A stretch of 64,000 bases of DNA. Origin: an uncultured Acidobacteriota bacterium (GTDB lineage: Bacteria; Actinomycetota; Acidimicrobiia; Acidimicrobiales; SHLQ01). The stretch lies in contig CAVTAI010000003.1 in NCBI GenBank assembly GCA_963732655.1, positions 4,940 to 68,939 of the forward strand, written 5' to 3'. The notes under the pieces are model-generated. The model ran no database searches and was not told the origin of the DNA. It saw only the letters and a program-made list of their open reading frames with translations. Shown piece by piece: positions 1 to 64,000 of the stretch (the first letter of the stretch is position 1; every line of letters begins with the position of its first letter). Position numbers and translations under genes: made by a program.

Positions 1-1531
1 CGTGCAGCGTCCGCAGTGCGTCGATCAGCTTGGTGCGGTCCTCCTCACCGAGCTTGGACAGGGGCTTCGCGGTGTCGATGGCTGCGAGGGTGTCGTCGCC
101 GGCCTCCCAACGGAGACGAAGGGGGCGTTCGACTGTGATGCGCATGAACCCGAACGACTCGTTCGGCAGGATCTTCACCCGGTCGCCCTCGGTGAAGTCG
201 CCGTAGAGGCGAGTGATCTCGGCGATCTGGTCGGCGGAGATCTCCTTGCGCTTCTCGCCGAGGCTCTTGCGCATCTTCACGAATAGCTCGCGGGCATCGA
301 CAAGTTGAACCTTGCCGCGCCGTTCGGGGCTCTTGCGGTTGGTGACGATCCAGAAGTAGGTGGAGATCCCGGTGTTGTAGAACAGCTGGTCTGGGAGACC
401 GACGACAGCTTCGAGCCAGTCGTTCTCGATGAGCCAGCGGCGGATCTCCGATTCCCCCGACCCCGCAGCACCGTTGAACAGCGGGGAGCCATTGAAGACG
501 ATCGCCAAGCGAGAGCCGCCCTGCTCGATGGGCTTCATCTTCGAGATCATGTGCTGCAGGAACAGGAAGCTGCCGTCGTTGATTCTCGGCAGGCCGGCTC
601 CGAAGCGGCCGGCGAACCCGGCCTTGGCGTGTTCAGTGCGTACGGCGTCTTCGACCTTCTTCCACTCCACCCCGAACGGCGGGTTGGCGAGCAGGTAGTC
701 GAAGTGGGCGCCCTTGTGGCCATCCTCGCTGAAGGAGTTGCCGTGAGCGATGTGCGAAGCGTCCTGCCCCTTCAGCATCATGTCCGAGCGGCAGATCGCA
801 TAGGTCTCGGCGTTCAGCTCCTGGCCGTAGACCTCGAGCCGCGCTTCCGGGTGGGTGGAGCGCAGGTAGTCCTCTGCGATCGACAGCATTCCTCCTGTGC
901 CACACGCTGGGTCGAACAGCGTCTTCACCACTCCGGGCTTGGCGAGCAGGTCGTCGTCCTCGATGAACAGCAATCGAACCATCAGCTGGATCACCTCACG
1001 CGGCGTGAAGTGCTCACCAGCGGTCTCATTCGAGAGCTCCGAGAAGCGCCGGATCAACTCCTCGTACAGGTAGCCCGTCTCGATGTTCGACACGACCCCG
1101 GGGTGCAGGTCGATCTCGGCGAACTTCGACACAACCATGTACAGCAGTTTCGAGTTGTCGAGCCGAGTGATCTGCACGTCGAAGTCGAACTTGTCGATCA
1201 CGTCCCGAGCGCCGGTCGAGAACCCGGCGATGTAGCCGCGAAGGTTCCCAGCGACGTTGCCCGGGTCGTCGAGCAGCCGGCGGAAGTCGAGCTTCGAGGT
1301 GTTGAAGAACGGCTGCCCGGCGGCGGCTCGCAGGATCGCCTCACGGTCGCCATGCTTGGCGTGCTCGGCGAGCACCTTCGCCTTGGTCGGCTCCAACACG
1401 CAGTCGAGGCGGCGAAGCACGACCAGCGGCAAGATCACCTTGCCGTACTCGGACTGCTTGTAGTCCCCCCGCAGCAGATCAGCGACCGACCAGATGAACG
1501 CCGCATGGTTCTTGATCGTGGCTTCCGACAC
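1..1531 (-). CDS. hsdM: Type I restriction-modification N6-adenine DNA methyltransferase subunit (HsdM); the 3' end runs off the left edge of the window
   Basis: Not in the supplied ORF track because it has no stop inside the window. The reverse-strand frame from GTG at 1531..1529 (GGGGAG 5 nt upstream) is stop-free down to position 2. It reads VSEATIKNHAAFIWSVADLLRGDYKQSEYGKVILPLVVLRRLD..., FDPACGTGGML (SAM-binding motif) and YLLANPPFGVEWKK (NPPF catalytic motif, codons at 671..685). Confidence 0.9.
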   Translation of the reverse strand, partial: MSEATIKNHAAFIWSVADLLRGDYKQSEYGKVILPLVVLRRLDCVLEPTKAKVLAEHAKHGDREAILRAAAGQPFFNTSKLDFRRLLDDPGNVAGNLRGYIAGFSTGARDVIDKFDFDVQITRLDNSKLLYMVVSKFAEIDLHPGVVSNIETGYLYEELIRRFSELSNETAGEHFTPREVIQLMVRLLFIEDDDLLAKPGVVKTLFDPACGTGGMLSIAEDYLRSTHPEARLEVYGQELNAETYAICRSDMMLKGQDASHIAHGNSFSEDGHKGAHFDYLLANPPFGVEWKKVEDAVRTEHAKAGFAGRFGAGLPRINDGSFLFLQHMISKMKPIEQGGSRLAIVFNGSPLFNGAAGSGESEIRRWLIENDWLEAVVGLPDQLFYNTGISTYFWIVTNRKSPERRGKVQLVDARELFVKMRKSLGEKRKEISADQIAEITRLYGDFTEGDRVKILPNESFGFMRITVERPLRLRWEAGDDTLAAIDTAKPLSKLGEEDRTKLIDALRTLH

Positions 1532-1543
1532 TGCGCTCCCCAA

Positions 1544-1561
1544 GTTCCAGCCCGCTGGAAC
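1544..1561. promoter_or_regulatory. Perfect dyad GTTCCAG-cccg-CTGGAAC in the divergent hsdM / orphan-gene promoter region; possible operator
   Basis: 7-bp arms at 1544..1550 and 1555..1561, read directly. It lies 13 nt upstream of the hsdM start and about 70 nt upstream of the 1629 start. No binding protein has been identified. Confidence 0.3.
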
Positions 1562-1628
1562 ACCCAGAGACCGAATGCGAGCCTATTCCAGTCGAGGTGG
1601 TCACGCTGGACTTTAAGGTGAAGCGAGG

Positions 1629-2897
1629 ATGGCTGTGGCCCGAACGACGTCTCAGCGGAAAGCCGGCGTCACACCGCCTTGGCACACTGGGGACGTGGAC
1701 AACGACCCTGGGGTGGACGACGATGCAGAGGATCAGGGCCGAGGCGACCCGGCGGACGAACGCCCCGAGACCGGCGCGCGACGTGGCGGTGCTGTCACCC
1801 CCTCCCTCGACGCCTTTGCGTCCATTCAGCGCAGCCTTGCTCGCATCGACCTCGCCGCCATCCGAGCGGCTCAGCGTGCCGTTGAGGAGTCGGGTGCCTT
1901 GAGGAAGTTCGCCGAGGCGCAGAACGCCGTCGTGGCGAACTTCGCTCGCTCGATCGACTTCACCAGAATTGCCGCGGCGGTCCAGGGACTCACTGACGCG
2001 GGCGCCACTGCGCAGGCCATGGCAGCCCAGCGGCAGTGGGCCGAGACCCTCGCACAGTCCGTCGACTTCTCGGCATTGAACAGCGCCGTCGCATCGAGCG
2101 CCGTACTGGATTCGTTGGCGCGTACGAGTTCGGCCTTCAGCGAGTCGCTGCGCAAGGAGACTGAGCTCTTCTCCCGAATCGCCGAGCGCATCACGTTCGA
2201 CCTCCCAACGATCGACATGTCGGGCCTGCTCGCTGCCCTCGACCGCTGGATCCCGGTCAACCTCCGCCGCGTCGGTGCGCTCGACGCAGTCGCGATGATT
2301 GCGCTGGAGGAGGGGCTTCCGCTGAGTTGGGTACCGCGCGCCGAGATCGTGACCGTGCTGATCGAGGCCGAAAGCGCAGAGGATCGTGCCCTGATCCTCG
2401 CCGACCGCCGTGACGATGTTCTCGACGACTGCGAGGAGGCGGTCGCGTCCGCCGAGCATGAGTGGGCGGCCCAGTGCAGGAGTGCCATTGGTGCGATGCG
2501 AGCCGGCTTCGACGGCCCCGCCCAGTCCCACGCGTCGAACATCATCGACAGCATCGTCCTCACCTTCCACGGCAAGAATGGCCGCGAGCATGCAAAGAAG
2601 CACGCTCAGGCCGAGCTTGACGATCTCCCACTCCAGCTTGCCGCCGAGAACCTGACCCTTCGGCCGTTGTTCCGTGCCTTCACGACCTGGTTCCCCGGTT
2701 CCGGGATCGACCCGCCCCGCCACTTCTCGCGCCATGCGACGTCACATGCGGTCGGGCACCTGGGGGTGTTCGCCCCGATGTCCGCTCTGGTGGCGGTGAT
2801 GCTCGCCACATCACTGACAGTGCAGTACTGGCTGTACTACGGGAGTGACGCTGATCGCTCGTCAACCGGATCCGAGGCCCTCGACGGTGGCGAGTGA
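1629..2897 (+). CDS. Hypothetical protein, 422 aa: acidic, probably disordered N-terminus, helical body, hydrophobic C-terminal segment
   Basis: ORF track 1629..2897. Third codon positions are mostly G/C, unlike the overlapping minus-strand shadow ORFs. AAGGTG lies upstream of the ATG. I recognise no family motif. Confidence 0.6.
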   Translation: MAVARTTSQRKAGVTPPWHTGDVDNDPGVDDDAEDQGRGDPADERPETGARRGGAVTPSLDAFASIQRSLARIDLAAIRAAQRAVEESGALRKFAEAQNAVVANFARSIDFTRIAAAVQGLTDAGATAQAMAAQRQWAETLAQSVDFSALNSAVASSAVLDSLARTSSAFSESLRKETELFSRIAERITFDLPTIDMSGLLAALDRWIPVNLRRVGALDAVAMIALEEGLPLSWVPRAEIVTVLIEAESAEDRALILADRRDDVLDDCEEAVASAEHEWAAQCRSAIGAMRAGFDGPAQSHASNIIDSIVLTFHGKNGREHAKKHAQAELDDLPLQLAAENLTLRPLFRAFTTWFPGSGIDPPRHFSRHATSHAVGHLGVFAPMSALVAVMLATSLTVQYWLYYGSDADRSSTGSEALDGGE

Positions 2898-2964
2898 GCT
2901 ATCGGGGCGGACGATCGCCCTCGATCCTGCGTCCGAGGTTGTGGAGTCTGGAAGTCGCGCAGCT

Positions 2965-4509
2965 TCATACTTCGAATGCGAGTCGCAGGCCGTCGCGATC
3001 TGCCTCGTCTAGGATGCCAACGTTGTGAAGGTGCTCGAGTAGGGCGGCCCGGCTCACCTGCAACCGGGCTGCAACCGCCTCGATGCCCTGTCGAGTATCG
3101 ACCCGAGCATCTGTCTCGGCGATTGCCAACGTAACAAGAGAAGGAGGCATCAGGAGCCAGGCGGCAAAGGCGTTCGCTCGCTGCTCGATGGCCCGCGGTG
3201 CCCAGGGGCCACTAGCGATCGCCAGGCGTGACCCGAACGATCGATCGTGGAGCAGATGGCACAACTCGTGTGCGAGTGTGAACCGCCGACCGGTGCGCGA
3301 TGAGTTGGCGGGGCTCTGCGAGTTCAAGGCGACTGTCGGGCTGTGATGGCCGCTGACGAATGCAACGGCTCGGAGCTGTCGGTCATCGAGAGTCGAATCC
3401 GATACCCGGACGCCCCAGCCAGCCAACAGTGCCTCAATGTCCACCGCCGAACCGTCGAGATCATCGGCGATGTCGTCGAGTAGGTCGGCGGCCAGTTCAT
3501 AGCCTTGTTGCCACGGTCGCCGGGTGACGTCGATTGGTTCGTCGAAGACGAAAGTGGCCAATCCGTCTGTCGGCGCCGGCTCGTAAGCCTCAAGGAGGAG
3601 AGTCGCGAGCCTCTCAGCATCGTCCATCGTGATCGTCGGACTTGCGGACCCGAAGAGGAGGGCGGCATCGCAGCTCCCCGTAAGAACGAGTTCCGACGCC
3701 TGCGTTCCTCCGAACACCGCATCGAACGCCTCACCATCGCGGAGCTGGGAAGCGCGGTCTTTGATCTGTCGCCAGCGATCAGCCATCCGGGCGCGGTCGA
3801 AGCCGAGACCAGCAATCCAACCTGTTCGTTCTTCGGTTCGCCCGTAGTCCCGAAGACTGCTCACAGCCAGCGCCAGCGTGCTGCAGCGCTCCGAGGTCGG
3901 GAGCTGCTCCCTGAGCCAACTTGAAGCGCTCTCAAGCACGTCGAAGAGTGGACCAGCGACAGTCGTTGGCTCTAGATGGGCAGCGCCTTCGGCTGTGAGG
4001 AATTCAACGTTGTCGGCGCCTGCTATCTCGAAGCTCCGCCAGGAGACCTCAATCCGATCTCCCAGCCTGCGCAAGCGAACATCAGGCAAGATCCCACCAT
4101 CACGGGAGGAACGTAGCGAGTGCCTCTGCTCCCATTCGTAGCTGGCATCTAGTGCCATTGGGTTCGCCTCGACGTCCCCAGTCGTGAGGGCGGCCGGTAC
4201 GCCACCAATGTCTGTTGCCGCCGTCATGCTCTTGACGCCGATGGGTGGGCGCTGCTCGTGCAGTAGCGGATCCCAGTTCGCAGCGAGCCACTCGAGGAGC
4301 GGCAACATGTACCAGTGGGACGCGTGGAGTGTTTCGCCCTGGTCGATATGCGCACACAGGTTCACGCCACGAACCCAGATCTGGATTGCACCCCAGCTCT
4401 CGGCCATCTCGGGGGTGGCGCCAGCGCCCTCATCGGGATCGCGATGGAACGAGAGCCGGACGGCGAACGAGGACGTGTCACCGGCAAATCGCTCCCAGCG
4501 GACGCTCAT
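2965..4509 (-). CDS. 514-aa protein with a C-terminal ImmA/IrrE-family (COG2856-like) zinc metallopeptidase domain; N-terminal ~370 aa unrecognised
   Basis: FTLAHELCHLLHD (HEXXH) followed by EQRANAFAAWLLMP near the C-terminus. I moved the start from the track's 4647 to ATG 4509..4507 (MSVRWERF...), which forms an ATGA overlap with the stop of the upstream small gene (4506..4508). Confidence 0.75.
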   Translation of the reverse strand: MSVRWERFAGDTSSFAVRLSFHRDPDEGAGATPEMAESWGAIQIWVRGVNLCAHIDQGETLHASHWYMLPLLEWLAANWDPLLHEQRPPIGVKSMTAATDIGGVPAALTTGDVEANPMALDASYEWEQRHSLRSSRDGGILPDVRLRRLGDRIEVSWRSFEIAGADNVEFLTAEGAAHLEPTTVAGPLFDVLESASSWLREQLPTSERCSTLALAVSSLRDYGRTEERTGWIAGLGFDRARMADRWRQIKDRASQLRDGEAFDAVFGGTQASELVLTGSCDAALLFGSASPTITMDDAERLATLLLEAYEPAPTDGLATFVFDEPIDVTRRPWQQGYELAADLLDDIADDLDGSAVDIEALLAGWGVRVSDSTLDDRQLRAVAFVSGHHSPTVALNSQSPANSSRTGRRFTLAHELCHLLHDRSFGSRLAIASGPWAPRAIEQRANAFAAWLLMPPSLVTLAIAETDARVDTRQGIEAVAARLQVSRAALLEHLHNVGILDEADRDGLRLAFEV

Positions 4510-4835
4510 CTGCTGCGCCTCGTAGCTCGGCGTAGGGTTCGTCGATCCACGGACCCGCTTGTGAGCCAGTCCTTCAGCACGGACGGCGGGACCTCGTCCC
4601 ACGAAACCGGATAGCCGTGCCAGAGGTTGGCAGCCTCGTCGTGGCACTGGCCGCAGAAGGCCTGGTCGCCGTCGGTTGCGAACCGCTTCCGGCCGTAGAG
4701 AGCGCTCTCACCGAGAAGGCGCGCTGCGTCCACGCCTCGGGGGCAGATGGAGCCCCTTCGGCCCGGTGTCGGTATCGGTTTGTGCTTCGGGTTGGGTTCG
4801 TACTCCATGACCTGCCCACACGGTACTGTCCCCAC
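4506..4835 (-). CDS. Small Cys/His-containing protein (100-109 aa), function unknown; possible nuclease-type toxin (speculative)
   Basis: ORF track 4506..4835 (GTG start). An internal ATG at 4808..4806 gives MEYEPNPKHKP.... The G/C third-position bias looks like coding sequence. The stop overlaps the start of the downstream gene (ATGA). Motifs: YEPNPKH, GRKRF, CGQCHDE, WHGYPVSW. Confidence 0.55.
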   Translation of the reverse strand: MGTVPCGQVMEYEPNPKHKPIPTPGRRGSICPRGVDAARLLGESALYGRKRFATDGDQAFCGQCHDEAANLWHGYPVSWDEVPPSVLKDWLTSGSVDRRTLRRATRRSR

Positions 4836-5064
4836 CGCGGCTCACGATTGGTTTGACCGAGAGGAGTCCCGCTGACTGCGGCTGGCGGGACCGCTTGGTG
4901 CTCGGCCTCACCCCGCTGCGGATCCGGCGGCGGCTCCCGCCGGTGCCTACGCGACATGGCCTTTGACCGCAACGGAAGCGTTGTGGTCAAGACACCCATC
5001 GGGCCCCCGCCACGGTGGGCCGTCGAGGGTGGCGAGGGCTCTGCGGCTCGGGCGGTTCGTTTAC

Positions 5065-6534
5065 TCATGAGACGCCGGCCTCGACCGGCACCGGTTGGAC
5101 TCGGCTGGGGTCGAAGTAGCGACCCCGCTTGCCCTTTCTGATGACGACGTGCTCGACGAACAGGCCGACGAGGGCGCGTTGCTGGTCCAGGTCGAGGCGA
5201 TCCCAGCTGTCGGCTGTCACGCCCTCGAAAGCCGTGCCGTCGAGGCTGGGGTCGACAGTCAACTGGTCGAGCCGTCGCCTCGCGAGTAGTAGGCGAGCGT
5301 GGACCGGATCCTGTGCGGCGAGGAACTGCGCACGGTTGATCCGCTGCGCGCCGTAGTCCGCCGCAAGGTCCGCGAGGAACTGCTCATCGGTCTCGATCGA
5401 GGCGACCAACTGGTGGGCGTCTCCGCCAGTTCGACGAGCGCGGGCGGTTGCGATGTCGGTGTGTTCGAGCGCGGCGAGCACGTAGTCGACGACGATCTGC
5501 TCGACGTAGTCGGCCTTCACCGTGTTGGAGCCGCAACCGTGCCGGTTCGCCTTGTCGCACGCGAGCGTCCGACGGGGCGGGCGTTGCCCCGGCCTGAGCT
5601 GCTTGTCCATACGCTCGCTGACGGCGGCCATCACCGAGCCGCACTCGGCGCACCGGCACATCCCCGCGAGCAGGTTGACCTTCGGCCGGCGACCGATGGG
5701 CGCATGGGCGAGACGGGAACACACCTGCTCCCACGTCGCCCGGTCGAGGATCGGTTCCCAGTTCGCCTCGCCGACCACTGTGCCCTTCGACTCCCGGAGG
5801 CCGGTGATCCGGCCCGACCTCAGGACCATGCCGAGCGAACCTGGTCGCCACTTCTTGCCGTGTGGCGATGGGATGCCTCGCTCGTTGAAGTCGACGACAA
5901 TCGACGCCAGCGACTGCCCACCCAGCACGCGCGCTGCAACTTCTCGAAGCACGTCCGCCTCTTCCGGCACGACCTCGATCCGGCCCTGTGCGACTCGCCG
6001 GTAGCCGTATGAGCGGCCGCCGCCGTGGGCGTTGCCGCGCTCGGCGTTCTGGTGGTGCTTGGCGCTGACGCGTTCACCGATTCGAGCGGACTCGTGCTCG
6101 GCCGCGGCGCCGAGGACCTGGGCGGTGAACCGGCCACTCGCCGTGTTGAGGTCGACGTGGCCGGCAGCGACTGTCCGGATCTCGACGCCGGCGGAGGCAA
6201 CCACTTTCGTCAGCTCGACGAGGTCGGCGAGCCGCCGGTACAACCGGTCGGGGTGGTACGCCACGATCACATCGATCTCGTGCCGGCGGACGAGCTCGAG
6301 CAGGCGCTCGTACTCGGGGCGGCACGCACCGGAGTAAGCGCTCAGGTCGTTGTCGATGAGCACCTCGTCGACGCTCCATCCCTCCAGTTCGGCCAGATGG
6401 CGGCAACCGTCGATCTGTCGGCCGACTCCAGCCGCCTCGCCGACCTTGTCCAACGAGATCCGGGCATAGATCGCCGCACGCCCGACCGGCGCGTCTGCCC
6501 CTGTGCGGAGGTTCGACTGTCGCTTTGCGGTCAT
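5065..6534 (-). CDS. Large serine recombinase (phage/ICE integrase type)
   Basis: N-terminal resolvase-type catalytic region AAIYARISLDK...GRQ. Recombinase domain and Cys-rich zinc-ribbon region (CRCAECGS...ACDKANRHGCGS). Helical C-terminal tail. 489 aa. Confidence 0.92.
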   Translation of the reverse strand: MTAKRQSNLRTGADAPVGRAAIYARISLDKVGEAAGVGRQIDGCRHLAELEGWSVDEVLIDNDLSAYSGACRPEYERLLELVRRHEIDVIVAYHPDRLYRRLADLVELTKVVASAGVEIRTVAAGHVDLNTASGRFTAQVLGAAAEHESARIGERVSAKHHQNAERGNAHGGGRSYGYRRVAQGRIEVVPEEADVLREVAARVLGGQSLASIVVDFNERGIPSPHGKKWRPGSLGMVLRSGRITGLRESKGTVVGEANWEPILDRATWEQVCSRLAHAPIGRRPKVNLLAGMCRCAECGSVMAAVSERMDKQLRPGQRPPRRTLACDKANRHGCGSNTVKADYVEQIVVDYVLAALEHTDIATARARRTGGDAHQLVASIETDEQFLADLAADYGAQRINRAQFLAAQDPVHARLLLARRRLDQLTVDPSLDGTAFEGVTADSWDRLDLDQQRALVGLFVEHVVIRKGKRGRYFDPSRVQPVPVEAGVS

Positions 6535-6610
6535 TCGCTGCGCTGGCTCCTCGGCTGCTCGGGACTCCCTTCTGAAGTCCCACCTGTGGGAGCTGCTCAG
6601 CGCGTCGTGA

Positions 6611-7447
6611 TTACCTCAGAAATTTCGAGGTGGTGTTGTCGGCCAGCACTTTGCCGCCGGTCTGACAAGTGGCGCAGTAGCTGACGGTGTACGAGTTGTA
6701 CTCCACCGCGCGGATCTTGTCGCCGCACACGGGGCACGGCTCGCCCGTCCGGCCGTGGACCCGCCCCGGCCGCTCTTTCGATGACGACATGTCGTCCCGG
6801 GCGTGTTCGTACGCGAGACCCTCATGGATGGCGTCGGCGATGGCCCGGTGAAGCTGGGCGATCTGGTCGTCCGTGAGTTTGGCGGTGCTGGCGAACGGGG
6901 ACAGCCGGGCGCGGTGGCAGATCTCGTTGGCGAGACGGCGCCCGACCCCGGCCACGTGATGCTGATCACGGAGGAACGTGTGGAGCCGCTTCGATGTCGA
7001 CCGCACGATGGCGCCGAGGGTCGCCGGATCGACGGTGTCGGCATCGGGGCCGAGCGCGCCGAGCGGAACCTGCCCCTCGGGGGGGCCGGCGACCACCCAG
7101 ACGCCCGCCTTGTGCTCGGTCCCGGCCTCGGTGAGGAGCACGGCGCGACCATCGGTGAACACCCAGCGGGCCAGCCCGCCGCGGGCCTTGGGGGACTGCT
7201 TCTCGTCGGGCCGGAGTCGTCCACCTTGCATCAGGTGAACGACGAAGGTCACGGGCTCGAACTCGATGAGCAGGTACTTGGCCCGCTGCCCCACGCGGAG
7301 CAACGGTGTCCCTACGGCCTCCTCCGGGCGTGGTACCGCCGTCTTGAGCGCCGTGAAGCTGAGGGCGCGGAACCGATCGAGCTCAGCACCGGAGAACGCC
7401 GCCGTGAGGCGTTCGGCGTGGGCGCGCACTTCGGGCAGTTCCGGCAC
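6611..7447 (-). CDS. Fpg/Nei-family DNA glycosylase / AP lyase
   Basis: N-terminal MPELPEV catalytic motif, H2TH region, C-terminal zinc finger CPVCGDKIRAVEYNSYTVSYCATCQ. Confidence 0.9.
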   Translation of the reverse strand: MPELPEVRAHAERLTAAFSGAELDRFRALSFTALKTAVPRPEEAVGTPLLRVGQRAKYLLIEFEPVTFVVHLMQGGRLRPDEKQSPKARGGLARWVFTDGRAVLLTEAGTEHKAGVWVVAGPPEGQVPLGALGPDADTVDPATLGAIVRSTSKRLHTFLRDQHHVAGVGRRLANEICHRARLSPFASTAKLTDDQIAQLHRAIADAIHEGLAYEHARDDMSSSKERPGRVHGRTGEPCPVCGDKIRAVEYNSYTVSYCATCQTGGKVLADNTTSKFLR

Positions 7448-7462
7448 GAGCGACCTCCTGGC

Positions 7463-7846
7463 CTACGTGGCGGGCTCGGACGAGCGGAGCGCAGCCAAGA
7501 CATCCGTGAGCTCGACCAGGAGCTCTCGGTGACGGAGGAGCGCCTCGGTGTCGCCCGACAACTGGAGACGACCGTCGATGAAGGCGCGCTGGGCGCTGAG
7601 GCGGCCGTCGGCGATGGCGGTTGCGGACTGGTGGTCGAGAGCGAACGTGACGTCGGTCGACGGGGGCTGTCCCGGCTCGACTCGGGCGCCACCCGGCCCG
7701 AACGCCACGTGGTACTCCACCCGCCCGAATCCGGGGACCCCGTCGACCACATAGGTGAGGACGAGCGGCTCCGGCGAGGCCGGGAAGGCCGCCGCCATGG
7801 CGACCCCGGCCGCGGCGATCCATTCCGGAGAGAGGTACATGATCAC
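7463..7846 (-). CDS. SCP2 sterol-binding-domain protein
   Basis: 127 aa. ...AIADGRLSAQRAFIDGRLQLSGDTEALLRH... is the typical SCP2 C-terminal signature. Sits immediately upstream of the glycosylase gene on the same strand. Confidence 0.75.
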   Translation of the reverse strand: MIMYLSPEWIAAAGVAMAAAFPASPEPLVLTYVVDGVPGFGRVEYHVAFGPGGARVEPGQPPSTDVTFALDHQSATAIADGRLSAQRAFIDGRLQLSGDTEALLRHRELLVELTDVLAALRSSEPAT

Positions 7847-7857
7847 CTCCGCAGTGT

Positions 7858-8424
7858 ATGCGGGGGTGGGAAGCTGGTCCCGTGGACCGCGCGGATGAGC
7901 TCGCCCACCCTGGCCTGGTGGACCGATGGGAGCTGCACGGAACCGACGCGTCCGAGGAGCTGACCATCGACGTCGTGCTCATCCTCGATGCCGGGCGAGC
8001 GGGCGTCGGCATCGTCATCGAACGAGCGGGTGAGATGCTGGCGGTGATCGACCCCACGCTGGCGCCGCCGCGGTCGTCCGGTTTGGAAGTGCGGGGCCCG
8101 GGGCTCTGGCTCGACCTCTCGGTGGGCGAACCGCTCACCCAGGTGACGGTCGCAGTCGAGGCGTTCGGGGTGATGCTCGACGGCCGATGCGACCTCGGTC
8201 CCGAGGCCCGTGGCGTCGTCATTCCGCTCGGGATGGACCTCGACTGGGTCGTGGCGACGGACGGTGCCGAACCCGAGCTGTGGACCGGCGACAGCTATCA
8301 CGTCGACTGTGATGTGGTGGGGGAGCTGACCCTCGGAGACCAGCGAATCGACGTGCTCGGTTCCGGGTGGCGCACCCATCGGTGGGGTGATGGCTCCGAG
8401 GGCGCGGAGCTGTGGGCGCTATGA
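7858..8424 (+). CDS. Hypothetical protein, 188 aa
   Basis: Strong G/C third-position bias in this frame. The overlapping minus-strand ORFs look like shadows. No motif recognised. Confidence 0.6.
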   Translation: MRGWEAGPVDRADELAHPGLVDRWELHGTDASEELTIDVVLILDAGRAGVGIVIERAGEMLAVIDPTLAPPRSSGLEVRGPGLWLDLSVGEPLTQVTVAVEAFGVMLDGRCDLGPEARGVVIPLGMDLDWVVATDGAEPELWTGDSYHVDCDVVGELTLGDQRIDVLGSGWRTHRWGDGSEGAELWAL

Positions 8425-8430
8425 GCATCA

Positions 8431-8459
8431 CCCTCACTCGCTCGCTTCGCTCCCTCCGT
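8431..8459. repeat. 29-bp intergenic repeat CCCTCACTCGCTCGCTTCGCTCCCTCCGT, copy 1 (copy 2 at 41697..41725)
   Basis: 28 of 29 positions are identical between the copies. Both start 7-8 nt after the stop codon of a plus-strand gene. Confidence 0.6.
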
Positions 8460-8466
8460 GCACCGG

Positions 8467-9360
8467 TCAGACGAAACGCTCGACGAACGCCACGATGTCG
8501 TCGACCGCCGAGACCGCTTCCGGATAGGCGGGGTACGCGAGATGCCACACGTGAGGCATCTCGGGATACTCCCGGATGGTGACATCGACTCCCGCTTCCT
8601 GGGCTCGGCGGGCGAGCTGCCGGGCGTCGTCGAGCAGCACCTCGTGATCACCGATGTGGATCAACAGCGGAGGGAGATCGTGCAGGTCGGCCAGGTCCGC
8701 CAGGCCCGGGGACGCGAACTTGTGGGTCGGGTCCGTGCCGGCCAGGTAGGCCTCGGCGGCATCGGAGGCGCTCTGGAAGGAGAACAAGCGATCCTTGTCG
8801 GCGCGGGTCGTGTACGACTCGACCGAGTTCGTGAGGTCGGCCCACGGCGACAGACACACGCCGCCGGCCGGACGAGGAAGACCTGAATCCGCGGCGGCCA
8901 GCATCACGGCCACGGTGAGCCCGCCGCCCGCCGAATCGCCGGCGAGGATGATCGAACCGGGCTCGGTGTTGTCGAGCACCGCCCGGTACACGGCGACGGC
9001 ATCATCGACCGCGGCGGGGAACGGGTGCTCGGGGGCCAACCGGTAGTCCACCACCACCACGCGGGCCGAGAGGCGATCAGCGAGGTGAGCGCCGAATCCG
9101 CCGTGGGACTTCGGTCCGCCGATGCGGTAGCCGCCGCCGTGCAGATAGATGACCGTGACCTTGGGATCGGCGACTGTCAGATCCAGCACCGGTACGCCAC
9201 CGAGCTCGGTGACGGCGCCGACCGACACCCCGTCCGGGGGCGAGAGCGGCGGTGACATGGAGTCGACTCGCGCCCGGTACTCCTGCACGGTCGCCGGCGG
9301 CGGTGCGACCGGCCGAGCGGCCATGATCTCCTGGAGAGCGTGAAATTCTTTGCTGGCCAT
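8467..9360 (-). CDS. Alpha/beta hydrolase, hormone-sensitive-lipase-like esterase family
   Basis: HGGG oxyanion motif (IYLHGGGY) and nucleophile elbow GDSAGG. 297 aa. Confidence 0.88.
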   Translation of the reverse strand: MASKEFHALQEIMAARPVAPPPATVQEYRARVDSMSPPLSPPDGVSVGAVTELGGVPVLDLTVADPKVTVIYLHGGGYRIGGPKSHGGFGAHLADRLSARVVVVDYRLAPEHPFPAAVDDAVAVYRAVLDNTEPGSIILAGDSAGGGLTVAVMLAAADSGLPRPAGGVCLSPWADLTNSVESYTTRADKDRLFSFQSASDAAEAYLAGTDPTHKFASPGLADLADLHDLPPLLIHIGDHEVLLDDARQLARRAQEAGVDVTIREYPEMPHVWHLAYPAYPEAVSAVDDIVAFVERFV

Positions 9361-9390
9361 CAGTGATCCTCGACGGGTTGGGGCTTGCGG

Positions 9391-10122
9391 TCAGGGGGTG
9401 AGGGAGACCCAGGCGGCGGCGGTTGCCGCGTCGCCCAGGATCTCGACGGGGGCGGCGGTCGGGCGCCTCCACAGGTAGAGGAACAGATCGCTCGCCGAGC
9501 CTCGTACGGCGGCATCGCCCTTGGCGTGTTCGTGGGTCACGACGATGTCACCACCTGCCGAACGGATCAACCATTCGCCGTGGCCGTCCGTGCAGTGGAG
9601 ATGCAGCGAGGTCGACGGGGGCGGGGTGGTCGGTTCGCCGTGCTGGTGACGCCAGCCGATTTCGATGACTTCGTCGATCCCGTCCACGGCGAGCTCCCGT
9701 GCGACCGCGGTCGCGTCGCCCCGGGCGGCGAGTTGAGCGTCGACCAGATGTACCGCGGTTTCCATGGCCATGCGTCGATGGAAGAAGCCGGAATGTTGAG
9801 GCTCACCCCAGGTCCACATCGGCGTGGCGGTGCCCGCGACGGCCAGCGAGGCGATGAGTCGGGTGAAGCGCTCGTTGAGCCAGGCGACGACGGCGGCCGT
9901 GTCGCCGTCGGGGATCGTCGCTTCCGGGGGCATCTCGAAGCCGGTCGGTCGTGTGTCGACGGTGTGGGTGACCAAGGCCCACACCATCCCGACATGGCCG
10001 GCGAGCGCCGTGAGGTCCCAGCCCGGGCACGACGGGACCGCGGCGGCCGGCGATGCGGCGACGGCCGCGATCAGCGCCTCACCGTCGGTGCGGAGGTGGT
10101 CGAGGTAGACGATCTCGCTCAC
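9391..10122 (-). CDS. Maleylpyruvate-isomerase-family mycothiol-dependent enzyme (DinB/MDMPI fold)
   Basis: Start re-set to GTG 10122..10120, a GTGA overlap with the upstream stop at 10119..10121. VSEIVYLDHLRTDGEALIAAV...CPGWDLTALAGHVG is typical of the MDMPI N-terminal domain. The track's longer N-terminus would overlap the upstream gene. Confidence 0.8.
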   Translation of the reverse strand: MSEIVYLDHLRTDGEALIAAVAASPAAAVPSCPGWDLTALAGHVGMVWALVTHTVDTRPTGFEMPPEATIPDGDTAAVVAWLNERFTRLIASLAVAGTATPMWTWGEPQHSGFFHRRMAMETAVHLVDAQLAARGDATAVARELAVDGIDEVIEIGWRHQHGEPTTPPPSTSLHLHCTDGHGEWLIRSAGGDIVVTHEHAKGDAAVRGSASDLFLYLWRRPTAAPVEILGDAATAAAWVSLTP

Positions 10123-10982
10123 GAGATCTTGAGCACCTTGGCGGCGTTGCCGCGGAGGAACTTGGGCCACACCTCGTCCTTGAACCCGACACCGGGCATG
10201 TCGCCCATGATCCTTTCCAGGGAGAGGCCCATGGGGAAGTAACCGGCGTAGATGACCTTGTCGGCGCCGCGGGTGTTGGCGTAGTCGATGACGGCTTTGG
10301 GGTAGTGCTTGGGGGCGAACGCCGAGGTGGAGTAGTAGAGGTTGGGCCACTTGAGCATGAGTTTGACGGCGAGGGCTTCCCAGGGTTCGCAGCCGTGGCG
10401 GGTGACGAAGACGAGTTCGGGGAAGTCGTACATGACCCGGTCGATGCGCTCGACGTGCTGGCACGCGAACGGGAACCTCGGCCCGGGGATGCCCGCACAG
10501 ACGAAGATCGGGATGTCGAGCTCACAGCACTTCGCGTAGTACGGGTAGAACTTGGCGTCGTCGATCGGCACCTGCGGGAAGCAGCCCGCGGGGAAGGCGC
10601 CGACGGCACGGATACCGAACTCCTCGTAGTCCCGCACCATCTGGCGGATGCCGTCCATCCCCTGGTTGGGGTCGACGTTGCCGCTGGCCAGGAAGCGGTC
10701 AGGGTGGCTCTTGAGGGCTTTCTGGCTGACCTCGTCGCGGCAGCCGACCAGGCCGATGGCGATGCCGTATTTGTCCATCTGGTGCAGCGTGACCGAGACG
10801 GGATCATCGGTGCCGTAGAGCTCCTTGGGCACATGCTTGAACATGTATTCGACCGGGAAGTCGAACTCTTCGTTCGACTGCTTGTCCTTGGTCTGCTTCC
10901 GGATGAAGTCGTACTGCGAGAAATCGCTGGCCGGGAAGCCGATCATGCAGTCGATGATCCCGACGTCGGTGGGCATACCCAT
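10119..10982 (-). CDS. Amidohydrolase-2 family protein (ACMSD-like metal-dependent hydrolase/decarboxylase)
   Basis: 287 aa. The overall pattern (..DCMIGFP.., ..FVTRHGCEPW.., ..YYSTSAF..) resembles amidohydrolase-2 proteins. Family-level call only. Confidence 0.8.
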   Translation of the reverse strand: MGMPTDVGIIDCMIGFPASDFSQYDFIRKQTKDKQSNEEFDFPVEYMFKHVPKELYGTDDPVSVTLHQMDKYGIAIGLVGCRDEVSQKALKSHPDRFLASGNVDPNQGMDGIRQMVRDYEEFGIRAVGAFPAGCFPQVPIDDAKFYPYYAKCCELDIPIFVCAGIPGPRFPFACQHVERIDRVMYDFPELVFVTRHGCEPWEALAVKLMLKWPNLYYSTSAFAPKHYPKAVIDYANTRGADKVIYAGYFPMGLSLERIMGDMPGVGFKDEVWPKFLRGNAAKVLKIS

Positions 10983-11030
10983 GAGTGAGGCTCTCTTTCG
11001 TGACAGGTGAACAGCTGGATGGGGCGATCG

Positions 11031-12233
11031 TCACGCGGCCTGCGCCGACCGCGGCGTGACGAGCGAGCGGGCGTTGTGGCGCATGACGTCCTGGAGTTGG
11101 GCGTCGTCGAGGAAGGGGACGTCGTGGATGAAGGCCGAGGGGTCGGCGAGACCTTCGGCGTGAGGCCAGTCGGAGCCGAACAGGACGTGGTCGGTTCCGA
11201 TGCACTCGGCGATGCGCTCGATGTCGTCCTCGTAGTACGGCGACACCCAGACGTGCTTCTGGAAGGTCTCCACTGGGTTCTCGGCGAACGCCTGGGGCAT
11301 CTTGCCGAACGCGATCTCCAGCTCGTGGAGCAGGTGAGGGACGAACGACCCACCGTTCTCGATCGACGCCAGGCGGAGGTTGGGGTGGCGGGCAAACAGA
11401 CCGTGGCAGATCAGGGCGGCGAACGTGTCGCCGATCTGGCGCTCGTGGGTGACGACCATGTTGAACGCTGACGAGACAAACGCCTGCATGGCGTCCATGC
11501 GCTCCCACCGGTTGATGTACTCGCGCATTCCACCGTCACCCCCGTGGATGCCCACCGTGATACCGGCTTCGTTGATGCAGGCCCAGACGGGATCGAACAT
11601 CTCGTTCGCGGGCGAGATCGAACCACCGTCGGCCAGGGGGACGGGACCTGGAACCATGCACACGAGCGTGGCGCCCTGATCGAGGGCCCACTCGACTTCC
11701 GCGACGGCCGAGTCGACGTCGGCGAGGGTGATGACCGGCGCGGCGAAGATGCGGCCGTCGGCGCCGAAACCCCAATCTTCGAGCAGCCACCGGTTGAGTC
11801 CGGAGAAGGCGGCCACCGCGGCGGGTATGTCGTGCGCCAGCGACTGCTGCATGCCCACGGCCAGGGTCGGGAAGAAGTACGCCGCCTCGACGCCCTGGTC
11901 GTCCATCACCTTCAGCCGCGCCTCGCGGTGGAGGTATTCGGGATGATCGGCCAGCGGCTCGAGCTCGCCGAACATGGTCTTCACATCGATGCCACCGGTG
12001 TTCTTGCCCCGGAAGTAGTCGTCGAGCGAGCCCGGCCGGGCGATGGGATCCCAGGTCGGGTTGGGGATGAAGCGGTTGATCTGGCCCCCGACGAGCAGGC
12101 GGCGCTTACCGTTGATGTCGGCCCACTGCATGCACCGCTTGCGCATGTCCGGGGCGACGTGACGGATGAACGCATCGGGAGCCTCGTAGTAGTGCTGGTC
12201 GGCGTCGAACATCGGGAAATCGACCTGGCTCAT
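11031..12233 (-). CDS. Amidohydrolase-2 family protein
   Basis: Start re-set to ATG 12233..12231 (MSQVDFPMFDADQHYYE...). DADQH at the N-terminus and WPH near the C-terminus (FGSDWPHAEG) are typical of the family. Confidence 0.8.
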   Translation of the reverse strand: MSQVDFPMFDADQHYYEAPDAFIRHVAPDMRKRCMQWADINGKRRLLVGGQINRFIPNPTWDPIARPGSLDDYFRGKNTGGIDVKTMFGELEPLADHPEYLHREARLKVMDDQGVEAAYFFPTLAVGMQQSLAHDIPAAVAAFSGLNRWLLEDWGFGADGRIFAAPVITLADVDSAVAEVEWALDQGATLVCMVPGPVPLADGGSISPANEMFDPVWACINEAGITVGIHGGDGGMREYINRWERMDAMQAFVSSAFNMVVTHERQIGDTFAALICHGLFARHPNLRLASIENGGSFVPHLLHELEIAFGKMPQAFAENPVETFQKHVWVSPYYEDDIERIAECIGTDHVLFGSDWPHAEGLADPSAFIHDVPFLDDAQLQDVMRHNARSLVTPRSAQAA

Positions 12234-12417
12234 GGTGCTGCTCCTCGGGTGACGTGCCGGTGCCGTGGGGGAGGCTACGTGGCGGCTCGGTGTGCGCACC
12301 AGACGGGGCCTCGGGCCGGGCGGCCGCCGGGCTGCCTTGCACTCCGGGAGGCGTACGGTCAGACTGCGGGACCACACGTGTCATCCGACACACCACTCGA
12401 TCCGGGGGGATTTCTCA

Positions 12418-13920
12418 ATGAAACGTTCGCGATGGTTGGTGGCATTCGCCGCTCTAGCTCTGGTCGCCGCCGCGTGCGGCGACGACGATGACGACGCCGC
12501 GCCGACCGACGACGTCGCGACCGAGACCACCGCTGCGCCGGAGACCACCGTCGCTGCAGGAGGCGACGAGGAGCTCGATGGCGGTGGCGATGCTGAGCTC
12601 GACGGGGGCGGCGACACCTCGACCACCGTGGCTGCCGGCGACGACCCCTGCGAGGGTGTGACCCTCGAGGCGACCGAGACCGGCATCTCCGCCGACACCA
12701 TCACCGTGCTGGTGATGGCCGATGTTGGCTCCGAACTGGCGCCCGGGCTGTTCCAGGGTTCGATCGACGGTACGAAGGCGTGGGCCGAGACCGTCAACGC
12801 CAACGGGGGCCTCGCCTGCCGTCAGATCGAGGTCCTCGAATGGGACTCCGCCATCAACCCGACCGAGACCACCAACGGCTTCCTGGAGGGGTGCGACAAC
12901 GCCTTCGCCATGGTGGGGTCGAACGCGCTGTTCGTACTCGACGCCACGGCGCTCAACACCTGCCCCGACGCCGCCGGCAACCCGACCGGCATCCCGGATC
13001 TGCCGGCGTTGGCGGTCAGCAACGTCCACCAGTGCTCCGCCAACGTGTTCCCCGGTGGTCCGGTGTCCGGCCACTGCCCGTACAGCGGCACCGGTCCGCG
13101 TGACTATTCGTCCATGGTGGGAGCCATCCAGTGGGTGCACGACAACGTGCTCGGTGGCGAGCCGACGAGAGGCTTGTACCTGGTCCCGTCCGACCTGCCG
13201 ACGACCATCGAATCCTCCATGGCTCTGGTGGAAGCCCACAACATCCTCGGGATCGACACCACCGGCGGCGAGTTCGGCGTGAGCGGTAGTGACGAGCAGG
13301 CGACCTACGGGCAGTACGTCCAGTTCCTCGCCGACACTGGGGCGACGTGGGCGTACGGCGGGTCGAACGATCAGGCCATGCTCAAGTTGCGGCGGGAGGC
13401 TGCGGCTCAGGGCCTCGACCAGTCGACGATCCAGTGGGTGTGCTCGCTGGCCTGCTACACGCCCGATTTCATCGAGCAGGGCGGAGCCGAGGCCGAGGGC
13501 ACCTACGTCAACATGCAGTTCCTGCCCTTCAACGAGACGGACAGCAACGAGGAGCTGGCCACGTTCATCGACGCCATGGGCGATCCGTTCCCGCCGTCGT
13601 GGGCCGCCAACGCCTGGGTCGCCGGCCGGCTCTTCGAGGAAGCGGTCACCGCCATCGTGGCCGAGTCCGGTCCCAACGGCTTGACCCGTGAGGCCTTGCT
13701 GGCCCAGCTCGCCACGGTCGAGAGCTTCGACGCCAACGGCTGGTACGGCACGCTGGACTACACGGCCGAAGCGTCGATCAGCAGCTGCTATGTGCTGCTG
13801 CAGGTGCAAGACGGTGAGTACGTGCGGGTCCACCCCGAGGAGCCCGGCACGCTCGACTGCGACGAGGGCAACCTCTTGGCCGTCGACCAGCTCGACGCCG
13901 CGGTCCGCTTCGGCGGCTGA
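12418..13920 (+). CDS. ABC transporter substrate-binding lipoprotein, branched-chain-amino-acid (LivJ/PBP type 1) family
   Basis: Start re-set to ATG 12418 with GGGGGGA upstream. Signal peptide plus lipobox LVAAAC, acidic low-complexity linker, then a PBP1-like body. First gene of the ABC operon. Confidence 0.85.
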   Translation: MKRSRWLVAFAALALVAAACGDDDDDAAPTDDVATETTAAPETTVAAGGDEELDGGGDAELDGGGDTSTTVAAGDDPCEGVTLEATETGISADTITVLVMADVGSELAPGLFQGSIDGTKAWAETVNANGGLACRQIEVLEWDSAINPTETTNGFLEGCDNAFAMVGSNALFVLDATALNTCPDAAGNPTGIPDLPALAVSNVHQCSANVFPGGPVSGHCPYSGTGPRDYSSMVGAIQWVHDNVLGGEPTRGLYLVPSDLPTTIESSMALVEAHNILGIDTTGGEFGVSGSDEQATYGQYVQFLADTGATWAYGGSNDQAMLKLRREAAAQGLDQSTIQWVCSLACYTPDFIEQGGAEAEGTYVNMQFLPFNETDSNEELATFIDAMGDPFPPSWAANAWVAGRLFEEAVTAIVAESGPNGLTREALLAQLATVESFDANGWYGTLDYTAEASISSCYVLLQVQDGEYVRVHPEEPGTLDCDEGNLLAVDQLDAAVRFGG

Positions 13921-13930
13921 CGACATCTAC

Positions 13931-13959
13931 GGGAGGGTCGCCACCGGGGCGATCCTCCC
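13931..13959 (+). promoter_or_regulatory. Intercistronic stem-loop between the SBP and permease genes
   Basis: GGGAGGGTCGCC (13931..13942), loop ACCGG, GGCGATCCTCCC (13948..13959). 12-bp stem with one G-U position. No U tract follows. Confidence 0.5.
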
Positions 13960-13986
13960 TCCGTCGTGTAGAGGCTTGGAGGACCG

Positions 13987-16251
13987 GTGAAGATCAGACG
14001 TTCAGTGCTGTACACGATCGCGGTCAGCGCCGTGCTGGCGATCTATCCCGTATCCAAGGGCTGGAACGGCGGGCTGTCGTGGAGCTCGGGCATCACCGCG
14101 TTGTTGATCGGGCTGTCGATCGGTGCCCTGTACGCGATGTACGCCACCGGTCTGGTCGTGGTCTACACCACCACGGGCATCTTCAACTTTTCGCAAGGGG
14201 CGATCGGGGTCTTCGCGGCGTTCCTGTATTGGCAGCTGCGTGTCGAGTGGGGATGGCACGCCATCCCGGCCCTGTTGGTGTCGGTGCTGCTGTTCGGGCC
14301 GGTGCTCGGCGTGGTGCTCGACATCGGGTTGATGCGACGACTGCAGAAGGCACCTCTGGTCAACCAGCTCATGGTCACGGTCGGCCTGATGGTCTTCCTA
14401 CTCGCCCTCACCGGTCAGATCTGGAAGCAGGACGAGGCCCGGCGGTTCGATCCCTTCTTCGGCAATGAGGGGTTCTCGCTCGGTCCGGCCAACGTGACCT
14501 GGCACCGGTTCATCGTGTTCTGCGTGGCCATCTCGGTGGCCGTCAGCCTGCGCATCCTGTTCGCCTCCCGGCTGGGTGTGGCCATGCGAGCCGTGGTGGA
14601 CAACCGAGAGCTGGCCGGCCTGGCCGGGGCTCGACCGGGCCTGGTGTCGTCGACCGCATGGGCGATCGGCGCCAGTCTGGGCGCGCTCGCCGGCATCCTC
14701 ATCGCTCCCGAGATCCAGCTCGATCCCGCCAACCTCAACATCGTCATCGTGTGGGGCTTTGCCGCTGCCGCCGTCGGTCAGCTGCGAAGCCTGCCCCTGG
14801 CTCTCGGCGGTGCCTTGTTCCTGGGCGTCTCCAAGCAGTTCATCTCGCAGTTCCTGAGCTGGGGCAGCGACTGGAACTTCGTGCCCGAGGCGTGGGCATC
14901 GCTCGTGTTGTTCGCGGTCGTGCTCGCTCTCCCTCAGGCCCGACTCGATATCGGCCGGGTCGGCCATGGCCTCAAGAAGGTCCAACGACTGTCCCGGCCG
15001 TGGGAATCCGCCGTCGGCGCGGTCGCCTTGGTCGTGGGTGTCGTGGCGCTGTCGGGTGGTTGGCTCAATCTCGGGATCTGGGATCCGGGCCCCTGGAGCC
15101 AAGCGAATCTCAACTCGGCCAACGGCGCCCTGGCCATCGCCTTCATCGGATTGTCCCTCGTGCCGCTGACCGGGTGGGCGGGCCAGATCAACCTGGCGCC
15201 GATCGCCTTCGCAGGCTTCGGGACGTTCCTGTACCTCGAGTTGCCGAGCGGCGACTCGGGCAACTTCCTGTGGCTTTTCGTCATCGGGTTGTTGTGCGCG
15301 CCCCTGGGGGCGTTGGTCGCCCTGCCTTTTGCCCGGCTGCGCGGGCTGTACCTCGCCTTGGGGTCGATGGCCTTCGCCCACGGCATGTCGAAGCTGTTCT
15401 TCCCCCACCCCGACATCATTCCGAATTCGACGGTCACGATCCCATACCTCTCGGTGTTCGGATGGCGGCTCGACGACCGCCGGACCTTCCTGATCGCCGA
15501 GGTCGTCTTCCTGGGTCTGGCGATCGTCGGGCTCACCGCGCTGCGGCGAACGCGGTACGGCCGGCGGTGGGTCGCCCTCAACGACAGTCCGGCGGCCTCG
15601 GCCACGATTGGCGTCGGCGTGATCGAGACCAAGCTGGTCGTCTATGCCTTTGCCGCCGCTGTCGCGGGCATCGGTGGAGCGATCAACACCGTCGCCCTGC
15701 AATCGGTCGACGGCACGCGAGGGTTCGACATGCTGGCCGGCCTTGGCATCGTGTTGCTGATGGCGGCCGGCGGGCTGGCGCGGCCGGCGGCGGCGCTGTT
15801 CACCATGTTCATCCCGGTGAACCGAGCACTGGCCCAGCGCTACGAGCAGCTGGGCAACCAGAACGAGCTGCTGTGGGTCCAGAAGAAGATGCAGGCGCTG
15901 GGAGTCGGCCTGGCCTCGATCGGCATGGCGTTCCGTCCCCACGGCGCCGTGGTCGACCTGGGTGGCCGGTTCGCACCGCGACTGCCGTGGCGCAGCGATG
16001 CCCGGGCGGAGCTGCGAGCCGAGAAGGCGGCGGCTCGGGTGTCGGAGATCGGCGAGCTCGGCCTGCACCGGCCGTTCACACCCGAGGACGTGATCGCTCT
16101 CGACCGCGAGCTCGGGATCGTCGATGACGTGGCACCAGTCGACGGGTACCCGGGCTCGTCGTCGATGCTCTTGTCAGAAGCCCGTCGCAAGGGCACCGGC
16201 GTAGTCATCTCGACGGAGGAGGTGGCGCGTGAGCACGCTGCGAGCCATTGA
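13987..16251 (+). CDS. Fused branched-chain amino acid ABC transporter permease (LivH-like plus LivM-like halves)
   Basis: 754 aa, many TM segments, two permease modules in a single ORF, GTG start. Confidence 0.9.
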   Translation: MKIRRSVLYTIAVSAVLAIYPVSKGWNGGLSWSSGITALLIGLSIGALYAMYATGLVVVYTTTGIFNFSQGAIGVFAAFLYWQLRVEWGWHAIPALLVSVLLFGPVLGVVLDIGLMRRLQKAPLVNQLMVTVGLMVFLLALTGQIWKQDEARRFDPFFGNEGFSLGPANVTWHRFIVFCVAISVAVSLRILFASRLGVAMRAVVDNRELAGLAGARPGLVSSTAWAIGASLGALAGILIAPEIQLDPANLNIVIVWGFAAAAVGQLRSLPLALGGALFLGVSKQFISQFLSWGSDWNFVPEAWASLVLFAVVLALPQARLDIGRVGHGLKKVQRLSRPWESAVGAVALVVGVVALSGGWLNLGIWDPGPWSQANLNSANGALAIAFIGLSLVPLTGWAGQINLAPIAFAGFGTFLYLELPSGDSGNFLWLFVIGLLCAPLGALVALPFARLRGLYLALGSMAFAHGMSKLFFPHPDIIPNSTVTIPYLSVFGWRLDDRRTFLIAEVVFLGLAIVGLTALRRTRYGRRWVALNDSPAASATIGVGVIETKLVVYAFAAAVAGIGGAINTVALQSVDGTRGFDMLAGLGIVLLMAAGGLARPAAALFTMFIPVNRALAQRYEQLGNQNELLWVQKKMQALGVGLASIGMAFRPHGAVVDLGGRFAPRLPWRSDARAELRAEKAAARVSEIGELGLHRPFTPEDVIALDRELGIVDDVAPVDGYPGSSSMLLSEARRKGTGVVISTEEVAREHAASH

Positions 16252-16968
16252 CGTCGACGTACGATTCGGCGGCCTGCAGGCGCTCTCGTCGGCCTCGCTT
16301 GCCGTCGATCCCGGCGCGTGACCGGGCTGATCGGCCCGAACGGCGCCGGCAAGACGACATTGTTCAACGTCATCACCGGACTCCAGCCGCCGACGGCCGG
16401 ACGCATCGTCGTCGAGGACGGTGGATCGACGACGGACCTCACCGACAAGCCGGTGCACCGACGCACCCGTGCCGGTATCGCCCGTACGTTCCAGAAGCTC
16501 GAAGCCTTCAACAGCCTCAGCGCCTTCGACAACGTGGTCGTGGCGGCCGAGATGCGGCGCCGGTGGGACACCTCAGGTCCCAAGCCGGCCGTCGAGGCCA
16601 TGCAGATCCTGGAATCGGTGGGCATCGCGGACGTCGCTCCCATCACCGTGGGGACGTTGCCGACGGGAACCGCTCGCCTCGTCGAGCTGGCCCGCGCCCT
16701 GGCCAGCCGGCCCCGCTTCCTACTGCTGGACGAGCCGTCCTCCGGACTCAACGAGGACGAGACGCGCGAGATGTCGGCCCTGTTGCGGCGCCTGGCGAGC
16801 GATGGGCTGGCCGTGCTCCTGGTCGAGCACGACATGGCGTTCGTCATGGGGCTGTGCGAGTACATCCACGTGCTCGACTTCGGGCATGTCATCGCCACCG
16901 GCACCCCGGAAGCCGTGCAGCAGGACCCGGCCGTGAAGGCCGCCTACCTGGGGGCGGACGCCGCATGA
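16229..16968 (+). pseudogene. LivG-type ABC transporter ATP-binding protein, interrupted by a 1-nt frameshift near 16318
   Basis: Frame 2 from GTG 16229 gives VSTLRAIDVDVRFGGLQALSSASLAVDPGA, then TGA at 16319..16321. Frame 1 from 16318 gives VTGLIGPNGAGKTT (Walker A)...LLLDEPSSGLN (Walker B). The joined sequence has canonical spacing. Confidence 0.85.
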
Positions 16969-17017
16969 GGTGCAGAGAGCTCGTCGCCGAGACAGGCGAC
17001 ATGGCGGTGGGTCGGCG

Positions 17018-17737
17018 ATGATCCACGATCCGACGGTCCCCGTGCTCGAGCTGGTCGGTGTGCGCGCCGGCTACGGCAGCATCGACGTGCTTCACGGCGT
17101 GGAGCTCACGTTGATGCCCGGCCAGGTGCTCGCCCTCCTCGGTCCCAACGGGGCCGGCAAGACGTCGACGCTCGGTGTGTGCTCGGGACAGATCGTGCCC
17201 AGCGCCGGGTCCGTCATGTTGATGGGCAAGGAGGTGAACCGCGTCCGGCCCGATGCCCTGGCCCGAGCGGGAGTCTGTCTGGTGCCCGAGGGTCGGGGCA
17301 TCTTCCCCAACCTCACCGTGGCCGACAACCTGCGCATGTGCACGTTCACCGGTACCTCGTTCAAGGAGGTGCAGGAGCGAGCGTTCGACCTGTTCCCCCG
17401 GCTCGGGGAGCGCCGCGGCCAGCTGGCCGGCACGCTCTCGGGCGGTGAGCAGCAGATGCTCGCCATGTCCCGCGCCCTGGCCACCAGCCCGGCGCTCCTG
17501 ATGCTCGACGAGCTGTCCATGGGGCTGGCGCCGATCATCGTCGAGGAGCTCTACGAGCGGGTGGCCGAGCTGGCCCAATCCGGCCTGTCGATCCTCATCG
17601 TCGAACAGTTTGCCCAGGCGGTTCTCGGCGTCGCCGATGTCGCGGCGATCATGCTCCATGGACGGGTGACGAGAGTCGGACCGCCGGCCGAGATCGCCGA
17701 GGAGCTCACCGCCGCCTACCTCGGCGGCGGGCACTGA
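17018..17737 (+). CDS. LivF-type ABC transporter ATP-binding protein
   Basis: GPNGAGKTS Walker A, LSGGEQQML signature, LMLDELSMGL Walker B. Start taken at ATG 17018. Confidence 0.9.
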   Translation: MIHDPTVPVLELVGVRAGYGSIDVLHGVELTLMPGQVLALLGPNGAGKTSTLGVCSGQIVPSAGSVMLMGKEVNRVRPDALARAGVCLVPEGRGIFPNLTVADNLRMCTFTGTSFKEVQERAFDLFPRLGERRGQLAGTLSGGEQQMLAMSRALATSPALLMLDELSMGLAPIIVEELYERVAELAQSGLSILIVEQFAQAVLGVADVAAIMLHGRVTRVGPPAEIAEELTAAYLGGGH

Positions 17738-17777
17738 TCATGAACGACCGAACCGATTCCAATCAGGGGGACCACCA

Positions 17778-18182
17778 GTGAACGAGATGAACGGCCAGCA
17801 GCGCCTCGATGAGTTCGCCGAGGAGGTGAAGAAGCTCAAAGCCGGCGGAGGTCTGGCCAACGCGGAGCGTACCGGCACGTCGCTGGGCGCCTTCCTCATG
17901 ATCGTCGGCGGCTTCGTCGTGGTGATCCTGAGCTGGGGTAAACGAGGACAACTCGACTTCGGCGATGGTCAGGGCATCAAGGAGATCGTGCAGGCCACCA
18001 ACAACGTGTGGACCGCGTTGTTCGGGATCGGCTTGATCCTGATCGGCCTGGCGTTGTGGATCCGCAACTCGCTGACCCGCTACTTCAGGCACTGGCTGAC
18101 GCGGCTCATCTATGAGGATCGGGCCAACACCGACCGCATCGTCGCCGCGCTCGAAGCGATGCGCAGCGAACAGCGTTCCTGA
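17778..18182 (+). CDS. Small membrane protein (two predicted TM helices), function unknown
   Basis: 134 aa. Hydrophobic stretches LGAFLMIVGGFVVVIL and ALFGIGLILIGLALWI. AGGGGGA upstream of the GTG start. Confidence 0.6.
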   Translation: MNEMNGQQRLDEFAEEVKKLKAGGGLANAERTGTSLGAFLMIVGGFVVVILSWGKRGQLDFGDGQGIKEIVQATNNVWTALFGIGLILIGLALWIRNSLTRYFRHWLTRLIYEDRANTDRIVAALEAMRSEQRS

Positions 18183-18226
18183 CCCCCCCAGGGGGCGGGC
18201 GCCCTGACCGGTCACACCTGTGTGTT

Positions 18227-18280
18227 TCGTTCTGGCAGGGAGATTGCCCGCTCTGCGGTGCAATCTCCCTGCCAGAACGA
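18227..18280. repeat. Palindromic intergenic element, copy 1 (21-bp perfect arms, 12-nt centre)
   Basis: TCGTTCTGGCAGGGAGATTGC (18227..18247) pairs with GCAATCTCCCTGCCAGAACGA (18260..18280). The outer 17 nt, CGTTCTGGCAGGGAGAT, are identical to the element at 51495..51546. Lies between convergent gene ends. Confidence 0.8.
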
Positions 18281-18297
18281 GAGGTGCGGCCGCTTCG

Positions 18298-19338
18298 TCA
18301 GCCGAGGAGCTCGCGCAGCTGGGAGAGCTGGGCTTGGGCGTCGCCGCCCACGGGGGTCACGTTGAGGATGGTGGTGCCGGCTTCGCGGTGGGCGGCGAGC
18401 CGCTCCTTGATGTAACCGACCGGGCCGCACAGACTCACCTTCTCGATGAGCTCGTCGGGCACCGCCGCCGCGGCCTCCTCCTTCTTGCCGTCGAGGTAGA
18501 GGTCCTGGATCTGGCGAGCGGCGTCGGTGAATCCGTAGGCCTGGCACACGTCGTTGTAGAAGTTCTTGCCACGCGAGCCCATGCCCCCGATGTACAGGGC
18601 GGCCATGGGCCGGACGTAGTCGCGGTACCGCTCGGCGCCATCGCCGATGGCGAGGTAGCCGCCAGCGGTGATCTGGAGCGAGCCGAGCTCGGCCGGACGC
18701 CGCGCCAGCCCGGCCTTCAAAGGTTCGCCCCACACGCGAGAGGCCAGCTCGGGCGCGAACAGGAACGGCAGCCACCCCTCGGCGTGAGCGGCGCACACCT
18801 CGACGCTCTTGGGTCCGAGCGAGGCGATGTGGATCGGGATGTTCTCGCGAAGCGGTTTGGTGATCATCTTCAGCGGTTTGCCCTGCCCGGTTCCCTGGTC
18901 CGCCGGGAGCGGGATGGTGAACACGTCACCCTCGTACTCGAGCCGCTCGCGTTTCCAGGCCATCCGGCAGATGTCGATGATCTCGGTGATCCGGGTGAGC
19001 GGCTTGTGGAACGGCAACGCGTGCCAGCCTTCGATGACCTGAGGTCCGCTGGCCCCGAGTCCGAGGACGAAGCGGCCGCCGGACAGCGCGTCGAGCGCGG
19101 CGGCGGTCTGGGCGATGAGGGCGGGGGTACGGGAGAACGCCGGCAGGATGCCCGAGGCGAGCTCGGCTCGGCTCGTGACGGCGGCCAGGTATCCGAGCAG
19201 GGAGACGGCGTCGTACCCGTAGGCCTCGGCGACCCAGATCATGTCGACCCCGGCGTCCTCCAGCGTCTTGGCCTGGGCGGCAGTGGTCTGGAGGTCCTTG
19301 GCGTAGTCGAGCTGGGTGCTGAGCTTCATGGACGCCAT
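18298..19338 (-). CDS. LLM-class (luciferase-like) F420-dependent oxidoreductase
   Basis: The pattern MKLSTQLDY...VWVAEAYGYDAVS...GRFVLGLGASGPQVIEGWHA is typical of the family. The start is uncertain: TTG 19368 overlapping the MFS stop, ATG 19338, or ATG 19329. Confidence 0.85.
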   Translation of the reverse strand: MASMKLSTQLDYAKDLQTTAAQAKTLEDAGVDMIWVAEAYGYDAVSLLGYLAAVTSRAELASGILPAFSRTPALIAQTAAALDALSGGRFVLGLGASGPQVIEGWHALPFHKPLTRITEIIDICRMAWKRERLEYEGDVFTIPLPADQGTGQGKPLKMITKPLRENIPIHIASLGPKSVEVCAAHAEGWLPFLFAPELASRVWGEPLKAGLARRPAELGSLQITAGGYLAIGDGAERYRDYVRPMAALYIGGMGSRGKNFYNDVCQAYGFTDAARQIQDLYLDGKKEEAAAAVPDELIEKVSLCGPVGYIKERLAAHREAGTTILNVTPVGGDAQAQLSQLRELLG

Positions 19339-19364
19339 TGTCGCCGAATTCGCCGGAGATGTCG

Positions 19365-20933
19365 TCAACCAGGTCGCTCGGTGGAGCCCGCGGGGGCGGC
19401 GTCGCCGGTCGGGGTGGCGGTCGGCGTGAAGGTCATCGGCTTGTCGTCGGCGGGCCAGAACCGTCGGGTCACCAACGATGTCAGGAGGGCGACGCCCGCA
19501 GACGCCAAGAAGGCGATGCGCATACCGTCGGCGAACGCGTCGCTGGCTCGGGCGAACAGGGCGGTACCGTCGGGCCCGGCCATGTTTCGCGTGACGGCGA
19601 ACGCGCCCTGAATGCCGTCGCGCACGGTCTCGGCCGCATCGGGCGGAAGCGAGTCGACGGCGTCGCCGAGACCGTTCCTGTACCCGGTCGACACGAGGCT
19701 GCCCATCAACGCGATGCCGATCGCGCCGCCGACTTCGCGACTGGTGTCGTTGACCGCCGAACCCACGCCGGCCTTGTGGGGAGGAAGTGCGGACATGATC
19801 GCCGTGGTCGCGGTCGGCGACATGAGCGCCATACCTCCGGCGGCGAGCACCATGCCGATGACGAGGAGGAGGTAGTGGGTCTCAGGCCGCATGAAGGACA
19901 ACCAGACGAACGCGACGGCGGCGACCGTCTGGCCCAACGCCACGATCTCCCGGTTGCCGATGCGGGCCGCCAAGAGCGGGCCGCGGGGAGCGACCATGAT
20001 CATGGTCGCGGGGAACGGCAGGATCTTGACCGCCGCCATGAGAGGCGTGTCGCCGCGCACGAACTGGAAGTACAGCGTCAATCCGAAGAAGGCGCCGAAC
20101 ATGACCAGGAAGGCGTTGGTGATCGTGAGCGACCCCAAGGCGAACTTGCGATTCTTGAAGTTCCGGGGATCGAGCATCGGGTGGGTGGCTCGCAGTTCGA
20201 ACAGCACGAACCCGATGAGGGCGACAGCGGCCAGCGCGAACGCGCCGAGAACGACGCCGCTCGTCCAGCCCTTCTCCGGCCCCTCGATGATGCCGAAGAC
20301 CAGCGAGGTGAAGCCGACGATCGACAGCGCGGCACCCACGAGGTCGAGCGGTCGACCCTCGTCGTCGCGCGATGACGGCACGAACAGGAGGATCGGCACG
20401 GCGGCGATCAGCACCAGCGGCACGTTGACGAAGAAGATCGATCCCCACCAGAACCAACGCAACAACAAACCTGATGCGAGCGCGCCGAGCGCGCCACCGG
20501 CGCCGGCGAACCCGGCCCACAGGGCGATGGCCTTGGCCCGTTCCTCCGGAGGAAACACGACCGTGATCGTGGACAGCGTTGCCGGCATGATCAGCGCCGC
20601 ACCGACACCCATGCTGGCGCGGAGGGCGATGAGCTGATTGGGGCTGTCGCTCATCGAAGCGGCCACCGCAGCGGCGGCGAAGATGAGCAGGCCGATGAGC
20701 AGCGCGCCCTTGCGGCCGTAGCGGTCGCCGAGGGCGCCGGCCGGGAGGAGGAGCCCCGCGAACACCAAGGCGTAGGCATCGATGATCCACAACGTCTGGG
20801 TCTGGCTCGGCTCGATCGCCTTCTGGATCGCCGGGATGCCGTTGTTCAATGCGGACACGCTGGCCACGATCAACACCAGGCATGTGCACATGATGCCGAG
20901 GATGAACCAGCGGCGAGGGTGGGGCTCCGTCAC
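19365..20933 (-). CDS. MFS transporter, DHA2 (EmrB/QacA-like, 14-TM) drug:H+ antiporter family
   Basis: 522 aa, hydrophobic throughout, with the MFS motif [14 protein letters not shown] after TM2. Confidence 0.9.
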
Positions 20934-21086
20934 CTCCGCACCCTACCGGACCGTCGATCGGCCAGAGACCGGCGTAGCTGCCGATGGTGTTCACCGTGTC
21001 GTAGCCGTCCGGTAACGACACATGCACCTTCGGGCGGCTGTGGGACGCCTACGATTGAGTTCATCGCCCGTCCCGTCGCGACCTAC

Positions 21087-22352
21087 GTGCTCGACACCTC
21101 TGTGTTGCTGAGTGATCCGCGGGCGCTCGGGGGATTCGGACACCATCACGTGGCGGTGCCGCTGGTGGTTCTCACCGAGCTGGAGGCCAAACGTCACCAT
21201 CCGGAGCTGGGTTGGGCGGCGCGGGCCACGCTACGCGAGCTCGAGGAGCTGCGCCTGAAACACACCTCGCTGGTGGAGCCCATGATCGTCACCGATCAAG
21301 GTGGCACCTTGTGGGTCGAGGTGAACCACGAGGATCGGTCCTTCCTGCCTCCTCCCTTTCGGGCGGACACGAACGACAACCGGATCCTCGCCGTCGCGGT
21401 TGCGCTGCAACGCGACGGACGCAACGTGGTCCTGGTCAGCAAGGACCTGCCGCTCCGGTTGAAGGCCTCGATCGTCGGCTTGGACGCCGAGGAGTACCGC
21501 GACGACCGAGTCATCGAGATGGGCTGGCGGGGCGTGGTCGAGCAGGCGGTGACCTCGGCGGACATCGATCGTCTGTACAACGAGGGTGAGATCGACCTCG
21601 AAGCGGCACGGGACCTGCCGTGCAACACCGGCATCATCTTGGCGGCCGGGTCGCAGTCGGCACTGGGCCGCGTGCGCGCCGACGGTCTGGTGCACCTCGT
21701 GCCAGCCGATCGCTCCATCTTCGACGTGCGCGGGCGTTCCGCTGAGCAGCGCTTGGCGATGGATCTGCTGGCCGACCCCACGGTCGGCATCGTCTCCCTC
21801 GGCGGTCCGGCGGGCACGGGCAAGAGTGTCCTCGCCTTGGCCGCCGGTCTCGACTGGGTCCTCGAGCGGCGCGCTCACCGTCGGGTCATCGTCTTCCGTC
21901 CGCTGTTCGCGGTCGGCGGGCAAGATCTCGGATTCCTCCCCGGTTCGGAGTCGGAGAAGATGTCGCCGTGGGCGGCCGCCGTCGCCGACGCCCTGGAATC
22001 GATCGCTGGTCCATCGGTGGTCGAGCACATTCGCAGCCACCACCTGCTCGAGGTGTTGCCACTCACCCACATCCGGGGGCGGAGCCTGGTCGACACATTC
22101 GTGATCATCGACGAAGCGCAGAACCTCGAGCGCAACGTGCTGCTCAGCGCGCTGTCCCGGCTCGGCGCCGGGAGCCGCGTGGTGTTGACCCACGACGTCG
22201 CCCAACGGGACAACCTCCGAGTCGGTCGCCACGATGGCATCGCCTCGGTGATCGAGACCCTGCGCGGCCATTCGATCTTCGGTCACGTCACGCTGCGTCG
22301 CGCCGAGCGCAGCGAGATCGCCGCCCTCGTCACCAGCGTCCTCGACACCTGA
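21087..22352 (+). CDS. PhoH2-type protein: N-terminal PIN domain fused to a PhoH-like ATPase
   Basis: [12 protein letters not shown] (PIN acidic motif), GPAGTGKS Walker A, VIIDEAQN Walker B. The start is uncertain. The track's ATG at 20919 adds about 56 codons with poor third-position bias and overlaps the MFS gene start. GTG 21087 is the first plausible in-frame start. Confidence 0.85.
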
Positions 22353-22372
22353 CCATCGCAAACACCTCCCCG

Positions 22373-22426
22373 TCGAACTGGGAGACCAACCCGTCGCCCA
22401 CGCGACCACCGTGTCTCCCAGTTCGA
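22373..22426 (+). terminator. Long stem-loop downstream of the PhoH2 gene (14-bp arms, 26-nt loop)
   Basis: TCGAACTGGGAGAC (22373..22386) pairs with GTCTCCCAGTTCGA (22413..22426). No U tract. The arm sequence loosely resembles the 18227/51495 element (CTGG..GGAGA). Confidence 0.5.
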
Positions 22427-22430
22427 GGTT

Positions 22431-22494
22431 GGGGGGCCGCGGGGCAGGTGGGGCGGGCCGGGGGGGCGGTGGGGCACCGGGGAAGGTGCTGGGG
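22431..22494 (+). other. Dense G-run tract (potential G-quadruplex) on the coding strand upstream of mutA
   Basis: At least eight runs of 3 or more G within 64 nt: GGGGGGccgcGGGGcaggtGGGGcGGGccGGGGGGGcggtGGGGcaccGGGGaaggtgctGGGG. Confidence 0.5.
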
Positions 22495-22519
22495 AGCGTG
22501 ACGCCGTACGATCGGCCTC

Positions 22520-24402
22520 ATGACTCTCGCCGACGACCAACCTCTCGTTGAGGAATTGGCCCTGGGGGCCGAGTTCCCGCCGGTCACCCACGATGACTGG
22601 CTGAGCCAGGTCGATGGGGTCCTGAAGGGCAAGCCGTTCTCGACGTTGGTGAGCACGACCCGTGACGGCATCGAGATCCAACCGCTGTACACGCCCGACA
22701 ACGGATCGTCGATGCCGGCCGGGTTCCCGGGGCGGGCGCCTCACACCCGGGGGTCGTCGGCTCGCGGCGCCCTCTCCGGATGGGACGTCCGCCAACACCA
22801 CGTCGTGACCGATCCCGCGTCCGCCAACGCCGCGTTCCTCGATGAACTCGGTCGCGGCGGGACGTCGCTCTTCTGTCGCTTCGACGACCCCGCGCACGTG
22901 GCGCCGGCACTTCACGACGTGCTCCTCGACATCGCGGTGGTCGCGCTCGACGCGGGCCCGGTGCAGGATTCCGTCGCCGCCGCCTTCTTGGACGCTGCCG
23001 CGGCGAGCGGGGCCCCGCCGTCCACGCTGCTGGGGTCGCTCCGACTCGACCCGATCGGAGTCCTGGCCCGGCATGGGGCGCTCGCCGAGACGTCCGACAT
23101 GGCCGTCGGTCGGGCCGCCCGCACGGCAGCCGAGGTCGCCGACCGCTTCCCGAGGATGCGCTCGCTGGCGGTCGACGCCACCGTCTGGGCCGACGGCGGG
23201 GCAACCGAGGCCGACGAGCTGGCCGGGGCACTCTCGGTGGGCGTGGCCTATCTCCGGGCTCTGACCGACGCCGGTCTGGATCTCGCCCCCGCCTTGGGTC
23301 AGATCGAGTTCACCTATTCGGCGACGGCCGATCAGTTCCTGACGATCGCCAAACTCCGGGCCGCTCGGCGCCTGTGGTCACGGGTCGCCGAGGCTTGCGG
23401 CGCGGCGCCGGACCTTCAGGGTCAGTACCAGCACGCGGTCACCTCGGGCGTCATGTTGAGCCGCCGCGATCCGTGGGTGAACCTGCTCCGGTCGACCGTG
23501 GCCTGCTTCTCGGCGGGGGTTGGTGGGGCGGACTCGGTCACGGTCAATCCCCACGACGGCGCCATCGGACTCTCCGACGATCAGGCCCGGCGCATCGCCC
23601 GCAACACCCAACTCCTGTTGCTCGAGGAGTCGCACCTGGCTCAGGTCATCGACCCGGCCGGAGGAGCCCACGCGACCGAGGCGTTGACCGACCAACTCTG
23701 CCGCGTGGCTTGGACGAGGTTCCAGGACCTGGAACGTGCCGGAGGCATGGCCGCGGTGCTGGCGTCCGGCGACGCCAAACGCCATCTCGACGCACGGTGG
23801 GAGTCCCGGCGCATCGACCTGGCGCGTCGCAAGGAGCCGCTCACCGGGGTGAGCGAGTTCCCCGACATCCATGAAACGCCCGTGGCCCGCCGTCCGGTCC
23901 CGGCCCGACCCCGAGTTGCCGCCCCGGCCATCACCATCGACCCGATCCCGCGGCGCCGGCTGGCCGAGCCCTTCGAGGAGCTCCGCGACGCTGCCGATGC
24001 CGCCCCCGGAGGCCGGCCCCAGGTCTTCCTGGCCAACCTCGGCACGCCCGCCGACCACACGACCCGATCGACCTGGACGAAGAACCTGTTCGAGGCCGGG
24101 GGTATCGAGGCGAGGGGCAACGACGGCTTTGCGGACATCGACACCCTGGTTCAGGCGTTCTCCGCATCCGGCGCTCGGGTCGCCGTGATCTGCTCGTCGG
24201 ACGCCGTGTACGCAGAGTCCGCGACGGCGGCGGCTTCTGCCTTGCGAGCGGGGGGTGCCGCCCGCATCTACCTCGCCGGACGGCCCGGCGATCTCGAGAA
24301 CGGCCTGCGGGACGCGGGCGTGGACGAGTTCGTGTTCGCCGGCGGCGATGTCGTCGAGGTTCTTCGACGAGTCCACTCCACCCTTGGACTGCGGGAGGCA
24401 TC

Positions 24403-24406
<4 letters not shown>
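22520..24406 (+). CDS. mutA: Methylmalonyl-CoA mutase small (beta) subunit
   Basis: 628 aa. Family-typical N-terminus (...[32 protein letters not shown]). ATGA overlap with the large-subunit gene. Confidence 0.88.
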
Positions 24407-26571
<2,165 letters not shown>

Positions 26572-26575
26572 CGAC

Positions 26576-28128
26576 ATGGCCGCACCGGATCAGCCGCCCG
26601 ACCTGCTGGCCATCTACGCGCAGGTCAGCGCCGACAAACCGGCGGTGATCGACGATCGACCGGACGGCACGATCAGGCACATCACGTTCGCCGAGCTGAA
26701 CACCGAGGTCAACCGGTTGGCCGACAGCCTGCTGGCCCGGGGTCTCTCGCCCGGCGATCGGGTGGCGTGGTGCGGCAAGAACTCCATCGAGGTGATCATC
26801 TGGATGGACGCCTGCCGCAAGGCGAAGCTCGTGGCGGTCCCCGTCGGCTACCGCCTCACCGCCGAGGAGGCGGCCTACGTGGTGGCCGATTCCGACGCTC
26901 GGATCTGCCTGGTCGACGCCGAGCACGCCGCCCTGTTCGCCTCCTTCACCGGTGAGCTCCCCGGCGTCGATGCGGTCGTGACCTTCGCCGGCGAAGCGCT
27001 GGACGGCCAGGTCGCCCACGCCGATTTCGTGCGTTCCGCCTCGGCCGAGGAACCAGTCGGCCCCGATGCGGCGGTCGGGACGATGATCTACACCTCGGGC
27101 ACGACCGGCAAACCCAAAGGAGCGGTGCGCCGCAAGGGCGCAGATCCGGTCCTGGCCGCGTCACTCATATCCGAGTGGCAATGCAGCCCTGACGACATCC
27201 ACCTGACCTGCGGGCCGCTCTACCATTCCGGCCCGATGATGCTGGCCGGGGTCGGCCACGCCCTTGGCTGCACGCTGGTGGTGCAACGCAACTTCGACCC
27301 CGAGGACTGGTTGCGTCTGATCGACACGTACCGGGTCACCGCGACGTTCGCCGCCCCGACCCCGATCCGCATGGTCGTCAACCTGCCACCTGAGGTGAAG
27401 GTGCGGTACGACCGCGCCTCGATGCGGCTGATGCTGGCCAACGCCGCGCCCTGGCCACAGGCGCTCAAGAAGGCCTACCTGGCGGACTTCCCGGTCGATT
27501 CGTTGTGGGAGATCTACGGGGCGACCGAGCTCGGCGTCTGTGCCCTGCTCCGGCCCGAGCACCAGCTCGCCAAACCGGGGTCGTGTGGCCAGCCCGCTCC
27601 GTACGTCGAGGTCATGCTCCTCGATGACGACGGCCGCGAGGTCACCACCCGGGCCAGCCCGGTGAGCTCTTCGTCCGCAACGCCAACGTCCTCGACGAGT
27701 ATCACAAGGCGTTCGAGAAGTGGTCGGAGGACCACCGAGACGGCGGATGGCACACCGTGGGCGATGTCGCCTACCGGGACGACGAGGGATTCCTCTACAT
27801 CTGCGACCGCAAGAAGGACATGATCATCAGCGGCGGGGTCAACATCTACCCGGCGGAGATCGAGGCCGTTCTCGAACACGACCCCCGGATCTTCGAAGCA
27901 GCGGTGATCGGCGTGCCGTCGGAAGAATGGGGCGAATCGGTTCACGCCATCGTCGTCGCTCGGTCTGACGACCTGACGGAAGCTGATGTCATCGCCTTTG
28001 CCCGAGAACACCTTGCCGGGTTCAAAGTGCCCCGTTCGGTGTCGTTCACGCCCGAGATCCCCAAGACGGGAACGGGCAAGATCCTCAAGCGGGAGCTACG
28101 TCAGCGGATGGTCGACGACCAGTTCTGA
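26576..28128 (+). pseudogene. AMP-dependent acyl-CoA synthetase/ligase, interrupted by a 1-nt frameshift near 27648..27653
   Basis: Frame 2 carries the MIYTSGTTGKPKGA AMP-binding motif through ...LLDDDGREVTT. Frame 1 then continues GQPGELFVRNANVLDEYHK...WHTVGDVAYRDDEGFLYICDRKKDMIISGGVNIYPAEIE...TGTGKILKRELR. The track shows the two pieces as 26576..27823 and 27757..28128. Confidence 0.85.
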
Positions 28129-28206
28129 GGCGTCCCGAGGAGCCTGAGCCCGCCGGACGGTGGGTCGGTTGGCTCGACTTGCTAAAGCCCGCCGTCGTCT
28201 GGCCGA

Positions 28207-31104
28207 TTGAGACCTTGGGTCGTTCCTGCTCAGGTGGCACTCGACCCCGTCGTCCCGGCGTTCGCCGGATCGATGCCGACGCCTTTGGAGGTCACGGTGG
28301 ACGAACTCGCGAGCGACAGCGCCCGCGGCTCGACATCGCCCCGACGCGGTCTCGCGTCGAAGCTCATCGTCCGGGTCATCGCCGTCAGCCTGATTCCGCT
28401 CCTTCTCGTGGGTGCCATCGCCGTCTTCGCGGTCTTGTCGCTCGCCGACCAGGCCGACCGTGAGGTACGCGAATCTGGCGACCTCTTGGCCGACGATGTC
28501 GTGGCCACACAGCTCCAGGGCGAAGCGGCCAGCGTCATCAGCGAGGTCGAGCGATTCATCGACGAGCGAATCGGTGATGCCGCGGATCTCGCCGCCACCA
28601 CCGAAGTCCGCAGCGCCGCCGAGGCGGGCAGCTCCGAGGCCAACCGGTTGGGCATCGTCGGGATCGACCCCGCGCAGGTGGAGGCGCAGGTTCCCGCTCA
28701 CTCCCTGGCCGTGTCCCCGTCGCTCGACGCAGACCTGGCCGCCAAGGCCGAGGACTCAGCCTTCATCGGCAGCATCCTCGTCACCGACCGGTACGGAAAC
28801 ACGGCCGCCAGCTCAGCTCCGACCGCGGAGGTGTTCATCGGCGACGAAGCGTGGTGGACCCAGGCCTTCGACACCGGTGGATCGGTGTCGCCGTTCCGTT
28901 TCGATGCCACCGGCAACCAGTTTGCGGTCGATGTGGCCGTCCCGATCAGCGACTCCGCTGCCACGATCGGCGTGTTGCGCGTGTCGATCGACGTTTCCTA
29001 CGTCCAAGATCTCGCCGACGCCCTCTCGCTTCGTTCGGGCAGCGACGTCAGCATCGTGAACGCCGACGGTCTCCTGCTGGCCGACACGGCGACGGGTCAC
29101 GACCTGACCCGCATCATGAACGGCGAGCTCGTCCTCGACCCGACGGTCGACGCCGACATCATCCAATCCCAGGCTGACGCCGCCGCCGCCGGCTCCTTCC
29201 GCACTGAAACGGGCATCGTCGGGTTCGCCCGCTCGACTCAGTCCGACATCGGGTCGGCCGTCAACCTCCTCGTCGTGCTCGACCAGAACGAGCAGATCGC
29301 GCTGGCCCCGCTGTCCGGTCTCGACTCCCTTCGCGACGACCTGAACAGCGCGTCCCGCAACCTGATGCTGGTGCTGCTGGCCCTGACCGTGGCGGCCATC
29401 GCCGCTTCCTTCGTCGTGTCCCGCCTCCTCGTGCGCGCCATCGTGCGACCGATCCTGGCTCTTCGCGACGCCGCCAACCGGGTCGCCGATGTCGAGCTGC
29501 CCCGGGTCATGGAGGAGATCGAGCATCAGGAGGAGGGCGCCGAACCGCCGTCGCTCCAGCCGATCGAACTCGACACGGGTGACGAGGTCGAGGAGCTGGC
29601 CCGTGCCTTCACCTCCGTCCAGGACACCGCCGTCCGGCTGGCGTCCGTGCAGGCCGAGGCTCGGCGCCGCAACGTCGCCCAGGCGTTCGTGTCGATGGGT
29701 CGTCGCAACCAGAACCTGATCGGTCGACAGCTCGAGTTCATCGAGCAGCTGGAGGAGTCGGAGTCGGACCCCCAGACCCTCGCCAACTTGTTCAAGCTCG
29801 ATCACCTGGCGACCCGTCTGCGTCGCAACGCCGAGTCGTTGCTGGTGCTGGCCGGCGAGGAGCCGGCCCGCCGGTGGGGTGTCCCGGTATCGATCATCGA
29901 CGTCGTCCGATCGGCCGCATCGGAGATCGAGGACTTCCCCCGGGTCGAGCTCAGCCGTCTCGAGGACCAGCCGGTCCAGGGCAGTGTCGTCGCCGAGCTC
30001 TCCCATCTCCTGGCCGAAGTCGTCGAGAACGCACTGGCCTTCTCTCCGCCCAACACCGCCGTTCTCGTCGCCGGCCGTCGCCGCGCTGAGGGATACGAGC
30101 TGGCCGTCGTCGATCGCGGCATCGGTATGACCGAGACGGAGCTCCAGGAAGCGAACGAGCGCCTGGCCAACCCGGCCGAGTTCGACCGGGCGCCGACGCA
30201 GCGCCTCGGACTGTTCGTAGTCGGCCGTTTGGCGGCCCGGCACGGGGTGCGGGTGAAGATGGTCCCATCCGCCGCCGGCCAAGGCGTGACCGTGCTCCTG
30301 CTGTTGCCGCCGACCCTGCTCGAGGACGGCTACCACACGGAGGCGACACCGACGCTGGCCACCGCGGCTCCGTCCGTGGAGGCGCGGCCCGAGGTCCAGC
30401 CCCCGGTCGAATCGCGGGAGCCGGCGCCCTACGAGCCGCCCGCCTATGAGCCGCCGGCATTCGCGCCTCCTGCCTACGAACCGCCAGCCTTCGTGCCCGC
30501 AGCCGTCGAGCCTCCGGCGTACGAAGCGCCGGCGTTCGAGCCCCCGTCCGTCGAGTCGCTGGCCGCTGAGTCGCCAGTCGCTGAGGCCTATGAGCCCGTG
30601 GGCGAATCAGGTGCCGCTGAGCCCGTGGGCGAACCTGGACTCGCCGATGCGGTGCCCGAACGCGGAGGAAGCCCGTGGGCGACCGATCCCGAGGCGTCGG
30701 CGCCGCCGCAGTTGCCCCGCCGGGAGCCGGCGACCAGCTACGACGCGGGCCCGCCAGCCGCACCCAGCCTGCCGCGCCGTGAGCCCGCCGAAACTGCGTG
30801 GAGCGAGCCGACCGCGGACGTGCCCGCGTCCGCCGTCGCTGGCCCAACCCCGCGGGACCTCCGGAACGACGACGGCCCCGACGTCACCCCCTCCGGTCTG
30901 CGCCGCCGCCGTCCCACCGAGCCGCTTCCGGTCACCTCAGCCCGCCCGATGATGCCGGACGACGAGATCGGACCCGAGCGGGACCCCGATGCCGTTCGCG
31001 CCACGTTGCGTCGATTCATGACCGGCGTGGGCCACGGCCGCCGCCTCGCCGGCGACCCCGAAGCACCCGACCCGATCTCCACCGGAGGTGGCCACGATGA
31101 GTGA
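28207..31104 (+). CDS. Conservon sensor histidine-kinase-like protein (CvnA type) with a long Pro-rich C-terminal tail
   Basis: N-terminal TM helix, extracytoplasmic region, second TM plus a HAMP-like segment, an HATPase_c region (VVENALAFSPP...VVDRGIGMTETEL), then about 250 aa of low-complexity tail. The start within 28207..28273 is uncertain. Confidence 0.85.
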   Translation: MRPWVVPAQVALDPVVPAFAGSMPTPLEVTVDELASDSARGSTSPRRGLASKLIVRVIAVSLIPLLLVGAIAVFAVLSLADQADREVRESGDLLADDVVATQLQGEAASVISEVERFIDERIGDAADLAATTEVRSAAEAGSSEANRLGIVGIDPAQVEAQVPAHSLAVSPSLDADLAAKAEDSAFIGSILVTDRYGNTAASSAPTAEVFIGDEAWWTQAFDTGGSVSPFRFDATGNQFAVDVAVPISDSAATIGVLRVSIDVSYVQDLADALSLRSGSDVSIVNADGLLLADTATGHDLTRIMNGELVLDPTVDADIIQSQADAAAAGSFRTETGIVGFARSTQSDIGSAVNLLVVLDQNEQIALAPLSGLDSLRDDLNSASRNLMLVLLALTVAAIAASFVVSRLLVRAIVRPILALRDAANRVADVELPRVMEEIEHQEEGAEPPSLQPIELDTGDEVEELARAFTSVQDTAVRLASVQAEARRRNVAQAFVSMGRRNQNLIGRQLEFIEQLEESESDPQTLANLFKLDHLATRLRRNAESLLVLAGEEPARRWGVPVSIIDVVRSAASEIEDFPRVELSRLEDQPVQGSVVAELSHLLAEVVENALAFSPPNTAVLVAGRRRAEGYELAVVDRGIGMTETELQEANERLANPAEFDRAPTQRLGLFVVGRLAARHGVRVKMVPSAAGQGVTVLLLLPPTLLEDGYHTEATPTLATAAPSVEARPEVQPPVESREPAPYEPPAYEPPAFAPPAYEPPAFVPAAVEPPAYEAPAFEPPSVESLAAESPVAEAYEPVGESGAAEPVGEPGLADAVPERGGSPWATDPEASAPPQLPRREPATSYDAGPPAAPSLPRREPAETAWSEPTADVPASAVAGPTPRDLRNDDGPDVTPSGLRRRRPTEPLPVTSARPMMPDDEIGPERDPDAVRATLRRFMTGVGHGRRLAGDPEAPDPISTGGGHDE
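30418..30552 (+). repeat. In-frame 15-nt (pentapeptide E-P-P-A-Y/F) tandem repeat, about 9 units, in the kinase tail
   Basis: EPAPY EPPAY EPPAF APPAY EPPAF VPAAV EPPAY EAPAF EPPSV, read directly from frame 1. Confidence 0.85.
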
Positions 31105-31519
31105 CCTGTCCGCCGAAGCCGAGAACTTCAGCTGGCTTCTGCGCAACTTCGCCAGCAACACCCTCGGAGTCACCGAGGCGATCGCCGTCTCCGCCGACGG
31201 TCTGCTCCTGGCCTGCTCAGATGAGTCGCGCCGGGACATGGCCGAGCAGTTCTCAGCCATCGCGTCGGGCCTCAGCAGCCTGACCCAGGGAGCGTCCTTC
31301 TGCTTCGACCTGCACGGGGTGGAGCAGGTCATCGTCGAGATGGGCCGCGGCTTCATGTTCATCATGTCGATCAGCGACGGTTCGGTCCTCGGGGTGTTGG
31401 CCGACAAGAACTGTGACGTGGGTCTGGTCGGGTACGAGATGGCTCTGCTGGTCGACCGCGTCGGCCGCGTGCTCACCCCCGAGCTCGTCGTCGAGCTCCA
31501 GAACTCCGTGGTCGCATGA
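31097..31519 (+). CDS. Roadblock/LC7 domain protein (conservon CvnB type)
   Basis: MSDLSAEAENFSWLLRNF...VTEAIAVSADGLLLA... is typical of the family. Start placed at ATG 31097 (GGAGGTGG upstream), overlapping the kinase stop. Confidence 0.85.
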   Translation: MSDLSAEAENFSWLLRNFASNTLGVTEAIAVSADGLLLACSDESRRDMAEQFSAIASGLSSLTQGASFCFDLHGVEQVIVEMGRGFMFIMSISDGSVLGVLADKNCDVGLVGYEMALLVDRVGRVLTPELVVELQNSVVA

Positions 31520-31872
31520 GCCAACCGTCCGACCCGACTCCCCGACCCGCGGGGCCCGGACCGATGGTGAGGCCGTACTTCCTCACCGGTGGCCGGACCA
31601 CCTCGATCGGCGACGACCTCCCGATGGAGTCGCTGGTGGTCCTGCGTCAAGACGACGGATCCGCTACGGCGGAACGGCGTCAGATCATCGATTTGTGTGT
31701 GGAACCAGTGGCGATCGCCGAGATCGCGGCGCGCGTGAAGCTCCCGCTGGGCGTCGCCCGGGTGCTCGTTTCGGATCTGGCGGCGATCGGAACCGTCGAA
31801 GTTTGCAAAACCGTCGTCGAGGGTGACCTCGACCTGATCAGGAGGTTGATGGCCGGTGTCCGGGCCCTCTGA
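31516..31872 (+). CDS. DUF742 protein (conservon CvnC type)
   Basis: MVRPYFLTGGRT motif and a C-terminal HTH-like segment. ATGA overlap with the upstream gene. Confidence 0.8.
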   Translation: MSQPSDPTPRPAGPGPMVRPYFLTGGRTTSIGDDLPMESLVVLRQDDGSATAERRQIIDLCVEPVAIAEIAARVKLPLGVARVLVSDLAAIGTVEVCKTVVEGDLDLIRRLMAGVRAL

Positions 31873-32455
31873 GAATGCACGAGCGGGCAGGTCTCGTCCG
31901 GTCTCGGCCAAGTTTGTCGTCGCCGGCGGGTTCGGCGTCGGCAAGACCACGTTTGTCGGAGCGATCTCCGAGATCCCGCCGTTGCGCACCGAGGCGGTGA
32001 TGACGTCGGCCAGTCGCGGCGTCGACGACACCAGCATGGTGCAGACCAAGACCACCACCACGGTGGCCATGGACTTCGGCCGTATCACCATCGATCCGTC
32101 GCTCGTCCTGTACCTGTTCGGCACGCCCGGCCAGGAGCGGTTCGGGTTCATGTGGGACGACCTCATCCGGGGCGCCCTCGGGGCGATCGTCTTGATCGAC
32201 ACCCGTCGCCTCGACGACTCGTACCCGGCGATCGACTACTTCGAGCGGCGCCAGATGCCGTTCGTCGTCGCCATCAACCACTTCGACGGCTCGCCGGTCT
32301 ACCCGGTCGAGGAGGTGCGGTACGCCCTCAACGTGTCGAGCGGGATCCCGCTCATCGACTGCGACGCCCGGGACCGGGATACCGTCAAGCTGGTCCTGAT
32401 CTCGCTGCTCGACCTGCTGCTCAACCGATTGGAGTCCGGCCGACGAGGGATCTGA
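31856..32455 (+). CDS. Small Ras/MglA-like GTP-binding protein (conservon CvnD type)
   Basis: P-loop GGFGVGKTT, FGTPGQERF (switch II DxxGQ-like), and NHFD in place of NKxD. Confidence 0.85.
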   Translation: MSGPSENARAGRSRPVSAKFVVAGGFGVGKTTFVGAISEIPPLRTEAVMTSASRGVDDTSMVQTKTTTTVAMDFGRITIDPSLVLYLFGTPGQERFGFMWDDLIRGALGAIVLIDTRRLDDSYPAIDYFERRQMPFVVAINHFDGSPVYPVEEVRYALNVSSGIPLIDCDARDRDTVKLVLISLLDLLLNRLESGRRGI

Positions 32456-32473
32456 TGTAGGCGCGGCGAACCT

Positions 32474-33255
32474 TCAGTAGCCCATGTGTTCGCCGGCGTT
32501 GATCAGGATCGACTGGCCCGTGATCATGCGAGCTCGGGACGAGGCCAGGAAGATGACCGACTCGGCGATGTCCTCGTCGGCGGGGATTTCCCCGAGCGGC
32601 ATGCTGGCGGCGATCCCGGCCTTGACGACATCCTCGGAGATGCCTTCGTTGCTGGCCGTGTAGGCGACATAGCCCTGCACCGGTGGGCCCCACATCCACG
32701 TCGGGATGACCGTGTTGACCCGGATCTTGGCCGGCCCGAGATCGTTGGCGAGGTAGCGCATCGCCGTCAGGAGGGCTCCCTTGCTCGCTCCGTAGGCGAT
32801 CTGTGGCATGGCCGGCAGGATGGCCGACTGCGAGCCGACCAGGATCACGGAGCCACCGCCGGCGCGGTGAGGGCCGGTACGGCCGCCTTGACGAGGTGCA
32901 TCGAACCGACGACGTTGACCTCGAACATGCGGAGCCACTCGGCATCGGGCGTGTCGTCATAGGAACCCATCAATGCGTCATAGGCGGCGACCTGGGCCAC
33001 CGCGTCGAGACGGCCGAACCGCGCCTCGGCGGCGGCGACGAGGGAGGCGCAACTGGCCTGATCGGTGATGTCCAACGCGCCGGCGAGAATGCGTTCCCCT
33101 GAGGGATCGAGCTCCGCCGCCACGCCCGTGAGCCGCTCGAGGTTGCGGGCGCCGACGACGACGTTGGCACCGTCGCGCAGGGCGCAGCGAGCGATCTCGC
33201 GGCCCAACCCTGGGCCGACACCTGAGACGAGGATGGTGGAACCGTCGAGGATCAT
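32474..33255 (-). pseudogene. Short-chain dehydrogenase/reductase, interrupted by a 1-nt frameshift near 32858..32868
   Basis: The upstream piece (MILDGSTILVSGVGPGLGREIA...VKAAVPALTA) stops at 32845..32847. The downstream piece in the adjacent frame begins GGGSVILVGSQSA and carries the catalytic YGASKGAL. The two pieces join into one normal SDR. Confidence 0.8.
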
Positions 33256-33369
33256 GGTCGCATCCTGACCGAAGGCCGCCCCACCACGCCAGATCATGGC
33301 CGTCCTCACACCCACGACGCCAGATCGTGGCCAGCCTCATATCGGGTCGATGCGGGCCGATCCTCACTG

Positions 33370-35310
33370 GTGAGTGAGATCGCGTTCGCGGACAGCGAAA
33401 GACGGCCTCCTTTCGCTCGCGCCGTGGCCGCGCTGTACCTCGTCGGCGCATCGGGATGGATCGTGTGGCGACTCGCCGCGACCTCCGCCGGCGCCGAGCC
33501 GATCCTTTTCGTGATCCTGGCCGTGGTCGAGGTGTGGGCGATCGGGCGACTCGCCGCGGTCGCCGTCCCATGGGCGCTCGACCGACGCTCGACGGTGCGC
33601 GGCGATGGTGCTGCCGGCTCGCCGGTGCGCGGCGATGGTGCTGCCGGCTCGTCGGCGCGTGGCGATGGTGCTGCCGGCTCGTCGGCGCGCGGCGATGGTG
33701 CTGCCGGCTCGCCGGTGCGCGGCGATGTTGTGATCGTCGTCGGATCGGAGCCGGTGGCGCAGTTGCGCATCGCGGCGTGGAGCTGCCGGTTCGTGACCGG
33801 GTCGGACCGGGTGATCGTGATCGATGCCGTCGGACGACCGGCCGTCCAGGAGGAATGCCGGCGGCTCGGGCTGCCCGTCGTCGTCGGCGAAGGATGGGAC
33901 GGGGTGGGCGCAGCGCTCGACGCGGTCGCCCAGTCAACGGCGGCGCCCTCCCTGGTGATCGTGCCCGTGCGGTGCGCAGTCCTGCCGGATCTGCTCGTCG
34001 CGACGACGCCGCTTCTCGGGGGAGCCGTGAACGCGGTCTCCGTGCCGACCACCATCGTGGCCGACCCCGGTCTCTTCGGCGGTGCGGGGTACGACCTCGG
34101 GCTCGACGAGGACGCGGGCACGAGCGCCCGGAGCCCGTCCTATGGGCGGCTGCTCGATGGTCCGCTCGTGGTGCGCACCCTGGCTCTACGGCACGTGGGC
34201 TCGGGCTCCGGGCGCCGGCCCTGGCTCGCCACCGGTCGGCGGGTCGTCGCGGCGGGAGGACTCATCGCAGTCGCGCCCTCGGTGCTGGCCATGGAACGAG
34301 CTCCGGCGTCGGAGAGCGAAGCGTTGCGACGCCGCTGGCGGGCCGTGCGAGCCGACCGATCTGAACCCCGGTCGAGAGTGCCCGCAGCCAACCGGTTCGA
34401 TCGGTGGGCGTTCGCCGCCCGCAGCGCCACGTTCCTGTTGGTTCCCGTGTCGGTCTGGACGGGTCGGGTCCCGTTGACGATGGCTCCGTCGGACCTGGCC
34501 TTCATACTCGTGCCGTGGTGGTGCCTGACCGCGGTGGCGCGCCGCACGCTCGTGCCGCGCCGGTGGGGGGTGCTCGGCCAGCTCCGGCGTGATGTCCGCA
34601 CTCTCGGCGCCGACCTTCACGCCGGCCTTCGCCGTGGCGGTGAACCGGCGGTGTCGGCGTTCGTCCGGTATCAGCGCACGACCGCGCTGGCTCTGGTCGT
34701 CCTCGCCCTGATCACGTCGGCGCCCCTCTTCGGGGTGGGCCCAGGCGTGGGACCGCCCGATCTGGCGAGCGCCCTGTCGGGGGTTGCCGCGCTGGTGATG
34801 CTGGGCGTGGCTCGCGACACGTTGTGGGCCTCGACCGAGCGTCAGCGTCGCGGCTTGCCCCGGGAGGCGTGGGCACATGTTCAGCCGGCCGGGCCGTTCC
34901 GGATCAAGGACGTGTCACCCCTGGGCATCCTCGTCGACGGTCCGCCTACGGTGCAGGTGTCCGACGTGGTCGATGTCGACCTTGCCCTGCCGCTACCGGG
35001 GCGCCCGGCGACGACGGTCCGCCACCGGGCCGTCGTGCAGCGGGTCAAACCCGGCGAGGGGATCTTCCTGCAGTTCGACCTCGATGACGACCTCTTCGAC
35101 GAGCTGCTCTACTTCACGGCCGTCACCCTTCCGATGATGCGCCGTCTCGACGTGCGAGCCCGCCCGGTTGTCAGCATCCGCGAGCGGGGACGGCAGGCCC
35201 CCGTCCCCGATCTGGCTCCGTGGATGGCCAGCGTGCTCCGTGGGGCGACCGAGGCTCGAACCCCTGGCGATGTTCTCACCGGGAGCCTGGCGGACAGCCC
35301 GGTAGCCTGA
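33370..35310 (+). CDS. Membrane protein with a cellulose-synthase-like GT2 architecture plus a C-terminal PilZ domain; the GT2 catalytic motifs appear degenerate
   Basis: TM segments flank a GT2-like core whose expected D / DxD / TED / QxxRW positions read GSE / IDAV / VPVRC / RRRW. PilZ motifs are RQRRGLPR and DVSPLG. Family call is by reading only. Confidence 0.65.
   Translation: MSEIAFADSERRPPFARAVAALYLVGASGWIVWRLAATSAGAEPILFVILAVVEVWAIGRLAAVAVPWALDRRSTVRGDGAAGSPVRGDGAAGSSARGDGAAGSSARGDGAAGSPVRGDVVIVVGSEPVAQLRIAAWSCRFVTGSDRVIVIDAVGRPAVQEECRRLGLPVVVGEGWDGVGAALDAVAQSTAAPSLVIVPVRCAVLPDLLVATTPLLGGAVNAVSVPTTIVADPGLFGGAGYDLGLDEDAGTSARSPSYGRLLDGPLVVRTLALRHVGSGSGRRPWLATGRRVVAAGGLIAVAPSVLAMERAPASESEALRRRWRAVRADRSEPRSRVPAANRFDRWAFAARSATFLLVPVSVWTGRVPLTMAPSDLAFILVPWWCLTAVARRTLVPRRWGVLGQLRRDVRTLGADLHAGLRRGGEPAVSAFVRYQRTTALALVVLALITSAPLFGVGPGVGPPDLASALSGVAALVMLGVARDTLWASTERQRRGLPREAWAHVQPAGPFRIKDVSPLGILVDGPPTVQVSDVVDVDLALPLPGRPATTVRHRAVVQRVKPGEGIFLQFDLDDDLFDELLYFTAVTLPMMRRLDVRARPVVSIRERGRQAPVPDLAPWMASVLRGATEARTPGDVLTGSLADSPVA
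33595..33727 (+). repeat. 30-bp in-frame tandem repeat, about 4.4 copies, encoding (V/A)RGDGAAGS(P/S)
   Basis: Units at 33595, 33625, 33655 and 33685, plus a partial unit at 33715. Units differ by 1-3 nt. Confidence 0.9.
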
Positions 35311-35316
35311 CTCCTC

Positions 35317-38300
35317 GTGAACGAGGTGCCTGCTCCGCCGTATCCCCGCGTCGACAAACCTGACTTCCCGGCCATCGAGCATGCTGTTCTCGATCGCTGG
35401 AAGGACGCCGACACCTTCCGCCGGTCGATCGACAACCGTGCCTCGGCACGCGAATACGTCTTCTACGACGGACCCCCCTTCGCCAACGGTTTGCCCCATC
35501 ACGGCCACCTGCTCACCGGCTACGTCAAAGACGTGGTGCCGCGGTACCAGACGATGCGGGGGAACCGGGTCGATCGTCGCTTCGGCTGGGACTGCCACGG
35601 GCTCCCGGCCGAGATGGAATCGGAGAAGGAGCTCGGGGTGAGCGGGCGGGCCGCCATCACGGACTACGGCATCGGCCGCTTCAACGAACACTGCCGCACC
35701 TCGGTGCTCCGCTACACGGCCGAGTGGGAGAAGACCGTCACCCGCCAGGCCCGCTGGGTCGACTTCGACAACGACTACAAGACCATGGATCTCCCGTACA
35801 TGGAGTCGGTCATGTGGGCGTTCAAGACCCTGTGGGACAAGGGCCTCATCTACGAGGCCTTCCGGGTCGTTCCCTATTCCTGGGCGGCCGAGACCCCCCT
35901 GTCGAACTTCGAGATCCGCCTCGACGACGCCACCCGACCCCGGCAGGACCCCGCACTCACCGTCCGCTTCGACCTGGAGCCCCAGCCCGGCGACCCCGGC
36001 CCCATGGCGCTGCTGGCCTGGACCACCACGCCGTGGACCCTCCCGTCGAACCTCGCCCTGGCGGTCGGTCCCGACATCGAGTACGCCGTCCTCGAGCTGG
36101 ACGGCTCGTACGTGGTGATCGGTGCCGATGTCCTGGCCGGTTTCGAGGCCCAGCTGGGTCACGCCCGGCGACACGGCACGGTGCTCGGTCGAGATCTGGT
36201 GGGCCGCACGTATCTCCCGCTGTTCCCCTACTTCGCCCACCGGACCGAAGCCTTCCGGGTCATCGGCGTCGAGTACGTCGACACCACCGAGGGCACCGGC
36301 ATCGTGCACACCGCCCCGGGCTTCGGTGAGGACGATCAGCAGGCTGGAGAGGCCAACGGCATCCCGATCGGCGATGCCGTACCGGTCGACGATCAGGGCC
36401 GTTTCACCGAACCCGTCACCGATTGGCTCGGTCAGAACGTTCTCGAGGCCAACCCGGCGATCATCCGGCACCTCAAGGAGGCGGGCCGAGTCCTCCGCCA
36501 CGACACCATCGAGCACAATTACCCCCACTGCTGGCGCACCGACCAACCGATCATCTACAAGGCGATCTCGTCGTGGTACGTGAAGGTCACCGACATCCGG
36601 GAGACTCTCCTGGCGTTGAACCAGCAGATCAACTGGGTGCCCGACCATGTCCGCGACGGCCGATTCGGCATGTGGCTCGACGGCGCCCGGGACTGGTCGA
36701 TCAGCCGCAACCGTTTCTGGGGTTCACCGATCCCGGTGTGGCAGAGCGACGACCCGGCCTACCCGCGAACGGATGTCTACGGCAGCCTCGACGACATCGA
36801 GCGCGATTTCGGCGTCCGGCCCACCGACCTCCATCGACCGTTCATCGACGAGCTCGTGCGTCCCAACCCAGACGATCCGACCGGCCAGTCGATGATGCGA
36901 CGCGTCCCCGAGGTGCTCGACTGCTGGTTCGAGTCCGGATCGATGCCGTTCGCCCAGGTGCACTACCCGTTCGAGAACAAGGACTGGTTCGAGACCCACT
37001 TCCCGGCCGACTTCATCGTCGAGTACATCAACCAGACGCGGGGTTGGTTCTACACGTTGCATGTGTTGGCGGGTGCGCTGTTCGACCGCCCGGCGTTCCA
37101 GAACGTGATCTGTCACGGGATCTTGCTGGCCGGTGACGGAAACAAGCTCTCGAAGAAGCTGCGGAACTACACCGAGCCGGACGAGATCTTCGAACGGCAG
37201 GGTGCCGATGCCCTCCGGTGGTATCTGATGTCGACGAACATCGTTCGTGGCGGCGACGCCCGCATCAGCGATCCCGGCATCGACGACGTCGTGCGCCAGG
37301 TGCTCCTTCCCATATGGAACGCCTGGTCCTTCTTCGCCATGTACGCCAACGCCGACGGCGTCCGGGCGACCCTGCGAACCGACTCGACCGACGTGCTCGA
37401 CCGCTACATCCTGGCCAAGACCCGGTCAGTGGTCGAGGCCACCACGGCACGGTTGGATTCGTATGACCTCTCCGGCGCCTGTAGCGAGATCAGTTCGTTC
37501 ATCGACGCGCTCAACAACTGGTACATCCGGCGGAGTCGTGATCGTTTCTGGGCGCCGGCGGCCGCGGTCGATCCGCAGGTCAAGCGGGACGCGTACGACA
37601 CGCTCTACACCGTGCTGGTCACGCTGTGCCAGGTCGCCGCTCCCTTCCTGCCGCTCGTCGCCGACGAGATCTACCGAGGGCTGACGACCGGTGTCGCGGG
37701 CACGCCTGATTCGGTGCACCTGACCGACTGGCCCGATCCGGCATCGCTCCCTGCCGATCCGGCGCTCGTCGCCGCCATGGACCGGGTGCGCGACGTGTGC
37801 TCCGTCGCGTTGCGCCTGCGCGAGGACAGCGGCCTGCGCGTGCGGTTACCGCTGGCCGAGCTGATCGTCGCTGGTGCGGATACGTCCGGGTTGCGCATGC
37901 TGTCCGACCTGGTGGCCGACGAGGTCAACGTCAAGAGCATCACGCTGACCGACGACATCGACCGCTACGCGCGTTTCGTTCTTCGACCCAATGGCAAGGT
38001 GCTCGGACCGAAGCTCGGCGGAGCGGTCCAAGAGGTGTTCGGAGCGGCGCGCGCGGGCCAGTGGTCACGTGAACCCGACGGCACCGTCGCCGTCGCCGGG
38101 TACACCCTCGTCGACGGCGACTTCGACCTGGCGCTCGAGTCCCCCGAGGGTCAGACGGCCGGCGCGTTGCCGAGCAACGACGGCGTCGTCGTGCTCGACA
38201 CCACGATCACGCCGGAGCTCTCGGCGGAGGGCCTCGCTCGCGACGTCGTTCGGCTGATCCAGAACGCCCGGAAGGACGAAGACCTGGTGATCACTGACCG

Positions 38301-38487
38301 CATCGAATTATGGGTCGACGCGGCTTCCCGGGTGTCTGCAGCAGTGGAGACCCACGGCGAGTTCATCGCCGAGCAGGTGCTGGCCACCACGCTCGTCCTC
38401 GGCGGCGCGCCTGATGGCGTGGTCGCCCATCGCGGCAAGGCCGACGGAGAGCCCCTCACCGTTGCCCTACGTCGTACCGACATCTGA
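35317..38487 (+). CDS. ileS: Isoleucine--tRNA ligase
   Basis: 1056 aa. HIGH-type motif PPFANGLPHHGHLL, KMSKS-type motif KLSKKLRN, CP1 editing domain. GTG start 6 nt after the upstream stop. Confidence 0.97.
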   Translation: MNEVPAPPYPRVDKPDFPAIEHAVLDRWKDADTFRRSIDNRASAREYVFYDGPPFANGLPHHGHLLTGYVKDVVPRYQTMRGNRVDRRFGWDCHGLPAEMESEKELGVSGRAAITDYGIGRFNEHCRTSVLRYTAEWEKTVTRQARWVDFDNDYKTMDLPYMESVMWAFKTLWDKGLIYEAFRVVPYSWAAETPLSNFEIRLDDATRPRQDPALTVRFDLEPQPGDPGPMALLAWTTTPWTLPSNLALAVGPDIEYAVLELDGSYVVIGADVLAGFEAQLGHARRHGTVLGRDLVGRTYLPLFPYFAHRTEAFRVIGVEYVDTTEGTGIVHTAPGFGEDDQQAGEANGIPIGDAVPVDDQGRFTEPVTDWLGQNVLEANPAIIRHLKEAGRVLRHDTIEHNYPHCWRTDQPIIYKAISSWYVKVTDIRETLLALNQQINWVPDHVRDGRFGMWLDGARDWSISRNRFWGSPIPVWQSDDPAYPRTDVYGSLDDIERDFGVRPTDLHRPFIDELVRPNPDDPTGQSMMRRVPEVLDCWFESGSMPFAQVHYPFENKDWFETHFPADFIVEYINQTRGWFYTLHVLAGALFDRPAFQNVICHGILLAGDGNKLSKKLRNYTEPDEIFERQGADALRWYLMSTNIVRGGDARISDPGIDDVVRQVLLPIWNAWSFFAMYANADGVRATLRTDSTDVLDRYILAKTRSVVEATTARLDSYDLSGACSEISSFIDALNNWYIRRSRDRFWAPAAAVDPQVKRDAYDTLYTVLVTLCQVAAPFLPLVADEIYRGLTTGVAGTPDSVHLTDWPDPASLPADPALVAAMDRVRDVCSVALRLREDSGLRVRLPLAELIVAGADTSGLRMLSDLVADEVNVKSITLTDDIDRYARFVLRPNGKVLGPKLGGAVQEVFGAARAGQWSREPDGTVAVAGYTLVDGDFDLALESPEGQTAGALPSNDGVVVLDTTITPELSAEGLARDVVRLIQNARKDEDLVITDRIELWVDAASRVSAAVETHGEFIAEQVLATTLVLGGAPDGVVAHRGKADGEPLTVALRRTDI

Positions 38488-38516
38488 CCGGGTCCGGTGA
38501 CGGGATGACGAGCCTC

Positions 38517-38532
38517 ATACCGGTACCGGTAT
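38517..38532. promoter_or_regulatory. Perfect 16-bp palindrome ATACCGGTACCGGTAT immediately upstream of the XRE regulator gene; probable operator
   Basis: Read directly. It ends 11 nt before the GTG start at 38544. Confidence 0.55.
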
Positions 38533-38543
38533 AGACTCGGTCG

Positions 38544-38858
38544 GTGGCGTCCGAGCGGTACTCGCGGCACCTGATCCGCATGGCACGCCGGCGGGCCGGG
38601 CTGACCCAGGCCGAGCTGGCGCGGCGCGCAGGTACGAGCCAGTCCGCAGTGTCGAGCTACGAATCGGGTCGCCGTTCACCGTCGGTCGCCACGTTGTGCC
38701 GCATCGTGGCGGCCGCAGGGTTCGAGGTGCGCATGCGACTCGATGAACCGGATACCCATGATGCGTCCCGCGAACGTGCCGAGGCGATGGTGGGCGACGG
38801 CGCGGTGGCCAACGAGCATCTCGAGCTCTTCCATGAGTTCGGGGGCGGCGAAGCGTGA
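38544..38858 (+). CDS. XRE-family helix-turn-helix transcriptional regulator
   Basis: RRRAGLTQAELARRAGTSQSAVSSYESGRRSPSVATLCRIV is a classic Cro/C1 HTH. GTGA overlap with the next gene. Confidence 0.85.
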   Translation: MASERYSRHLIRMARRRAGLTQAELARRAGTSQSAVSSYESGRRSPSVATLCRIVAAAGFEVRMRLDEPDTHDASRERAEAMVGDGAVANEHLELFHEFGGGEA

Positions 38859-39860
38859 AGCGGCTCATCGCGTTTCTGGTGGCCATCGGGCTGATCGCAG
38901 TGTCGGTCGTGGTTCGGGACATCATCGATGGCGACGACAGCGGTGATGGCCCGGCATCGGGCGATGACGAATCCGGTGGTCCACTGGTGTGCGCGACCGA
39001 GCTCGAGGCCGTGTGCCGGGCGCTCGCCGACGACAACGATCTTCGAGGTCGTGATCGAGAGCCCGGGCGCCACCACGGCGCGCCTGCTCGCGCTCGACCC
39101 CGGCGACGATCCCCAGGTCGGCCTCTGGCTCACTCCTTCTCCGTGGCCAGCGATCGTGGCCGACACCCTCGACCGGGAGGGTCGCCCCGCGGTCCTCGCG
39201 GAACCGGGCGACCCGGTGGCGGCCACCGGGCTGGTGGCGGTAGCGCCCACTGATCGGCTGAACGTATTGCTGGCGGCGTGCGGCGGCGCACTGACCGGGT
39301 CCTGTCTGGCGCAGAACGCCATCGCGCGGTGGGTCGACCTGCCCGGCGGCACGTCCGCCTGGGGACCGGTGCGGCCCGGGCTCGCCGACCCGCTGACCTC
39401 GACCGCCGGATTGGTGGCGCTCCAGTCGGTCGTGGCCAGCTTGGTCGGGCGTGATGACTTCGCCCGCAACGACATCGAGACCGACGCCGTCCTCACCGCG
39501 ATCGAGGGTCTGGCCGCAGTGGAATCGAACCTGACCAGCGCCGGCTCCCCGCTCCAGTTGCTGCTGACGATCGGGCCGGGCACCTACGACGTCGTGATCG
39601 ATCTCGGTGCCGTGGCGCGACCGGCCGTCCAGGCCAGCTCCCGCCGCGACTCCCTCACCGTCCAGGCCGAATCGGACCTCGTGGTCGGTGTGGTTGCCGT
39701 GACTCCGATCGGTGGTCGGTCGCCGATCGCCGCGGTCGACCTCGCGGCGGCGTTACGGGCCGCAGGCTGGGATGATGCGGCGAGCGGCGACTCCGGCGGC
39801 ACACTGAACCCCGGCGTGTACGTGGCGCTGCAGGACGCGTGGCAGGAGGCTGACTCGTGA
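38855..39860 (+). pseudogene. Membrane-anchored solute-binding-protein-like protein (paralogous to the N-terminal half of the next gene), with a frameshift near 39035..39045
   Basis: Frame 2 gives MKRLIAFLVAIGLIAVSVVV...LVCATELEAVCRALADDN. Frame 0 continues IFEVVIESPGATTARLLALDPGDDPQVGLWLTPSPWPAIVADTL.... The pattern parallels CIVIDMAVSSEKIDLLDDLARTFNES...VIWSPAGSAWGAVLNERL in the 39857 gene. The shift direction implies a 1-nt insertion or a 2-nt deletion. Confidence 0.65.
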
Positions 39861-41689
39861 GTATCAGACGGATGGCGGCCGCCATCACGGCCCTCGTGCT
39901 GGTGACCAGTGCGTGTGTCGAGGCCGGGGATCAGGCCGGCGGCGGCGACGACCTTCTCGACGCCGACACGGGCGACTGCATCGTGATCGACATGGCCGTG
40001 TCGTCGGAGAAGATCGACCTGCTCGACGACCTGGCCCGCACCTTCAACGAGAGCGGCGCCGAAGTCGATGGCGAGTGCGTGTTCATCCGTCCCCAGGTCA
40101 AGGCGTCCGGCGGTGCCATGCAGTCGCTGGCCGCGGGATGGAACGAGACCGTCGATGGCCCGCGGCCCGTCATCTGGTCGCCCGCCGGGAGCGCGTGGGG
40201 TGCGGTGTTGAACGAGCGGCTCGACGAGGAAGGTCTGCCGCCGATGACCACCGAGGGCGAGCCGTTCATGCTCACGCCGTTGGTGATCGCCATGCCCGAA
40301 CCCATGGCCCAGGCGCTCGGGTGGCCCGAGGAACCTCTCGGCTGGGCCGACATCTTCGAGTTCGCCCGTTCCGGCGCCGGCTGGGCGGATTTCGGTCACG
40401 AGGAATGGGGTCCGTTCCGCCTCGGTAAGACGAACCCGAACTTCTCCACCAGCGGGCTCTCGGCCTTGATCGCCCAGACGTACGCGGCGACGGGCAAGTC
40501 CTCGGGCCTCTCCATCGAGGATCTCGAGAACCCGGACGTGATCGAGTACGCCCGATCGATCGAGTCGACGGTCGTCCACTACGGGACCACGACCCTGACC
40601 TTCCTCAACAACTGGTACCGGGCCGATCAGCGCGGCACCGCGCTCACCTACGCCTCGGCCGCGGCGGTCGAGGAGAAGTCCGTCATCGACTACAACCTCG
40701 GCAACCCCGACGGCACGCTCGAACCCGGCGAGGAACCCCGCCCGCCCCGAATCCCGCTCGTGGCCATCTATCCCGAGGAGGGCACGCTGTTCTCGGACAA
40801 CCCGTTCTTCATCCTCGACGCCGAGTGGGTCGACGAGAACGAGCGGGCCGGGGCCGTGCTGTTCAGCGAATACGTCCAGCAACCCGATGTGCAGCAGCGG
40901 GTCCTGGAGTTCGGGTTCCGGCCCGGCAATCCATCGGTGGCGGTGGGGGCGCCGATCGTGGCCGCCAACGGCGTCGACCCCACCCAACCCCAGAACTTGC
41001 TGCCCGTGCCGGCGCCCGAGGTCATGGTCGGCCTGCTCGACCAGTGGGCGGAGGTGCGGAAGCCAGCAAGGATCCTGCTCCTGCTCGACGTCTCCGGCTC
41101 CATGGGCGAAGTCGGCGACCCGGAGACGTTCGCCACCAAACTCGATCTCGCCATCGGCGCGGCGATCCGGGCCCTCGACCAGGTCAAAGATGGCGACCAG
41201 ATGGCCTTGTGGACCTTCACCACCGACATGGTGCCCAGAGATCCGGCCGGGACGGCCGACTACGACATCAACGTCCCGTATGCGGAAATCGGCGAGGGCT
41301 CTCGGGCCGACCTGCAATCCGCGCTGAGTGTGCAGTTCCCGCAGAACGGGACCCCGCTGTACACCGCCGTCGGCGCGGCGTACGAGGCCGCGCAGGAGTC
41401 GTACGACCCCACCGCCATCAACGCGGTGATCGTGCTGACCGACGGCCGCAACGAGGACCTCGACCCCGACGACGACCGCGATCAGCTGGAACAGCTGCTG
41501 AGCAACCTGTCGTCGAACTCCGAGGGGCAGCAGAGCCGCCCGGTCCGGGTGTTCACCATCGCCTACGGGGAGGATGCGGACACGTCGGTCTTGCGGCGCA
41601 TCGCCGAGGCGTCGAACGCCGCCACCTACGACGCCAGCGACCCGGCCTCGATCGACCGGGTCTTCACGAACGTGATCTCGAATTTCTGA
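39857..41689 (+). CDS. Substrate-binding-domain plus von Willebrand factor A (VWA) domain lipoprotein
   Basis: Lipobox LVTSAC. SBP-like N-terminal half. VWA MIDAS motif LLLDVSGSM and later VIVLTDGRNED. 610 aa. Confidence 0.8.
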   Translation: MSIRRMAAAITALVLVTSACVEAGDQAGGGDDLLDADTGDCIVIDMAVSSEKIDLLDDLARTFNESGAEVDGECVFIRPQVKASGGAMQSLAAGWNETVDGPRPVIWSPAGSAWGAVLNERLDEEGLPPMTTEGEPFMLTPLVIAMPEPMAQALGWPEEPLGWADIFEFARSGAGWADFGHEEWGPFRLGKTNPNFSTSGLSALIAQTYAATGKSSGLSIEDLENPDVIEYARSIESTVVHYGTTTLTFLNNWYRADQRGTALTYASAAAVEEKSVIDYNLGNPDGTLEPGEEPRPPRIPLVAIYPEEGTLFSDNPFFILDAEWVDENERAGAVLFSEYVQQPDVQQRVLEFGFRPGNPSVAVGAPIVAANGVDPTQPQNLLPVPAPEVMVGLLDQWAEVRKPARILLLLDVSGSMGEVGDPETFATKLDLAIGAAIRALDQVKDGDQMALWTFTTDMVPRDPAGTADYDINVPYAEIGEGSRADLQSALSVQFPQNGTPLYTAVGAAYEAAQESYDPTAINAVIVLTDGRNEDLDPDDDRDQLEQLLSNLSSNSEGQQSRPVRVFTIAYGEDADTSVLRRIAEASNAATYDASDPASIDRVFTNVISNF

Positions 41690-41696
41690 TGTTTCG

Positions 41697-41725
41697 CCCT
41701 CACTCGGTCGCTTCGCTCCCTCCGT
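41697..41725. repeat. 29-bp intergenic repeat CCCTCACTCGGTCGCTTCGCTCCCTCCGT, copy 2
   Basis: Matches 8431..8459 at 28 of 29 positions. Starts 8 nt after the VWA gene stop. Confidence 0.6.
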
Positions 41726-41779
41726 TCGGGCGAGTTTGGGGGAGCGGCTTCGCCGCGCTCGTTGTAGCTGCGCCGGGAT

Positions 41780-41903
41780 GGCGGAGCCACACCGGCGCAG
41801 GGGGAGGGGCTCGCCGGTGCCGCTGGCGGAGCCACACCGGCGCAGGGGAGAGCTGTCGCTGTGCCGGCTGGGTGGGGCCACGTCGGCGCGGGGGGAGGCG
41901 TTG
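41780..41903 (+). repeat. 45-bp tandem repeat, two full units plus a diverged third, directly upstream of the 41904 start codon
   Basis: Units at 41780..41824 and 41825..41869 share GGCGGAGCCACACCGGCGCAGGGG(G)AG. The third unit (41870..41903) reads GGTGGGGCCACGTCGGCGCGGGGGGAGG and supplies the Shine-Dalgarno sequence. Confidence 0.75.
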
Positions 41904-42677
41904 ATGTCGCTGCGTGATCGGTTGCTGACGCGACCGGTGGCCGAGGCGATGATGTCGCCGACGGCCATCGTGTTGACCGGTGTCGGCGCGGCGGCGGCGA
42001 TTCTCGTCGGGCTCGGTCCGATCGGCGCGGTGGTGGCGGGTGTGCTCGGGTGGGCGGGCAAGGTGGCGACGGCGGTGCCCAAGGCGCCATCGAGACCGTC
42101 GATACGTCCGACCGACCTGGGTGAGCCGTGGCGACAGTTCGTGACCGAGGCGGTCGACGCCGAGCAACGGTTCCGGCGCGCCGTCGACCGTACCCGCCCC
42201 GGCCCGCTTCGCGAGCGGCTGGACGGTATCGGCGGGCGCGTGCAACACAGCGTCGACGAATCGTGGGCCATCGCCGAACGCGCCCAACAACTGACCGAGG
42301 CGCGGAGCGCGATCGACGCCGACCGGATCGAACGTCAGCTGGCCCGCGCCGGGGACACCGGCGCATCGGCCGCCGAGGTCGAGGCACTCCAGGCCCAGGT
42401 GGCGACCGCGCAGCGTCTGGACCTGGTCATCGAGGACGCGTACGGCAAGCTTCGCCTGCTCGACGCCCGACTCGACGAGGCGGTGGCTCGGGCCATCGAG
42501 CTCTCGGTCCAAGCGGCTGACGTCGCCGATCTGGAGTCGGTCGACACGCAGGTCGGGGATGTGGTCATGGAGCTCGAGGCGTTGCGGTCGGCGCTCGACG
42601 AGGGAGCGAGCGGCTCATTGGCGGCCGCGGAAGCGACCCTCGATGAGGGTCGCCGTCAGCGTGGGGTCAACGGCTGA
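41904..42677 (+). CDS. Membrane-anchored coiled-coil protein, function unknown
   Basis: Start re-set to ATG 41904 with GGGGGGAGG upstream. Two hydrophobic helices (AIVLTGVGAAAAILVGLGPIGAVVAGVLGWAG), then a long helical Ala/Glu/Arg-rich region. Confidence 0.6.
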   Translation: MSLRDRLLTRPVAEAMMSPTAIVLTGVGAAAAILVGLGPIGAVVAGVLGWAGKVATAVPKAPSRPSIRPTDLGEPWRQFVTEAVDAEQRFRRAVDRTRPGPLRERLDGIGGRVQHSVDESWAIAERAQQLTEARSAIDADRIERQLARAGDTGASAAEVEALQAQVATAQRLDLVIEDAYGKLRLLDARLDEAVARAIELSVQAADVADLESVDTQVGDVVMELEALRSALDEGASGSLAAAEATLDEGRRQRGVNG

Positions 42678-44109
42678 TGTACCAGCCGGAGTCCTCCACG
42701 GCAGTCGCCTCCGCATAGGACGCCATGTTGCCGGGCCACTGGGTGACGATGCGGCCGGACGGACTGCGGTAGTAGGTCGAACACCCGGCGTTCCAGACAG
42801 CCACTCCGTCGAGCCGGCGCTGGATCTCCTCGTTGTACTCGGCCATCGCTTCTTCGCTGATGGCGATCGAGGACAGGTGCTCACGACGCATGCGGTCCAG
42901 GTGCCGAACGATGTATCCGACCTGACACTCGATCATGTGGAGGATCGAACCGTTGTTGGTGTTGGGCCCGTACAGCATGAACAGGTTGGGGAAGCCGGCG
43001 ACGCTGACGCCCAGGTAGGCCTGAGCGCCGTCGGCCCAGGCGTCGGTCAGGAGGGCACCGTCCCGACCGGTGACGGGCATGACCGACAGGTAGTCGATGG
43101 TGTGGAAGCCGGTGGCGCACAGGATCACGTCGAAGGCCCGGTGCTCGCCGTCCGCAGTGCGGATCCCCCGTTCGTCGATGGCGATGATGGGCTCGGTGAC
43201 GAGCTCGACGTTGGGTCGGTTGAAGGCCGGGTAGTACGTGTTCGACACGAGCGGTCGATGGCAGCCGTAGGGATCGGTCGGTGTGAGGCGAGCCCGGAGC
43301 TCGGGGTCGACGACCTGGTCGAGCGCCGCTCGTGCCGATTGCTCGGCGTACGCCCTCGCCGCGGGGTTGGAGAACGTGAGGTTGACGTCGATCTGCTCGG
43401 CGAGGAGCTTCCGCCGCGCCGCGCAACCGTCGGGGTCGGCCCGGAACTCGGCGATCTGTTCGGGCGTGTAGGGGTCGTCGTCGCGAAGGGTGATCCATTG
43501 TGGTGAACGCTGGAACATGCTCAGGTGGGTCGCCGACGCGGCGAGCACCGGGACGGCCTGGACGGCGCTGGCCCCGCTCCCGATCACGGCGACGCGCTGG
43601 CCGGAGACGTCACGATCGTGGGGCCACCGGGCCGAATGGAAGATCTCGCCGTGAAAGCGGTCCAGCCCGTCGATGGTGGGCCAGCGGGGTTCGTTGAACA
43701 TGCCGACGGCGCTGACGACGATGTCGGACTCGAAGACCTCGCCATCGCCGGTCTCCGCCCTCCACGTCGATGACGTGTCGTCCCAGATCAGTCGCGTCAC
43801 CATGGTGTCGAATCGGATCAAGGGCACCAGGCCGTACGACTCCGCGCAGTGCTCGAAGTACGCCTTGATCTCGGCCTGCCCGGCGTAGGGACGGCTCCAG
43901 TCGAGTTTGGGCGCGAAGGAGTACGAGTACAGGACTGACGGGATGTCGCACGCCGCCCCTGGGTAGCGGTTGTGGTACCAGGTGCCGCCGACCCCGGATC
44001 CCTTCTCGAGGATCGTGATGTCGTCGAATCCCGCCTGTCGGGCCTTGATGGCCATCGCCAAGCCGCCAGGACCGGCGCCGATGATCAAGATCCTGCGTGA
44101 GTCCGTCAT
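42667..44109 (-). CDS. Baeyer-Villiger-type flavin-containing monooxygenase
   Basis: Start at ATG 44109. GAGPGG FAD-binding motif, BVMO fingerprint FHGEIFHSARWP (FxGxxxHxxxWP), second dinucleotide motif GSGASA. Confidence 0.88.
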   Translation of the reverse strand: MTDSRRILIIGAGPGGLAMAIKARQAGFDDITILEKGSGVGGTWYHNRYPGAACDIPSVLYSYSFAPKLDWSRPYAGQAEIKAYFEHCAESYGLVPLIRFDTMVTRLIWDDTSSTWRAETGDGEVFESDIVVSAVGMFNEPRWPTIDGLDRFHGEIFHSARWPHDRDVSGQRVAVIGSGASAVQAVPVLAASATHLSMFQRSPQWITLRDDDPYTPEQIAEFRADPDGCAARRKLLAEQIDVNLTFSNPAARAYAEQSARAALDQVVDPELRARLTPTDPYGCHRPLVSNTYYPAFNRPNVELVTEPIIAIDERGIRTADGEHRAFDVILCATGFHTIDYLSVMPVTGRDGALLTDAWADGAQAYLGVSVAGFPNLFMLYGPNTNNGSILHMIECQVGYIVRHLDRMRREHLSSIAISEEAMAEYNEEIQRRLDGVAVWNAGCSTYYRSPSGRIVTQWPGNMASYAEATAVEDSGWYISR

Positions 44110-44190
44110 CGGGCCAGTCTCTGTGCCGCGTCGTGGTCCCGGCCAATTCCGGCTGACGAGACGCACAGGCGCCGTCGCTCCAGGCGCCGT

Positions 44191-45114
44191 CTACAGCAGG
44201 AGCGGCTCGCCCGGTTGATCGAGGGGAGCCCAGCGCCGTCGGAGGTCCAGTTCGGCGCCCGGTGTCGGGCTGCTGAACAGGAACCCCTGGAGGTGGTCAC
44301 ACCCCATGTCGGTCATGGCCCGGGCCTGCTCGACGGTTTCGATGCCCTCGGCAACCACGGTGAGGTGATGGCCGTGGGCCAGGCGGGTGATGGCGGCGAC
44401 GACGCTGTGGGCGCCGACATCATCGGCGGCTCGCCGGACCAGGGGGCCGGCGATCGTCACGTAGCTGAGCGGAAGATGGCCGAGTCGCGGCAGGGTCGTG
44501 CTCCCGGTCTCGATGTCGTCGAGCCCGATCGCCACGCCGAGCGAACGGAGCTCGGCGAGCGCGTCGAGGTTGCCCGGGGTCGCCTGGTCGAGCGAATCGG
44601 CGTGGAGTTCGAGGCGTAGCCGGCCGGGGGCGAGGCCGTTGCGATGGAGCGTGCGGGTCACCTGGCCGATCAGGTCCGGTCGTGACAGGAGGTTGCTCGA
44701 CACGTTGACCGCCACCTGCAGCGCCAGCTCGGGAAAGGCCAGCTGCCAGACGCGGAGCCGGGCGCACGACCGATCCATCATCCAGGTGTCGATCGCCGGG
44801 AGGCGCCCGGTGGCGGCGGCGACGGGCAGGAACTGGGCCGGCATCAAGATGCCGAGGTCGGCGTCTTCGAGGCGGACGAGGCTCTCGAAGGCGACGATGC
44901 GATGGGTGTGCGCTTCGACGATCGGCTGGAACCAGCAGCGGAGGCCGTCGGTGGCCAAGGCGCGATCGAGGGCCGCTTCGACGATGTCGTCGGTCAGCTT
45001 CGGTCGATTCGTCCAGAGTCGTGCCATCGCTTGTTGTTTCGGCACGATGACGCGTCGGCTTGACGAACTCCTGGGCCAATTGGCCCACTTCTTTGCGTCG
45101 GTGACAAGCGGCAC
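44191..45114 (-). CDS. EAL-domain protein (c-di-GMP phosphodiesterase fold) with several non-consensus motif positions
   Basis: ESLVR (for EALxR), VNVSS, ELHAD (for E(L/I)TE), DDIETG (for DDFGTG), EGIE, QG. The start is uncertain; an internal ATG at 45027 is possible. Confidence 0.8.
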   Translation of the reverse strand: MPLVTDAKKWANWPRSSSSRRVIVPKQQAMARLWTNRPKLTDDIVEAALDRALATDGLRCWFQPIVEAHTHRIVAFESLVRLEDADLGILMPAQFLPVAAATGRLPAIDTWMMDRSCARLRVWQLAFPELALQVAVNVSSNLLSRPDLIGQVTRTLHRNGLAPGRLRLELHADSLDQATPGNLDALAELRSLGVAIGLDDIETGSTTLPRLGHLPLSYVTIAGPLVRRAADDVGAHSVVAAITRLAHGHHLTVVAEGIETVEQARAMTDMGCDHLQGFLFSSPTPGAELDLRRRWAPLDQPGEPLLL

Positions 45115-45152
45115 CTGAGCCGAGCCTTGACGGGGTCGACCGAACCGTGGTT

Positions 45153-45167
45153 ACTTACGTAGTAAGT
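45153..45167. promoter_or_regulatory. AT-rich dyad ACTTAC-GTA-GTAAGT in the EAL / MMPL divergent intergenic region; candidate TetR-family operator
   Basis: Read directly. The flanks extend the dyad imperfectly (CCGTGGTTACTTAC / GTAAGTTTACGG). It is unusually AT-rich for this genome. Confidence 0.45.
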
Positions 45168-45246
45168 TTACGGTGTATGTCATGACCGTCGTCAGCCTCG
45201 ACGGCGACGTCCGCACACCGCCGCTGTGCACCGAGGAGTCTGTCCG

Positions 45247-47481
45247 ATGTTTGGTCGTTTCGCCGCTGTCGTGGTCCGTCGCCGCCAGGTCGTCCTCGGC
45301 ATCTGGGCGCTGTTCGTCATCGTCGCCGTCGTTCTCGGTGGCCGGGTGTCGGAACGTCTCGCCGGCACGGCCCAGGGCGACCGTGATGTCGAGGCGCGAC
45401 TCGTCGAGGACCGTCTCGATGCGATGGGGGTCGGCAGCGCGGACATCGTGGGTCTGGTCGATGCTCGCTCGGACGACGGGGCCGAACCCGAAAGGACTGT
45501 GGCCGCGTTGTCGGTCGAGGTCGAGGCCGCCGTGGCGGATCTGGATGCGATGCCCGGCGTCGTCACCGTGCAGTCACCCGCATCACCAGGCACGGGGGCC
45601 CTCTTCGTCGCCTCGGATCAGACAGCGCTCCTGATCGCCGTGAGCATCGATCCCGATCTCGACGAGGACGCTACTGATGTCGTCGTCGACGCCGTGCACG
45701 ATCGCCTCGACGAGATCGACGCCCCGCGGGTGATCGTCGGTGGCGACGCCTTGCTCGATCGGGAGAGCGTCGAACAGACCGAGCGGGACCTGCAGCGGGC
45801 GGAACTGATCACCCTGCCCATCGTCGTGGTGCTGGCCATCGTCCTCTTCGGTGGGTTGGTGGCGGCCAGCCTGCCGCTGGTGATCGCCGTCGTCGCCATC
45901 CCCGGATCGCTCCTCGTGCTCCTCGGACTCTCCTACGTCACGGACCTCCAGGTCTTCGCGCTCAACGCCGCGACGATGTTGGGCCTCGGGCTTGCTGTCG
46001 ACTACGCGCTGCTCGTGGTCAGCCGGTTCCGAGACGAACGCACGACGGGTTTCGACGTCCCCACCGCCGTCGAGCGCACGGTCGTGACGGCCGGATCCAC
46101 CGTGGCGTTCTCGGGTCTCACGGTGGCCGTGGCCCTGCTCGGCTTCCTGGCGTTCGACAACGATGTGTTCCGCTCGATCGGACTGGGCGGCATCGGCGTG
46201 GTGCTCCTGGCGATGACCGCGGCCGTCACCCTGCTCCCGGCCGCGCTCGCCACGTTCGGCCACCGAATCAGGCCGCGCCGAGCGGTCGACAGCGAGGGCC
46301 ATGGTTTCGCTCGCCTGGCCCGCTTCGTTCAGCGCCGCGCCGTGGTCATCACCGCCGGGGTCACCCTGGCGTTGGTGCTGCTCGCCCAACCGTTCCTCGG
46401 CGTGCGGTTGGAGATCCCGGGTGCCGACTCGCTGCCGAAGTCGTTGGAGTCGCGGCAGTTGTTCGATCAGCTCGAGGAGCGGTTCGTCATCGGCGGCGAC
46501 AACCCGTTGGTGGTCGTGGTCGAGGCGCCGGCCGCCGGGCTGTCCGACTATCTCACCGAGGTGCAGCAGCTCGACGGGGTGTCCGGAGTTCAGGTGCGCG
46601 CTCTGCCCGGAGGCGCCGGCGACATCACCGTCATCGACGTCCTGCCGGAGGGGCCGGCCCAGGGCGCGACCGCCGAGCGAGTCGTCGAGCAGCTCCGCTC
46701 CCTCGACGCCGGCGCGCCGTCACAGGTCGGCGGTCCGGCCGCCTTCCTCATCGACCAGCGCACCTCGTTGTTCGACCGGTTGCCCCTGGCGATCGCGATC
46801 GTCACCCTGGCCAGCTTCGTCCTGCTGTTCCTGCTCACGGGCTCCGTCCTGATCCCCATCAAGGCGTTGCTCATGAACGTGCTGTCGCTCACGGCGACGT
46901 TCGGCGTGCTCGTCTGGGGGTTCCAGGACGGCCACCTCGCCGGGGTCTTGGGCTTCGACTCGACCGGTTATCTCGCCTTGTGGATGCCCTTCCTCGTCTT
47001 CTTCCTCGCCTTCGGCCTCTCCATGGACTACGAGGTCTTCCTCCTGGCTCGGATCAAGGAGGAATGGGACCGCACCGGCGACAACGATCGAGCGGTGGCG
47101 TCCGGCTTGGCCCACACCGGTCGCATCATCACGTCGGCGGCCCTGCTCATCGGCGTGGTGTTCGGAGCATTCGCGACCGGCGAGGCGGTGGAGACGAAAG
47201 CGCTCGGTGTCGGCTTGTCGCTGGCGATCCTCGTGGACGCGACCGTGGTCCGCACCCTGCTGGTCCCGGCGACGATGCGGCTGCTCGGACGCTGGAATTG
47301 GTGGGCGCCCGCCCCGTTGCGCCGGCTTCACGCCGCCATCGGGCTCCACGAAGTGTCGCTACCCGATGCCCCCGGAATCACCATCGCCGGCGGCGAGCAC
47401 GGCATCAGCGGATCCGGCCATCAGGGCTTCGACACCGGCGATGAGCACCTCGAGGCCAGCGACGAAGCGCTCCTCGTCTGA
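45247..47481 (+). CDS. MMPL-family (RND superfamily) membrane transporter
   Basis: About 745 aa. Two 6-TM bundles with large loops, and a family-typical C-terminal RLLGRWNWWAPAPLRRLH. Start at ATG 45247. Confidence 0.9.
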   Translation: MFGRFAAVVVRRRQVVLGIWALFVIVAVVLGGRVSERLAGTAQGDRDVEARLVEDRLDAMGVGSADIVGLVDARSDDGAEPERTVAALSVEVEAAVADLDAMPGVVTVQSPASPGTGALFVASDQTALLIAVSIDPDLDEDATDVVVDAVHDRLDEIDAPRVIVGGDALLDRESVEQTERDLQRAELITLPIVVVLAIVLFGGLVAASLPLVIAVVAIPGSLLVLLGLSYVTDLQVFALNAATMLGLGLAVDYALLVVSRFRDERTTGFDVPTAVERTVVTAGSTVAFSGLTVAVALLGFLAFDNDVFRSIGLGGIGVVLLAMTAAVTLLPAALATFGHRIRPRRAVDSEGHGFARLARFVQRRAVVITAGVTLALVLLAQPFLGVRLEIPGADSLPKSLESRQLFDQLEERFVIGGDNPLVVVVEAPAAGLSDYLTEVQQLDGVSGVQVRALPGGAGDITVIDVLPEGPAQGATAERVVEQLRSLDAGAPSQVGGPAAFLIDQRTSLFDRLPLAIAIVTLASFVLLFLLTGSVLIPIKALLMNVLSLTATFGVLVWGFQDGHLAGVLGFDSTGYLALWMPFLVFFLAFGLSMDYEVFLLARIKEEWDRTGDNDRAVASGLAHTGRIITSAALLIGVVFGAFATGEAVETKALGVGLSLAILVDATVVRTLLVPATMRLLGRWNWWAPAPLRRLHAAIGLHEVSLPDAPGITIAGGEHGISGSGHQGFDTGDEHLEASDEALLV

Positions 47482-48048
47482 CCAGGCCAGACACGCATCC
47501 TTGAACTCGATGACCCCCGCCAGTTCCTCGGGGACGTCGTCAGCCTGGAATCCCAACCCTTGTCGGAGCGCCTTCAGCAGGCCGAGCTCCTGCGTGACAG
47601 CACCGTGGAGCCACGAACCGGCAACCGTGAAGGCCAGCCCGGCATCGCGCGCCGACATACCCGCCGAGCGGAACGTCTCGAAGGTGAGAAAGAGCACTCT
47701 CATGCCGGCGACCCCGGTCACCGGGCGCTCGAGGCTCATCAGGAAGGCCTCGGGATGCCGGAGCGCGACCTCGCGGAATGCGTGGGCGATGCGGCGCGCC
47801 CGATCTCGCCAATCCAGATCGGAGTGGCCATCGATCTCGGCCAGGACCTCGGTATCGATCTGCTCGCTCACGAGGTCGAGCAGATCGGCCTTGCTCGATA
47901 CGTGGTTGTACAGCGACATGGCCTCGACGCCGAGCTCGGCGCCGAGTTTGCGCATGCTCAAGGCCTCGGTGCCGCTCTTGTCGATCAGGTCCACCGCCGC
48001 CAACGCGATGCGATCGCGCGTCAGAGGTTTGCGGTCGGTCCGGGCCAT
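47359..48048 (-). CDS. TetR/AcrR-family transcriptional regulator
   Basis: Start at ATG 48048 (MARTDRKPLTRDRIALAAVDLIDKSGTEALSMRKLGAELGVEAMSLYNHV is a TetR HTH). The rest of the track's 562-aa ORF is upstream read-through. Confidence 0.88.
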   Translation of the reverse strand: MARTDRKPLTRDRIALAAVDLIDKSGTEALSMRKLGAELGVEAMSLYNHVSSKADLLDLVSEQIDTEVLAEIDGHSDLDWRDRARRIAHAFREVALRHPEAFLMSLERPVTGVAGMRVLFLTFETFRSAGMSARDAGLAFTVAGSWLHGAVTQELGLLKALRQGLGFQADDVPEELAGVIEFKDACLAWSDEERFVAGLEVLIAGVEALMAGSADAVLAAGDGDSGGIG

Positions 48049-48117
48049 GGGGAGAGCGTACCGGCCCCCCGCTGCGCCAGCCGTTGACTCCGGATCAGGG
48101 TTGTAAGGTCGTCGTCG

Positions 48118-49089
48118 ATGAGAACCGGCATCTACTTCGACATGCGTAACCCCGCTCCCTGGGCTCGGCCCTGGGACCGCTTCTACGCCGACACCCTGAG
48201 CCTCATCGAACGGGCCGAGGCCTGGGGCATCGATTCGGTGTGGTTCAGCGAGCACCACTTGTTCGAGGACGGCTACCTGCCGCAGCCCCTCACCATGGCC
48301 GCGGCGGCCGCCGCCCGCACCACGAGAGTCCGGCTCGGCACAGCCATCCTCGTCGCCCCGTTCCGGCGGGCGATCCAGATCGCCGAGGAGGCCGCGGTCG
48401 TCGACCTCATCTCCGGCGGACGCCTGGATCTCGGCCTCGGTGCCGGGTACGTGAACTGGGAGTTCGAGCTGTTCGGTGCCGACGCCTCCCACCGCTACGG
48501 AACGACCGATCAGATCGTGCTCGAACTGCGGGACATGCTCGGACCGCAAGGTTCGGTGACCCCGCCGCCCGTCCAGCGGCCCATCCCGATCTGGATGGGA
48601 TATCAGGGCCCTCAGGGCGCAGGGCGAGTGGGTCGGCTCGGCGCCGGCCTGTTGACCGTCAACCGTGAGTTGCTGGAGCCGTATCGTCAGGGGCTCGAAG
48701 CGGGCGGCCACGATCCGGCCACGGCTCGTATGGCCGGACTGGTGAACCTCGTCGTCGCCGACGATCCCGACGAAGCGTTCGAGCAGATCCTCCCGCACCT
48801 GGCGTTCCAGCTGAACACGTACCGCAGGGGCGCGGCGGACGGCAGCGGGCGCACCCCGAGCGAGGTCACCGTCGAGAAACTCCGCCAGAGCCACCGCGAC
48901 CACACCAACGTGCTCCAGCCGGTCAACGTGCTCGCCCCGGACGATGCCATCACGTTCCTCCGAGAGCACACCGCCGGGCTGCCGGTGCACGAGGTCTACT
49001 GCTGGGCGAGCATCGCCGGGATGCCCGACGAGCTGGTGCATCGCCACGTCGAGCTGCTGGCCACGGTCGTGCGGCCGGCCCTGGCCTGA
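48118..49089 (+). CDS. LLM-class flavin/F420-dependent oxidoreductase
   Basis: IDSVWFSEHHLFEDGY..., GGRLDLGLGAGY... are typical luciferase-like motifs. Divergent from the TetR gene. Confidence 0.85.
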   Translation: MRTGIYFDMRNPAPWARPWDRFYADTLSLIERAEAWGIDSVWFSEHHLFEDGYLPQPLTMAAAAAARTTRVRLGTAILVAPFRRAIQIAEEAAVVDLISGGRLDLGLGAGYVNWEFELFGADASHRYGTTDQIVLELRDMLGPQGSVTPPPVQRPIPIWMGYQGPQGAGRVGRLGAGLLTVNRELLEPYRQGLEAGGHDPATARMAGLVNLVVADDPDEAFEQILPHLAFQLNTYRRGAADGSGRTPSEVTVEKLRQSHRDHTNVLQPVNVLAPDDAITFLREHTAGLPVHEVYCWASIAGMPDELVHRHVELLATVVRPALA

Positions 49090-49090
49090 A

Positions 49091-50506
49091 TCAGAGGGCG
49101 GCGACGATGAGCTCCCACAGCTGTTCGACGTGGCGAGCCTGGGTCGTGCTGGAGCCGATCGACACCCGGATGAACCGGGTCTCGCCGACCGTCGACGGAG
49201 TGACGTACACCTGACCCGAGTTGTTGAGCTCGCGGGCCAGGGTGTCGGTGCGCTCGTTGCCGCCGCGGTGACGGAACGACACCAGGGCGAAGGGCGTGGG
49301 CGCGACCAGGACGAGGTCGGGCTCGGCGTCGATCCGGGTGGTGAGCTCCTGGGCCCACGCCACGTGCTGGCGGATGTAGGCCCGGAGCCCGTCGGCGCCG
49401 TAGGAACGCAGCACGAACCACAGCTTGAGAGCTCGGAAGCGCCGCCCGAGCGGCACGTGCCAGTCCCGGTAGTCGATCACCTGGCCGGTCTCGCTGGTTG
49501 TGTCGCGCAGGTACGGCGGCAAGATGCCGAGCGTCTGGATCAGGGGCCGGCGGTCGGCCACCCAGAAGACGGAGCAGTCGAAGTTGGTGAGCAACCACTT
49601 GTGGGGGTTGAAGGTGTAGCTGTCGGCGAGCTCGAGCCCGTCCTGGTGGTGGCGGAACTCGGGGCAGATCATCGCCGAGCCCGCATACGCGGCGTCGACG
49701 TGGTGCCACATGTCCTCGCGGCGGGCGATCGTCCCGATGGCCCGGAGCGGGTCGATGGCGGTCGTGCCGGTGGTCCCGATCGCCGTGCCCACGAACGCCG
49801 GGACGAGCCCGGCGGCGCGGTCGGCCGTGACCGCGTCGGCGAGCGCCTGCGGCCGAAGCGCAAAGGATGCGTCGGTGTCGATCTGGTGCAGGTTCCGATA
49901 GCCGGCGACGCGGGCGCCCTTCTCGATAGAAGAGTGGGCCTGCTGCGACGAGTAGGCCACGAGTCGGTCCAGAGGTGTGTCCGGATACCGACGCATCGCC
50001 TCCTCTCGGGCGACCACCAGGGCGGTGTGGGTGGAATCGGAGGCACTCGACTGGAGGACACCTCCCCCCGGACCAGAGTCGTTGCGCCACGAGGTGGGGA
50101 CACCACACAGCTCGACCAGCCAGTCGAGGACGGTCGACTCGATCTCGGTGCAGGCCGGGCTGGTGGACCACAACATGCCCTGCACCCCGAGCCCGGCGGC
50201 GGCCATCTCGCCGAGGATGGAGGCCGGCGAGGAGTTGGCCGGGAAGTAGGCGAACCATCCGGGATGCTGCCAGTGAGTGATCCCATCCATGACGACTCGG
50301 TCGAGGTCGCCCAGGATGTCCTCGAAGGACTCGCCTCGTTCGGGCGCAGTCGGCGGTATCCGGGCCCGGATCTCCCCCGGTGCCACGGTCGACAGGACGG
50401 GCCGGTCGCCGACGCCGGCCAGGTAGTCGGCGATCCAATCGACGAGCGCGTGGCCGTGACGACGGAAGTCGTCCGGACTCAGATGGGGTATCGCGTCGTC
50501 GTCCAC
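49091..50506 (-). CDS. Pyridoxal-phosphate-dependent group II (aromatic-L-amino-acid type) decarboxylase
   Basis: GITHWQHPGWFAYFP..., the PLP-lysine motif SYTFNPHKWLL, DYRDWHVPLGRRFRALKLW. Start placed at GTG 50506 (GGGAG upstream) so that it does not overlap the upstream SDR gene. Confidence 0.9.
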   Translation of the reverse strand: MDDDAIPHLSPDDFRRHGHALVDWIADYLAGVGDRPVLSTVAPGEIRARIPPTAPERGESFEDILGDLDRVVMDGITHWQHPGWFAYFPANSSPASILGEMAAAGLGVQGMLWSTSPACTEIESTVLDWLVELCGVPTSWRNDSGPGGGVLQSSASDSTHTALVVAREEAMRRYPDTPLDRLVAYSSQQAHSSIEKGARVAGYRNLHQIDTDASFALRPQALADAVTADRAAGLVPAFVGTAIGTTGTTAIDPLRAIGTIARREDMWHHVDAAYAGSAMICPEFRHHQDGLELADSYTFNPHKWLLTNFDCSVFWVADRRPLIQTLGILPPYLRDTTSETGQVIDYRDWHVPLGRRFRALKLWFVLRSYGADGLRAYIRQHVAWAQELTTRIDAEPDLVLVAPTPFALVSFRHRGGNERTDTLARELNNSGQVYVTPSTVGETRFIRVSIGSSTTQARHVEQLWELIVAAL

Positions 50507-50510
50507 GTCG

Positions 50511-51422
50511 TCAGCTCCCGAGGAGGTGCACCGCCTCCGCATCGATCTCGTCGAGGGTCCACGGAGGATTGGTGGCGTGATGCCCACGGTAGATGGCGGC
50601 GGAATCGGACATGTGGGTCCACCGGCTGATCCGGCCTCCGCTGGCGCCGAACACCTCTGCGGTGACCCCGTCGGCGGCCGCGGAGCAGAGCCACGCCACG
50701 ATGGGGGCGACGTGGGACGGGGGCGGTGTATCGAGGTACCGCTGCCAGTCACCCTCGGTCAGCAATCCCGACTTCCACCCTTCCTCGAAATGGGGGCGGG
50801 CGACCGCGTGCAGGCGGGTGTTGGCCCCCGGGGCGAGGCAATTGGCGGTGACGCCAGTGCCGGCGAACTCATGGGCGATCGCCTTGGTGAGGGACACGAC
50901 CCCGCCGAACGCCGCCGCGCCCGCAGGGAGGCCGTAGTTGCCACGAGACACATCGGAGGTGGTGGTCACAAGTCGCCCCCACCCTCGTTCCGCCATCGCC
51001 GGAAGCGCCGCCTGGGCCAGCCACAGCTTCTGCGACAGCACGAGGTCGAGCAGGCGATGCCAGGTGTCGGGTTCGATGGCCAACGAACCGTCGAAGATGG
51101 CGCCCGCGCACCCCACGACGATGTCGAGCTGACCGAACGTCTCGACGGCCTGATCGACCGCACTGCGGCACCCGTCCGCGGTGGCCACCGAGTCGTGGTT
51201 GGCCGCCGCCCGACCCCCGGCGTCGGTGATGGTCGACGCCGTGACCGAGGCCGCGCGGGCATCCGCCCCGGTCGCGAACTCGTCGGTGCCCAGGTCGTTG
51301 ACCACGACCGCCGCACCCTCCGCAGCCAGGGCCAGAGCGCACGCCTGGCCGATCCCGTTCCCGGCGCCGGTCACCAGCGCCACCCGGCCGTCGAGCCGCG
51401 GCGTGCCGTCCAGTCGTCCCAT
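50511..51422 (-). CDS. SDR-family oxidoreductase (303 aa)
   Basis: TGAGNGIG cofactor motif and a Rossmann-fold pattern. The C-terminal extension is longer than in classical SDRs. Confidence 0.85.
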   Translation of the reverse strand: MGRLDGTPRLDGRVALVTGAGNGIGQACALALAAEGAAVVVNDLGTDEFATGADARAASVTASTITDAGGRAAANHDSVATADGCRSAVDQAVETFGQLDIVVGCAGAIFDGSLAIEPDTWHRLLDLVLSQKLWLAQAALPAMAERGWGRLVTTTSDVSRGNYGLPAGAAAFGGVVSLTKAIAHEFAGTGVTANCLAPGANTRLHAVARPHFEEGWKSGLLTEGDWQRYLDTPPPSHVAPIVAWLCSAAADGVTAEVFGASGGRISRWTHMSDSAAIYRGHHATNPPWTLDEIDAEAVHLLGS

Positions 51423-51494
51423 GCCGTGACCCTAGTTGCTCAACCGAACCCGCCGCCCCCTGCCCCTCCGCCCGGTCCTGGGTTCGTTCTGGTT

Positions 51495-51546
51495 CGTTCT
51501 GGCAGGGAGATCGCACGCTGGAGCGTGCGATCTCCCTGCCAGAACG
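51495..51546. repeat. Palindromic intergenic element, copy 2 (25-bp perfect arms, 2-nt centre)
   Basis: CGTTCTGGCAGGGAGATCGCACGCT (51495..51519) pairs with AGCGTGCGATCTCCCTGCCAGAACG (51522..51546). Preceded by a tandem GGTTCGTTCT x2 (51481..51500). Confidence 0.8.
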
Positions 51547-51553
51547 GATCGGA

Positions 51554-51594
51554 GGGGGCGGTGGGAAGCGAGGCGGGGGAGGGCTTCGGCGGGG
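51554..51594 (+). other. G-run tract (potential G-quadruplex) upstream of cysH
   Basis: GGGGGcggtGGGaagcgaggcGGGGGaGGGcttcggcGGGG. It shares the 12-mer GGGGGCGGTGGG with the tract at 22462..22473. Confidence 0.45.
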
Positions 51595-51691
51595 CGTTTT
51601 CACGGTGATTCGGGAACGGGGTTGCGGGATTCCCGATAAATCCGATAAAACAGATCAGGTATCTGGCGATTGACCCGATGCGAACCTCATC

Positions 51692-52402
51692 ATGACCCTC
51701 ACCGACCTTCCCCCCACCGCCGCTCCGGTCGAGATCCGCAGCGCCGGCCCTCGCATCCGTCTGGATGTCGACAGTCTGGCGCGCCGGTTGGAGACCTGGT
51801 CCGCCGAGTCCATCGTGGAGTGGGCGGTGGCGACCTTCGGAACCCGGTTGTGTGTGACGGCGTCGATGGCCGACACCGTCCTGGTTCACCTGGCGTCGCG
51901 GGTCGATCCCGACATCGAGGTCGTCTTCCTCGACACCGGCTTCCACTTCTCCGAGACCCTCCAGACCGTCCGGCAGGCTCAGAGCCGGTATCGCCTCAAC
52001 CTCCGGGTCGAGCGGCCCGAACCCACGGCCCCGGATCTCTTCGAGGTCGGGACGGAGGGATGCTGCGCCGCTCGCAAGATCGCCCTGCTCGATCGCGCCC
52101 TCCAGAACCACGACGCCTGGATGTCGGGTTTGCGGCGAGCTGACAGCGAGAGTCGTGCGGGCACACCGGTCGTCGCCGTCGACAAACGAGGTCTGCTCAA
52201 GATCAGCCCGCTCGCCACCTGGACCGACTTCGACGTCCAGAGCTACATCGCCGCCAACGATGTCGTCGTCAACCCTCTGATCGCCGATGGATACCCGTCG
52301 ATCGGTTGCTGGCCCTGCACCGAGCGAGTCGAGAGTGGCGCCGATGCCCGCTCGGGCCGTTGGGTGGGGACCGGCAAGACCGAGTGCGGTCTCCATCTCT
52401 GA
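51692..52402 (+). CDS. cysH: Adenylyl-sulfate / phosphoadenylyl-sulfate reductase (thioredoxin-dependent; Fe-S-type Cys motifs present)
   Basis: FLDTGFHFSET, CCAARK, SIGCWPCT and the C-terminal KTECGLH motif. Confidence 0.9.
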   Translation: MTLTDLPPTAAPVEIRSAGPRIRLDVDSLARRLETWSAESIVEWAVATFGTRLCVTASMADTVLVHLASRVDPDIEVVFLDTGFHFSETLQTVRQAQSRYRLNLRVERPEPTAPDLFEVGTEGCCAARKIALLDRALQNHDAWMSGLRRADSESRAGTPVVAVDKRGLLKISPLATWTDFDVQSYIAANDVVVNPLIADGYPSIGCWPCTERVESGADARSGRWVGTGKTECGLHL

Positions 52403-52409
52403 GCCGGCC

Positions 52410-53153
52410 ATGACCGCTCGCACTGATGCCGCCCAGGGGTTGGCCGTCTACCCCGTCAACCTGCTTTTGACCGGCGCCCCGTGCCTCGTCGTCGGGGGTG
52501 GGCACGTCGCCGCTCGTAAGGTGTCGGGATTGCTCGATGCCGGGGCCGCCGTCACCGTCGTGGCGCCGGAGGCAGTCAGCGACATCCGTGACCATCCGCT
52601 CGTGCGCTGGCACCAGCGCGACTACCAACGCGGCGAGGTCGCCTCGTACCGGCTGGCCATCACCGCCACCGGCGACGACGAGGTCGATGCCCAGGTGCAC
52701 CGTGATGCTGCCGCCACCGGAGTCCCCGTCAACAGCGCCGATGATCCTGATCGCTGCACCTTCATCCTCCCGGCCGTGGTGAGCCGAGGCGACGTGCAGC
52801 TCACCGTTTCCACCGGTGGCCGCAGCCCGGCGTTCGCTTCATGGCTTCGGCGGGAGGTCGAGCAGTGGCTCGACGATGGCCCGCTCCCCACGTTCGATCT
52901 GCTGTCGGAGGTTCGAGCCCAGATGAAAGCCGCCGGGCTGGCGACGGAACGCCCCGGTTGGCACGAAGCGCTCGATGATGGCCTCCCGGTGCTCATGGCC
53001 CGCGGCAACGTCACGGCCGCCCGTGCCCTGCTCCTCCGTCACCTCGGGTTGGCCGAGGCCGACCTCGTGTCGGCCGACCCGGCTGGTACCGAGGCCGACC
53101 TCGTGTCGGCCGACCCGGTGGGTACCGAGGCCGACCTCGGGGTGGCGCCGTGA
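52410..53153 (+). CDS. Precorrin-2 dehydrogenase / sirohydrochlorin ferrochelatase (siroheme synthase N-terminal-domain type, SirC/Met8-like)
   Basis: Start at ATG 52410. NAD-binding motif VVGGGHVAARK and the family pattern ...NSADDPDRCTFILPAVV.... Repeat-containing C-terminal tail. Confidence 0.8.
   Translation: MTARTDAAQGLAVYPVNLLLTGAPCLVVGGGHVAARKVSGLLDAGAAVTVVAPEAVSDIRDHPLVRWHQRDYQRGEVASYRLAITATGDDEVDAQVHRDAAATGVPVNSADDPDRCTFILPAVVSRGDVQLTVSTGGRSPAFASWLRREVEQWLDDGPLPTFDLLSEVRAQMKAAGLATERPGWHEALDDGLPVLMARGNVTAARALLLRHLGLAEADLVSADPAGTEADLVSADPVGTEADLGVAP
53055..53140 (+). repeat. 36-bp in-frame tandem repeat, about 2.4 copies, encoding EADLVSADP(A/V)GT
   Basis: Units at 53055..53090 and 53091..53126 differ at 2 positions. 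A partial third unit lies at 53127..53140. Confidence 0.85.
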
Positions 53154-53902
53154 CCGTTCACCTGGTCGGCGCCGGCCCGGGCGACCCCGGGCTGCTCACC
53201 CTCCGCGGCGCTGATCTCATCCGCCGCGCCGATGTCATCGTCCACGATCGCCTGGTCGGGGCGGAGATCTTGTCGATGGCCCCACCGTGGGCCGAGCTCA
53301 TCGATGTCGGCAAGGTTCCCGGGCGGCACCGGGTCACGCAGTCCGACATCAACGAGATCCTCGTGGACCGTGGCCATCGGTACGAGTGCGTCGTTCGCCT
53401 CAAGGGTGGCGATCCGTTCGTCTTCGGCCGAGGGGCCGAGGAGATCGACACCCTCCACGCCGAGGGCATTCAGACCGAGCTCGTCCCGGGCGTCTCCTCC
53501 GCGGTGGCGGCGCCCGCGGCCGCCGGAATCCCCGTCACCTCCCGGACGGAGTCCAGTGGGTTCACCGTGGTGACCGCCCACCAGGACCCGACCCGGGATC
53601 GCTCGCTCGATTGGGACGCGCTGGCTCGTCTCGGGACGACCCTCGTGATCCTCATGGGAGCAGCTCGGTGTCGCCGGATCGCCGACCGCCTCCTCGAGGC
53701 CGGCATGGACCCCGACACACCCGCCGCGGTCGTCACCGACGCCACCGGGCCGGACCAACGCGAGTGGCGTGGCCCGCTTCGCGAGCTCGGGCTCGTGCCC
53801 GTCCCGAACCCCTCGGTCATCGTGGTCGGCGCCGTCGCCGCGCTCGATCTCCGCTCTGTCGCCCCGGTGCTGTCCGGCTCCACTCGGCCGGAAGTCGCCT
53901 GA
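53150..53902 (+). CDS. cobA: Uroporphyrinogen-III C-methyltransferase (SUMT)
   Basis: VHLVGAGPGDPGLLTLRG..., VVRLKGGDPFVFGRG..., VPGVSSA... are canonical motifs. GTGA overlap with the upstream gene. Confidence 0.9.
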   Translation: MTVHLVGAGPGDPGLLTLRGADLIRRADVIVHDRLVGAEILSMAPPWAELIDVGKVPGRHRVTQSDINEILVDRGHRYECVVRLKGGDPFVFGRGAEEIDTLHAEGIQTELVPGVSSAVAAPAAAGIPVTSRTESSGFTVVTAHQDPTRDRSLDWDALARLGTTLVILMGAARCRRIADRLLEAGMDPDTPAAVVTDATGPDQREWRGPLRELGLVPVPNPSVIVVGAVAALDLRSVAPVLSGSTRPEVA

Positions 53903-53927
53903 AATATCCCCGGCCGAGGAGGCCCCG

Positions 53928-55760
53928 ATGAACCCAGCGCTCGACACCATCCTGCTCGAGGTGCGCACCACCACCCCGGCGCTCGATCGCCTCAGCCCAC
54001 CCCCTGTCCTCGATCCGGAGATCGCCGGCGACATCGACCGGCTCGAGCGCGCCATCAGCGAGTACCTGGCCGGCGACCTCGACGACGACGTCTTCCGGGT
54101 CATCCGGCTGGCCAGCGGCGTCTACGGCCAGCGCCAGGGCGGTCACAACCAGATGATCCGGGTGAAGCTGCCGTACGGCACGGTGCAGCCCGAGCAGATG
54201 GAGATGTTGGGGTACGTCGCCGACTCCTTCTCGCGTGGATGGAGCCACATCACCACCCGGCAGAACGTCCAGATGCACTTCATCCAGCTCGAGATGCTGC
54301 CCACGGCGCTTCGGTGGTTGGGTTCGGTCGGCCTCACCACCCGCGAGGCGTGCGGCGACACCGTGCGCAACATCGAAGGGTGCCACCTGGCCGGCGCCTG
54401 CCCGCACGAGAAGCTCGACATCAGCCCGTGGGCCGAAGCGGCGTTCCGGCACTTCGTCCGCAACCCGCTCGGTCAGCGGTTGCCGCGCAAGTTCAAGATG
54501 AACTTCTCCGGGTGCTCGACGGACTGCGGCCAGGCCATGTTCAACGACGTCGGTGTCGTGGCCACGACCCGCACGCTCGACGACGGCACGGTCGAGTCGG
54601 GCTTCAAGGTGTACATCGCCGGTGGTCTGGGCGCGAACCCGCATCCGGCGTTGGCGCTGGAAGACTTCACTCACCGCGAGGACCTCCTCCCCACGCTGGA
54701 GGCCTGCCTGCGGGTGTTCGATCAGGCCGGCAACCGGGACAACAAGCTGCGGGCCCGGATGAAGTGGCTGGTCGACAGCATCGGGTTCGAGGAGCTGCAG
54801 CGCCGCATCTTCGCCTCCCGGCGCCTGCTCCGGGCGTCGTCGTCGTGGCCCGGCGGCATCCCGACCGAGGTCGAGCTGCTCGGTGACAGCCCGGCCGGTC
54901 GAGCGGCGGCCGGTGAGGTGACGGCGATGGGCCACGGCACCCCGGTCTTCGTCGGGCGCGGTACCCCGTACGAGCGGTGGATGGCCGCCAACGTCGTGCG
55001 CGGAGCCGCCAAGGGCACGGTCTCGGCGTACGCCTGGGCCGACCTGGGGGACCTGACGTCCGACCAGCTTCGGGCTCTCGCGGCCATCCAGCGGGACCTC
55101 GGGTCGTCGGTGCGGTTCACGAACCGCCAGAACCTGGTCTTCCGGGATCTCACCGAGGAGCAGCTGCCGGTGCTGTACGGACGCCTCGAAGCCATCGGCA
55201 TGGCCCGGCCGGGAGCCGAACTGGTGCGCGACGTCGTGTCGTGCCCCGGCGCCGACACGTGCAACCTGGCCGTCACCCAGAGCCGCGGCTTGGCCAAGGC
55301 CATCGGTGACCGGTTGGAGGAGGAAGGCCTGGGCGAGATCGGCGGTCTCCGCATCAACATCTCCGGCTGCATGAACTCGTGCGGCCAACACCACGTCGCC
55401 GACATCGGCTTCTTCGGCCTCGAGCGACGCGCCCACGGCCAGGCCGCGCCTGGTTATCAGATGCTGCTCGGCGGCCATCTGGCCGAGGAACGAGTCGAGT
55501 TCGGCGACAAGGCCCTGCGCCTGCCGGCCAAGAAGGCCCCCGAGGCCGCCGTGCGGGTCGTTCGCCGCTTCGCCGAGGAGCGCTCAGCTGGTGAGTCGTT
55601 CCGTGGTTGGCTCGACCGTTCGGGTGGTGTAGCCACACTGGCGGGCACGCTGAAGGACCTCGACACGTTCGAGCCGCCGGCGGACAACCCCGGGCTCTAC
55701 ATCGACTACGACGAGACGGGCCCCTACATCGCCGAGACCGGGGAATCGGAATGTGCATGA
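53928..55760 (+). CDS. Ferredoxin-dependent sulfite reductase (nitrite/sulfite reductase hemoprotein family)
   Basis: Start at ATG 53928 with GAGGAGG upstream. Siroheme / 4Fe-4S Cys motifs CPGADTCNLA and SGCMNSCGQHH. Confidence 0.9.
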   Translation: MNPALDTILLEVRTTTPALDRLSPPPVLDPEIAGDIDRLERAISEYLAGDLDDDVFRVIRLASGVYGQRQGGHNQMIRVKLPYGTVQPEQMEMLGYVADSFSRGWSHITTRQNVQMHFIQLEMLPTALRWLGSVGLTTREACGDTVRNIEGCHLAGACPHEKLDISPWAEAAFRHFVRNPLGQRLPRKFKMNFSGCSTDCGQAMFNDVGVVATTRTLDDGTVESGFKVYIAGGLGANPHPALALEDFTHREDLLPTLEACLRVFDQAGNRDNKLRARMKWLVDSIGFEELQRRIFASRRLLRASSSWPGGIPTEVELLGDSPAGRAAAGEVTAMGHGTPVFVGRGTPYERWMAANVVRGAAKGTVSAYAWADLGDLTSDQLRALAAIQRDLGSSVRFTNRQNLVFRDLTEEQLPVLYGRLEAIGMARPGAELVRDVVSCPGADTCNLAVTQSRGLAKAIGDRLEEEGLGEIGGLRINISGCMNSCGQHHVADIGFFGLERRAHGQAAPGYQMLLGGHLAEERVEFGDKALRLPAKKAPEAAVRVVRRFAEERSAGESFRGWLDRSGGVATLAGTLKDLDTFEPPADNPGLYIDYDETGPYIAETGESECA

Positions 55761-55793
55761 GACTCGTTGCGGAACCGGAGGTTCTGGGTCGCC

Positions 55794-56878
55794 TCAGGCG
55801 CTCTCGGGGGTTCGCCACTCGCGTATCAAGATCTTGACTGCTCCTACGAGTGGGGTGGCCACGATGGCTCCTGGTACGCCGGCCGCCGCTCCGCCGACGA
55901 GGGCGGCGATCATTGATGTCGGTGGAGTGAGATCGACGGCGCGGCCCACGATCGCCGGTTGGATCACGTGGTTCTCCAGGTTCATGTAGATCACGAACGC
56001 GACGATCGCCACGACCCCCGGGACGGCCCCTTGGGAGATGGCGAGCACGCCGAACAGCGTGCCGCCGAGCAGACCGCCCACCTGCGGGATCAGGCTCGTC
56101 AACATCGCCCACAGGGCCGCCGCCGGGGCGAGCGGCACGTCGAGCAGCAGCCCGACCGTGAGGACGTACAGGCCCATCAGCGCGGCGACGGTGAGCGATC
56201 CGCCGAAGTACCGCCCGAACGTCTCGTACACGACCCGGCCGACGTGGTTCGCGCGGGTCGATGATCGTCGGGTACCAGGCTGCCGATCAGAGCCACGAGC
56301 CGTTCGCCGTCGAGCAGGACGGCGATGGTCACCAGAGCAACAGCCACGGCGGCTGACGCACCGCCGACGAGGTCGTCGACCACGCCAGACACGGCATCGT
56401 CGTCGACCCGGCTGGGGAGCTCGTCGACCCACTCGACGACCTTGTCCGCCGCGTCGGCCCGTTCGAGCCGATCGCCGATGATCGGGAAGTCGTAGAAGTC
56501 GCGCACCGTCTCGGGTATGTCATCGCGGAAGCTCCGGGCCTGATCGATGGCGGTCGGCCCGAGCAGCGCCACAACGGCTGACAGCAACGACACGAGGCCG
56601 AGTCCGCAGAGACCGACGGCGACGGCGCGCCGGCAGCCGAGTCGGCCCTGGATCCGCTCGACGAGCGGGTTCAGCGCCAAGGCCAGCACGATCCCGACTG
56701 CCACCCACGTCAACGCGCTCGACGCCTGGCGCACGAGACCGTACGCCGCGGCGCCGACGAGGAGGGCGGCAAACACCCCGACGTAGGTGCCGAGGTCGAA
56801 GCGCACGCGGGTGGCACCCACGGCCGCTCGATCGAGATCGGCGGGCTCGGCGGCGGGTGTCCGCGGTCGGGAAGGCAC
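55794..56878 (-). pseudogene. AI-2E (PerM/YhhT) family transporter, interrupted by a 1-nt frameshift near 56255..56257
   Basis: The upstream piece ...ERLVALIGSLVPDDHRP runs into junk. The adjacent frame continues RANHVGRVVYETFGRYFGGSLTVAALMGLYV...IPQVGGLLGG.... The track shows the pieces as 56177..56920 and 55794..56432. The 5' start is uncertain. Confidence 0.75.
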
Positions 56879-56898
56879 GGTGTCCGTACCATAGGGCG

Positions 56899-57966
56899 AT
56901 GACCAGCACGGATGGCGCACGCTCGACCGGGATGGGGATCCACGTCAGCTTCGCCGCGGTCCTGGGCCTGGTGGCCACGGTGCTGGCCGCCTTGCTCGCC
57001 GGAAACGTGTTCATGGCCGCTCATCGCACGGTCGGCTGGGTGGTGGCCTGTGCCGTGGTGGCGGTGCTGGTGGCGCCGATCATCGCCGTGCTCGATCGGT
57101 TCATGCCCCGCGCGCTGGCCGTGGTGCTGACCTTCCTGGGTGGGTTCGCGCTGGTCGCCTCGTTGTGGGCGGGGGTGTTCGCCGACGTTCGTGGGGAGGT
57201 CGACGACCTCAAGCGTGACGCGCCCCGGGCCGCCGAGTCGATCGAACGTCGTTCCGAGCTCGCCCGCGAGTTCGAGCTGGCCGACCGGGTGCGGGGCGTC
57301 GTCGACGCGCTCGACGAACGGGTGGGCGGCACGGAGGAGGTCTTGGTCGAGACGGCCGGGACGGTGCCGACCTACGCCGTGACGGGGATCCTCACCCTCT
57401 TCCTCCTGATCTACGGGCGCCGGTACGTCGACGGGGGATTCGCCCGCATCTCGGATCCCGCCCGTCAGGAGCAGTGGCGGGGAATCCTGACTCGATCGCT
57501 GCGCCGGGCCCGGCGGTACGTGTTGTTCGCCCTCGCCGAGGCCGTCGTGGTCGGAGCCATCGCGTACGGGGTGGCTCGCCTGCTCGAGCTCGACGGGGCT
57601 CTGGTGCTGGCGGCCATCGTCGGCGGATTGAGCACGATCCCGATCATCGGCATCGTGGTCGGGTCGGTGCCCCTGCTGCTCGTGACGGCGGGATTCGAGC
57701 CGGCCTCGACCGCCGTGCTCGTCGGCTCGGGATTCCTCCTGCTCCAGGTCCTCGACGCCGTCGTGGTGTGGCGCCGGGTGGATCGTCACACGGTCGAGGT
57801 GGGACCGGCGATCTTCGTGATCGTCTGGCTGATCGGCTTCGACCTCTACGGCATCGGCGGTGCGGTGTACGGCGTCGTGCTGGCGGTGTTCGGCGTGGCG
57901 GTCACAGACACCCTGGCCGAGACTCGGACCGCCTCGCCTCCGGCACCGGTCAACGCCCTCACCTGA
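56899..57966 (+). CDS. AI-2E (PerM/YhhT) family transporter
   Basis: Start at ATG 56899. Multiple TM helices and the family-like IPIIGIVVGSVPLLLV segment. Divergent from its paralog. Confidence 0.8.
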   Translation: MTSTDGARSTGMGIHVSFAAVLGLVATVLAALLAGNVFMAAHRTVGWVVACAVVAVLVAPIIAVLDRFMPRALAVVLTFLGGFALVASLWAGVFADVRGEVDDLKRDAPRAAESIERRSELAREFELADRVRGVVDALDERVGGTEEVLVETAGTVPTYAVTGILTLFLLIYGRRYVDGGFARISDPARQEQWRGILTRSLRRARRYVLFALAEAVVVGAIAYGVARLLELDGALVLAAIVGGLSTIPIIGIVVGSVPLLLVTAGFEPASTAVLVGSGFLLLQVLDAVVVWRRVDRHTVEVGPAIFVIVWLIGFDLYGIGGAVYGVVLAVFGVAVTDTLAETRTASPPAPVNALT

Positions 57967-57985
57967 CCGGTGCTTCGGGCGGTCC

Positions 57986-59173
57986 TCAAGCGGGGACGAG
58001 CACGGCGGCGAGGTGCAGGGCGACGCCGGTCCGCAGGGCTGATTCGTCGATGCGCATGCGGTTGGAGTGACACGGCGCAGCGGTGCTCGGGTCGGCGATG
58101 TCGGTGGGACAGGCGCCGAGGAGGGCCATGCACCCGGGCACGCCCTGGAGGATGTAGCTGAAGTCTTCGGCCCCCATCACGGGGTGCGGGAGCTCGACGT
58201 ACCGGTCGGGGCCGAGCACCTTCCGAGCAGCTGTCGCCACTGCGGCGGCCTGGCCCGCATCGTTGACCGTGACCGGATACCCGGGTTCGATGCGGACCTC
58301 GGCTCGACAGTCGTGGGCGGCGGCGATGGCGTGGGCGGTTCGCTCGAGGCGTTCGTGGATGCGGGTCCGGGTGCCTTCGGCGACGGCGCGGATCGTGCCT
58401 TCGAACCAGGCGGTCTCGGGGATGACGTTGTGGGTCGTGCCGGCCTGGATGTGAGTGACCGACACCAGCCCGGGCGCGAAGGCGTCGATCTCGCGACCGA
58501 TCATCGTCTGGAACGCCCCGACCATGGCGCAGGCCGGCGGGATGGGATCGACACAGAAGTGGGGCGTGGACGCGTGACCACCGGATCCGATCACGGTGAC
58601 CTGGAACTCGTCCGCCGAGGCCATGATGGCGCCTGGTCTGGTGGCGGCCATGCCGGACGGCAGGTTGGGCGTGATGTGGAGAGCGAAGGCGCGATCGACG
58701 CCGGCCAGCACGCCCTGATCCACCATCAGCGCGGCGCCGCCGTGGCCCTCCTCACCCGGTTGGAACATGAACCGCACCCGGCCCCGAAACTCCGAACGCT
58801 GCTCCGAGAGCGCTCGGGCGGCACCGACGAGCATCGCCACGTGGGCGTCGTGCCCGCACGCATGGGCGGCCGACTCGACGGTGGACCGGAACGGTTCTTC
58901 GCTGTCCTCGGTCATGGGGAGGGCGTCGGTATCGGCCCGGAGGAGGACGGTGGGACCGGGGCGACCGGAGTCGAGGTCGGCGACGATCGACGTCAGATCG
59001 TCACCCGTGCTGATGTCGAGGCCGAGTCCGTCGAGCGCCGACAAGATGACCGACTGCGTGCGCGGATTGTGCAGGCCGATCTCGGGGTGCGCGTGGATGT
59101 CCCGGCGGATCGCCACCATGTCGGCGTGAAGTGGATCGGAGAGGGAGGCGAGGATCTCGGCGAGCGCGGGCAT
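57986..59173 (-). CDS. M20-family amidohydrolase (N-acyl-amino-acid / hippurate hydrolase type)
   Basis: IRRDIHAHPEIG, ADTDALPM, HACGHDAH, FQPGEEG motifs. Confidence 0.88.
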   Translation of the reverse strand: MPALAEILASLSDPLHADMVAIRRDIHAHPEIGLHNPRTQSVILSALDGLGLDISTGDDLTSIVADLDSGRPGPTVLLRADTDALPMTEDSEEPFRSTVESAAHACGHDAHVAMLVGAARALSEQRSEFRGRVRFMFQPGEEGHGGAALMVDQGVLAGVDRAFALHITPNLPSGMAATRPGAIMASADEFQVTVIGSGGHASTPHFCVDPIPPACAMVGAFQTMIGREIDAFAPGLVSVTHIQAGTTHNVIPETAWFEGTIRAVAEGTRTRIHERLERTAHAIAAAHDCRAEVRIEPGYPVTVNDAGQAAAVATAARKVLGPDRYVELPHPVMGAEDFSYILQGVPGCMALLGACPTDIADPSTAAPCHSNRMRIDESALRTGVALHLAAVLVPA

Positions 59174-59212
59174 CGCCGAACGTTAGCTCCGGACGCGAAG
59201 CGGCATCTCCTG
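59157..59212. repeat. 56-bp direct repeat, copy A (spans the M20 start codon and a relic tesB 3' end)
   Basis: 50 of 56 positions are identical to 59896..59951 by hand alignment. Confidence 0.85.
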
Positions 59213-59307
59213 AACGTGTACGCCGACAGGCGTCGCGTGTTTACAAGCGGGCCCACGGGTGTTAGAGGTTGAGGTGGATAGGCGCGCCATCAGCCCTGGG
59301 GGACCAC

Positions 59308-59886
59308 ATGCCGATCATCGAACCGATTCCGCTCGACCAACTGCCGCCACGATCTCGCGAGATCATCGAAGGCGGCGTGGCCGAGGGCCTCTACGCCACT
59401 CCCTTGCCGCTTCAGGTCTTCGCCTATCGGAGCGCCCTGCTCGAGTCGATGCACGCCAAGCGGATCGCTCGGAACGAGCCGAGCCTGCTCGGCGGTCGCA
59501 TCCACGAGCTCCTGCGCATACGCAGTGCCCAGCTCGGTGAGTGCCAGCCGTGCATGCAGTCGCGCAAGCACGATTCCATCACCGACGACGACATCGCCTG
59601 CCTGATCGGTGACGAACGGACGGACCTCGACCCGCAGGAACGCCTGGCCCTTCGATTCATCGATCTGCTGTCGGACGACCATCACGCCATCGACGCCAAC
59701 TTCTACGGCGAGCTGGCTGAGGTATTCTCCACCGCCCAGATCGTGGAACTCGGTATCGGGTGTGCCGAGATGATCGGGGTGCACCGGTTCATCCACACGC
59801 TTGACATCTTCGGTAGCGGTGAGCCGACCATTGCCTTCGACCCTGACCAGATCGACGCCCGCGCCGAGGCCGACGCCACGGTCTGA
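59308..59886 (+). CDS. Carboxymuconolactone-decarboxylase (AhpD-like) family protein
   Basis: Start at ATG 59308 with GGGGGA upstream. The CxxC motif GECQPC sits in an all-helical protein. Family-level call only. Confidence 0.8.
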   Translation: MPIIEPIPLDQLPPRSREIIEGGVAEGLYATPLPLQVFAYRSALLESMHAKRIARNEPSLLGGRIHELLRIRSAQLGECQPCMQSRKHDSITDDDIACLIGDERTDLDPQERLALRFIDLLSDDHHAIDANFYGELAEVFSTAQIVELGIGCAEMIGVHRFIHTLDIFGSGEPTIAFDPDQIDARAEADATV

Positions 59887-59895
59887 CCGTCCCGG

Positions 59896-59951
59896 TCGGC
59901 GAGAGCGGGCTTCGCCGAACGTCAGGTCCGGACGCGAAGCAGTATCTCCTG
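59896..59951. repeat. 56-bp direct repeat, copy B (spans the tesB stop codon and a relic M20 5' end)
   Basis: See 59157..59212. In this copy the M20 ATG position reads AAG, while the tesB stop (TGA, 59922..59924) is functional. Confidence 0.85.
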
Positions 59952-60725
59952 CGCCAGCGTGGCGGCATGGGTGCCATCAGCGGCATGGATGTGTCCGAGC
60001 GACAGGCCTCGCACGCTGACCAGGCCGTGGCCGGTCACGTCGTGGAGCTGCCACTCATCGGCTCGGATCGGCCGATGGAACCAGACGCTGTGGTCGATGC
60101 TGGCGTCGACGAAGAGCTCGTGATTGCCGGGCTCGGCCCGCGGGTGGAGCGACCGGCTGGCCTCCACCGGCGTCTCGTCGGACAGGAACGCGACGCCGCA
60201 CGCGTGCAGCACCGGGTCGTCGCCGAGGTCGCCCGTCAGGCGAAGCCACGTGGCGGCCCGGCCTCCGACGGGGCTCACCGCGTGCCGCCGTTCGAGCACA
60301 TCCGTCCATGTCTCCGAGCTCGGTTCGTCGTCGGGCAACGCCAAGGTGGGGTCGAGAACCGCAGCGGGAAGATCGGTGCCCACCTCGGGGCGTTGGAACG
60401 ACGCCGACATGGTGAAGATGGCGCCGCTCGACTGGCGGGCGGTGACCTGCCGAGTCGAGAACGATCGCCCGTCGCGGAGTCGATCGACCTCGTATCGGAT
60501 GGGTTCGCTCAGGTCGCCGCCCCGCATGAAGTAACCGTGGAGGGAGTGCACCGCGAGCGATGAGTCCGGTGCGGTCGGGGCCGGCAGGCAGGAGTAGGCG
60601 GCGCGCAGGGCTTGGGCGACCACCTGACCGCCGTAGACGCGTCCCCACGGCGTCGGTTCGTTGACCCCGAGGAACGTGTCCGGGCCGTGGGGTTCGAGGT
60701 CGAGCAATTCCCGGAATGCGACCAC
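59922..60725 (-). CDS. tesB: Acyl-CoA thioesterase II
   Basis: RVYGGQVVAQAL..., double hot-dog pattern, 267 aa, GTG start. Confidence 0.88.
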   Translation of the reverse strand: MVAFRELLDLEPHGPDTFLGVNEPTPWGRVYGGQVVAQALRAAYSCLPAPTAPDSSLAVHSLHGYFMRGGDLSEPIRYEVDRLRDGRSFSTRQVTARQSSGAIFTMSASFQRPEVGTDLPAAVLDPTLALPDDEPSSETWTDVLERRHAVSPVGGRAATWLRLTGDLGDDPVLHACGVAFLSDETPVEASRSLHPRAEPGNHELFVDASIDHSVWFHRPIRADEWQLHDVTGHGLVSVRGLSLGHIHAADGTHAATLAQEILLRVRT

Positions 60726-60733
60726 GCCGGGCC

Positions 60734-61774
60734 TCAGGCGGACCGGGGTCGGCGACGGCGGTTGGACGACAGTTGCGGCTCATCTCGCAGGGTGTCGGTG
60801 GGGTCGAGATCCGTCCCGGGGGAGACGAGCGCATCGAGACGATCGAGCAGGTCGGGGTCGAGTCGCACCTCGGCGGCCGCCAAGGCGTCCTCCAGCTGGT
60901 CGGGGGTGCGAGGGCCGATGATCACGGTGCTGACCGCCGGGTGCTCGGCGGCGAAGCCGTACGCCAGGTGGGTCAGCGGGAGCCCGGCCTCGTCGGCCAG
61001 GGCCCGGAGCTCGTCGAGCAGCTCGAACTTGTGTTGGGCGGCGCGACGTTCCGGATCGAACCGATCGCGAAAGACCCCGGGCCGGGTGGCGCGAGAGCCC
61101 TCGGGGGGCGGGGAGTCGAGCCGGTATTTACCCGTCAACCACCCACCGTTGAGCGGCCCATAGACCATCACGCCGATGCCGAATCGTTCGCACAGCGGGA
61201 AGATCTGACGCTCGGCGCTCCGGTTGAACACGTTGTACAGGCACTGCTCGGATCGGACCCGGGTCACGGCTCGGTGTTCGGCCACCCATTGGGCCTCCAC
61301 CATCTGGTCCGGCGTCGTGGCGGACATGCCGACCAGCCGCACCTTGCCGGACCGGACGAGGTCCGACATGGCCTCGAGCGACTCCTCGAGGTCGACCGAC
61401 GGATCCCGCCGGTGTAGTTGGTAGATGTCGATCCAGTCCGTGCCCAGCCGACGGAGGCTGTTCTCGACCTCACGGATGATCCAGCGCCGGGAGCCACCTC
61501 GGTGGTTCGGGTCCGAGCTCATCGGGAAGTAGACCTTGGTGGCCACGATGACGTCGTCGCGCCGGCCGGCCACGGCCTGGCCGACGATCTCCTCGGACGA
61601 ACCGCGGCTGTACACGTCGGACGTGTCGATCGTGTTGATGCCCGCGTCGAGCGAGCGGTGGATCATGCCCACGCACTCGTCCACATCGGTGTTGGCGGTG
61701 GGGCCGAACATCATGGCGCCGAGGCTGAGCGAGCTCACGCTCACGCCCGTCCGACCGAACGCTTGCATCTCCAT
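60734..61774 (-). CDS. Aldo/keto reductase
   Basis: Start at ATG 61774 (MEMQAFGRTG...). GINTIDTSDVYSRGSSEEIVG and DIYQLHRRD motifs. Confidence 0.9.
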   Translation of the reverse strand: MEMQAFGRTGVSVSSLSLGAMMFGPTANTDVDECVGMIHRSLDAGINTIDTSDVYSRGSSEEIVGQAVAGRRDDVIVATKVYFPMSSDPNHRGGSRRWIIREVENSLRRLGTDWIDIYQLHRRDPSVDLEESLEAMSDLVRSGKVRLVGMSATTPDQMVEAQWVAEHRAVTRVRSEQCLYNVFNRSAERQIFPLCERFGIGVMVYGPLNGGWLTGKYRLDSPPPEGSRATRPGVFRDRFDPERRAAQHKFELLDELRALADEAGLPLTHLAYGFAAEHPAVSTVIIGPRTPDQLEDALAAAEVRLDPDLLDRLDALVSPGTDLDPTDTLRDEPQLSSNRRRRPRSA

Positions 61775-61921
61775 CGGTGTACCCCTCTGTGCGTGGACCG
61801 TTTCGACCCGGTGAGCATTCTGACAGCTCGCACCCGAGCACGGGCACGGGCCATGCCGATGTGGAAGCATGTCGCCCACCTGGACGGCCAGTGGGGGTCC
61901 GCCAGGTGAACAGGAGGCACC

Positions 61922-63508
61922 ATGTCGGTGAAGACAAGCGCCGAGCCGAGCGCGGGCAACAAGGGCCTCAAGGCCGGCGCGCTGGGTTTGGTGGCGACCA
62001 CGGTGATCGCCGTGGCGTCGACCGCTCCCGGTTACAGCCTGGCCGCGTCCCTCGGCTTCATCACCGACGAGACGGGGGTGAAAGCGGCGTCGATCATCTG
62101 GCTCGCCTTCGTGCCCATGGCCTGCATCGCGGCCGCGTTCTACTACCTGAACAAGGCCGACGCCGATTGCGGCACGACCTTCGCCTGGGGCACGCGAGCG
62201 TTCGGTCCCCGCACCGGCTGGATCGGCAGCTGGGGCCTGATCATGGCCGACCTGGTGATCATGCCCAACCTGGCCGGGATCTCCGGGTCGTACCTGTTGC
62301 TGCTGTTCGGTCTCGAAGATCAGGCGTCGAATTTTGTGTGGGTCACCGCCCTCGGGTGCCTCTTCATCATCGCCATGACGTGGATCTGCTGGAAAGGCAT
62401 CGAGCTCTCGGCCCGCACCCAGGTGGCGCTGCTCGGCACCGAGCTGGCCGTGCTGGGGGTGTTCGCGGTCATCACGATCGCCAAGTCGTTCGGTGATGGC
62501 GCAACCCTCACCCAGGCGGTCGACCAGGGCGACGGCACCACCCTCGATACGACGTATCAGAGCGTGTCGCCGAGCCTCGACTGGCTGTGGCCCTCGGGCC
62601 TGTCGGCGAGCGCGCTCACCGCCGGGTTGGTGCTGGCCGTGTTCATCTACTGGGGTTGGGACACTGCCGTGTCCGTCAACGAGGAGTGCGAGGACTCCAA
62701 CCGCACCCCCGGGGTTGCCGCGGTGATCTCCACGTTCATCCTCCTGGCGATCTACCTGCTCGTCACGTTCGGCGCCGTGGCCTATCTGGGCCCACAGTTC
62801 CTGTCCGACAACGCGGATGATGCCCTGTACGCCGTCGGCCAGGAAAGCGTGGGCGGGTTCTTCAACAAGCTGGTGATCATCTCGATCCTCACGTCGGCGG
62901 CCGCGTCATGTCAGACCACCATCCTGCCCGCCACCCGCAGCATGCTCTCGATGGGCTCGCATGGCGCCGCCCCGCGCCGGCTGGCGTCGATCGACCGCCG
63001 TACCCTCACCCCGGCGTTCAGCACCTGGTTCTTCGGCGTCCTGTCGTGCCTGTGGTTCGTGGTGCTGGTGGTCATCCAGGAGAACACCGACACGTTGGCT
63101 TACGACGCCGCCATCGCGGGTGTCGGCATCATGATCGCCTTCTACTACGGCCTGTCCGGGTTGGCGTGCATCTGGTACTACCGGCGCTGGCTGCTCTCGA
63201 GCACCAAGTCGTTCTTCATGGTCGGCGTGCTGCCCGCCATCGGCTCGTCGATCCTCGGGTACATCATGGTCAAGACCTTGATCGACTCGTCGAAGGAGGA
63301 CTACGAGTACGGCCTCCTGTTCGGTATGGGCACCGTGTTCGTCATCGGCGTCGGGCTCATGTTGCTCGGGGTGCCCCTGATGGAATGGAACCGCGCCAAG
63401 AACCCGGCGTTCTTCACGTTCCGGCCTGATCCAGCGAGTTCGGCGCCGAACCCGATCGTCGACACGGAACCCGCCGAACCTCTCGGCACCTACCGGAAGG
63501 GGAACTGA
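61922..63508 (+). CDS. APC-superfamily amino acid permease
   Basis: 528 aa, about 12 TM helices, CAGGAGG upstream of the ATG. Confidence 0.9.
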   Translation: MSVKTSAEPSAGNKGLKAGALGLVATTVIAVASTAPGYSLAASLGFITDETGVKAASIIWLAFVPMACIAAAFYYLNKADADCGTTFAWGTRAFGPRTGWIGSWGLIMADLVIMPNLAGISGSYLLLLFGLEDQASNFVWVTALGCLFIIAMTWICWKGIELSARTQVALLGTELAVLGVFAVITIAKSFGDGATLTQAVDQGDGTTLDTTYQSVSPSLDWLWPSGLSASALTAGLVLAVFIYWGWDTAVSVNEECEDSNRTPGVAAVISTFILLAIYLLVTFGAVAYLGPQFLSDNADDALYAVGQESVGGFFNKLVIISILTSAAASCQTTILPATRSMLSMGSHGAAPRRLASIDRRTLTPAFSTWFFGVLSCLWFVVLVVIQENTDTLAYDAAIAGVGIMIAFYYGLSGLACIWYYRRWLLSSTKSFFMVGVLPAIGSSILGYIMVKTLIDSSKEDYEYGLLFGMGTVFVIGVGLMLLGVPLMEWNRAKNPAFFTFRPDPASSAPNPIVDTEPAEPLGTYRKGN

Positions 63509-63509
63509 C

Positions 63510-63947
63510 GTGGCCGACCAACTCTCCGGAACGGTGGTCGTCGGCGTCGGCGCCGACGGAACGGGCGACTACGCGGCGATGAGTGCCGCCCGTCTGGCCA
63601 ACCAACTCGGGTCGGCGCTCGTGATCGCGTGCGGGTACGAGCCGTCGGCCCTTGGCGGCGCCCGGGGTGTCCTACGCGACGAGATCGAGGCGGTCGCCAC
63701 CGAGGAGGTCGGCGCGGTGCGCGATGCCGTCGTGGCGTCGTTCCCGGGTCTCGACGTCTCGGTGGAGTATGTCGCGGATAGGGCGGTCGAGTGCCTGGTC
63801 CGGGTGGCGGACGAGCACGATGCGCTCGTCATCGTGGTGGGTCATGGTGGTCGTGGTCCGCTGTCGGGCGCCTTGCTCGGCTCCGTCACGTACGAGATCG
63901 TCCACCGGGCACCACGGCCCGTTCTGGTCGTGCCCGAGCCCGAGTAG
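63510..63947 (+). CDS. Universal stress protein (UspA family)
   Basis: C-terminal ATP-binding motif VVGHGGRGPLSGALLGSVTYEIVHRAPRPVLVV. Confidence 0.85.
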   Translation: MADQLSGTVVVGVGADGTGDYAAMSAARLANQLGSALVIACGYEPSALGGARGVLRDEIEAVATEEVGAVRDAVVASFPGLDVSVEYVADRAVECLVRVADEHDALVIVVGHGGRGPLSGALLGSVTYEIVHRAPRPVLVVPEPE

Positions 63948-64000
63948 AGTCACGGTTCCCTTCGGCGCCTGGCGCCGGTTCATCGATACGACGGAGACGA

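Follow-up and report, generated by a model that had tools for sequence, protein, structure and literature searches.

A predicted BECR-fold RNase toxin gene overlapping a gene for an ImmA/IrrE-type peptidase fusion: a probable mobile toxin-antitoxin module

Introduction

Peptidases of the COG2856 group were predicted in 2009 to be linked to toxins of the RelE and PIN types (PMC2701414). ImmA-protease proteins have been established experimentally as antitoxins in RosmerTA, in which the toxin gene comes first in 58% of the pairs, and RmrA-type antitoxins of this kind are now recognized as a hub with many toxin partners (PMC10440598). On the toxin side, the BECR-Tox2-like group bears a signature of a KH pair in an N-terminal extension and a His residue where β4 begins; the founding member of the group shows toxicity in E. 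coli, and a cognate protein neutralizes it (bioRxiv 10.64898/2026.08.28.747851). On the side of the inhibitors, the CdiI structure 5FFP has been assigned to the sPC4L fold, a scaffold that is common to this protein and CdiI-ECL (4NTQ_B) and that also serves to bind single-stranded nucleic acids in PC4, Whirly and PurA (PMC9424270).

Here, we analyze a pair of overlapping genes in a 64,000-nucleotide stretch of DNA from an uncultured bacterium (the window). A sequence-only reading of the window had considered the pairing of a small, nuclease-like protein with an ImmA/IrrE peptidase undescribed. This statement was too strong, given the COG2856-RelE/PIN links of 2009 and the RmrA hub, but the architecture is new. 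What sets the pair apart is the lack of a helix-turn-helix (HTH) domain, an N-terminal region of about 350 residues with an immunity-like fold in the large protein, and the particular toxin family.

Results

Two overlapping genes downstream of a serine recombinase

Both genes of the pair lie on the minus strand. The longest version of the small open reading frame (ORF) starts at a GTG at 4835 (4835..4506; 109 residues), while the ATG at 4808 is the start used by the homologues; from there, the gene (4506..4808) encodes 100 residues plus stop, beginning MEYEPNPKHK, and its product is a predicted BECR-fold RNase toxin. The large gene (2965..4509) extends from an ATG at 4509 (MSVRWERF...) to a stop at 2965 and encodes 514 residues, predicted to represent an antitoxin or immunity protein fused to an ImmA/IrrE-type peptidase. 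As had been noticed in the sequence-only reading, the two genes overlap in an ATGA (4506..4509), in which the TGA of the small gene meets the ATG of the large gene, implying translational coupling. All peptides quoted in that reading were likewise found letter for letter: the large protein contains FTLAHELCHLLHD and EQRANAFAAWLLMP, and the small protein contains EYEPNPKHKPIPTPG ... YGRKRFATDGDQAFCGQCHDEAANLWHGYPVSW.

The pair had also been placed downstream of a serine recombinase, and a large serine recombinase gene (5065..6534, minus strand; Pfam Resolvase, Recombinase and Zn_ribbon_recom) indeed precedes it on the same strand at a distance of 256 nt. This enzyme probably serves as the integrase of the island in which the pair is located; an Fpg/Nei housekeeping gene (6611..7447) comes after it. 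A type I restriction-modification (R-M) gene, thought to adjoin the pair, is real and encodes an HsdM methyltransferase cut by the window edge (2..1582, minus strand; Pfam HsdM_N, 5e-28; N6_Mtase, 4e-60), but it is not a direct neighbor because an ORF of 422 residues and unknown function (1629..2897, plus strand) intervenes. No RNA families were found in positions 1..8000, and neither a scan for sigma-70 promoters and terminators nor a repeat search in the 256-nt spacer upstream of the pair gave anything above chance.

The small protein is a predicted BECR-fold toxin

We collected 68 homologues of the small protein, the majority of which are about 100 residues long and open with M-x-YEPNPKHK. 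Strictly conserved positions are Y3, K8, H9, K10, G19, C22, P23, R42, H64, G65 and W70, with K8 and H9 invariant in 66 sequences and H64 invariant as well. In an AF2 model (mean pLDDT 81.7; about 90 in the core), three regions can be told apart. Residues 1-27 (4728..4808, minus strand) constitute an N-terminal extension that is marked by invariant columns and for which the model shows no helix or strand before residue 28; it bears the K8-H9 pair (4782..4787) and a GRRGSxCP motif. The BECR core (4605..4727, minus strand), as delineated by DSSP of the model, conservation and a profile alignment to 5T87_E, consists of a helix (residues 28-33) and four strands (36-38, 41-45, 50-57 and 62-68), with H64 (4617..4619) at the start of strand 4. 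The C-terminal part (residues 69-100; 4509..4604, minus strand) is modeled with two helices (75-84 and 89-99) and a basic tail; the alignment with the 5T87 toxin includes helix 75-84 as well.

In Foldseek searches with this model, the top four matches were chains of the 5T87 CdiA-CT toxin (probability up to 1.00; TM(target) 0.64-0.66), followed by weak matches to RelE and ParE. The family sequence profile, searched against the PDB, also ranked 5T87_E ("CdiA toxin") first, with an E-value of 0.28 and HG...W...V.R as the aligned segment. Among PADLOC profiles, those of NsnC are the sole matches of the small protein and its family, with 58 of 66 members matching the C-terminal effector domain of PDLC03898 (best E-value 2e-9); no RmrT toxin profile was matched. 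A Pfam search with E<=1 revealed no family, "Cytotoxic" included, and a BFVD fold search with the toxin gave nothing significant. Model and alignment together show a BECR core, a KH-bearing, unstructured N-terminal extension and a His residue near the N-terminus of β4, i.e. the features by which BECR-Tox2-like proteins are recognized. Based on the modeled core, the 5T87 match and the NsnC profiles, the small protein very probably is what the sequence-only reading had suspected, a stand-alone nuclease-type toxin, and we predict that it is of the BECR class. That it belongs to or is close to the BECR-Tox2-like group is well supported by the same model and alignment.

Two other features singled out in that reading fared less well. 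In an order similar to that in colicin E3, the small protein has a short [DE]-Y-x-P-x-P-K patch close to its N-terminus and a basic strand of the form G-[KR]-[KR]-R-[WF], and it is predicted to be a small RNase toxin, as colicin E3 is, but the catalytic D/H/E constellation of colicin E3 is not reproduced. Colicin E3 appeared neither in the PDB profile search (E<=10) nor among the best 50 Foldseek matches listed, and hhalign of the family alignment against its C-terminal domain, for which an approximate E3 sequence was used, yielded a probability of 0.24% over 14 columns. Homology to colicin E3 was rejected, as it finds no support in the Pfam, PDB profile and hhalign searches. A zinc finger or Cys/His metal site was discarded as a defining feature, as C55 is unconserved, C52 is variable, being replaced in some members, and fewer than four potential ligands are invariant.

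The large protein joins a putative immunity-like fold to an intact M78 peptidase

More than 1,100 homologues of the large protein were found, and the best 120 are nearly all about 495-546 residues long. According to an AF2 model (mean pLDDT 88.8; pTM 0.87), the protein begins with a two-repeat ββββα domain, continues with a helical domain and ends with an intact M78 peptidase. The N-terminal domain (residues 1-205; 3895..4509, minus strand), delineated by AF2 secondary structure, Foldseek and invariant residues, exhibits a ββββα-ββββα topology with a predicted PC4-like/CdiI-like fold. Its Foldseek match to 5FFP_A, the CdiI protein of B. dolosa (probability 0.99; E-value 0.024; TM(target) 0.55), is a single match at the level of the fold, by which the modeled domain resembles CdiI-like immunity proteins. 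The cognate CdiI of 5T87 is not among the structural matches of the large protein, PURA is a weak one, and residues 1-205 lack sequence-level relatives in Pfam, PHROGs and the PDB. In the family alignment, many His, Glu, Arg, Trp and Cys residues of this domain are invariant, an unusual degree of conservation for an immunity domain that hints at a ligand-binding or catalytic site.

The all-helical middle region (residues 206-350; 3460..3894, minus strand), assigned from the AF2 secondary structure, is the most variable part of the protein, with a mean pairwise distance of 0.64 compared to 0.51-0.53 in the flanking domains. It leads into the peptidase domain (residues 351-514; 2968..3459, minus strand), which matches Pfam PF06114 (Peptidase_M78, ImmA/IrrE) with an E-value of 1.6e-12 and 47.7 bits against a cutoff of 22. 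The HEXXH motif reads HELCH (3256..3270), the third metal ligand is E442 (3184..3186), and H414, E415, H418 and E442 are invariant in 32 sequences, bearing out the metallopeptidase module recognized in the sequence-only reading. Further matches of this domain are the PADLOC CapP and RmrA profiles, the PDB profiles 9VZY, CapP (7T5T) and IrrE, and, in Foldseek, IrrE/PprI. The 15 matching RmrA profiles align across the peptidase core only (e.g. positions 147-270 of 363), none of them over the full length, and a PHROG search likewise matched the peptidase domain alone. Domain searches and the AF2 models detected no HTH, RHH or AbrB domain in either protein. The partner of the toxin is thus an ImmA/IrrE (M78) peptidase fusion that lacks an HTH and has no repressor gene nearby, again as the initial reading had it.

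The two genes form a conserved pair

When loci were retrieved via the large protein alone, a small ORF was found immediately upstream and on the same strand in 74 of 80 cases, 61 of the 74 small ORFs being intact. The spacing between the genes ranges from −4 to +12 nt; the −4 overlap recurs in 23 related loci, and most others show +2 to +12. Co-occurrence in related genomes, proposed at the outset as a check on the pairing, is therefore near-exceptionless, and the recurrence in 74 of 80 independent loci confirms that the two-gene arrangement exceeds chance. Viewed from the toxin side, the large partner is present in every context examined; even a divergent subfamily of small proteins (132-140 residues) is accompanied by a large partner that is homologous over its full length. 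The pair appears to be obligate. There is no conserved third gene, be it a repressor, an ATPase or any other, in 87 loci, the next commonest neighboring family, a generic lump of ABC/AAA ATPases, reaching at most 11 of 87.

Three loci harbor an intact large gene without a small gene (L009, L070, L084), and in six others an intact large gene stands beside a truncated small gene that lacks the KH or His segment (L011, L012, L029, L043, L053, L064). Such loss of the small gene next to an intact large gene is the decay to be expected if the small gene encodes the toxin, although the asymmetry is biased by the selection of loci for the large gene, and part of the frameshifts may stem from errors in long-read assemblies.

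The module is spread over more than 10 phyla and is strongly conserved, sequence identity between phyla being 40-60%. Clustered at 90% identity, the large protein and its homologues form more than 1,100 groups, and relatives of it are encoded by 438 stretches from GTDB species-representative genomes. The small gene is often unannotated, and a collection of 15 billion proteins lacks the copy from the window. In mirror-tree comparisons, all domains of the large protein are correlated with the toxin (r 0.69-0.75); partial correlation is slightly highest for the N-terminal domain (0.32, compared to 0.23 for the peptidase domain), a sequence-based difference that is too weak to localize the toxin interface.

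Loci of the pair lie in mobile elements and defence islands

The pair resides in integrative and conjugative elements (ICEs), AICEs, integrase-bearing islands and defence islands, with heterogeneous flanks. Its neighbors include tyrosine integrases, a TrwC relaxase and AICE genes, and, among defence genes, type I R-M in the window, AbiJ/DUF1156/DUF4276 in L095 and an OLD-like TOPRIM ATPase in L099; at two loci (L098 and L101), no mobility gene occurs within ±6 kb. The module was not found in the plasmid, phage and IMG/VR viral-contig collections searched, an absence that is atypical of classic addiction modules.

Discussion

A toxin-first module with a peptidase as putative switch

We consider it reasonably probable that the pair represents a self-contained, horizontally mobile, toxin-first module of the toxin-antitoxin or abortive-infection type that works in three steps. 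Such a module would be akin to RosmerTA and the Xre-COG2856 systems, while its architecture is new. First, the 100-residue protein would act as an intracellular BECR-fold RNase, with K8-H9 and H64 as its predicted active site. Second, the 514-residue protein, supplied by coupled translation from the same transcript, would bind and neutralize the RNase, most likely via the N-terminal two-repeat ββββα domain with its predicted CdiI-like fold. Third, by analogy to its relatives, the C-terminal ImmA/IrrE-type zinc peptidase with its intact catalytic residues might be the switch: in response to phage infection, to DNA damage or single-stranded DNA, or to loss or transfer of the element, it could cut the complex, either within its own immunity/linker region or at the toxin-antitoxin interface, so that the RNase would be freed and the cell arrested or killed. 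Because an HTH is absent, regulation of the pair would be purely post-translational.

As the sPC4L fold also binds single-stranded nucleic acids, the N-terminal domain could be a sensor instead of, or besides, an inhibitor. A more specific version of the mechanism, which we advance tentatively, would have the large protein be a single-chain sensor, immunity protein and protease, in which the N-terminal domain cages the RNase and also senses single-stranded nucleic acid from a phage or an incoming element, binding of which activates cleavage by the M78 domain and releases the toxin. If true, this would amount to repressor-free, purely post-translational, protease-triggered abortive infection and would offer a direct handle on the workings of ImmA-type "antitoxin proteases" such as RmrA.

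Alternative roles of the two proteins

The large protein could, conversely, activate the small one. A PC4/Whirly-like N-terminal domain would sense nucleic acid, and the M78 peptidase would cleave the small protein, as a pro-toxin, to yield the active RNase, e.g. by cutting back the basic helices at its C-terminus or remodeling its N-terminal extension. This arrangement would suit the nucleic acid-binding capacity of the sPC4L fold and the weak PURA match, the ligand site suggested by the extreme conservation of the N-terminal domain, the segments of the small protein beyond the BECR core, and the precedent of ImmA, IrrE and CapP, which are signal-activated, site-specific proteases (PMC2701414, PMC10440598). 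However, the small protein is essentially a toxin domain only, the conserved termini of which include the catalytic KH, and the related BECR-Tox2 is toxic alone and requires a bound inhibitor. Intact large genes beside decayed small genes also fit an antitoxin better, although they are compatible with a harmless orphan sensor as well. On balance, we regard activation by cleavage as unlikely.

A switch of the ImmA/ImmR kind that governs excision or transfer of a mobile element, in which the peptidase would act on the small protein as a regulatory substrate without an HTH, seems improbable to us. ImmA is the paradigm of ICE control (PMC2701414, PMC10440598), and the location of the pair directly downstream of a serine recombinase, or elsewhere near tyrosine integrases, TrwC relaxase and AICE genes, would be in keeping with such a role. 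Yet the small protein is modeled without a DNA-binding fold and keeps a conserved RNase-type active site, the loci without a nearby mobility gene (L098, L101) and those in defence islands (L095, L099) do not conform to it, and no neighboring gene family is conserved with the pair.

It is very improbable that the polarity is reversed, with the zinc peptidase as the toxin and the small protein as its antitoxin: COG2856 was listed as a predicted toxin by Makarova et al. 2009 (PMC2701414) and a PDB entry of CapP bears the label "CapP toxin", but several genomes hold an intact large gene without an intact small gene, ImmA-domain proteins have been confirmed by experiment as RosmerTA antitoxins (PMC10440598), and the small protein shares homology with bona fide toxins. 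Equally far-fetched is a detached CdiA-CT/CdiI-type toxin-immunity cassette, left over from interbacterial competition. CDI systems do provide the closest structures for the two proteins, namely 5T87 for the toxin and 5FFP for the immunity protein. However, the toxin has a start Met of its own and no region for delivery, no pre-toxin part and no recombination handle; the pair abounds in Actinobacteria and in numerous phyla without CDI; no conserved secretion genes lie nearby; and the fused, intact peptidase would be without a role.

Implications

A toxin-antitoxin module of the kind we favor would link a recently recognized toxin lineage (BECR-Tox2-like, seen also in Menshen) to ImmA/IrrE proteases without a transcription factor, and would thereby offer a clean setting in which to ask what is cleaved and sensed by an "antitoxin protease". 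The same question bears on RosmerTA and on the Xre-COG2856 systems predicted in 2009. The pair is also a candidate anti-phage or element-stabilizing system that current defence finders would miss.

Comparison with known systems

Generic type II toxin-antitoxin systems share with the pair overlapping, co-directional genes, a patchy, mobile distribution and a variable neighborhood, but they employ a DNA-binding, autoregulating antitoxin, whereas neither protein of the pair has an HTH, RHH or AbrB domain. The small protein resembles BECR-Tox2-like toxins and the C-terminal domain of Menshen NsnC in its one helix and four antiparallel strands, the K-H extension and the His residue at the start of β4. 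While the NsnC effector shares its chain with an N-terminal PIN-like domain (Li et al. 2025, PMC12065111), the small protein is free-standing, with 100 residues. Moreover, Menshen is a three-gene locus of a ParB-DUF262 protein (NsnA), an ABC-ATPase (NsnB) and NsnC, whereas the neighbors of the present pair neither match NsnA or NsnB nor include a conserved third gene. BECR-Tox2 is partnered by the small BECR-Imm2 protein, in contrast to the 514-residue peptidase fusion encountered here, and an ImmA/M78 partner of BECR-Tox2-like or Menshen toxins is mentioned neither in bioRxiv 10.64898/2026.08.28.747851 nor in PMC12065111.

The CdiA-CT of Cupriavidus taiwanensis (5T87; CDD cd20695) is the best structural and PDB profile match of the small protein, with HG..W...V.R in strand 4 and the following helix in common. 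The sequence similarity is marginal (E 0.28), and the crystal fragment aligns from the core helix onward only, which leaves the KH extension beyond the comparison. Unlike the free-standing small protein, the 5T87 toxin sits at the tip of a secreted CdiA of multi-kilodalton size, and a small CdiI neutralizes it. For the large protein, the CdiI proteins of the sPC4L type, 5FFP_A and 4NTQ_B, the latter conferring immunity to the 16S rRNase CdiA-CT-ECL, resemble its modeled two-repeat ββββα-ββββα domain, at the fold level only, and are a toxin-binding scaffold for BECR-type RNases. Compared to typical immunity proteins, the N-terminal domain of the large protein is much more conserved, and a helical domain and a peptidase follow it in the same chain.

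The peptidases of Xre-COG2856, ImmA/ImmR, IrrE/DdrO and CapP/CapH belong to the same family, with an intact HEXXH...E, and, like the large protein, these peptidases (Xre-COG2856, ImmA, IrrE, CapP) are linked to RelE-superfamily or PIN nucleases, to mobile elements or to defence. All of these systems act on an XRE-type repressor; since the large protein carries no HTH in cis and its surroundings lack a conserved repressor gene, the substrate of the present peptidase must be a different one. RosmerTA (RmrT/RmrA; Millman 2022; Ernits 2023, PMC10440598) is likewise a two-gene system of a toxin and an M78 antitoxin, often toxin-first and found in mobile and defence contexts. RmrA usually carries an N-terminal HTH and a different C-terminal region, while the large protein lacks an HTH, and RmrA is promiscuous in its toxin partners, forming the "ImmA protease antitoxin hub" of NetFlax (PMC10440598), whereas the partnership described here appears to be obligate.

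Architecture of the locus in the window

Both genes of the pair lie on the minus strand. With its upstream GTG at 4835 as start, the small ORF reaches to a stop at 4506, and alignment with 68 homologues places the conserved start at an ATG at 4808, yielding a protein of 100 aa that begins MEYEPNPKHK. The large gene extends from an ATG at 4509 to 2965 and encodes 514 aa. The sequence-only reading had described the two genes as overlapping in an ATGA; indeed, the ATG of the large gene and the TGA of the small gene share 4509..4506, and all peptides quoted in that reading are found in the translations. The two-gene observation is thus real and not an artefact.

A large serine recombinase (6534..5065, minus strand; Resolvase, Recombinase and Zn_ribbon_recom domains) is encoded on the same strand, 256 nt upstream of the pair. 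As a housekeeping Fpg/Nei DNA glycosylase gene (6611..7447) lies beyond it, an integrated island probably has its edge at the recombinase; the direct succession of the two genes suggests a right-hand edge at about 6535-6610. On the other side, a type I hsdM gene (2..1582, minus strand; HsdM_N and N6_Mtase) runs off the window. The recombinase and the type I R-M gene are therefore present as originally noted, but the latter does not adjoin the pair, being one gene away. The intervening 422-aa ORF (1629..2897, plus strand), convergent with the large gene, has a GC3 of 0.79, which suggests a real gene; it has no match in Pfam, NCBIfam, PADLOC or PHROGs and no conserved adjacency to the pair in other loci. 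A 164-aa ORF (4574-5068, minus strand), which begins within an ATGA shared with the stop codon of the recombinase gene and crosses the small gene in another frame, looks like a spurious ORF of the high-GC type, judging from its R/P/S/T-rich composition.

The two genes form an obligate module

With each GTDB species represented by one genome, a pattern scan revealed 438 stretches encoding relatives of the large protein, the best 80 of which were taken as the locus set and searched with an HMM of the small protein. These 80 loci come from actinomycetes (Acidimicrobiia, Streptomyces, Pseudonocardia, Frankia and others), Alpha- and Gammaproteobacteria, Vicinamibacterales, Binatia, Hydrogenedentota, Planctomycetes, Rhodothermales, Spirochaetia, Myxococcota, Chloroflexota and Verrucomicrobiota. 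The co-occurrence proposed as a check on the pairing was borne out, with a small-gene match immediately upstream on the same strand in 74 of the 80 loci (61 intact in one ORF, 13 truncated or frameshifted). Among the six loci without a match, one (L058) lacks upstream sequence and another (L062) holds an odd minus-strand fragment only. Counted from the small-gene stop to the large-gene start, the spacing is −4 nt at 23 loci; nearly all the remaining loci have +2 to +12 nt.

Viewed from the toxin side, the large partner is present in every context examined. A divergent toxin subfamily of 132-140 aa, found in Pararobbsia, Thauera, Hydrogenophaga and other Betaproteobacteria, carries an insertion of roughly 35 residues after the GxxCP motif. 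Its members are always followed, with a 4-8 nt overlap, by a 493-500-aa protein that is homologous to the large protein over its whole length (BLASTP 3e-54; hhalign probability 100%, 470 columns); the pairs lie at 6001-7915 in L098, 6001-7877 in L099 and 6001-7910 in L101. All-against-all clustering of the ORFs from 87 loci gave no third conserved gene. Because the pair co-occurs from both sides and no third gene is conserved, it is an obligate, self-contained two-gene module.

In some genomes the module is present twice, at sites far apart on the chromosome (L052 and L057 on OY762070.1; L077 and L086 on OZ241979.1). The small gene is often missing from public annotation, as in five NCBI and JGI contexts (L088, L092, L093, L096, L097) without a gene call upstream of the large gene. 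With either start, the window's small protein was not found in a collection of 15 billion proteins, in which its large partner is present.

The small protein is a predicted BECR RNase toxin

The small protein has no Pfam or NCBIfam match. It aligns with positions 181-259 of 263 of the PADLOC profile PDLC03898 for NsnC, a component of the Menshen system (E 8.7e-5); 58 of 66 family members match this profile (best E 2e-9), and some match further NsnC profiles. An exhaustive search of 1.84 billion representatives gave only 310 matching clusters, nearly all of short stand-alone proteins. Invariant in the family are Y3, K8, H9, K10, G19, C22, P23, L32, S35, R42, H64, G65, W70, V73 and P74. The two "CGQCH" cysteines are not strictly conserved and vary in the family, ruling out a zinc finger.

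An AlphaFold2 model (mean pLDDT 81.7, about 90 in the core) lacks regular structure at residues 1-27, followed by a helix (28-33), four strands (36-38, 41-45, 50-57, 62-68) and two C-terminal helices. The top Foldseek matches in the PDB are four CdiA toxin chains of 5T87 (probability 0.97-1.00, target-normalised TM 0.64-0.66), a CdiA-CT/CdiI complex from Cupriavidus taiwanensis (PMC9111745); RelE and ParE toxins rank after them with low probability. Independently of the fold search, 5T87_E ("CdiA toxin") is the first PDB match of the family profile (E 0.28), and the alignment spans the conserved HG..W...V.R segment.

Among canonical BECR RNases, a 2026 preprint (bioRxiv 10.64898/2026.08.28.747851) distinguishes a "BECR-Tox2-like" group, in which an N-terminal extension with little secondary structure supplies a KH motif and a second conserved His starts β4. 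[quoted passage not shown] Li et al. 2025 (PMC12065111) independently described the NsnC C-termini as BECR RNase effectors. The unstructured N-terminal extension, the KH motif and the His at the start of β4 are all found in the small protein, which we conclude, from model and sequence, is a predicted free-standing BECR RNase toxin domain of the BECR-Tox2-like lineage.

The sequence-only reading had likened the small protein to colicin E3. This specific relationship finds no support: Pfam "Cytotoxic" is not matched at E<=1, E3 is missing from the PDB matches of the family profile at E<=10 and from the top 50 Foldseek matches listed, and when the family alignment is compared by hhalign with the C-terminal domain of E3, the probability is 0.24%, over a 14-residue Y-x-P-x-P-K patch only. 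What very probably does hold, given the BECR-fold model and the 5T87 and NsnC matches, is the wider idea of a nuclease toxin of the BECR type.

The large protein combines a possibly immunity-like domain with an M78 peptidase

Peptidase_M78 is the only Pfam match of the large protein (residues about 390-494; 47.7 bits versus a cutoff of 22), and this region alone is aligned by the PADLOC CapP and RmrA profiles, the spr1629 "repressor/antitoxin" NCBIfam model, PDB 9VZY, CapP and IrrE. Since H414, E415, H418 and E442 are invariant among 32 diverse homologues, the peptidase should be active. Domain searches and the model revealed no HTH.

The AlphaFold2 model (pLDDT 88.8, pTM 0.87) has three parts: two ββββα repeats (1-205), helices (206-350) and the M78 fold (351-514). 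Foldseek matches the peptidase to IrrE and PprI; Burkholderia dolosa CdiI ranks fourth among the matches of the protein (5FFP_A; probability 0.99, E 0.024, target-normalised TM 0.55), and PURA matches weakly. Both 5FFP_A and Enterobacter cloacae CdiI (4NTQ_B) have been assigned to the sPC4L fold (ββββα-ββββα), a toxin-binding scaffold that also occurs in the nucleic-acid binders PurA, MRP and Whirly (PMC9424270). The CdiI/sPC4L-like assignment of the N-domain finds no sequence-level match in Pfam, PHROGs or PDB. Across homologues the N-domain is strikingly conserved and rich in invariant residues (His, Glu, Arg, Trp, Cys). With CDI structures matched by both proteins, the pair might alternatively be an orphan CDI cassette, an unlikely reading in which the fused, intact peptidase would have no role.

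Gene decay and genomic surroundings

An intact large gene occurs without the small gene in three loci (L009, L070, L084), and beside a small gene lacking the KH extension or the His-bearing strand in six others (L011, L012, L029, L043, L053, L064). This is the pattern expected with the small gene as toxin and the large gene as antidote, in a sample biased by the choice of loci for the large gene and in which some frameshifts may be assembly errors; it speaks against the unlikely alternative of reversed polarity. In one Bradymonadales MAG (L070, about 5400-5900), the place of the small gene is occupied by a 150-aa ORF, perhaps a partner replacement, whose match to the EVE domain is weak (E 0.004) and stays below the Pfam cutoff. 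In a Pseudomonadales MAG (L057, 5662-7545) the two genes are fused in frame in one ORF, and in L011 (5800-7551) a small gene cut after strand 3 is fused to an intact large gene; either genuine events (Rosetta-stone fusion or decay) or errors of long-read assembly may lie behind them.

The flanks vary among loci: a TrwC relaxase and tyrosine integrases in Microthrix, AICE genes (FtsK/SpoIIIE, SpdB, RepSA, integrase) in Streptomyces and Micromonospora, AbiJ, DUF1156 and DUF4276 in an alphaproteobacterium, an OLD-like TOPRIM/AAA_15 ATPase gene in Thauera (L099), and the serine recombinase and type I R-M in the window. In some loci the pair lies among housekeeping genes only, which speaks against the unlikely alternative that it acts as an element-excision switch. 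Searches of plasmid, phage and IMG/VR collections gave no homologue.

Proposed mechanism and comparison with known systems

The computation establishes a toxin fold with conserved active-site residues, an intact peptidase site, the lack of an HTH, tight coupling and obligate pairing. The large protein, we infer, binds the RNase and neutralises it, probably via its CdiI-like N-domain: the fold resembles that of immunity proteins, the decay is asymmetric, and in RosmerTA experiments have established ImmA-domain proteins as antitoxins (PMC10440598). By analogy with ImmA, IrrE and CapP, the fused peptidase might be a trigger-responsive element that dismantles the toxin complex. These three proteases are latent until a signal is received. 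Less probably, the peptidase might activate the small protein as a pro-toxin. A mirror-tree analysis of the two proteins gave a signal too weak to localise an interface. The module is widespread, cleanly delimited, frequently unannotated and experimentally tractable, and could show what ImmA-type antitoxin proteases cleave where a repressor is absent.

A nuclease toxin with an M78-peptidase partner is already known as a kind. COG2856 peptidases, usually fused to an Xre HTH, occur in operons with RelE and PIN toxins, for which a three-component system was proposed (Makarova et al. 2009, PMC2701414), and RosmerTA combines diverse toxins with the ImmA-protease antitoxin RmrA, toxin-first in 58% of pairs (PMC10440598). 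The core of the sequence-only reading, a toxin with a peptidase-fusion partner, is sound, but its claim of a wholly undescribed pairing was overstated. A peptidase partner goes unmentioned in both the BECR preprint and the Menshen paper, and full-text literature searches gave no paper joining BECR toxins with M78 peptidases. Unlike RosmerTA, the window pair has no HTH, resembles RmrA in the core domain only and has no match to the toxin RmrT; unlike ImmA/ImmR-type modules, it has no repressor; and unlike Menshen, it has no NsnA, NsnB or PIN domain. With the BECR-Tox2-like group, its small protein shares the structural definition.

Follow-up and report, generated by a model that had tools for sequence, protein, structure and literature searches.

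An intergenic junction in the window, by which we mean the whole 64-kb stretch of DNA from an uncultured actinobacterium analysed here, carries a single gene between two diverged copies of the junction itself. Probably, an ancestral tesB-M20 junction took up a one-gene insert with duplication of 56 bp, as in the process called insertion with long target duplication, and the duplication would have made the insertion viable, given a probable overlap between the M20 promoter and the end of tesB. The following sections describe the repeat, the inserted gene, the corresponding sites in related genomes and the promoters, and weigh the ways in which such an arrangement may have arisen.

A duplicated gene junction

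A repeat search recovered two direct repeats of 56 nt at 59157-59212 and 59896-59951, identical at 50/56 positions (89%) and with a spacing of 739, the same coordinates and identity that the preliminary description had claimed. The pair is the longest direct repeat within 58000-61000, where the runner-up measures 24 nt at 83%, and it is sharp-ended, with identity dropping at once beyond both ends in an extended ungapped comparison. Computed alignment also bears out the significance of the similarity: when the 64-kb window is compared with itself by BLAST, the pair scores E = 1.4e-12, and 30 shuffles of 57000-62000 reach ungapped local scores of 11-16, against 38 for the real sequence. One might suspect that the likeness arose by chance or in assembly, since the source is metagenome-assembled and GC-rich DNA yields many short chance repeats, but this reading is barely credible given an E-value of 1e-12, a score far over the shuffles, and the same gene order assembled independently in the closest relative, L001 (705-kb contig), and in L170. 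The latter is an independent short-read assembly that reproduces the L001 junction, which is therefore not an assembly artefact.

Both copies have a composite make-up that can be read directly from the sequence, as had been proposed: on the minus strand, a tesB 3' end is followed by a 9-nt spacer and an M20 5' end. In copy B (59896..59951) the tesB part works and comprises the last 30 nt of the gene (59922-59951) with the stop TGA at 59922-59924; the spacer (59913-59921) separates it from a dead M20 5' end of 17 nt (59896-59912), in which ATG has become AAG at 59910-59912. In copy A (59157..59212) it is the M20 part that works, namely the first 17 nt of the gene (59157-59173) with ATG at 59171-59173, preceded by the spacer (59174-59182) and by a relic copy of the tesB 3' end (59183-59212) that stops with TAA and is now the M20 upstream region. 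The minus-strand sequence of copy B is CAG GAG ATA CTG CTT CGC GTC CGG ACC TGA, then CGTTCGGCG, then AAGCCCGCTCTCGCCGA, and that of copy A is CAG GAG ATG CCG CTT CGC GTC CGG AGC TAA, then CGTTCGGCG, then ATGCCCGCGCTCGCCGA.

The upstream partner of the old junction is a tesB-like acyl-CoA thioesterase II gene (59922..60725, minus strand, 267 aa), identified by Acyl_CoA_thio/4HBT_3 in Pfam and tesB TIGR00189 in NCBIfam. Its downstream partner is an M20 amidohydrolase gene (57986..59173, minus strand, 395 aa) with Peptidase_M20 and M20_dimer in Pfam and amidohydrolase TIGR01891 in NCBIfam. The positions of the M20 start and the tesB stop match those of the orthologues in L001, L168, L169 and L171, and in alignment the tesB C-terminus ...LLRVRT* has as its counterparts LLRVRS* in L001 and LLRLRR*/LVRLRR* in L168/L169. 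Together with AKR and an AI-2E transporter, the two genes form the neighbourhood of the insert in the window.

Within the 64-kb window there is no further copy of the 56-mer beyond the pair, and a search for other genes flanked by duplicated junctions, as suggested earlier, brought up no second case. A 55-nt repeat at 16688/17466 (82% identity, similar spacing) proved to be two paralogous ABC-ATPase genes and no junction duplication. Both copies of the 56-bp repeat also contain a 7-bp stem, TCGGCGA...TCGCCGA, with folding energies no better than those of shuffles (z +0.6 to -0.3), values that give no reason to take the stem for a terminator or an attC-like site.

The inserted gene

The segment between the copies (59213..59895, plus strand, 683 bp) consists of one promoter and one gene and nothing else. 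Its sole real ORF (59308..59886, plus strand, 192 aa) encodes an AhpD/CMD-fold protein with the CxxC motif C79-Q-P-C82. The protein is 70-82% identical to many Acidimicrobiia proteins annotated at source as alkylhydroperoxidase/CMD family, and neither C79 nor C82 varies among 20 homologues. The Pfam CMD domain did not match even at E<=10, NCBIfam returned only a weak YciW-related match (3e-4, 20 bits vs a cutoff of 310) and a profile search of PDB sequences returned nothing. Since neither Pfam nor the PDB profiles gave a match, we used a fold search. The AF2 model is all-helical (pLDDT 78.5), and the 33 best Foldseek matches in the PDB are all AhpD/CMD-like (6ohj, 2prr, 2oyo, 6e8l and others), with TM-scores of 0.37-0.60, most of them 0.55-0.6, weak E-values of 0.1-3.6, and probabilities from 1.0 at the top to about 0.6 at the bottom of these 33. 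The AhpD/CMD identity thus holds through the annotations, the invariant CxxC and a moderate fold match, but for want of a Pfam CMD match it is weaker than originally claimed.

In composition the gene is only slightly lower in GC (64% vs 69-70%; GC3 82% vs 85-92%). Homologues elsewhere sit in a TetR-SDR | CMD -> NmrA-epimerase context, and in every other Acidimicrobiia locus examined the gene is located away from tesB-M20. A search of the window and L001 for a donor site by way of the usual CMD neighbours (TetR, SDR, NmrA-epimerase, DUF1214, sulfotransferase) found these absent, with only weak generic SDR matches at 32.5-33.2 kb and 50.7-51.4 kb. The predicted promoter of the gene (59240..59268, plus strand) combines TTTACA at 59240-59245, a 17-nt spacer and TAGAGG at 59263-59268, with TGT before the -10. 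An alignment of seven CMD loci of differing genomic context shows conservation upstream only in the columns of TTTACA and GTGTTA, and the TTTACA-17-TAnnnn promoter of the insert is common to CMD homologues elsewhere. At the level of sequence, the insert is a relocated gene with its predicted native, family-conserved promoter.

Flanking direct repeats of the target are a hallmark of transposition, and an IS or transposon insertion with target-site duplication could involve a non-autonomous element mobilised in trans; even so, we regard this as very improbable. The ORF list and Pfam reveal no transposase or integrase in or at the 683-bp insert, and there are no terminal inverted repeats with arms at 59213 and 59895. 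The insert ends lie by a normal promoter and stop codon, 22 nt upstream of the former and 9 nt past the latter. Bacterial IS families typically produce target-site duplications of 2-14 bp, to be set against 56 bp here. The target duplication of transposons is termed a 'short duplication' (PMC11708052).

Empty and filled sites in relatives

If the insert is an addition, the junction should be found without it, and this is the case in three relatives. L168 has AKR (75%), tesB (75%), 25 nt and M20 (81%), and L169 has tesB (76%), 45 nt and M20, in both cases with no gene between tesB and M20. In L171 the order AKR (72%), tesB (57%), M20 (71%) and AI-2E (61%, opposite strand) keeps the synteny of the window on both sides, and no CMD-like gene is found within 10 kb of the junction on either side. 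The 683-bp insert is missing from the orthologous junction of all three. L168, L169 and L171 show what had been expected of relatives, namely tesB with M20 right behind it and a single junction, and the former adjacency of the two genes gains their support. Compared with L168, the tesB-end half of the window repeat is identical at 21/30 positions and the M20-start half at 14/17. The empty-site relatives are fairly distant, with tesB at 57-76% and longer spacers than the window: 25 nt in L168, 45 nt in L169 and, before a local duplication, 13 nt in L171, vs 9 nt in the window. Because these spacers are unlike that of the window, the empty sites are not products of precise excision. Among the relatives examined, none has the exact 9-nt single tesB-M20 junction, and a metagenome scan with M20 gave no relative above 66% identity, although it did reveal the order M20 -> tesB in distant relatives and supplied statistics on the -10 box.

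These sites also bear on two further explanations. In one, a large local tandem duplication would have copied tesB-M20 together with a nearby CMD gene, and deletions would then have left CMD only between the copies. That distant relatives (L011, L087, L088, L089, L091 and L095) have the reversed order M20 -> tesB indicates that the pair has been rearranged before, in a way that duplication with subsequent loss would produce. This route is nevertheless improbable, as it requires at least three events including loss of a second CMD copy, the usual CMD neighbours are absent from the window, and L171 has a long empty-site locus without a CMD gene within 10 kb. In the other, a small circle with the CMD gene and a 56-bp attP-like copy would have integrated in a site-specific or Campbell-type manner to give attL and attR; the present segment could be an island in decay or a cassette resembling those of integrons. 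Direct repeats with only one copy at the empty site do resemble att sites, target genes often have their 3' end restored by integrative elements, and the Arabidopsis circle-reinsertion model provides a parallel (PMC2869330). Against it stand the absence of a recombinase in or beside the 683-bp insert, a cargo gene of the ordinary chromosomal kind, conserved throughout the class and equipped with its native promoter, and repeat halves that are both host coding sequence. The junction is moreover without significant secondary structure (z about 0) and the window holds no second copy of the 56-mer elsewhere, so that such integration is more doubtful still.

The junction of L171 is itself duplicated. 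It contains a perfect, insert-free tandem duplication of 26 bp x 2.2 at 100% identity, which spans the stop, the spacer and the first 10 nt of M20 and is bounded by TGAC microhomology. This duplication is independent of the one in the window and hints at replication slippage or template switching.

L001, the closest relative, has a filled site, with tesB-CMD (opposite)-M20, alignable insert flanks and decayed repeats. Its relic shares TAA (vs TGA) and CCG (vs CTG/TTG) with copy A. Since the insertion and the relic-specific substitutions are common to the window and L001, the event predates their split. The proposed insertion is supported, but with the same three genes in L001 it is an old event and not one specific to this genome.

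The two filled sites have not aged alike. The L001 repeats are barely recognisable (about 25/56) and a repeat search there finds none; the window copies are 11% different from each other, and copy A and its L001 orthologue 32% different. The closeness of the window copies requires that a short stretch underwent gene conversion in the lineage of the window or that the junction was locally remodelled in L001. Candidates for remodelling of the L001 junction are a 9-nt deletion and a patch of 13 nt, GGGCATGGGCAGG. Over this patch, copies A and B agree at 13/13 positions, among them the synonymous states CTT and GTC that are peculiar to the window; outside it, distances are compatible with no conversion (6/43 vs 9/43). 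The pattern is suggestive of a repeat that may have been refreshed by gene conversion in the window. A recent transfer of the whole insertion between window and L001, considered as an explanation of the low CMD dS, was rejected, as divergence is greatest in the insert promoter region and the two junction copies (64-76% identity), and only the CMD ORF interior is near-identical.

A probable promoter overlap at the junction

The position of the candidate M20 promoter suggests why both junction copies were kept. A candidate -10 box, TAACGT (TANNNT; 59180..59185, minus strand), ends 6 nt before the M20 ATG and overlaps the relic tesB stop. Window and L001 have the same box at the same place, -12..-7 relative to the ATG, and candidates in L168 (TACCGT, 7 nt from ATG) and L169 (TACGGT, 6 nt) occupy similar places. 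Copy B has TGACGT where copy A has TAACGT, and TGACGT does not fit TANNNT. Across 81 M20 orthologue loci, TANNNT occurs at spacing 6 in 18/81 and at spacing 5-8 in 30/81, with 0-2 cases at each other offset. Actinobacterial leaderless promoters have a TANNNT -10 centred 7-12 nt upstream of the TSS (PMC3898074), and by motif position the M20 upstream region fits this type if the TSS is the start codon. M20 is thus probably transcribed as a leaderless mRNA from the -10 box 6 nt before its ATG. There is no canonical -35 for M20. An E. coli-type promoter/terminator scan of 58900-60900 found nothing, its model being uninformative for actinobacterial promoters.

Further upstream, the block CACGTTCAGGAGATGCCG (59201..59218, minus strand; -45..-28 of M20) spans the left edge of copy A and may act as a -35/upstream promoter region or as an operator of M20. 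Between window and L001 the block is conserved at 17/18 positions, the -10 at 8/8 and the ATG at 7/7, and the segments between them are scrambled, with 4/13 identical in the spacer and 2/6 in the discriminator.

As the candidate M20 -10 lies over the tesB stop, the tesB 3' end and the M20 promoter would occupy the same DNA. From motif position we infer that the tesB-end relic of copy A serves as the M20 promoter. The statement that each copy stayed intact only where in use is right as regards the ATG lost in copy B, but the relic in copy A is probably active and bears the likely M20 promoter.

A possible route for the insertion

Taken in sequence, the proposed events would start from an ancestor of the window organism and the metagenome-assembled genome L001 with the order AKR -> tesB -> 9 nt -> M20. 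A 683-bp unit, the AhpD/CMD-fold gene with its own promoter, would have been placed into the tesB-M20 junction in opposite orientation, and the 56 bp that reach from position -39 to position +17 relative to the start of M20 would have been duplicated on either side of it. With no transposase or integrase involved, host break repair or replication is the likely agent. Our guess at the molecular route is a single replication or repair event, either a template switch or a staggered break with fill-in, that duplicated the junction and brought foreign DNA in at the joint. Duplication would have made the insertion viable, with copy B serving tesB and copy A serving M20. The unused halves would have been free to decay, as in the change of ATG to AAG in copy B and the TGACGT of copy B vs the TAACGT of copy A.

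The same arrangement could have been reached in two steps, by a tandem duplication of 56 bp or longer through slippage at the junction and a later, unrelated CMD insertion, possibly with trimming deletions. In L171 this junction does carry a tandem duplication without an insert (26 bp x 2.2, 100%). With promoter and ORF overlapping, moreover, the junction could be interrupted without damage to tesB or the M20 promoter only once it had been duplicated, and no other state would be a neutral target. Two steps are nonetheless rather unlikely: the insert lies exactly at the joint of two full copies with no partial third copy, a 1-in-tens coincidence unless trimmed, and the unit ends are without visible microhomology. 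Microhomology is likewise not visible at the present insert boundaries.

Relation to known insertions

Insertion with long target duplication was reportedly treated by Nobusato et al. in 2000 (Gene 259:99). Furuta, Abe & Kobayashi described target duplications of 46 to >400 bp without mobility genes (2010, NAR 38:2428, PMC2853133), among them a 46-bp repeat in H. influenzae that overlaps 15 bp of HI0105 and one case in an actinobacterium, Clavibacter. The described cargos are all restriction-modification systems, and the authors see a connection between the mechanism and the DNA breaks that these enzymes make (PMC2853133). By the standards of that study, our insert is absent at the orthologous site with conserved flanks in L168, L169 and L171; it is flanked by direct repeats of more than 30 bp (56 bp) that are single-copy in the empty site, where the spacer length differs; and at 683 bp it is below 20 kb and has no transposase, integrase or other mobile-element gene. 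Restriction-modification genes, for which the study screened, are not in the cargo, an AhpD/CMD-fold protein. The likeness to the class lies in a small unit absent in a relative, with repeats that are single-copy there and may overlap the 3' end of a flanking gene. Unlike the class, the window has a redox gene without nuclease as cargo, an old event with copies 11% diverged and common to two species, and a specific reason for retention in the promoter/ORF overlap. The argument that 56 bp is too large for a transposase target-site duplication, and so implies another mechanism, is correct in that the scar is not IS-like, but long duplication without transposase was already known (PMC2853133).

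Other systems share parts of the pattern. In Arabidopsis, transposed non-transposon genes lie between direct repeats that derive from the target (Woodhouse et al. 2010, PMC2869330). There, too, a single ordinary gene is relocated and the flanking repeats are genic host sequence, single-copy at the orthologous target. In contrast to the window, which shows no evident array or donor repeat, that case is eukaryotic, with a proposed circle from tandem arrays reinserted by homology. In IS target-site duplication and in CRISPR repeat duplication, staggered cuts and fill-in copy the sequence between the cuts to both sides of the insert. Those reactions, however, depend on a dedicated enzyme such as Cas1-Cas2 and a fixed stagger (2-14 bp for IS, one repeat length for Cas1-Cas2), whereas the insert here has neither such an enzyme nor element termini and would need a 56-bp stagger. 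Template switching of the FoSTeS/MMBIR type and bacterial slippage resemble the present case in that a segment is duplicated and templated DNA from elsewhere sits precisely where the two copies meet, but FoSTeS/MMBIR is described mainly in eukaryotic genomes, and the joints in the window are without visible microhomology.

More tentatively, it is possible that long target duplication is a general outcome of host repair or replication that can move any promoter-plus-gene unit and is not a property of restriction-modification systems. The tesB-M20 junction would then be a recurrent hotspot, duplicated twice independently, with an insert in the window and L001 and without one in L171, and because the ORF end overlaps the leaderless promoter of the next gene, duplication would be the only way for such compact actinobacterial junctions to accept genes.

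Implications

The tesB-CMD-M20 locus is a clean example of a rare, already described insertion scar and represents no new kind of element or biological system. What it documents, with empty sites, is an ordinary single gene moved within a bacterial chromosome without mobile-element machinery, a route of relocation for which nearly all known examples are restriction-modification genes. That the cargo here encodes no nuclease makes it less likely that such insertions are driven by DNA cutting on the part of the cargo itself. The locus also suggests a pattern to search for, namely genes flanked by repeats of at least 30 bp that are single-copy in relatives, and offers a useful worked example for studies of genome evolution. 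For compact actinobacterial genomes it illustrates a constraint: where a leaderless promoter would lie inside the 3' end of the preceding gene, a new gene may be accommodated only with the junction duplicated, after which the apparent relic would take on promoter function.

The duplicated junction

The preliminary description had reported a 56-bp direct repeat on either side of the CMD-like gene, and a repeat search returns it with the same coordinates and identity: 59157-59212 (copy A) and 59896-59951 (copy B) are direct repeats of 56 nt, identical at 50/56 positions and spaced 739 nt apart, with a sharp loss of identity beyond either end. Self-BLAST of the window gives the pair E = 1.4e-12, and its ungapped local score is 38 vs 11-16 in shuffles of the surrounding 5 kb (n=30). 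The flanking minus-strand genes, supported by Pfam and NCBIfam, are an acyl-CoA thioesterase II (tesB, 59922-60725) and an M20 amidohydrolase (57986-59173); the same sources identify an aldo/keto reductase (AKR) as upstream and an AI-2E-family transporter as downstream neighbour. On the minus strand, copy B contains the true thioesterase ORF end (…QEILLRVRT*, stop 59922-59924), then CGTTCGGCG, then AAGCCCGCTCTCGCCGA. Copy A contains CAGGAGATGCCGCTTCGCGTCCGGAGCTAA, then 9 nt as in copy B, then ATGCCCGCGCTCGCCGA, the true M20 ORF start.

Other repeats occur in the window. Two copies of a ~54-nt palindromic element (18227-18280 and 51494-51546) share the arms TCGTTCTGGCAGGGAGATYGC and have stems of ~22 bp that are 89-96% self-complementary; they could be REP-like, act as terminators or bind a protein, and a short GTTCGTTCTG direct repeat precedes the one at 51.5 kb. 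There are also three GC-rich tandem arrays, at 33587-33727, 41779-41897 and 53053-53139, with periods of ~30, 45 and 36 nt.

Filled and empty sites in relatives

When species-representative genomes were scanned with tesB, only one close relative emerged, the locus L001 on a 705-kb MAG contig (identity to the window: tesB 90%, AKR 84%, M20 95%, CMD 99%). Its gene order, tesB-CMD(opposite)-M20, is that of the window, and the repeat search detected no junction repeat in it. The L001 tesB/CMD junction is also present in L170, an independent short-read assembly, which rules out an assembly artefact as the source of the arrangement. Synteny between the window and L001 stops just past the M20 stop (window ~57986-57998, L001 ~8717); the window keeps the ancestral AI-2E neighbour, as does the locus L171, so L001 is the rearranged one.

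Subsequent protein searches uncovered two further loci, L168, with AKR(75%)-tesB(75%)-M20(81%), and L169, with tesB(76%)-M20. L171, a more distant relative on a 158.8-kb contig, has AKR(72%)-tesB(57%)-M20(71%)-AI-2E(61%, opposite strand), keeps the window synteny on both sides and has no CMD-like gene within 10 kb of tesB-M20. In all three, tesB is directly followed by M20, with spacers of 25, 45 and, leaving aside a local duplication in L171, 13 nt, respectively; they are empty sites. They thereby support the central proposal of the preliminary description, that tesB and M20 were formerly immediate neighbours and that the CMD segment was inserted with duplication of the junction. Secondary excision by recombination between the repeats was considered as an origin of the empty sites and rejected, since none of them has the 9-nt spacer of the window's repeats. 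The order AKR-tesB-M20 is common to L171, L168, L169, the window and L001, and more distant Acidimicrobiia (L011, L087, L088, L089, L091, L095) have the pair reversed, M20->tesB, 35-55 nt apart; the pair has therefore changed order once, an outcome expected of tandem duplication with subsequent loss.

The inserted gene

The insert (59213-59895, 683 bp) carries one plus-strand ORF (59308-59886). Its protein belongs to a very conserved Acidimicrobiia family, being 70-82% identical to hundreds of proteins; an alignment of 20 homologues has >75 invariant columns, among them the motif C79-Q-P-C82. The earlier AhpD/CMD-family label is acceptable at the level of the fold, as judged from the predicted structure, the CxxC motif and the source annotations of homologues (alkylhydroperoxidase/CMD family), and Pfam gave no match even at E<=10. 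Likewise, a profile built from the 20 homologues matched no PDB sequence. The top Foldseek PDB matches of the AlphaFold model (pLDDT 78.5) are all AhpD/CMD-like (Bmp8, AhpD core proteins, SMU.961), with TM mostly ~0.55-0.6, probabilities near 1 for the best matches and weak E-values.

In other genomes (L082, L083, L084, L085, L167 and the P0004 contig) the gene adjoins neither tesB nor M20; its neighbours are a divergent SDR and TetR pair or a sulfotransferase, with an NmrA-type epimerase downstream. The usual linkage to TetR, SDR and NmrA-type epimerase genes (loci L081-L085 and L167) makes this an uncharacterised CxxC redox family with recurrent operon context. Alignment of the upstream regions reveals just two conserved blocks, TTTACA (59240-59245) and, 17 nt on, (TG)T-TAnnnn (TAnnnn block 59263-59268), both inside the insert, which thus consists of a native promoter plus one gene. 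It begins 22 nt before the -35 and ends 9 nt past the CMD stop. Its slightly lower GC content (64% vs 69-70% in the neighbours) does not make a convincing case for foreign origin.

A probable promoter within the junction

In the window and L001, a candidate -10 hexamer, TAACGT (59180-59185, minus strand), is separated from the M20 ATG by exactly 6 nt; L168 has TACCGT at 7 nt and L169 TACGGT at 6 nt. Among 81 M20 orthologue loci (L087-L166 and others), scanned at offsets up to 49, TANNNT occurs at spacing 6 in 18 and at spacings 5-8 in 30, against 0-2 per offset elsewhere, and no conserved Shine-Dalgarno sequence precedes M20. The main promoter signal in Mycobacterium tuberculosis is TANNNT, centred 7-12 nt upstream of the TSS; leaderless mRNAs are abundant in that species, and a -35 consensus was not found (PMC3898074). 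The sharp peak of TANNNT 6 nt from the start codon suggests that leaderless mRNAs are a common mode of expression for the M20 amidohydrolase genes of this group. For the window we infer the same and, given the 9-nt spacer, a promoter lying over the tesB stop and inside the last tesB codons.

Comparison of the window with L001 upstream of M20 gives a promoter-like footprint: identity is 17/18 in an upstream block (-45..-28 of the ATG), 4/13 in the following spacer, 8/8 in the -10 (GCTAACGT, -14..-7), 2/6 in the discriminator (-6..-1) and 7/7 in the start (ATGCCCG, +1..). A simple insertion between the two genes would interrupt the ORF of tesB or else the promoter of M20; a duplication of -39..+17 would spare both. 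The promoter-like features of copy B are dead (TGACGT, AAG), so that this copy would not drive antisense transcription of the CMD gene either. From this arrangement we infer that the duplication was retained because it preserved both the tesB end and the M20 promoter.

Age and later divergence

The alignment of the window with L001 is continuous across the whole insert, including the diverged promoter region, so the window and L001 share a single insertion event. TAA (not TGA) and CCG (not CTG/TTG/CTC) occur in both copy A and its L001 counterpart, unlike every functional tesB end; the relic therefore predates the split of the two lineages. Since then, a deletion in L001 has removed 9 nt from the dead M20 start that follows tesB, and its relic upstream of M20 has a scrambled 13-nt patch (GGGCATGGGCAGG). 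Copies A and B of the window agree at 13/13 positions of this patch, including synonymous CTT and GTC that are derived in the window tesB relative to L001, L168 and L169. The mosaic suggests that a short stretch was gene-converted between copies A and B in the window lineage, although the differences in the rest of the repeat (6/43 for A-B, 9/43 for A-A') do not require conversion.

Divergence between the two genomes is strongly mosaic (window 57998-63959 vs L001:2768-8717), with dS of 0.75 for USP, 0.71 for AKR, 0.65 for tesB, 0.28 for M20, 0.27 for the permease and 0.05 for CMD. Only 2 differences fall in CMD ORF positions 59356-59843, which points to recent homologous exchange inside the conserved ORF. 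A recent transfer of the whole insertion between lineages was rejected, as the CMD promoter and both junctions are 64-76% identical while the ORF interior is near-identical. The overall pattern suggests frequent homologous exchange between the two lineages.

Mechanism and relation to known insertions

No transposase or recombinase gene was found in or near the insert, nor terminal inverted repeats at it, and the junction has no significant secondary structure. Transposition and site-specific integration, either of which could have delivered the segment, are both unlikely as each lacks any defining feature. A large local duplication trimmed by deletions is also unlikely, no CMD gene being near the L171 empty site. 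The L171 junction contains a perfect 26-bp tandem duplication (2.2 copies, L171:9968-10023) without insert, its unit running from the tesB stop through the 13-nt spacer to the tenth nt of M20, with TGAC microhomology at the bounds. It is an independent duplication of the same junction, so the junction can duplicate by slippage on its own. A two-step route, with duplication first and insertion later, is a distinctly weaker prospect, since the insert is abutted on each side by a complete copy. Within the overall insertion model we favour, at about even chances, a single replication or repair event that duplicated the junction and left foreign DNA at the joint, possibly by a template switch with a detour or by a staggered break that underwent fill-in and was joined to a fragment.

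Insertions with long target duplication are known from Helicobacter, Haemophilus, Neisseria, Burkholderia, Clavibacter and others, with duplications of 46 to >400 bp (PMC2853133); Nobusato 2000 is also cited for them. As in the published definition, the present case is an indel relative to a related genome, with an insert <20 kb, a duplication >30 bp and no other mobile element (PMC2853133). The published cargos are all restriction-modification systems, and the authors appeal to the DNA breakage that these cause (PMC2853133), whereas the cargo here is a redox-type gene. The locus provides a well-documented example of a class that is rare but already known, to which it adds a cargo other than restriction-modification and, in the overlap of promoter and ORF, a plausible reason for keeping the duplication.
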